Source: a virus (lineage: Duplodnaviria; Caudoviricetes). Taken from it: a DNA stretch of 25,299 nucleotides. How positions within the stretch are numbered: the stretch's first letter is position 1; the number at the start of each line of letters is the position of its first letter. Positions 1-25,299 of the stretch are shown here, piece after piece. Made by a program: the position numbers and the translations under genes. The notes beneath the pieces were generated by a model that saw nothing but the letters and a program-made list of their open reading frames with translations, made no database searches and was not told where the DNA came from. The stretch spans positions 1 through 25,299 of IMG/VR virus record IMGVR_UViG_3300049171_000176; one strand, 5' to 3'.

Positions 1-39
1 GTGCACAGCTTCCGGTGTCGGACTCCCCCGGGATCCACG

Positions 40-186
40 GTGGCTGAGCCGATCTCGTTCGAGGAGTACTGCGAGCTGCACGACATTCAGCCCGCCGAGT
101 ACGGTGCTGCATTTGCGGCCTACCTGCACGAGATCTCGGGCGGCGAGTGGGACGGCGCGATGCGGAAGGTCGAACCCCCGGAGTAG
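40..186 (+). CDS. Small acidic hypothetical protein (about 48 aa; start uncertain, could lie upstream)
   Basis: Protein-like composition begins at GTG 40 (AEPISFEEYCELHDIQPAEYGAAFAAYLHEISGG); the frame is open to the window edge. Confidence 0.55.
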   Translation: MAEPISFEEYCELHDIQPAEYGAAFAAYLHEISGGEWDGAMRKVEPPE

Positions 187-218
187 CCTCGGTCCTCCCG
201 ACGGGGAAGGGGAACATC

Positions 219-476
219 GTGGGCAGGAACAGGCAGCCACGCGACTATGACGCTCGCGCATTCGCGGAACTCGACCGAGTGAACCCCGCACTCGAACTCA
301 CCTATCTCCGTGCCGGCTCCGACCCCCACTGGGAGCGCGTGCGGCGCGACGGCCACGACGTCACCGACCAGCCTCACTTATGGACGCCGTACCAGCGCGC
401 GCGGCGTGAGAGCTTCGAGGCGCGGGTCGCCGAGTACCGAGCCGCCGGGCTCCTACCTCCTCAGTCACGTCCGTAA
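219..476 (+). CDS. Hypothetical protein (85 aa)
   Basis: GTG at 219 preceded by GGAAGGGG; followed directly by a 13-bp hairpin. Confidence 0.65.
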   Translation: MGRNRQPRDYDARAFAELDRVNPALELTYLRAGSDPHWERVRRDGHDVTDQPHLWTPYQRARRESFEARVAEYRAAGLLPPQSRP

Positions 477-483
477 CGACGAA

Positions 484-515
484 GCCCCCTCCCAGCGGTG
501 AGGCTGGGAGGGGGC
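484..515. terminator. Terminator-like hairpin
   Basis: Perfect 13-bp stem GCCCCCTCCCAGC/GCTGGGAGGGGGC with a 6-nt loop, just after the stop at 476; weak U-tail on the minus strand. Confidence 0.7.
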
Positions 516-622
516 GTGCCCGCTGTCGGGGCGGGCGTGAATCGTTCGGAGCGTGCAGCGGATCGGATTGCCGCCCGTGCAATGTGCGCTCATGGTGGAC
601 AGGGCGGGCCCGGCGACTCGGC

Positions 623-628
623 TAGGAT
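623..628 (+). promoter_or_regulatory. Possible -10 element (TAGGAT) for the acyltransferase
   Basis: TANNNT hexamer 25 nt upstream of the proposed GTG start at 654; no clear -35 at canonical spacing. Confidence 0.3.
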
Positions 629-653
629 CACGACGTCGGAAACCGGGGGTCAA

Positions 654-2795
654 GTGTCCAATCTCACAGTCGCGCGCGCAGCATCCACACGACGTGAGGA
701 GCCTGAGAAGAAAAGCCGGTTCCGGCCTGATATCCAGGGCCTCCGCACGGTAGCCGTCCTCGCGGTGCTCGTCTACCACCTGAACTCGGCTTGGCTGCCA
801 GGCGGGTTCGTCGGCGTGGACATCTTCTTTGTCATCTCCGGGTTCCTCATCACCGGCATCCTCCTCCGACAGCTCGAGTCGACCGGACGCATCTCCATCC
901 GGGAGTTCTACGGCCGCCGGGCCAAACGGCTCATCCCTGCCGCGACGCTCGTACTGCTAGCCACACTGGGGCTGTCGTTCCTGATCCTCCCGCCGACCCG
1001 GTGGGAATCGATCGGATGGGACGGAATCGCGTCCGCGTTCTACGTCGAGAACTGGCGCCTCGCCCAGACCTCCGTCGACTACCTCAGCCTGGATGCGGCG
1101 CCCAGTCCACTGCAGCACTTCTGGTCCCTCGGGGTCGAAGAGCAGTTCTACCTCGTGTGGCCATTCCTGCTCGTCCTCGTCGGCCTCTTCTTCGCCAGCC
1201 GTCACCACCACCGGAGCCGCTCACGCCGCATCACTAGCCCGCGGTTCCGCCCCGCTGTGCTTGCAGCGCTGGCGGTCGTCACAGTCCCGTCGCTGCTCTG
1301 GTCGATCTACTACACGTCCGAGAGCGCCGGCCCTGCATACTTCGTGACCACGACCCGCATGTGGGAACTAGCCATCGGAGCGATCGTCGCGGCGGCGGCC
1401 GTCTACATCGCCCGCCTGAATAGGGCTGTCCTGATCGTGGCGGGATGGGCGGGCATCGTCGGGATCATCGCGTCCCTCACCCTCATCGGCCCCGGCGTTC
1501 CCTACCCCGGGGCAGCGGCACTCCTACCGACAGTCGCCACCGCGCTCGTCCTCGCCGGCGGAATCGTGCCCGCCCGATACGGACCCGGCATCGTCCTCGG
1601 CATCCGCCCCGCCGTCTTCGTCGGCGACATCTCCTACTCCCTCTACCTGTGGCATTGGCCGCTGATCGTGCTCGCGACCAGCATCCTCGGAGAGATCAAC
1701 CTCCTCGCCGCCGCAGTGCTCGCTGCCCTCTCAATCGGCCTGGCGTGGGCCACGTACCGCTGGGTCGAGAACCCGTTCAACACCGCGAAGGTCCTCACCG
1801 ACGAGCCCTCGAAGGCGATCGCTCTCGGCCTGTGCCTGATGATCGTCACGGGCCTCGCGGGCGGTGCGTTGATCTTCGCCTTCCGCGACGCGCAGAACGC
1901 GGCGCGCGCGTCCAGCTATGTCGCTCCAGAAGCGACCGCCGGCCTCGACGGCGAGCCTGCCCAGATCGAGCAGGGCGCCCTCCTCCTACCGAACCCTCCG
2001 GCAGGAACTGAGCCCGTCGCGACGTCGGAGATCATCACGCCTGCTGCGATCAACGCGGCGGCGGATTGGCCAAGCTGCCCCACATCCGCTGTCGACTCGA
2101 GCGAGGTGAAGAGCTGCTCGATCGGCCCGGAGGACGGCACTCGCGTTGCTCTCGTCGGCGACTCCCACGCGAAGCAATGGATTCCCGCGTTCCAGACGGT
2201 CGCCGCCGAGCGCAACTGGCGGGTGACCGTGTACATCCACGACGCGTGCCCCTTCGCGCTAGGCGAGCTGGTGCGCCAGGGAGCGCCGTACGAGTCGTGC
2301 ATGGCGTGGAACGAAGCAATGCAGGGCGTGCTCGCCAACGATTCGGCGCTGGCGATGGTGTTCACATCGAACTACACCGACGCCGCTGCAGTCTCGGGGA
2401 GCCGCGGGGTTGCAGGCATGGCCGAGGCGCACGCCGCCGCGTGGAAGCCGCTACTCGATCGCGGAACCCCCGTCGTAGCGATCCGAGACACACCCGCCCC
2501 CAAGATCGACGTGCCGGAGTGCGTCTCGCAGAACGAGAGCAACCTCCTCGCGTGCGCTGTACCTCGCGAACAGGCGAGCGACAACCGCGGGCTGGCCCTC
2601 GTCGAGGCCACGCAGCGAGAGTCCCGGGCTGCGCTGGTCGACCTGAACGAGTACATCTGCCCGGGCGCGTCCTGCGCACCTGTGATTGGGAACGTGCTCG
2701 TCTACCGCGACCTCAGCCACATCACTGCCACCTACGCGAAATCGCTCGGCCCGATTCTGAACGAGCGGCTGACGAGCGTCGTTCCCGGCAGCTAA
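654..2795 (+). CDS. O-acyltransferase: acyltransferase-3 membrane domain fused to an extracytoplasmic SGNH domain (OafA/OatA-like architecture)
   Basis: AT3 motifs FRPDIQGLR..AV..V..YH, GVDIFFVISGFLIT, FYGRRAKRL.P, HFWSLGVEEQFY and SYSLYLWHWP; many TM segments; SGNH motifs GDSHA and DxxH (YRDLSH). Start moved from 498 to GTG 654 because the longer ORF starts inside the hairpin. Confidence 0.93.
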   Translation: MSNLTVARAASTRREEPEKKSRFRPDIQGLRTVAVLAVLVYHLNSAWLPGGFVGVDIFFVISGFLITGILLRQLESTGRISIREFYGRRAKRLIPAATLVLLATLGLSFLILPPTRWESIGWDGIASAFYVENWRLAQTSVDYLSLDAAPSPLQHFWSLGVEEQFYLVWPFLLVLVGLFFASRHHHRSRSRRITSPRFRPAVLAALAVVTVPSLLWSIYYTSESAGPAYFVTTTRMWELAIGAIVAAAAVYIARLNRAVLIVAGWAGIVGIIASLTLIGPGVPYPGAAALLPTVATALVLAGGIVPARYGPGIVLGIRPAVFVGDISYSLYLWHWPLIVLATSILGEINLLAAAVLAALSIGLAWATYRWVENPFNTAKVLTDEPSKAIALGLCLMIVTGLAGGALIFAFRDAQNAARASSYVAPEATAGLDGEPAQIEQGALLLPNPPAGTEPVATSEIITPAAINAAADWPSCPTSAVDSSEVKSCSIGPEDGTRVALVGDSHAKQWIPAFQTVAAERNWRVTVYIHDACPFALGELVRQGAPYESCMAWNEAMQGVLANDSALAMVFTSNYTDAAAVSGSRGVAGMAEAHAAAWKPLLDRGTPVVAIRDTPAPKIDVPECVSQNESNLLACAVPREQASDNRGLALVEATQRESRAALVDLNEYICPGASCAPVIGNVLVYRDLSHITATYAKSLGPILNERLTSVVPGS

Positions 2796-2823
2796 CGCGG
2801 AGCCCCCTGCAGAAACGCCGAAA

Positions 2824-2859
2824 GCCCCCGGCCAGCATCCGAGGATGCTGGCCGGGGGC
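2824..2859 (-). terminator. Intrinsic terminator between convergent genes (probably bidirectional)
   Basis: GCCCCCGGCCAGCATCC / GGATGCTGGCCGGGGGC perfect inverted repeat, followed by TTTCGGCGTTTCT on the minus strand. Confidence 0.85.
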
Positions 2860-2879
2860 CGGTGATAGTCGCGACTAGA

Positions 2880-3776
2880 TCACGGGAGCACCGTCGCGGG
2901 GTTGCTCCACGTGTCGCCGAAGTAGACGCCGCCAGCGGTGAGGACCTCCGAGACGTACTCGTCGTGATCGTCAGCGGCGACATCCGCGAACGATCGGCCG
3001 GACGCGGTCAGGTCCTCGAGGTAGAGCCGGTACACGACGATCGACGACAATCCGTTCGTCTGACCCGACGACGCAGCACCGAGGCGCACAAGCCGATTCA
3101 GTGCAGCGAACGATGCGGGCGCGTCCGTCGTACCGATGCCGGCGAAGAACGTGTAAGCGCCGCTGCTACCGTCGCGACGTTCCACCGGTGCGCCGGCCGG
3201 CCGGAGACCGGACGCCGCGGTGGGCGCGTACGCCTGGCTGCTCGCCGAACTCGGGCCCACCATGAGCCACCGGTCCCCCGCTGTACCGACGGGGTTTCCC
3301 TTCTGCAGGCCCGCGAAGTAGTGCGGGTTACCCGCGTAGGGTCCGACGCGGGTGACGCGGTACCAGACGCCGAGGTAGTAGTCGTGGGTCGGGTTCGCGT
3401 TGATGTAGGCGAGCAGCGCCGCGCTGCCGAGACTGATGTCGAACAGCTCGTACGGCGACGCCTGAGCGGTGAGCGAGTTCATCACGTGGATGCCGCCCTT
3501 GGCGGTCAGCTCGGCCTTCGTCTTCGCCGACCCTGATGCGATGGTGTTGGTGACCGTCGGCGCGCCCGGGTCTCCCCCGATGGTCGCGGCGGCGAGATCT
3601 GCGGCGAGGTTCACGAGCGGCCCGCTCGCTGCCGGGATCGCCCCGAGCGGCGCGAACGGGCTGCCCGGGTAGACCATCACCAGCGGGCCGTCGCTCACGC
3701 CCTCGAGCAGCGCGGACGCCTTCGGGGTCGGCACGCCCTGGATGAGAGAGCCGGGGATCCTGAGAACGGATGGCAT
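2880..3776 (-). CDS. Hypothetical virion-associated protein (298 aa), last gene of the late operon
   Basis: ATG 3776 with AGGAGG; Gly/Ala/Thr-rich and beta-like; function inferred from position only. Confidence 0.7.
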   Translation of the reverse strand: MPSVLRIPGSLIQGVPTPKASALLEGVSDGPLVMVYPGSPFAPLGAIPAASGPLVNLAADLAAATIGGDPGAPTVTNTIASGSAKTKAELTAKGGIHVMNSLTAQASPYELFDISLGSAALLAYINANPTHDYYLGVWYRVTRVGPYAGNPHYFAGLQKGNPVGTAGDRWLMVGPSSASSQAYAPTAASGLRPAGAPVERRDGSSGAYTFFAGIGTTDAPASFAALNRLVRLGAASSGQTNGLSSIVVYRLYLEDLTASGRSFADVAADDHDEYVSEVLTAGGVYFGDTWSNPATVLP

Positions 3777-3784
3777 GGTTCCTC

Positions 3785-4228
3785 CTACTTCGTCTCGGCG
3801 ATCAGTGCCACGAGCAGCCGCGGGTCCGCGCCGCCCTCGAACGTGGGCTTCAGGACGATCCGCATCCACTTGCCGTAGCCGACGAGCGAGCGGGACTGGG
3901 CGGACGGCGCCGCCGACATCGCAGCGAAGTCGTCACCCTCGCGGGTGAGCGCGGCCACCTGGTCGGCGGGGACGTCGTACCAGCGGGGCTTCGTGAGCCG
4001 CTGCCCCGTGGTGTGCATGACCGCGAACTGCAGCACGGGCTTGAGCTGGAACGACGTCGGTGTTCCGAGCACCTGCTCGACGCCGACGGTCCACCGGCAC
4101 TCGTCGGAGAATCCCCAGTCGAACTGCGAGACCGGGAACGCGTTGGCGACGACCGCCGACGTTGACCCGTCCGCGCGCAGCGCCATCGTCGAGTCGGCCG
4201 CCAGGAATACGTGCGTGCGACCAGCCAT
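3785..4228 (-). CDS. Hypothetical protein (147 aa), probable small beta-sandwich
   Basis: ATG 4228 lies 2 nt after the upstream stop; sequence MAGRTHVFLAADS...KWMRIVLKPTFEGG with alternating hydrophobic strands. Confidence 0.7.
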   Translation of the reverse strand: MAGRTHVFLAADSTMALRADGSTSAVVANAFPVSQFDWGFSDECRWTVGVEQVLGTPTSFQLKPVLQFAVMHTTGQRLTKPRWYDVPADQVAALTREGDDFAAMSAAPSAQSRSLVGYGKWMRIVLKPTFEGGADPRLLVALIAETK

Positions 4229-4230
4229 GC

Positions 4231-5154
4231 TCACGCCGCCTTTCGGATCGAGACGACCACGTCGTCGAGGATCGCCCACACGTCGCCGGCCTCGTACCCG
4301 GAAACCGTTGGGTCCCCAGCAGTGATGTTGAAGCCGGGATTGAGGCCGCCCGCGAACGACCGCTGCGGGTCGGTAGTGCTGTACTGCGGGGGTTCCGCGT
4401 ATGGGCGGTAGCCGAACGGGACCAGGTCGATGAGCTGGTCGGCGACCTGCAGGGAGTCGTACCGGCCCCACTTGCTGTTCGCCCACAGATCGAGCGTGAG
4501 CCGGCAATACGTGTCGTTGCGCTTGTCCTCGTTGAAGCCGGGAGCCGCGACCCCGCCCACTGTGGACTCGAGCCACTGGTGCACGGAGAGCGACTGATTG
4601 CCAATCCCCCACCGCTGGAACCCAGTCACCGGGTCGATCGAGACGCGGGCGTTGAAGTACGAGCGGCCCTTGTAGTTCGGGTTCGTCTGCCAGTCGCCCG
4701 GCAGCACCCACTCCTGCGTGTCCAGGTAGACGTTGAAGCTGCCGAACGCGCGCGCCGACGTCCCGCCCAGCGCCATGTGCCAGGAGATGTCGATGTAGCG
4801 CCAGCCGTCCTCCGTGATCGGGAAGTCACGAGAGAGCCGGTTGTAGGAGCCGGTGCCGTCGTGCCGCCAATTCGCGCGCACGGCGGGGTCCGTGATGTGC
4901 GCCGGAGCGGACTTCGCCGACATCAGCAGCGATCGCGCACCCGAGAGCGCGCGCTCCGACGTCAGCGACATCGGGTTGCGAACCGTCGAGGTGGTGTCGT
5001 TCCCCGCGATGTGATCGGCCCAGCGGCCGAAGCCGTCCTCGAAGTCGTCGAACGCGAGGACCTTTCCGTCGAGCACCTTCTCGTCGCGCTCGAGCGAGCG
5101 TGCCGTGCCGATGTCCAGGGTGCTGCGGCCTCCGAGCAGGGACTTGAATACCAT
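4231..5154 (-). CDS. Putative carbohydrate-binding / jelly-roll protein (307 aa), candidate receptor-binding protein
   Basis: ATG overlaps the upstream stop (TGATG). The pattern FDDFEDG..W, SERALSGARSL, terminal ILDDVVVS resembles CBM/lectin/lyase jelly-roll folds; rich in Trp and Tyr. Confidence 0.6.
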   Translation of the reverse strand: MVFKSLLGGRSTLDIGTARSLERDEKVLDGKVLAFDDFEDGFGRWADHIAGNDTTSTVRNPMSLTSERALSGARSLLMSAKSAPAHITDPAVRANWRHDGTGSYNRLSRDFPITEDGWRYIDISWHMALGGTSARAFGSFNVYLDTQEWVLPGDWQTNPNYKGRSYFNARVSIDPVTGFQRWGIGNQSLSVHQWLESTVGGVAAPGFNEDKRNDTYCRLTLDLWANSKWGRYDSLQVADQLIDLVPFGYRPYAEPPQYSTTDPQRSFAGGLNPGFNITAGDPTVSGYEAGDVWAILDDVVVSIRKAA

Positions 5155-5981
5155 CAGGCGCCGCCTTCCAGAATGAGGATGTCGATGAGCGTCGTGCCGT
5201 CGGTGCGAAACCACACCATGTCTTCGGTGCCGTTCCACACGAACGGCTTGCTGGGTCCGACGTGGAACCCCAGGAGGTTGACCATCGCCCACTTGGTGAT
5301 GAGGTCAAACTGTCCGGTCGCGTCGAAGCCGAGCGCGTACCGGTTGCCTTCGTCGTCCGCGAGGTAGAACCCGCCGTCGCCGTCGGATGTCGCCACCACG
5401 CGCGGCATACCCTTGCCCTCGGCCGATCGCATCGTGGCCTCGGCGATCTCGCCGTCGACGTCGAAGCCGACCCTGGAGGGTCGGCCGTCGGCGTCGCCGA
5501 GGAACGCCTCGTCGTTGTCGAACTCCGGCGAGACGGGCGAGGACGTCGACACGTCGCGCGTCGCCAGCATGTCGTCGACGGCAGCGAGCGCGGCGGCCGG
5601 CGCGGTGACCTCCACGACCGTCTGAGCCTGAGCGACGGCCGCCTGGGCAGCGGTGGCCGCCGCGATCGCCGCAGCCACAGTGTCAGGGTCGAGCCCGGCC
5701 GCGAGGACCGCGCCGAACTTCGACGTGAGCTGGGTGACGAACGATCCTGACTTGAGGATCACCTGCGGCGGATCGCCAGCGACACGGAAGGACGGAAGCA
5801 CTCCGATGTTGCTCGAGCGGAGCGTCGGGATGCCGGCTCCGGATGCCGGGTCGGTCAGCGGGAGCGGCGTCGCGTACGCCGAGTCGTCGGCCGCGAACAC
5901 CTGGAACGCGGCCCCGGTGACCAGCTCCTCGGTGTCGGGGTTGTACGCGATCTGCGAGTCGTACAGGTCCTCGAGTGCCAT
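5154..5981 (-). CDS. Putative tail spike/fibre anchor protein (275 aa)
   Basis: Strong SD AAAGGAG; N-terminal beta domain, Ala-rich helical linker and two internal repeats (FLGDADGRPSRVGFDVDG / YLADDEGNRYALGFDATG). Confidence 0.6.
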   Translation of the reverse strand: MALEDLYDSQIAYNPDTEELVTGAAFQVFAADDSAYATPLPLTDPASGAGIPTLRSSNIGVLPSFRVAGDPPQVILKSGSFVTQLTSKFGAVLAAGLDPDTVAAAIAAATAAQAAVAQAQTVVEVTAPAAALAAVDDMLATRDVSTSSPVSPEFDNDEAFLGDADGRPSRVGFDVDGEIAEATMRSAEGKGMPRVVATSDGDGGFYLADDEGNRYALGFDATGQFDLITKWAMVNLLGFHVGPSKPFVWNGTEDMVWFRTDGTTLIDILILEGGA

Positions 5982-6020
5982 GTTCGTGTGCTCCTTTCAG
6001 GACGGGGAGAAACGGACGGT

Positions 6021-6060
6021 GAGGGTCGCGGCCACGACGATGACGGAGACCGCGACCCTC
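6021..6060 (-). terminator. Hairpin after the holin (attenuator/terminator-like)
   Basis: GAGGGTCGCGG / CCGCGACCCTC 11-bp perfect stem in the intergenic gap; no strong adjacent U-tract. Confidence 0.55.
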
Positions 6061-6067
6061 CGGAGTA

Positions 6068-6592
6068 TCAGCCGATGTTGTGGCCGCCGACGTGCTTCGG
6101 CTCGGGCGGCAGCGACGTGACGTTGTAGACCTCGTCGCCGTTGTGCACCTCAACGGTCGCGAGCACGGGAGTCGGATCGTTCGGCAGCGTGGCCAGGATC
6201 AGGCGCAGCAGCGACACGAGAGCCGCGAGAGCGGATGCCTGCAGCACGACGCCCCACTCCACGTCGGAGATCAGCACGGCGCCGAGCAGACCGGCCGCGA
6301 TCGCCTGACCGAACGTCTTGACGACGCGCTCGACGGCCGCGAGCCACCACGGCAGGTCGACACCCTCGACCTCGGGAAGGCCGGCGAGAGACGTCGCGAG
6401 GGATGCTACGAATCCGATGGCGCCGGCCGAGAGAACGGTGAGCCACGAGACCTCGGCGACGAGCTGCGTCGCGCCGAGGTACGGGAGGCCGATGGCGACG
6501 GCGGAGTACAGTGCGCGGAGTGCGGCGTCCTTCCACCACACGGGGTTGACGAGGTTGGAGAGCGCGAGCTTCGCTCGCAGAGAGATTTTCAC
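6068..6592 (-). CDS. Holin, r1t-like, with a tandemly duplicated domain
   Basis: r1t-type signature WW.AAVERVVKTFGQA...V.W..VL...ALAA.VSLL and SLAGLPEV; GGAGG SD; last gene of the lysis cassette. Confidence 0.85.
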   Translation of the reverse strand: MKISLRAKLALSNLVNPVWWKDAALRALYSAVAIGLPYLGATQLVAEVSWLTVLSAGAIGFVASLATSLAGLPEVEGVDLPWWLAAVERVVKTFGQAIAAGLLGAVLISDVEWGVVLQASALAALVSLLRLILATLPNDPTPVLATVEVHNGDEVYNVTSLPPEPKHVGGHNIG

Positions 6593-6608
6593 TGGTGACC
6601 TCCTCAGG

Positions 6609-7055
6609 TCAGGTAGATGGTTCGGTGTCCTCGAGGTCTGGCTCGGCGGACAGGTGAGTGATTCCGAGCCGCACCAGGATCGGGAGCGGCAGGGTGGGCA
6701 TCGGGCCCGGGCGGTTGCGGATGTTCCACAGCCAGAGCTGCGTCTCGCGGGCGCGGATCGCGTCGTTCATCTCGTGCGACTCGCGACGCATGTCGCTCAT
6801 CGACTGCTGCAGCTCGGCGAGTTCGGCCTGCATGCCGGCGACTGCGGCCAGGACGCGCTTCTCGACGACGGAGTCGACGTACCCCTGAAACGCGGTCTGC
6901 CCCTTGAGGAACGCGTCTGTCGCGGATGCTTCGACCTTGGTCTCTTCGATCTCCTGATCGACACGCTTCCCGCGGAACAGGAACCATGCGCCGATGAACG
7001 CTGCGACCGCGCCGCCGAGGCCGGTGATGATGCCCGTCCAGATAGCCGTCTCCAT
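6609..7055 (-). CDS. Single-TM plus coiled-coil membrane protein of the lysis cassette (148 aa)
   Basis: N-terminal TM (IWTGIITGLGGAVAAFIGAWFLF) then RGKR and a heptad region; TGATG overlap with the upstream gene. Confidence 0.8.
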   Translation of the reverse strand: METAIWTGIITGLGGAVAAFIGAWFLFRGKRVDQEIEETKVEASATDAFLKGQTAFQGYVDSVVEKRVLAAVAGMQAELAELQQSMSDMRRESHEMNDAIRARETQLWLWNIRNRPGPMPTLPLPILVRLGITHLSAEPDLEDTEPST

Positions 7056-7600
7056 CAAGCCCTCGCCTTCCGCAGTCGCCGCGGAAGGCGCGCTCTCCGT
7101 TCACGGCCGAGACGCGCGAGGTTCCACAGAGGGAGCACGAGCAGCCCCGTGACAGCGAGCGAGACGATCCAGCGTTGGCCTTCGCCCTGGAACGTCAGCA
7201 CCCAAAGGGCTGCCGCATACCCGCCGATCACGAGGAGCATCAGCAGCTTCCCGATGCCCTCCGCGAGCCAGAGCTTCGGGAACGAGATCCCGCCCAGCGC
7301 GAGCACCCCACCGATGAGCAGGAGCCACCCTGACAGGTGAGCGATGAAGTCGACGAAAATGATGTCGAAGCTGGGCATGCCCCGGATCACGCCGGCCAGC
7401 CCCATGGCCGTGATGATGATGTCGAACACGGGAAGCACGTACCGTTTCAGCTCCCGGTCCGATTCGCCCTGTGATTCCGGGATCGCGGCTGGATGCCACA
7501 CCGTCTGCCGATAGAGCCACTGGCTCATGAGGAGAGCCCCGAAAGCTATTCGGGCGCGAGCGTGGCGCACACGCCCGGACAACGCGGACAGCGTCGGCAT
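7055..7600 (-). CDS. Multi-pass (about 4-5 TM) membrane protein, holin-like (181 aa)
   Basis: ATG 7600 with GGAGG; four clear hydrophobic segments and a basic C-terminal tail. Confidence 0.8.
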   Translation of the reverse strand: MPTLSALSGRVRHARARIAFGALLMSQWLYRQTVWHPAAIPESQGESDRELKRYVLPVFDIIITAMGLAGVIRGMPSFDIIFVDFIAHLSGWLLLIGGVLALGGISFPKLWLAEGIGKLLMLLVIGGYAAALWVLTFQGEGQRWIVSLAVTGLLVLPLWNLARLGRERRARLPRRLRKARA

Positions 7601-7601
7601 G

Positions 7602-7754
7602 TCAACCTCCCGGAAGCGTAAGGGCGAGGTGGATCGCGAAGCCGAGCAGCGCCAGCGCGGGGACCATGAGGCCGATCGGGAGCCACGGCCCCCGCCACCA
7701 CCCGCGGTGATGACGGGGACCAGAGGCATGCCGAGCAGCGACCCTACGGACCAC
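7602..7754 (-). CDS. Small single-TM protein (50 aa)
   Basis: GTG overlaps the endolysin stop (TAGTG); sequence VVRRVAARHASGPRHHRGWWRGPWLPIGLMVPALALLGFAIHLALTLPGG; fills the gap exactly. Confidence 0.65.
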   Translation of the reverse strand: MVRRVAARHASGPRHHRGWWRGPWLPIGLMVPALALLGFAIHLALTLPGG

Positions 7755-8623
7755 TAGCGGTGCCCGGGGAACGCCTGCCAATTGGCCGCCTCGGCTGCGT
7801 TCCACGCCTTGTGCGACCCGTCGCCGAGCCAGGCGTCGATATCGCCCGTGTAGCCCCAGGGCTTCCACTTGAGCCAGCCCTGCAGCGCCTTCGCGGTCTC
7901 GTCGCCGGGGTCGCCGTCGAGCTTGAGCACCTTGCCGATGGCGCGCTGCGAGTAACCGGAGTCGTTCAGGAAGTCCTGGAACGCGGAGAACATGATCGGC
8001 CCGGGAACGTTGTTGCCCCGATACCGGCCAGTCGCCCGGAGCATCGCGGCGATACCGTTCCAGTTCCAGCTCTTGAGCGTGGCCTTCACGTTCGGGCGAC
8101 CGCTCGCAGCGGGCGCACCTCCCCCGGCCGGCGTGCCTGTCTGGCCGAAGGTGCCGACCCACTTCTTGTGCCACCGCTCGTTGAAGGCATTGCCCTCGTT
8201 CTCGAAGTGATGACGGCCGGCGTTCGCCTGCATCCACTGGTCTCGGCGGGAGCCGGCGCGCGTGACTCCGGCGTCGCCGCCCGTGTCGCGGATGTCGACC
8301 GAGCGAGGACCGTTGGGGCCGGACTCCTGGTGGTTCGACGTGCCGGGCTGAGCGACGGTGCCGGCCGAGGAGATCCGGTACCAGAGCTGACCGTTCCACC
8401 AGCGGGTGTCGTACACGCGCCGGCCCCGGACGTTCCCCGCGGTGACGTACCGCTCGCGGAAGATCTGCTCCTGCTCGGCATCCGTGCGGGTGCCGCTGAC
8501 GATCACGAGCGTAATGCCGGGGAACGCGGCCTCGAAGTCCCGCTTGAGGTTCGCCCAGTCGACGGCCAGCTCGGCGGGGACGCGCTGCCCGTCGACGGTG
8601 ACGTAGTTGTATGCCACGGTCAC
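7754..8623 (-). CDS. Endolysin: M15-family zinc peptidase with a C-terminal peptidoglycan-binding region
   Basis: SGTRT...Q, PGTSNH, SVDI and ERWH motifs; Gly-rich linker; DGDPGDETAKALQGWL cell-wall-binding-type motif. Confidence 0.9.
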   Translation of the reverse strand: MTVAYNYVTVDGQRVPAELAVDWANLKRDFEAAFPGITLVIVSGTRTDAEQEQIFRERYVTAGNVRGRRVYDTRWWNGQLWYRISSAGTVAQPGTSNHQESGPNGPRSVDIRDTGGDAGVTRAGSRRDQWMQANAGRHHFENEGNAFNERWHKKWVGTFGQTGTPAGGGAPAASGRPNVKATLKSWNWNGIAAMLRATGRYRGNNVPGPIMFSAFQDFLNDSGYSQRAIGKVLKLDGDPGDETAKALQGWLKWKPWGYTGDIDAWLGDGSHKAWNAAEAANWQAFPGHR

Positions 8624-8865
8624 TCACCTGCCCCGACGTCGGCACCCTCGGAGGCGTAGACCGTCTCCCCGAGCTGGACCTGCGGGACGAGGACGACGTC
8701 GCCGTTCTCGTCGAGCGCCCAGGCGTCCACTACTCCGTCGCCGTCGATGTCGGCGTTGAGCGGGATCTGCGGGTTCTCGACGCCGTCCGCCTTGTAGGCG
8801 AGCAGCGCCGCCCGGAGAGTGTCGCGGTCCTCTTGCGGCAGCTCCCACGTCTTGTGATCGGTCAT
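8620..8865 (-). CDS. Small acidic protein (81 aa) with a DxDxDG motif
   Basis: ATG 8865 with AAAGGAG; stop overlaps the endolysin start (GTGA); contains DIDGDGVVD. Confidence 0.8.
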   Translation of the reverse strand: MTDHKTWELPQEDRDTLRAALLAYKADGVENPQIPLNADIDGDGVVDAWALDENGDVVLVPQVQLGETVYASEGADVGAGE

Positions 8866-8887
8866 GGTCTTGCTCCTTTCATGGCGA

Positions 8888-8911
8888 AGCCCCCGGCGAC
8901 TGCCGAGGGCT
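8888..8911 (-). terminator. Hairpin between the tail and lysis genes
   Basis: Minus-strand AGCCCUCGGC-AGUC-GCCGGGGGCU, a 10-bp stem with one G-U pair. Confidence 0.55.
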
Positions 8912-8933
8912 GGGTGGTGTGGCGGGTGCGAGG

Positions 8934-9779
8934 TCAGCCGGGAGTGACGAAGGATCCGCCTCGACCGACGCGGAGTTCGGGCAGCGCAGGGAACGCGCCG
9001 CCCTTGCCGACGAAAACGCCGGCCGCTGCGGGGAACCCGCCGCCCTTGCCGACGTAGAACGCCGACTTGGTCGTGAGCGCAATCGACGACCAGGCGCCGA
9101 CTCCGTAGTTCGTTTCCGCTGCGATGTAGACGTGATAGGTCGTCGCGGGCTTGAGCGCCGGAGCGCCGGGAACGGCGCCGCCCTGCGGGCTCGTGTACCC
9201 GTTCGAGCCCAGGTCCTTCCACACGAGCGGGTTGTTCGACCCGTTGATCTCGTACCAGTCGGCGATGTAGCGGATGAACGACGACCCTCGAAAGTCGGCT
9301 GGCGCGGCGTAGGTGACGGCGGCACTGTTCGGAGTGATGTCGACCGCCCGCAGGTCTCGCGGCGCGGTCGGCGGCTTCGGGATGCGTCCGGGAGCACCGA
9401 TCGATCCGTAATGCGTCTCGTTGACGTTCCCATAGCGGACGACCATCGCGAGGCCGACGTTGTAGAGGTAGCCGTTCGCGTCGTGCTCGTACCAGACGTC
9501 CGCGACATGGTCGTGCCAGCGGGTCGCGCCGTTCGGGTAGCCGCTCGGGAGGAACGGGTTCCCCTCGTGCCAGCCGACCCGGCCCTTATGGTCGGCGTGT
9601 GCTTCCTGGATGCCGTAGCCGCCGAAGCTCGAGCCGGTCGATCCGCCCGGACCGTTCGCGGAGCGGAGCCACACCCGCAGGCACGACGAGTTGCCGCTCT
9701 GCGCGACCCAGTCCGCCTCGAGCCAGAACGACGTCGCCGGGCTCGACTTCTGGAGAGGTCCGATTCGTACAGTGCCCAC
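8934..9779 (-). CDS. Minor tail protein with a fibronectin type III domain (281 aa)
   Basis: GTG 9779 with AAGGAGG; FN3 pattern PTAPRDLRAVDITPNSAAVTY...LKPATTYHVYIAAETNYGVGAWS. Confidence 0.85.
   Translation of the reverse strand: MGTVRIGPLQKSSPATSFWLEADWVAQSGNSSCLRVWLRSANGPGGSTGSSFGGYGIQEAHADHKGRVGWHEGNPFLPSGYPNGATRWHDHVADVWYEHDANGYLYNVGLAMVVRYGNVNETHYGSIGAPGRIPKPPTAPRDLRAVDITPNSAAVTYAAPADFRGSSFIRYIADWYEINGSNNPLVWKDLGSNGYTSPQGGAVPGAPALKPATTYHVYIAAETNYGVGAWSSIALTTKSAFYVGKGGGFPAAAGVFVGKGGAFPALPELRVGRGGSFVTPG
8989..9054. repeat. 42-bp-period coding repeat (VGKGG.FP)
   Basis: gggaacgcgccgcccttgccgacg (8989-9012) and gggaacccgccgcccttgccgacg (9031-9054); a third, degenerate copy encodes VGRGGSF. 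Confidence 0.75.
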
Positions 9780-9789
9780 TACGGCCTCC

Positions 9790-10422
9790 TTACGGCTTAG
9801 CCCAGAGCAGGCCCTCGGCGTACGGCGGGGCGCTGGCGCCGACGTACACCGAGTCCGGCACCCACGTCGGCAGCCCCGCGGTGTTGAACGCGAGGACCCA
9901 CGTGATGCCCTGGATCCACACGCGGGTGCCGATCCGAGTGAGGTAGTCACGGGCGAGGAGGTCCTTCGCGACCACGCCGCCGTCGCCGTGCCAGCAGCGG
10001 AGGTCGATCATCTCCTGTGGCGCGGTCTGGCCGGCCGCGAATCGGACGAGCGCCAGCGGCTGGTCGTCCTTCGATCCGGGCTCGTCCTCCCGCGTCGCCG
10101 GCAATGCCTTCGTCGACGAGCCCGGGATAAGGACTGGCACCGTCTCCGAAGTCGTCCAGTCCCGGCGCAGTGCGATCAGGTCCCACCGCGACCCGGCACC
10201 GACCGTCGCTCCGACGAGCGAGACAGGAGCGTCGTTGTCATCGAGGATGCCCTGCCCTGCAGCACGTCCGGGCCCGACCCGGACCTCGCGATCGCCAGAT
10301 CCGAACGACACCGCTAAGGCGTCCGGCCCGAACACTGAGTACTGCGCGCCGAGATGGCTCGTCAGCACCGCCCAGTCGGCATAGTTGACGGTCCCCTCGT
10401 AGCCCTTCGAGATGATGGCCAC
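9790..10422 (-). CDS. Minor tail (baseplate upper-type) protein (210 aa)
   Basis: GTG 10422 lies 2 nt after the hub stop; V.VGPGRAAGQG, RWDLIALRRDW and QPLALVR..AG...IDLR pattern typical of actinophage post-hub proteins. Confidence 0.8.
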   Translation of the reverse strand: MAIISKGYEGTVNYADWAVLTSHLGAQYSVFGPDALAVSFGSGDREVRVGPGRAAGQGILDDNDAPVSLVGATVGAGSRWDLIALRRDWTTSETVPVLIPGSSTKALPATREDEPGSKDDQPLALVRFAAGQTAPQEMIDLRCWHGDGGVVAKDLLARDYLTRIGTRVWIQGITWVLAFNTAGLPTWVPDSVYVGASAPPYAEGLLWAKP

Positions 10423-10424
10423 AG

Positions 10425-11570
10425 CTACCTCTTCTCCAGACCGCGCACGGCGGTCGCAACGTTCTTGACGAATCCGACGAGACGCTCTGTCGGGTCCTCG
10501 GTCGCGAGCCCGACCTTCGGCACGACGACGAACCCCGTCCGGGTGTCGTGCGTGATGTCCACCTGACTGATGACGTCCTCGACGTCGAGCGCGCCGACCT
10601 GGACGCGCACCTTGTCGCCCAGCTCGTAGCCGTCGGCGAACCGGAACCACGACGTCTCGCGGAGGGTTGCCGTCAGGCCCGCCTTCCCGCGGTGCTTCGC
10701 GAGTTCGGCCCACCCGTACGGCGCGAGGTCGGCGCCCTCCTCGGCGTTTCGCGCGTCGACGTAGATCTCCAGTGCGACGCCTAGTTCTGCCTCGAGCGCC
10801 GTGTCGACGACGAGAGCGAACTGACGCGCCGTCCCATCGCCGCGCCCACCGACGACGGCGCGGGTCGCGGTCGGCGGCTGCTTGACCCACGACCAGCGCG
10901 AGAGCACGCCGGACTGCGGAGTGATCGGCCGCGGGAACGTCTCGCCTTCGCGCACGTCGACGAGCCATCGGTTCGTCGTCTCGTCCAAGTCGTGCGTGAG
11001 CTGCAGTCGATCGTTGATCAGCGGAGCCACGATCTTGTCGCCTAGCTCGTGCATCCGTACCTCGAGCGGTTGCTGCACTGTGCCGAGGCCAAGCGCCGGA
11101 GCGACATCCCACGGACGACCGAGCCGCGCGGCGTTCGCCGCGATCGCCGCTTTCGCGTTCTCCTCGGACGTGCCGGTGTATCGCGCGTACTCCGCCGCGC
11201 CTTGCCCGCCGATTGCCGCGCCAGGCACCTGCCAGCCGAGCATCGTCGCGAGGTCCTGCCAATCGTCGACGACCGGTACCGTGACGGTGCCGAACGGGGC
11301 GTCCTCTCCGGCGACAGCGCCGACTCGGCCGGTGAGCAGGCGTCGCTTCGCGAGCGTCCCGCCGTCGATTGTCACCATCCACACCGCGCAGCGCGCCCCG
11401 TCCTCACCGACGAGAGTCGGAAGGATCGCGTGGTTGTCGGGCAGCGTGAGGTACGCCGCCGAGGCAGCGTTCCACCGGAGCGTCGCCTGCGTCTTGGCTG
11501 GCGCGACTTGGCGCACGAATCCGTTGGAGGCGTCGAGGAACTGGGCGACGACGAACTGGCGGCGAACCAT
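10425..11570 (-). CDS. Baseplate hub / Gp37-like minor tail protein
   Basis: Follows Dit; ATRAVVGGRGDGTARQF, YVDAR, YELGDKVRV and a C-terminal coiled tail VRGLEKR. Confidence 0.85.
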   Translation of the reverse strand: MVRRQFVVAQFLDASNGFVRQVAPAKTQATLRWNAASAAYLTLPDNHAILPTLVGEDGARCAVWMVTIDGGTLAKRRLLTGRVGAVAGEDAPFGTVTVPVVDDWQDLATMLGWQVPGAAIGGQGAAEYARYTGTSEENAKAAIAANAARLGRPWDVAPALGLGTVQQPLEVRMHELGDKIVAPLINDRLQLTHDLDETTNRWLVDVREGETFPRPITPQSGVLSRWSWVKQPPTATRAVVGGRGDGTARQFALVVDTALEAELGVALEIYVDARNAEEGADLAPYGWAELAKHRGKAGLTATLRETSWFRFADGYELGDKVRVQVGALDVEDVISQVDITHDTRTGFVVVPKVGLATEDPTERLVGFVKNVATAVRGLEKR

Positions 11571-12481
11571 CAGAACGCCCTCCAGTACAGCGGGACCAGC
11601 TCGGCTCGTACTCGCCCTTGTCCGGCTGCGGCAATCACCAGCGGCGAGGTGCCGCGGGCGGGGACTGGAGCGAACATTTGGAAGCCCAGCTCTCGCGTGA
11701 CGTCGAGGCCGTCGAGCGTGGCGTACTGCCCGGCAGGGTCAGTGTCGATGACGAGCGTCGACTCGTCCGGCACGGGGAATGGGACCTCGATGATTGCGCC
11801 GCCGACGCCGAGCTGCACCTCCGATGCCGGCCCCTGGACGGTCCACACCAGGTAGGCCGGCTCGTTGCCGGGGTTTTGGATCTCGGCCTGTTGAAACGTC
11901 GCTGCAGGCGAGACGTAGAAGTCCGGTGCGCCTTCGGGCGGGATGAAGTCCGACCCTTCATCCGCTCCGAACTCCTGCGCGACGGGGCGACCGCGCCACA
12001 GCGGGCGGGGTGCCTCGAGCGAGATTCCGATGACGGCTCGTCCTGTCACGAACGGGTCGTGCTGGAACGAGTACGACCCGTCGAACACACCTGTCAGTGG
12101 GAGAGTGCGAGCCTCGCGTCCCTCGCCGACCGTCCATACGCCGGTCTCGACCGGATGGAACGAGTCGAAGAATGCAGCGTGATCCTGCTCCCAGTCCTCG
12201 ACTGTCGCCGCCCGGAACAGCAGCGGCCAGTACACCTCACGCTCGGGGAGCGAGTAGCCCATCAGTTCCACGCCCGAGACGAGCGGAGAGGACGACTTCT
12301 GTACGTTCATCTGCGGCATGTGCAGGCCCTGCACGCCCGGCGCCAGCCGGGGGTTCTTAGCCTGCGGCCGGGTGAGAGGCCACACCGATCCGTCGAACCC
12401 CGTCCACGTCATCCGGCGAGGCCGTCGACCGCCCGGCGCATCGCCGGACGACGCAGCCGGGGCAGCGAACACGATCGGCAT
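11570..12481 (-). CDS. Distal tail protein (Dit)
   Basis: Immediately after the TMP; WTGFDGSVW.L start, I.NPGNEPAY.VW.V.GP and LVIDTDP motifs. Confidence 0.85.
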   Translation of the reverse strand: MPIVFAAPAASSGDAPGGRRPRRMTWTGFDGSVWPLTRPQAKNPRLAPGVQGLHMPQMNVQKSSSPLVSGVELMGYSLPEREVYWPLLFRAATVEDWEQDHAAFFDSFHPVETGVWTVGEGREARTLPLTGVFDGSYSFQHDPFVTGRAVIGISLEAPRPLWRGRPVAQEFGADEGSDFIPPEGAPDFYVSPAATFQQAEIQNPGNEPAYLVWTVQGPASEVQLGVGGAIIEVPFPVPDESTLVIDTDPAGQYATLDGLDVTRELGFQMFAPVPARGTSPLVIAAAGQGRVRAELVPLYWRAF

Positions 12482-12490
12482 AGGAACCTC

Positions 12491-15400
12491 CTACTGAGTC
12501 GGCGGCAGCGAATCGAGCGCACGGGTGAGCCCGAGCTTCTGCTCGCGCGCGATGTCCCGCGGGTCGTACGCGTAGTTGTCGCCGTTGTGGATGACCTGGA
12601 TCGGCGGCATGGTCGACGGCCCGGGACCGGACGGTGACGGCGCACCGGCCAGACCCTCGTCGGGTCCACCGGGCATCCGGCGCAGCGCTTCCATGAGGAT
12701 CGCCCAGGAGCGCGCCGAGCCGTCGAGAGGCACGTACGCCTCCGGCACGTCGCCGCGATCGCCGACTACTCGCCATGTGTTCGCGGGCACCATCTGCGCG
12801 ACGGACTGCATCGGGCTCAAGCCCGGGATGCCACCCGCGGCCATGAACTCGAGCACGCCGCCCATCGCCTGCTGCGCCATTCCCCGGCCACCACCGCCGC
12901 CCGAGTTGATGGCGTCGATGTACATGTTGAATCGGCGTCCGGCGTTCCTGCGGATGAAGTCCTCGACGGAATTCTGTGCCGGCGATGTGTCCGCTCGGAC
13001 CACGACCGACCCGTCCGGGAGGGTGGTGATCCGGTCGGCGAGGGACTGCACTCTGCCCTGCTCCGAAGGGGCGTTCGACGAGAACGCCGTCGTCGCCGAC
13101 TCGGGCGTCTGCAGCACCGTGTCGATCAGCGATCGAGCCTGCTCCTCGGTGAGGCCCATCTGTGTGAGCTGCCCGACGAGCGCCGACGTCGCAGTGTTGT
13201 ACCGACCGGCGAGCTGCTCCTGCGACTCCCCCGCCATGTCCGCGGCGTAGATCTCATCCGAGAGCGCGGCGATCGCGTTGCGGACCTGACTCTCGAGCTG
13301 ACGCCCGGCCTCAGTCGCACCGAGGTTCGCCAGCTCGATCCCGTTCAGCGAGATCTGCGAGCCGTCCGCGGCGTACCCGATTTCGTCGATCGCCCCAGCG
13401 AGCCGGAGCGAAGCGTCGTTCAGGTAGCCCATCGCCACCGCGGGCTCGCCGAACTGATTCAGCTTGTCCCGTGCGGCATCGAGCGCCCCGCCGACCTGCT
13501 CGCGCATGGTGTCCGCGGTCGTCGACGTCGAGTCCTCGAACTCGCGCATCCCGTCGACCATCTCCTGGATACCGTCGGCCGCGTCGTTCTGACCGAGCCA
13601 GCGCATGAGGGACGCAAGCCCCTCCGCGGCATCCGCGAGCGGACCCGACACGAACTCTCCGAAAGCCTCCGTTCCGGATGCCGCCGACTCGAGCATCGAC
13701 TCTCCGAAGTCAAGAGCCCCGTTCGCGAGGTCGAGGAAGAACTGCAGCATCGGGCCACGGTTCGACGCGATCCAATCCGCGGCATCCCCGAGCGGGTCCG
13801 CGAACGCCGACGCGAGAGCACCCTGGATTCCCTGGGCAGCGACCTCGATGTTCCGCCGTGCACGCTCGACGCGCGAGGCGTCGTTGTCAGCGAGCGTGTT
13901 GTACATCGCCTCCGCTGCGCCGGCCACTCCGTTGAGGGAGTCGACTGCGGTCGAGAGGTCCATCGCGAACAGCGCGTCTCCGAGGTCCTCGGCTTTGGTG
14001 CCGAACAGCTCGACGGCCGCAGCGTTCCGGATCACCGGGTCCTCGATGGCGCGGAGCCCGTCGAGCGTCTGCTGCAGACCCTCTCGTGCGGAGTCGCCAC
14101 CAGCGGCGATCTTCGCCGTCATCTCCTCCGCGGAGAGACCGAGCCGCTCGAAGCCGCGAGCCGAGGACTCCGACCCATCGGTCGCCCGGATCTGGAACTC
14201 CTTGAGCGCGTCGGCCGCGACGTCGGTGTTCCGAGCGCCGGCCTCCAAACCCTGGTTGATCAGGCCGAGCATCTCTTCGCCCGTGAGCCCGAGCCGGCGC
14301 AGCACGACCGGATACTCGGTCAGCGTGTCGAGGAGGTCCTCGTTCCGGTTCAGTCCCTCACGAGCGCCGGCCGCGAGGAGGTCATACGCCTCTTTGGCGG
14401 ATGCCGCCATGCCGGTGCGGAGCAGAGTCGCGACGGCGGTCGCCGTGGGCTGCACGTCCTCCTCGAGGACGTCGGCGATACCGGCGAGTCCCTCGACGAC
14501 CTTCTGCGACTCGCGGGCCGTGGCGTCACCGTCGATCAGGTTGAACTGCAGCGCCAGGCGCGAGGTGTTCATATTCGACTCGATGGACTCGCCGAAGCCG
14601 TTCGCGTACGCCTCGCCGGCAGCGCGGGCGAACCGGGCAGCGTCGTCCTCGGTGATGCCGGTCAGCGCCTGCAGTCGGTCCTGCCGCACCTCGACCTGTA
14701 GTGCGTCGTTGAACGAGTCGACGAGCTGGTCGCCGATCGCCTGCCCGATGGAGACCACGGCGCCCGCGACCGGGATCGATGCGAGACCGGCGACGATTCC
14801 CGTCAGGAGACCAGCGCCGCCGCGGCGACCACCGTCCTCCCCTGCGTCCTCGGCGAAGTCGGCGACGTCCTGGAGCTTCTGCTTCGCGCCGCCCTCGTTG
14901 ACGTCGACGATCATCGTCGCCCGTGCGCCCTGCAAATCCTTGAGCGCTGCCTCGGCGCCGGCCAGGCGAGCCTCGGCCTGGGCGACGTCGGCGGTCACGT
15001 CGACGGTCGGCGACAGCGACTGCAGGTAGTCGATCTCGGAGCGGATGTCGGCGACGGCCCGCTCGGCGTTCGCGACGTTCGCGTTCACCCGGAGGGCGAC
15101 GTCGCGGGAGACGAGCTGCTTCGCCTCGCGGTCGACCTCCTGCAGCGCGGCCAGAGCCTGCGCAGGGTCGGCCTCGATCTCGATATTCGACCGTGCGGTG
15201 CGGAGTCGCTCGATCTGCGTCTCGAGGCGCTGCACCTGCTGCTCGGCGCGGCGCACGTCGGCGGTCACGTCGATCCCGCCCTCGGCTCGGACCGCAAGGT
15301 CCTCGAGACGGTTCTTCGCGCGGTCGAGGTTCTTCTCGGCCCGCTCGATGTCGGCCTCGACCTTGAGCACGGCCCGCTCGGAGACGAGCTTCTTGGCCTC

Positions 15401-15574
15401 GGTCTCGACCTTGTCCATCATGTCCAGCGCGCCGGTAGCGTCACCGTCGACCTTCGCGACGATCGGCTTCTTCTCGATCCGCTCGCCGGTCGCCCTGACG
15501 TTCTTCTCAGCCCGTCCCGCGTCCGAGTCGTCGACGGTCAGCAGCACCTCGATTGCACCGACACGGGTGGTCAT
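12491..15574 (-). CDS. Tape measure protein (1027 aa)
   Basis: Longest ORF, after the chaperones; Ala-rich helical; core motifs DLLDTLTEY, ADALKEFQIR and AAVELFGTKAEDLG; C-terminal A.GG...GDRG..PEAYVPL motif. Confidence 0.95.
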   Translation of the reverse strand: MTTRVGAIEVLLTVDDSDAGRAEKNVRATGERIEKKPIVAKVDGDATGALDMMDKVETEAKKLVSERAVLKVEADIERAEKNLDRAKNRLEDLAVRAEGGIDVTADVRRAEQQVQRLETQIERLRTARSNIEIEADPAQALAALQEVDREAKQLVSRDVALRVNANVANAERAVADIRSEIDYLQSLSPTVDVTADVAQAEARLAGAEAALKDLQGARATMIVDVNEGGAKQKLQDVADFAEDAGEDGGRRGGAGLLTGIVAGLASIPVAGAVVSIGQAIGDQLVDSFNDALQVEVRQDRLQALTGITEDDAARFARAAGEAYANGFGESIESNMNTSRLALQFNLIDGDATARESQKVVEGLAGIADVLEEDVQPTATAVATLLRTGMAASAKEAYDLLAAGAREGLNRNEDLLDTLTEYPVVLRRLGLTGEEMLGLINQGLEAGARNTDVAADALKEFQIRATDGSESSARGFERLGLSAEEMTAKIAAGGDSAREGLQQTLDGLRAIEDPVIRNAAAVELFGTKAEDLGDALFAMDLSTAVDSLNGVAGAAEAMYNTLADNDASRVERARRNIEVAAQGIQGALASAFADPLGDAADWIASNRGPMLQFFLDLANGALDFGESMLESAASGTEAFGEFVSGPLADAAEGLASLMRWLGQNDAADGIQEMVDGMREFEDSTSTTADTMREQVGGALDAARDKLNQFGEPAVAMGYLNDASLRLAGAIDEIGYAADGSQISLNGIELANLGATEAGRQLESQVRNAIAALSDEIYAADMAGESQEQLAGRYNTATSALVGQLTQMGLTEEQARSLIDTVLQTPESATTAFSSNAPSEQGRVQSLADRITTLPDGSVVVRADTSPAQNSVEDFIRRNAGRRFNMYIDAINSGGGGGRGMAQQAMGGVLEFMAAGGIPGLSPMQSVAQMVPANTWRVVGDRGDVPEAYVPLDGSARSWAILMEALRRMPGGPDEGLAGAPSPSGPGPSTMPPIQVIHNGDNYAYDPRDIAREQKLGLTRALDSLPPTQ

Positions 15575-15577
15575 GAA

Positions 15578-15912
15578 TCACCTCCGGGTGAGAGCGCGCC
15601 GCAGCCGCGAGGTGGACTCGGGCTCGAGCAGGCTGAATAGCTTCGTGCGGATGCCGGGCCACGGCCGAGCACGGACGGCGGGGTCGTACAGGTCGATCCC
15701 CGCGTCGATGAGGTCGGCGACGACGAGCCGCCAGTGGGAGACGATGGCGAGCAGCGACGAGTCGATCGTCGGCGCCTCGTCCGGGGTGGAGACCGCGGAG
15801 GGTGCTTCGGGCAGGAGTTCTTGCGGCACCGGCATGTAGTCCGGATACCAGCCCTCTTCGTCGGGTTCACCGATTCCGTAAGGCGCCCAGTCCTCCGCGG
15901 TCTCTAGCCTTT
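15578..15912 (-). CDS. Frameshifted C-terminal part of the tail assembly chaperone (gpGT-like)
   Basis: Protein-like sequence in the -1 frame starts at the slippery site (PKRLETAEDW...WRLVVADL...GIDLYDP...PWPGIR...SRLRRAL). Confidence 0.85.
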
Positions 15913-16341
15913 TGGGGCGGGTGCCGCCGCAGACTTCACACCCTGTTCCGCGTCCGCCTGCGCCCACAGGAGCACCGCAAGATTGCGGGCGTACTCCTCG
16001 CCCCTCGCCCAGTGAAAGATCGCGTAGTACGCCGCCCTGGCGATGGTTGCGGCGTTGATCCCCTTCGCCTTCATCTCGTCGAACGCGTCGCCGAGGGCGG
16101 GGTGATCCTCGGGCTTGACCGTCGCGAGCACGTCGAGGATCGGCTGCGGGATCTCCGTCTCTTTGGGGACGATGCCGAGGTTCACCTCGCCGCGGACTGC
16201 GAGAGCGAGAACCTTCGACATGTCGTCCACCGTCGGGGGGCGCACCGTAATGGTGTGCCCCCCGACGCCCTCGGCATTCGCGCCGAGGTTCTTGAACACG
16301 AGATCCGGCGCCGCCCACTCCGCGAAGTCGACAGCGCTCAC
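15904..16341 (-). CDS. Tail assembly chaperone (gpG-like)
   Basis: Lies between major tail and TMP; ends in the slippery heptamer. Confidence 0.88.
   Translation of the reverse strand: MSAVDFAEWAAPDLVFKNLGANAEGVGGHTITVRPPTVDDMSKVLALAVRGEVNLGIVPKETEIPQPILDVLATVKPEDHPALGDAFDEMKAKGINAATIARAAYYAIFHWARGEEYARNLAVLLWAQADAEQGVKSAAAPAPKG
15910..15916 (-). other. -1 programmed ribosomal frameshift site C CCA AAA
   Basis: In-frame GCC CCA AAA GGC TAG matches X XXY YYZ; a -1 slip gives CCC AAA AGG CTA GAG into the downstream ORF. Confidence 0.85.
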
Positions 16342-16343
16342 GC

Positions 16344-17108
16344 TCAGGCTCCGCGCGTGTAGGCGAACGGTGCCGAGGAGCCGCCCGGCGTGGTGACGAT
16401 GATCGGCTCGGAGCCGGCGTCGCCCACGGGGATCTGCATGACGATGCTCGCGCCGTTGATCACGAGGAACTCGGCAGGGTCGCCGCCGATCGTGACGTTC
16501 GTCGCGCCGATGAAGCCCTGGCCGGTGATCGTCACCAGGTCGCCGTCGAGCGCACCCTCGGGCGTGACCGCGGCCACGAGCGGAGCGGTGACGCCCCAGC
16601 CGGTGAACGGGTTCGCGATCTCTTCGTACGCACCCTTGCCGGAGAGCGTGAAGCCGAGCACCTCGATCTCGCCACCGGGGCCCGTGTTCTGACGCGTCTT
16701 GGCGACGGTCGCCTGACCGCGACCGGCGTCAGTCGGGTTCGGGGCGCCGACGGCGGGCTTGTGGTACCAGCGCACGTCGGCGATCGCCAGCTCGCCGACA
16801 GCGGTCGGCTTGGTGCGGGCGAGCAGGTACTCGACCTCGGGCATGAAGAGACCCGTGTTGACGTTGCGGTGCACCTGGACGTTGAAGCCGAGGCCCCAGC
16901 CCCAGCCGGTCACATCCGAGTTGGGCGCGCCGAGGTCGTCGTACGTCTGCGCGTCCTGGGTCGTCGGGGTGTCGGTGGGCTGGTAGCCGAACAGGCGGCG
17001 GATCGCCTGCCAGATCGGGTCGGCGTAGGTGCCGAGGTTGACGTCCACGCCGTACTCGAAGCTCTTACCGAGCGTCGCGCCAGCGGGGAGAGGGGCGAGC
17101 ATGTTCAT
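16344..17108 (-). CDS. Major tail (tube) protein with a C-terminal IPT/TIG Ig-like domain (254 aa)
   Basis: ATG 17108 (ATGA overlap, GGAG SD); TQDAQTYDD and FTLSGKG tube-like motifs; VTP..A..GDLVTITGQGF.GAT.VTIGG...VTTPGG IPT/TIG pattern. Confidence 0.88.
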   Translation of the reverse strand: MNMLAPLPAGATLGKSFEYGVDVNLGTYADPIWQAIRRLFGYQPTDTPTTQDAQTYDDLGAPNSDVTGWGWGLGFNVQVHRNVNTGLFMPEVEYLLARTKPTAVGELAIADVRWYHKPAVGAPNPTDAGRGQATVAKTRQNTGPGGEIEVLGFTLSGKGAYEEIANPFTGWGVTAPLVAAVTPEGALDGDLVTITGQGFIGATNVTIGGDPAEFLVINGASIVMQIPVGDAGSEPIIVTTPGGSSAPFAYTRGA

Positions 17109-17512
17109 TGCTGAGTCTCCGTTTCGAGGATTACCTGGTAGTTGTCGGACCGTTCTTCGCGGTTCGACTCGTCGGCCCCGAGGGGACCACTTGAGATGCG
17201 ACGGATGTCGCTGATCCCTCCCGCCCGGGAGAGTCCGTGGAGCACGATGAACGCAACGCTCGCGAGAGCATCCGCGCCCGTGCTGTCGTAGGGGCGACCG
17301 CGGAACCTGAGCTGCACGCGACGGACGAGCAGATCGCCGTCGGTGTGCCCGTAGACCCGCACGCCGATGGCGCGATCCGGGTTCGGTTGCACGACCCCCT
17401 CGAAGATCGCGACCTGCTCGGCCGGCATCTCCTCGGCGTCCGGGTCGTAGAAGAATCCGGGGATGCGTCCAAGCAGCGTGCACACAGCGCGAGTGAGCGT
17501 GACGTCATCCAT
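17105..17512 (-). CDS. Tail terminator ('minor capsid' family) protein (135 aa)
   Basis: ATG 17512 with GGAGG; PDRAIGV, RVQLRFRG and PLGADESNREERSDNY motifs; sits before the major tail gene. Confidence 0.82.
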   Translation of the reverse strand: MDDVTLTRAVCTLLGRIPGFFYDPDAEEMPAEQVAIFEGVVQPNPDRAIGVRVYGHTDGDLLVRRVQLRFRGRPYDSTGADALASVAFIVLHGLSRAGGISDIRRISSGPLGADESNREERSDNYQVILETETQQ

Positions 17513-17669
17513 CGGTACCGTCCTCCAGCCGACGCCGCATCTCGGCGAGCGCGCGACGGGATCGCACCGTGGCGTCGAGTGGAATGAAGTACTCCGGTCG
17601 GTCGCCGAGGACGCGCAGCACGGATTCGCCGGGGGGCAGGAAGCCGCCCCTCGCTTCGCGCTCAGCCAC
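17505..17669 (-). CDS. 54-aa protein similar to the tape measure C-terminal motif (not in the ORF track)
   Basis: MAEREARGGFLPPGESVLRVLGDRPEYFIPLDATVRSRRALAEMRRRLEDGTDG; overlaps both neighbours by 8 nt (GTGGCTGA, ATGGATGA) and fills the gap exactly. Confidence 0.8.
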   Translation of the reverse strand: MAEREARGGFLPPGESVLRVLGDRPEYFIPLDATVRSRRALAEMRRRLEDGTDG

Positions 17670-17979
17670 CGAGCGCCGCCCTCACTCGTGCGGCCACGGC
17701 TTCCTCGACCGAGACCGAGTCGGCGGCGGTTTCGAGGAACTTTGCCTGTCCGCCGTTCGGATGGTTCCAGTCGAGGCGCTCGTGCTGCAGCCACGCGTGC
17801 GGCGCAGTCGCGGCGACGGTGACCTCACCGTCAGCGACGGTGACACGGAACGAGTCCTTGAGGTCGCTGTCGTCCTCGGGGGCGAGGTTCTTCGCTTCGC
17901 GCATGAGTTGCCGGCCGCCATCGCGGAGGCCCTCGGTCGCCGCCTTTTCGATCGTCGACTGGATGGGAAGCATCTTCAT
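17662..17979 (-). CDS. HK97 gp10-like tail completion/neck protein
   Basis: AKNLAPEDDSDLKDS, HAWLQHE and GGQAKFLE motifs; GGAGG SD. Confidence 0.85.
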   Translation of the reverse strand: MKMLPIQSTIEKAATEGLRDGGRQLMREAKNLAPEDDSDLKDSFRVTVADGEVTVAATAPHAWLQHERLDWNHPNGGQAKFLETAADSVSVEEAVAARVRAALGG

Positions 17980-17991
17980 GAGGTCCTCCGA

Positions 17992-18321
17992 TCAGGTGAG
18001 GGAGAGAACGAGCTGGGACGCGAGCGGCGGCTCGTTCTCCTCGACGGACACGGCGAGAACCGTCGCGGTCCGCTCGCGCGCCCTGCCGGGCCACACGGTG
18101 ATCTCGGACCCGAGCGGGACGTCGGTGTCGATGGGGACGGTTACGCGGGAGGACGACACGACCTCGCGACCGTCCGCGGTCCGCACCATCCGTGCGCCGT
18201 CGAGCACCTCGGCTTTGATCTCTGGGTTCTCGTCGTCGAGCCGCGGGCCGCGAGATCCGCCCTGCAGCAGTCGGCGCACGCGCACCTTGTGCGGCCACCA
18301 GAACGGGTCATCCCAGCTCAT
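17992..18321 (-). CDS. Head-to-tail stopper/closure protein
   Basis: Size and position; RMVRTADGREVVSS and VPLGSEITV pattern. Confidence 0.78.
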   Translation of the reverse strand: MSWDDPFWWPHKVRVRRLLQGGSRGPRLDDENPEIKAEVLDGARMVRTADGREVVSSSRVTVPIDTDVPLGSEITVWPGRARERTATVLAVSVEENEPPLASQLVLSLT

Positions 18322-18716
18322 GCGTAGGTCTCCGGCCAGAGCCTCGACACGGGACGGTCAGTCGGGAAGGACCCACGGGGAAGGCCTGGCCGCGACACCG
18401 TGTCCCCTGCGGCCTCGGCCTGCAGCAGACGCAGCCCGGAGAGGTCGTCGTCGAAGAATGCGGAGCGCACGTCGCGGGAAGAGATGCTCGTGCCGTTCCG
18501 GGAACGTGAAGCGGTGGTGCCGGTTCCGATCTCCTCGGCGCGCTTGTAGACGCCCTTGAGGATGGCCAGCGCATCGGCGCGCGGCTCTGTTCCGGTGTCG
18601 AACGTCACGATGAGCGGGGCGATCTCTCGCGCGCGGATCAGGATGCGGCGTGCGAGGTCGGCGTCAGCGCCGATGTCGGTCGGCTGAATGGCGCCCGTTG
18701 CGAAGGCGATAGGCAT
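18318..18716 (-). CDS. Head-to-tail adaptor/connector protein
   Basis: First neck gene; helical N-terminus with A..IAP and AILKG...R, then FFDDDLSGLRLL. Confidence 0.72.
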   Translation of the reverse strand: MPIAFATGAIQPTDIGADADLARRILIRAREIAPLIVTFDTGTEPRADALAILKGVYKRAEEIGTGTTASRSRNGTSISSRDVRSAFFDDDLSGLRLLQAEAAGDTVSRPGLPRGSFPTDRPVSRLWPETYA

Positions 18717-18776
18717 TGGCGGTGGTCCCTTCGGCGTAGTGGCCGGGAGCGGGGCGCTCCGCCCCGGAGAACATGG

Positions 18777-18825
18777 GGACGGGACCAGCCCCGCGGCGCG
18801 CGCACGCGGGGGACTGGTCCCGTCC
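18777..18825 (-). terminator. Long hairpin after the capsid genes
   Basis: GGACGGGACCAG/CTGGTCCCGTCC (12 bp) plus CCCCGCG/CGCGGGG (7 bp) with a 2-nt bulge. Confidence 0.65.
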
Positions 18826-18846
18826 GGTAGCTGCCCGACCCGTAGG

Positions 18847-19359
18847 TCAGGACTTCTTGGCGTCCAGGTACTCCTGGATCGCGGCGAGCTTCACGTCCTT
18901 CGACGCGTCGTCTTTCAGCTCGACGGGCGGATCCTGGTGACGCGCCCACTCGTCGATCTGCTCGTGGGTCCACCCCTTCGCAGGGTCACCCTCGGGCAGG
19001 CCGGACGCAGCCTCCTCGGTGCGGGCGTCAGAGTTCGCGGCCGCTTTCACCTTCGCGGCCTCGAACTCCGCACGCTCGCGATCGAGGTCGGCCTTCGCCT
19101 GGGCGACCTTGCGCGCCTCGTCCTCGACGGCCTTCACCGCTTCGGCAAGTTCGGCTGCCGTGGTCGCCGACACCTCGTCCTCATCCGCGTCCGAGTCGAC
19201 GTCGTGCTCGACAACCTCGGGCTCGGGGGGGTTGAGGCGATCGAAGCGCTCGAGGTCGTCCTCGTGCACCTCGACCGTGTCGCCGAGCGAGCCGTGAGTC
19301 CACTGCCCATCCGGTCGCTGGTACGTGCCGATGCCTGATCGGATCGTCCGCTCGCCCAT
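18847..19359 (-). CDS. Post-capsid hypothetical protein (170 aa) with a coiled-coil middle and a possible HeH/LEM-like C-terminus
   Basis: ATG overlaps the capsid stop (TGATG); acidic linker; C-terminal WTHEQIDEWA...SKDVKLAAI. Confidence 0.75.
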   Translation of the reverse strand: MGERTIRSGIGTYQRPDGQWTHGSLGDTVEVHEDDLERFDRLNPPEPEVVEHDVDSDADEDEVSATTAAELAEAVKAVEDEARKVAQAKADLDRERAEFEAAKVKAAANSDARTEEAASGLPEGDPAKGWTHEQIDEWARHQDPPVELKDDASKDVKLAAIQEYLDAKKS

Positions 19360-20264
19360 CAGCCGGCCAGGCCCGTCAGCTTGAACACCGAGAAGGGGTC
19401 GGTGATGTACTGGACGAAGCGGGCCGAGGTCTGGACCCACGTCCGCTCGGTGTCCGGTTCACGCCACGTCTCCGTACCCAGCGGCTTCTCGGCGCGCATC
19501 TCGCCCGGCAGACCGGCCTGCAGCGCGTACGCGGTTCCCGGGGCGACGCGGTTCGAGGACATAGCGTTCTCGATGCCGTACGCGTCGAACAGCGCCTGCA
19601 GGTCATCGCCGTACACCAGACGGAGCTGGAAGAGCTGGTCCGGGTTGAAGACCAGCGTGTCGATCGCGACACCCAGTTCCTGCTCGTCGGCCTTCTTCAT
19701 GACCTTTGCGATATCCGCAGCCGGCCACGCCGACGCGTTCGACTGGCTCGAGCCGCCGGTGACGACGTTGTTCCAGTTGAGGCCTGTGATGACCTGCGAC
19801 GGGTTCGCCGTGATCGCCGCCTCGACGACTGCGATCGCACGTGCGTCCTGCCGGCGCACCATCGCGTTCATGATCTTGCGACCCTCGCGCTGGATCTTGC
19901 CGCTGTCGTTGCGGTCCCGCGCCTCGTCGGTGACGAAGAACTTGCCACCGTGCTTCTCGACGGCAGCGACCTTCGGCTCGCCATCCTCCGACGTGAGGTC
20001 CGGGAACTCCGCGCCGGGCGCGACCTCCTGAACGTCGCGGGTCGGGAACAGGTCGTTCAGCGTGAGCTGGTCGTAGATGACCGCCCCGCCGGACACACCG
20101 CCGGGCGTCGAGAAGAACAGCGGGCTGATGTAGTTCCGCAGCTCGATGTCCGACAGGTACCGGGTGATGCGCGTCGGCTGGTTGAGCATCTGCTCCACCG
20201 TGATGGTGGAACCGCTGACGGACGGCGCCGCGAAGGGATATGCGGTGGCGTTGGGGTTTGCCAT
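19359..20264 (-). CDS. Major capsid protein (301 aa)
   Basis: ATG 20264 with GAGGAG; VAPGAEFP, EKHGGKFFVTDEARDRN and DTLVFNP motifs; position after protease and decoration genes. Confidence 0.9.
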   Translation of the reverse strand: MANPNATAYPFAAPSVSGSTITVEQMLNQPTRITRYLSDIELRNYISPLFFSTPGGVSGGAVIYDQLTLNDLFPTRDVQEVAPGAEFPDLTSEDGEPKVAAVEKHGGKFFVTDEARDRNDSGKIQREGRKIMNAMVRRQDARAIAVVEAAITANPSQVITGLNWNNVVTGGSSQSNASAWPAADIAKVMKKADEQELGVAIDTLVFNPDQLFQLRLVYGDDLQALFDAYGIENAMSSNRVAPGTAYALQAGLPGEMRAEKPLGTETWREPDTERTWVQTSARFVQYITDPFSVFKLTGLAG

Positions 20265-20280
20265 GATTTGCTCTCCTCTC

Positions 20281-20667
20281 TCAGTAGAGTTCGATGAAGA
20301 CGTCGTTGCCGGACGTTCCGGCCGACCAGGCGCGGCCACGGGCCTTGCCGGAGGCGAGCGTGACCGCACGCCCGTTGGATCCCACCTCGACCTCGGCGCC
20401 GACCGCGATCGTGCCGCCCGCGGTAACGGGGACGATCGAGCCCTTGCCGCGGACGACGTGGAGCTTGGCGCCGGCTGCCGCGTCGCGCGAGGCGACGCCG
20501 ATGGACAGGCCGGCTGCGGTCGCGGTGACGACCGTCGCGGGAGTGCCCGCGGCGACGCCAAGAGCGGCCGAGATGTCGACGAAGGTCTTGCCGACCACGC
20601 CGCCAGCGCCAGCGGTCGCGGTCACGTCAGCGCCCGGACGGTATGCCGGGATGCATTCGTTTGCCAT
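20281..20667 (-). CDS. Capsid decoration/cement protein (DUF2190-like, 128 aa)
   Basis: ATG 20667 with GAGGA; GVASRDAAAG, VPVTAGGTIAVGAEVEVGSNGRAV and G.A...G..G..V.I.L pattern. Confidence 0.82.
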   Translation of the reverse strand: MANECIPAYRPGADVTATAGAGGVVGKTFVDISAALGVAAGTPATVVTATAAGLSIGVASRDAAAGAKLHVVRGKGSIVPVTAGGTIAVGAEVEVGSNGRAVTLASGKARGRAWSAGTSGNDVFIELY

Positions 20668-20680
20668 GATGTTGGTCCTC

Positions 20681-21130
20681 TCAGCGCTTCCAGTGCGCGG
20701 GGTAGGCGGTGTCGTCGATCTCGGCGACTCCGTGACCGATCTCCTCCACGGCCAGCGCCGTGTTCTTCTGCAGCGACGCGAGCGCAGCCGTGGTGCCCGC
20801 CTCGTCGGTGTCGAGCATCGTGCGGAAGTGATCGCGCGATGCGGTCGTGATGCGTCCCTCGGCGAGAGCGGTCGCGATGATGCCGTCGCGACGCGACCGG
20901 TCCTGCTCGGCGCGTGCCTCAGCACCGAGCCGGGCGTTCTCACGCATCTCGGCGAGGACCGTCGCGTCGATCGCCACGATGCCCGATGGGAGCGCCGCGG
21001 CCGGGGTGTTGGTGTCGGTCGGAGCCGGGAGCGCGGTCGTGGCGGCGGCGGGTGCCGTCTCCTCGGTCACATCGGCGTCGGTCGTACCGAGCCGCTCACG
21101 GACACCAGCCTGGGGGTCGTCGTGTGCCAC
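20681..21130 (-). CDS. Probable nested scaffold protein from an internal in-frame start (149 aa)
   Basis: AAAGGAG (21143-21137) followed by an in-frame GTG at 21130. Confidence 0.6.
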   Translation of the reverse strand: MAHDDPQAGVRERLGTTDADVTEETAPAAATTALPAPTDTNTPAAALPSGIVAIDATVLAEMRENARLGAEARAEQDRSRRDGIIATALAEGRITTASRDHFRTMLDTDEAGTTAALASLQKNTALAVEEIGHGVAEIDDTAYPAHWKR

Positions 21131-21967
21131 GACGTTCTCCTTTCGGATGGGGACACCCGGCTCGGACGAGCTCGGGGGCTTAGGGGCCGTCGCGCGCGCG
21201 GATGCCGCGGCGGCGTGGATGCGGTCGCCCGCGGAGTCCTCGGGTTCGACGGGAAGGACGACGATGTCGATCTCTTCCTCGTCCTGGCCGACGGTCGCGG
21301 CGGGACCCGCGTCGGGGACGACGTCGACACGGTCAGCGAGACCCAGCTCGACGGTGGCGCCAGCGGTGAGCCATGTCTCCTCCTCGAGGAGCGTGGCCCA
21401 GTCCTTCTCGCCCGCCTTGTCGGTGTAGACCTCGATCATCGAGGCCTGCAGTACGTCGAGGAAGTCGGCGGTCTTGCGCATCTCCGCGGCGTTGCCCCAG
21501 GCAATCGAGGACGGCGAGTGGATCATCATCTGACTGCCGGGGCTCATGACCGTCTCGTCGCAGCTCGCCGCGATGAACGAAGCGGCTGACGCCGCGAGTC
21601 CGTCGACGACGGCCGTCACGCGTGCACGGTGCGCGCCGAGCATGTTGAGGATCGCCATCGCCTCCCACACCTCGCCGCCAGGCGAGTTGATGCGGAGCAC
21701 GATCTGCTCGACGGATGCCGGCAACGCGTCCAGCACGCGGGCGACGTCCTCGGTCGAGATGCCCCACCATCCGCCCCACGAGTCGATCGGTCCGTACATG
21801 CGGATGGTCGCCACGCGGGCATCGCCCTCGGCGGTCGGCGCGGTCACGGCACTGAAGAAGTCGGCCTTCGCAGTGGGCGGCTCGATGGAGCCCCAGTACC
21901 GGCGCGCCTGGCGCTCCTGATCGCCGTCACCGCGCGGCGGCGCGGCGGCTGTCGTTCGAGTTGTCAT
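20681..21967 (-). CDS. ClpP-type (S14/S49) prohead protease fused to a scaffold domain
   Basis: RINSPGGEV, DGLAASAASFI (catalytic Ser), MMIH and EETWLTA motifs; low-complexity helical C-terminal half. Confidence 0.92.
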   Translation of the reverse strand: MTTRTTAAAPPRGDGDQERQARRYWGSIEPPTAKADFFSAVTAPTAEGDARVATIRMYGPIDSWGGWWGISTEDVARVLDALPASVEQIVLRINSPGGEVWEAMAILNMLGAHRARVTAVVDGLAASAASFIAASCDETVMSPGSQMMIHSPSSIAWGNAAEMRKTADFLDVLQASMIEVYTDKAGEKDWATLLEEETWLTAGATVELGLADRVDVVPDAGPAATVGQDEEEIDIVVLPVEPEDSAGDRIHAAAASARATAPKPPSSSEPGVPIRKENVVAHDDPQAGVRERLGTTDADVTEETAPAAATTALPAPTDTNTPAAALPSGIVAIDATVLAEMRENARLGAEARAEQDRSRRDGIIATALAEGRITTASRDHFRTMLDTDEAGTTAALASLQKNTALAVEEIGHGVAEIDDTAYPAHWKR

Positions 21968-23418
21968 GACGCCTCCTGGGTCTGTGTCGGCTGTTCGTCG
22001 GGATCGATACGGGCGCCGGCTCGACGAGCAAGCTCCCGTGCCTCACGTCGGGTGAGGACGGTGCCGACGCCGAGGTACGACTTCTGCACCGTCTCGGCGA
22101 TGGCGCGAGCGGCTCGCGGGTCGACGTCCGTCGCGCCTGCGGTGTCGGACTCCGGTCGAACCGGGAGGCCGTACTGCGCGCGGAGGTGCGCCTCGAGCGC
22201 CGGGTCCCACCGGATCGCGCCGGAGTCGAGGAGCGCGCGAATCGCTTCCGCCGTGGCGGGGTGTTCGGCGCCGATCTTCGGTGCGACCAGTCGCGGTGCG
22301 GGCTCGTTCGGCCCCCAGTTCGCGTCGACAAGGTCCTCGATGACGTGCTGCTGAAACACCGTCACGATGTGCCGCGCAAGCGAGTTCAGGGACTTCGTGA
22401 AGAAGTTCTCGAACGTGTCGCCGAGCGCATACGACCCGGTCGAGTTGTCCCCACCGAGGTTGAGGAAGTTCGTCAACGCGGCGCGCCCGATCTGCTCGTC
22501 GTAGTAGCGGATCTGCTTGTCGAGATCGGGCAGGTTGCCCTCTACTCCGGAGAACGTGAGCTGCGCGCCGTGCGGCAGCGAAGCGCCCGCCGTGTCTCCG
22601 GCGCGAGAGCCCCGCGCGATCGACAGCCCGCGCTCGATTTCCTCGTCGAGCCACGCCTTCTTCTGCTCGTAGGACGCACCCTCGGGCGGCGGTGCGCTCG
22701 TGTAGATCGGAAGGCCCAGGCCATTCCGGTCAGACGCGAGAGCCTGCACCCGGAGGGTTCGGTCCTTGAGCAGCCACATCTTGTAAGCCGGCCGGAGCAG
22801 AGACACGCCCGCCCAGTTCGAGCCCTCACGCTCGTTGACGTACACGACGAGACGGTTCACGGGGATCCGGACGTCGCCCTGCACGATCGGGCCGAGCAGG
22901 CGCGACTGCTCGATACGGCCAGTGCCGAACTGCTTGATGGCGACCAGCCCGCCGTCGCGGGCGACCTCGAATTCGGCGATCGTGCGGGGCGGACGCCACG
23001 ACAGCTTCTGCAGGTGAGCGCGACCGAATGCGTCGACCTCGTATACCTGCTCGAACACAGAGTGGCCGTGGACCAGCTCGAGCAGCGCGAGGGGCAGGTG
23101 CTCCGCGAAGGAGAACCGCCCCTTAGTGCGCAGCGGCGCCGTCCAGGGGACGCCCTTGATGCTCAGGGCCAGATCGCGGGATACGTGATCCGCGACCTCC
23201 TGACGCACACCCGTCGCATCGAGCAGCCACTCGGACTCGAGGAGAGGCAGCATCACCGCGCGCAGCATCGACACAACCTGCGTGTCGTCGCGGCGCATCC
23301 GATCGACGATGCCGATCGACTTCGGCCACTGGAAATCCGGGTCGGCGTCCGCCTCGTCGAGGAAGCTCGACCAGCGAGCGAGGTTCGAGTGTGCGGTCTG
23401 GTATCCGATCTCAGGCAA
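21964..23418 (-). CDS. Portal protein (DUF935/Mu gp29-like)
   Basis: Follows TerL; GHSVFEQVY, GVSLLRPAY..W..K, GSYALG and LVDANWG motifs; TTG start with GGAGG. Confidence 0.92.
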   Translation of the reverse strand: MPEIGYQTAHSNLARWSSFLDEADADPDFQWPKSIGIVDRMRRDDTQVVSMLRAVMLPLLESEWLLDATGVRQEVADHVSRDLALSIKGVPWTAPLRTKGRFSFAEHLPLALLELVHGHSVFEQVYEVDAFGRAHLQKLSWRPPRTIAEFEVARDGGLVAIKQFGTGRIEQSRLLGPIVQGDVRIPVNRLVVYVNEREGSNWAGVSLLRPAYKMWLLKDRTLRVQALASDRNGLGLPIYTSAPPPEGASYEQKKAWLDEEIERGLSIARGSRAGDTAGASLPHGAQLTFSGVEGNLPDLDKQIRYYDEQIGRAALTNFLNLGGDNSTGSYALGDTFENFFTKSLNSLARHIVTVFQQHVIEDLVDANWGPNEPAPRLVAPKIGAEHPATAEAIRALLDSGAIRWDPALEAHLRAQYGLPVRPESDTAGATDVDPRAARAIAETVQKSYLGVGTVLTRREARELARRAGARIDPDEQPTQTQEAS

Positions 23419-23432
23419 GGGAGACCTCCGGT

Positions 23433-25049
23433 TCAGATTCGGGCGACGGCGAGATCTCCCCAGCCGCCGCGAGGCGTCTCTTCGCGGGAGAGGATGCGCG
23501 CTGACGGCTGCGGCGGTTGCGGTGCTGGCGGCGGCGGCGGGACGAACGACTCGAGCCCGACGAGTGCATATGTCAGCGCGACGAGCGGGGCGATGTCGAC
23601 GGGCCCGGCATCGCGGTCCCAGACGTCCATGCCGCCGAGTGTCTTCGTCGCGCCGTTGTCGACGGCGAGGTCGAGCGGACCCTGCGAGCGGTGCCGGATC
23701 TTGTCCTCGCGGAGGCGATCACGGAGTCGGCCGGCCGAGATGAGCAGCGTCGTCGCGGAGATGTCGACGATGTCGAACCCGGCCTCGCGAAGGTCCGCCA
23801 CGAGATCGGCGGCGTCGCAGCCCTTCGTCTGGATCGCCACCTGATTGATGCCGGTCTTTTCGCGGACGGCCCTGGCGTGCTTCACGACCCACGTCATGCC
23901 GGTGCGCTGCGCAATCAGCTCGAGGTGCACCCGGCCGTCCTCGCGGTAGCCGGCGACGCCGATGCTTGATCGGGTGAGCCGCTTCTCGCGGTGCACGTCG
24001 ATGCCCATGACCATGCGCGACGAGTCCGCGATCCGAGAGCCGGGAACGACCAGCTCGCCGTCGTCCAGCACAGGCGCGTCGGCCGAGGCCTGCCACTTCT
24101 GCACGTCGAGGTATGGCGTCACGAGAGACGTCACCCACTGCCCGAGCACCTCGACGCGCTCGACGTTCTTGTTCTTCGCCTTCGCGGCCGTGCGCATGAG
24201 GCCGGCGATCGTCATGCCGGGCAGGTGCCCCGCCGACGGGTTGGCCTGCGCGAACGCTTGCGGGTCGTCGAGCGGAGCCTTCTGTTCCGCCGACCACTCG
24301 GCGATGAACCACTCCGTGTCCGGGTCGTCGACGCCCTCGGTCGCGATCTCTCGCACGTCCTTGAGCACGGTCGACCGCGACGTCCCGGCGTTGGAGAAGG
24401 CGACCAGGAACGAGTCGAACATCGCGTTCGCGGATTTCTCGATTGCGGCCCAGCCGTCGTAGTCGTACTGCTGACGCAGCTCGTCGAGCAGGAGCCTTGC
24501 CGCGGAGTGGCCGCGCGCACCCTCGAACGTGCGGGGCATGTAGGTGCCGCCGCCGATCGTGCGGATGTCGGTCTCACCGTTCACCGTTCGCGGCGGGTAG
24601 GTGAGCTTCTGCAGCTCAGGGCGCCGGTCGTGAGCGATGCCGACCTTTAGGTCGTCCGGCGCGCCCCACCGTCGCACCTGCTTCCACGGCTTCATCGCGA
24701 CGTCGAGCTTCTGCGCGGCGCCGACGATGGTGAAGTCCTGCTCGGGAAGCTGCTCTGGCCACCGGCCGGCATCGACGTACATCCAGTACGCCGCGAGCAC
24801 CGCAGCGACTGCAGTCTTGCCGTTCTGCCGGCCGACGATGACCAGCGCCTTCCGGAAACGCAGCAGGCCGAACGAATCCAGCTCGAGCATGTGTATCAGC
24901 AACCACTCCTGCCACGGCAGGAGCCGGACGCCGAGGTCGTCACGAGCGAACTTGATGACGTCGAACCCGCGCGATGTCTCAGGGGTCAGCGCGACGAGCG
25001 GCTTCGTCCAGATGCGCGGCTCGGTGATGCCGTACCGGGGAGTCGACAA
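23433..25049 (-). CDS. terL: Terminase large subunit
   Basis: LLPWQ, Walker A VGRQNGKT, Walker B LLLDE, ANPS, nuclease MGIDV and DIAPLVA. Confidence 0.96.
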   Translation of the reverse strand: MSTPRYGITEPRIWTKPLVALTPETSRGFDVIKFARDDLGVRLLPWQEWLLIHMLELDSFGLLRFRKALVIVGRQNGKTAVAAVLAAYWMYVDAGRWPEQLPEQDFTIVGAAQKLDVAMKPWKQVRRWGAPDDLKVGIAHDRRPELQKLTYPPRTVNGETDIRTIGGGTYMPRTFEGARGHSAARLLLDELRQQYDYDGWAAIEKSANAMFDSFLVAFSNAGTSRSTVLKDVREIATEGVDDPDTEWFIAEWSAEQKAPLDDPQAFAQANPSAGHLPGMTIAGLMRTAAKAKNKNVERVEVLGQWVTSLVTPYLDVQKWQASADAPVLDDGELVVPGSRIADSSRMVMGIDVHREKRLTRSSIGVAGYREDGRVHLELIAQRTGMTWVVKHARAVREKTGINQVAIQTKGCDAADLVADLREAGFDIVDISATTLLISAGRLRDRLREDKIRHRSQGPLDLAVDNGATKTLGGMDVWDRDAGPVDIAPLVALTYALVGLESFVPPPPPAPQPPQPSARILSREETPRGGWGDLAVARI

Positions 25050-25071
25050 CGCGGCACCCCCGATTCTGCTG

Positions 25072-25299
25072 TCACCCCGCGCGGCCCTGGCGGAACTTCT
25101 CCATGTCCGTGACCGGCGTCTCGGGCTCCTCCGTCTGCGACGACGGCGGCACGAGCGGGTCCTCGCGCGGGATCGAGCGTCCGCCGCGCGCCTGCTTCAC
25201 CGTCAGGCCGAGGGAATCGAGCACCTTGAGGAGCATCCCCGCGGAGACGTTGTCGAACCGGCCATCGATCACGAACCCCGAGTCGGCGAAGCGTGTCGA
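25072..25299 (-). CDS. terS: Terminase small subunit, 5'-truncated by the window edge
   Basis: Frame open to 25299 (STRFADSGFVIDGRFDNVSAGMLLKVLDSLGLT...); LGLT motif; directly upstream of terL. Confidence 0.75.
   Translation of the reverse strand, partial: STRFADSGFVIDGRFDNVSAGMLLKVLDSLGLTVKQARGGRSIPREDPLVPPSSQTEEPETPVTDMEKFRQGRAG

Follow-up and report, generated by a model that had tools for sequence, protein, structure and literature searches.

A stand-alone copy of a tape measure protein module in the tail operon of a siphophage and its possible role as a decoy

In five structures, those of F-pyocin, lambda, Douge, T5 and JBD30, the tape measure protein (TMP) segment which is resolved at the tail tip comprises the last 32–42 residues (accessible parts of bioRxiv 10.64898/2026.02.24.707460, PMC12617516, PMC13033339, bioRxiv 10.1101/2022.09.20.507954 and PMC11445458), and the accessible part of PMC10713586 agrees on this tip-resolved end. 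A module lying ahead of it, the sub-terminal module treated here, is not resolved in tail structures. In T5, the C-terminal fragment pb2C has 92 residues (PMC12617516, in part), and the cut was placed just before a metallopeptidase-like motif (bioRxiv 10.1101/2022.09.20.507954, in part). How and why the TMP is cleaved near its C-terminus is still open; for lambda, the cut site and the mechanism are stated as such in the available text of PMC12617516. The C-terminal fragments of both TMPs remain in the virion (available text of PMC12617516 and bioRxiv 10.1101/2022.09.20.507954). Two further proteins act on the TMP: Avs18 senses it via a central helix of about 130 residues (bioRxiv 10.64898/2026.01.04.697583, in part), and NBJ gp45 binds its residues 144–345 (bioRxiv 10.64898/2025.12.12.693979, in part).

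The window, i.e. the whole stretch of 25,299 nucleotides of phage DNA analysed here, contains between two neck/tail genes a short gene, referred to as the mini-gene (product: mini), which appears from sequence comparison to encode a known TMP module in an undescribed free form. Among the open-licence literature listings, no paper on a stand-alone TMP-module gene was found. A natural stand-alone version of 50 residues isolates the module as a functional unit. The case also shows that coupled junctions within well-annotated tail operons can conceal genes too short for the usual length cut-offs.

[quoted passage not shown]

The window belongs to a temperate phage, and its minus strand carries the virion operon of a siphophage, with terminase, portal, Clp-like protease, capsid, connector, major tail, chaperone, TMP, Dit-like and hub-like genes. 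Since a near relative (terminator 61%, TMP end 79%) sits in Microbacterium trichothecenolyticum, the host probably belongs to the Microbacteriaceae. The initial annotation had described a 54-aa ORF from GTG to TGA between the gp10-like gene and the tail terminator, overlapping each by 8 nt, and exactly this ORF is present on the minus strand (Table 1). The mini carries ARGG at residues 6–9, Glu26, IPL and RS; an AF2 model of low confidence (pLDDT 58) predicts a hairpin (17–28) followed by a helix (35–50). Part of its conserved C-terminal tail can be attributed to the terminator GGAGG, because this site overlaps those codons. No promoter-like sites were found in positions 16300–19500 of the window. 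A fusion of mini and terminator by frameshifting was considered and rejected: the start-to-start distance is 1 mod 3 in four of four cases, but the 8-nt overlap accounts for this, and the terminator possesses a separate ribosome-binding site.

Table 1. Coordinates of the mini-gene, its junctions and neighbours, and the related parts of the TMP gene in the window
Feature	Position	Strand	Basis
Mini-gene, 54 aa, free-standing compact version of the sub-terminal TMP module	17505..17669	-	GTG 17669 to TGA 17505
Start/stop overlap (8 nt) of mini-gene and gp10-like gene, GTGGCTGA	17662..17669	-	Sequence
Weak Shine-Dalgarno-like GAGGG, 9 nt ahead of the mini GTG	17679..17683	-	Sequence; putative function
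Stop/start overlap (8 nt) of mini-gene and tail terminator, ATGGATGA	17505..17512	-	Sequence
GGAGG, putative terminator ribosome-binding site, within the last codons of the mini-gene	17522..17526	-	Sequence; putative function
HK97 gp10-like tail completion gene, upstream neighbour	17662..17979	-	PF04883, phrog_5
Tail terminator gene, downstream neighbour, 135 aa, ATG 17512	17105..17512	-	PF12691, phrog_2595
TMP sub-terminal module, residues 903–972, parent of the mini	12659..12868	-	BLASTP and alignment of TMP ends
Predicted TMP terminal helix 1005–1022, likely tip-docking part, without copy in the mini	12509..12562	-	AF2; docking deduced from papers

Two other features of the window may be mentioned. 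A 765-aa O-antigen acetylase-like gene (498–2795, plus strand; phrog_6705, E 1e-142) runs opposite to the virion operon and is possibly a surface-modifying moron or a host gene. Furthermore, the tail assembly chaperone pair (15578–16341, minus strand) likely uses a programmed frameshift near 15904–15915 (C CCA AAA GGC region), as judged from the sequence.

BLASTP aligned the mini with residues 912–972 of the TMP (12491–15574; 25/61 identities, pairwise E 2e-7), and the whole match covers TMP residues 906–972 of 1027. The motif had initially been called a copy of the C-terminal motif of the TMP; a free-standing copy it is, but the copied part is sub-terminal. The Smith-Waterman score of mini and TMP was 79, a value reached by none of 10,000 shuffles (maximum 65), so that the proposed comparison with shuffled controls spoke for the similarity. 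Among 1,626 six-frame windows of 54 aa outside the TMP, the two that overlap the mini reached 73 and 67, and none of the others exceeded 52. A hidden Markov model of 30 TMP modules, gathered by means of the TMP alone, detected the mini at E 4e-5 among 11,195 segments, and a TMP-only model of 86 modules gave 21.9 bits. The core alignment quoted earlier (16/30 identities) was reproduced, as were the differing codon pairs; altogether 15 of the 27 residues identical in mini and TMP are encoded by different codons. Searches with the mini itself yielded no match in Pfam or PHROG, none among solved structures by sequence or by Foldseek (with low-confidence models), none by tblastn at E 10 in 50,697 GenBank phages, and no usable one in the ESM Atlas. 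A single-sequence protein search returned only the ORF itself, and a TMP-weighted profile search TMP fragments only.

The module follows the pattern A.GG…E.YIP…RS…E and is located about 55–125 residues before the TMP end. In the window's TMP it carries two A.GG motifs (903, 912) and Glu945, whose equivalent is the sole invariant residue of 70 aligned TMP ends. In the AF2 prediction of the TMP end (pTM 0.38), the module is extended and contains a helix at 954–966, and a terminal helix at 1005–1022 stands apart from it. All invariant Gly, Glu, Pro, Arg, Ser and Glu positions of the module are kept in the window's mini. When the near-invariant positions of 85 TMPs were inspected in the six minis known (see below), Pro, Arg and the helix Glu occurred in 6/6 each, and the central Glu and the first Gly in 5/6 each. 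An Ala-Gln segment between A.GG and Glu, found in 96%/89% of the TMP modules, occurs in 0/6 minis. The mini is not a TMP itself: it has 54 aa and neither the long helical body (PF10145) nor the terminal tip-docking helix.

This bears on an option of the initial annotation, according to which the mini regulates the site where the TMP sits on the hub, or keeps that site as a placeholder. The position in the tail operon is all that fits it; the hub-bound part of the TMP corresponds to the last 32–42 residues in the five structures cited above (as far as these sources are accessible), whereas the mini stops 55 residues before the equivalent of the TMP C-terminus and has no counterpart of helix 1005–1022. 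Because the likely tip-docking end is lacking, a link to the tail tip or hub was not supported, and a hub placeholder is very unlikely.

Some TMP ends deviate from the usual pattern. In otherwise close relatives (L002–L004, L040, L088, L102, L182), they contain a third A.GG-bounded module subtype (GEH), and that of L002–L004 gave no significant match to the module profile; since this subtype replaces the usual module in close relatives, phages exchange the module at their TMP ends. Long TMPs of about 1,500 aa (L197 and G157:C9, i.e. L266 and L274) contain the module twice.

Further copies, distribution and origin

A search for stand-alone homologues in related phages, as had been suggested, yielded five more copies (L001, L172, L174/L175, P0027 and L198), three of them in the same slot between gp10 and terminator. 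The copy of L172 (P0025, 49 aa) lies in this slot with overlaps as in the window, even though L172 is a distant phage (major tail protein 26%; terminator without detectable tblastn similarity); the copy of L174/L175, which is of this distant lineage as well, occupies the same slot with these overlaps. P0027 (76 aa) is without genomic context, and the mini of L198 (55 aa) is located ahead of a head-tail adaptor. All six minis reached 19.6–28.8 bits on the TMP-only profile of 86 modules, some of whose TMPs had been fetched with mini profiles, which introduces a mild circularity. When this profile was applied to 29,279 unique segments, 13 short matches with E<0.01 were obtained: four broken TMP pieces, five minis and four small ORFs between the terminator and the major tail gene. 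When 1.84 billion representatives were searched with a profile, four matches emerged, namely the two minis known by then, P0025 and a 4,352-aa protein, the last of which was spurious. Against GenBank phages, the L198 mini matched 109 records in all and the L172 mini 96, and among the matches listed 56/60 and 52/60, respectively, were annotated as TMP. In the ESM Atlas, P0025 found two clusters of hypothetical proteins of 47–49 aa (51 and 265 members, score 0.93) with only 104–106 shared features, so that kinship is a lead only. DNA-pattern scans revealed no new minis, and a match in VroomVroom was discarded as it is antisense to an annotated gene.

Parts of the module also occur elsewhere in late gene regions. 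A family of ORFs of about 100 aa starting with T-A-D-R-Y-R-E-A-G is located between terminator and major tail gene (L036:4867-5163, L070, L078, L084, L132, L146), and some of its members contain the Glu-IP-helix core of the module (four at E<0.01). Members of L077, L108 and L145 possess different inserts instead; two inserts of this family are presumably HeH/LEM-like, as judged by eye. In L262 (G092:C4:176007-176129, minus strand), just past an HNH-like gene and ahead of the terminase genes, the core without A.GG (E 0.0016) stands in frame with a further domain, which we take to be LysM-like. A weak copy of the core was seen at the N-terminus of a Clp-like head protease (L086:2265-3674, same contig as L010; E 0.59), and at the N-termini of the other listed proteases none was found.

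Among 87 distinct related loci in which both neighbours were located, four had a gap of >60 nt and two a mini. A second lineage of 17 loci comprised three with a mini (two distinct), two with an unrelated 35-aa ORF and 12 empty ones. Of 401 genomes each, those of the family contained one clear mini, those of the order none, and those of the genus one core-only ORF (L262). Because it is present in only 2/87 and 3/17 related loci, the mini-gene is an accessory gene which is gained and lost, and its absence from the other loci suggests that it is dispensable. This also conflicts with an earlier suggestion that it encodes a core structural part of the tail. The unrelated 35-aa ORF of L177 and L178, just before position 7001, contains two Cys and two His and uses the same slot with 8-nt overlaps. 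A second insertion hotspot was noticed in the interval between head-closure gene and gp10, with inserts of 300–700 nt (L010, L013, L028, L030, L034, L035, L036); several of these hold, by eye, lipoprotein- or membrane-like genes on the opposite strand.

The orthologue of L001 in the same slot shares 31/53 residues with the mini and differs by three indels, all of which are in frame, as would be expected from the conservation of frame asked for initially. Identity by codon position is 0.70/0.75/0.45, and the Nei-Gojobori method gave dN 0.34 and dS 1.18, i.e. a ratio of 0.29, also without the overlapped ends; gp10 and terminator of the same pair of loci have ratios of 0.44 and 0.31. These are small, protein-guided and near-saturated estimates. 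They suggest that the mini is under selection at the protein level. The earlier view that the similarity to the TMP reflects protein-level conservation rather than a recent DNA duplication agrees with this ratio of about 0.3, the different codons and the further copies on the TMP profile. The mini could also be a chance open frame in DNA of 68.5% GC: its codon-usage score of 0.20 is low beside the 0.32–0.67 of ten neighbours, and on the antisense strand the in-register frame is open as well (0.17). However, the shuffles, the in-frame indels and the five further copies oppose this, and the sense frame is favoured because of the divergence pattern at third positions. Thus, this explanation is largely refuted and extremely unlikely, and we regard it as confirmed, at the level of sequence, that the mini-gene is a real gene and a free-standing copy of the TMP module.

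The origin of the insertion can be traced at the junctions. At empty sites, gp10 and terminator are joined by the same 8-nt overlap, GTGGCTGA doubling there as the terminator start; inserts begin directly after this overlap and recreate it at their end. Capture by microhomology is plausible, because the junction codes for Met-Ala-Asp and the module begins with Ala-Asp-Gly-Gly and ends near the next Asp-Gly. The mini might accordingly be a mere passenger, a stretch of the TMP flanked by A.GG repeats which was caught at the junction and is kept open mainly since the terminator is coupled to it. The comparison of a filled and an empty site (L172 and L176) places the insertion directly after GTGGCTGAC, four slot minis end with DG/DA-stop where the terminator ATG lies, the terminator's ribosome-binding site restricts the choice of the last residues, and the slot accepts an unrelated ORF, too. 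Nevertheless, such a passenger is unlikely: keeping a frame open does not require particular residues, but the invariant positions persist although synonymous sites are near-saturated, the core-only dN/dS is 0.29, and five minis form one group (SH-aLRT 87), as would fit the spread of an old lineage from phage to phage. The sixth, from L198, falls among another TMP subtype, and the minis have longer branches than the TMP modules. Topology tests rejected neither a single mini clade (p-AU 0.357) nor a grouping of minis with their own TMPs (p-AU 0.2); the trees are based on 78–79 columns, and the second took 33/82 TMP rows.

Possible function of the mini

The reading which we tentatively prefer is that the mini is a late-made decoy; it would keep occupied a putative host partner, either a protease or an anti-phage sensor, by which the TMP module is recognised. 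Translation would be coupled to gp10, and the product would be made late, before the TMP and probably in excess of it. The module may be an exposed recognition or processing element, because the 92-residue fragment of T5 starts with an A.GG motif whose distance to Glu is the same. A free copy might then bind the partner of the module without being incorporated into the tail, and it would be useful only in hosts which possess that partner, hence gain and loss. Such a host-dependent benefit fits the patchy spread, the fast change and the shared insertion slot. The mini is a ready bait for the partner of the module, and if it acts as a decoy, it would reveal that some host factor watches tail assembly.

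Several observations argue against a decoy. The Ala-Gln segment is missing in all minis, and Avs18 binds the central TMP helix and not the module. In the window's mini, ARGG is preceded by five residues and an internal start is lacking; therefore its A.GG would not be N-terminal unless the product is cut. That the helix core recurs without A.GG in further small late genes would be explained equally well by a portable tag or by frequent duplication. Moreover, the minis do not consistently resemble the TMP of their own phage, which ranked 4, 48, 51, 58 and 1 of 86.

The latter ranks likewise bear on a phage-internal modulator, i.e. a free module which co-assembles with TMP modules or with a phage partner (chaperone, tip initiator) and would tune tail initiation or TMP maturation. 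The location in the tail operon upstream of the TMP gene, the retained invariant residues and the best scores of the window's and L198 minis with their own TMP subtype are consistent with this, as is the prediction of a TMP module without compact monomer fold in AF2 (pTM 0.38), as for a part which folds on a partner; TMP cleavage in lambda, stated as open in the source cited above, leaves room for it. Still, 85/87 close relatives make tails without a mini, and for three of five minis the TMP of their own phage is placed in the lower half of the ranking, which makes a modulator rather unlikely. It is because of this slot survey and the ranks of the cognate TMPs that a decoy is preferred over an assembly competitor.

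Apart from the decoy, the mini might be a minor virion component or docking tag, in which case the Glu-IP-helix core, by itself or joined to other domains, would anchor small proteins within the neck or the tail lumen. The core recurs in intergenic ORFs between terminator and major tail gene, ahead of the LysM-like domain and weakly at the head protease N-terminus, and the TMP fragments of T5 and lambda stay in the virion (see above). However, the mini has no terminal helix for anchoring and its occurrence is patchy, and this possibility therefore appears improbable.

Comparison with T5, lambda and known decoys

The last 92 residues of T5 pb2 begin with AEGG, and in pb2C the Glu follows 19 residues on, a spacing similar to that of the minis. 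A.GG lies within the first eight residues of all six minis (6/6) and at position 2 in 3/6, and its distance to Glu is 18–21 residues in the minis, 19 in T5, 19 in a Lactococcus TMP and 21 in lambda, in comparison to 33 in the window's TMP. The lambda TMP has A.GG at 734 and 779, flanking a similar segment, and the spacing of A.GG, Glu and Pro is colinear in this comparison. The actinophage module profile gave no significant match to T5 or lambda, as 687/1,000 and 205/1,000 shuffles, respectively, scored as high; in pairwise comparisons, T5 was matched as well by shuffles in 18/2,000 cases for the L198 mini, 116/5,000 for the Lactococcus TMP and 177/2,000 for the window's mini. A link of mini and module to TMP processing in T5 and lambda is thus suggestive, as a lead from sequence comparison. 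A farther-reaching version would regard the A.GG-Glu-helix module as a general cut signal of siphophage TMPs and the minis as self-mimic decoys which phages give off time and again and which titrate a host protease or sensor. Removal of Met would leave A-D-G-G in several minis, imitating a freshly cut N-terminus. We consider this version quite unlikely, but if true it would point to the enzyme that cuts lambda gpH and T5 pb2. Differences are also evident: pb2C is cut from the TMP and keeps the docking helix, whereas the mini is a separate ORF without it, and the His of the zinc-peptidase-like motif of pb2C is absent from the minis.

The closest relative by sequence is the sub-terminal module of actinophage TMPs (phrog_13339 positions 911–973), e.g. 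of Brevibacterium phage AGM, Microbacterium phage AvGardian and Gordonia phages, with which the mini shares A.GG, the central Glu, IP, RS and the helix. Unlike this module, the mini is free, comprises about 50 aa and lacks the coiled-coil body, the terminal helix and the Ala-Gln segment, and its spacing between A.GG and Glu is shorter than in the TMP of its own phage.

With regard to the proposed decoy, Avs18 and the exclusion proteins NBJ gp45, HK97 gp15 and Ltp show that the TMP is a target of defence, as this reading needs; according to the accessible parts of the sources, they act on central TMP regions and not on the sub-terminal module. The segment triggering Avs18 is absent from the mini, which matches TMP 906–972 only. 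A precedent which works alike is DSAD1, the SPbeta/phi3T inhibitor of DSR2, a small phage protein that rivals a tail protein at a host sensor (PMC11087589, in part). The likeness concerns the mode of action and not the sequence, and the accessible description does not say whether DSAD1 is a copy of the tube protein. Its target has been identified, the trigger being the tail tube (PMC11087589, in part), whereas the partner of the mini is putative. Like decoys of the DSAD1 type, the mini is small, patchy in its distribution and, judged by its absence from most related loci, probably dispensable.
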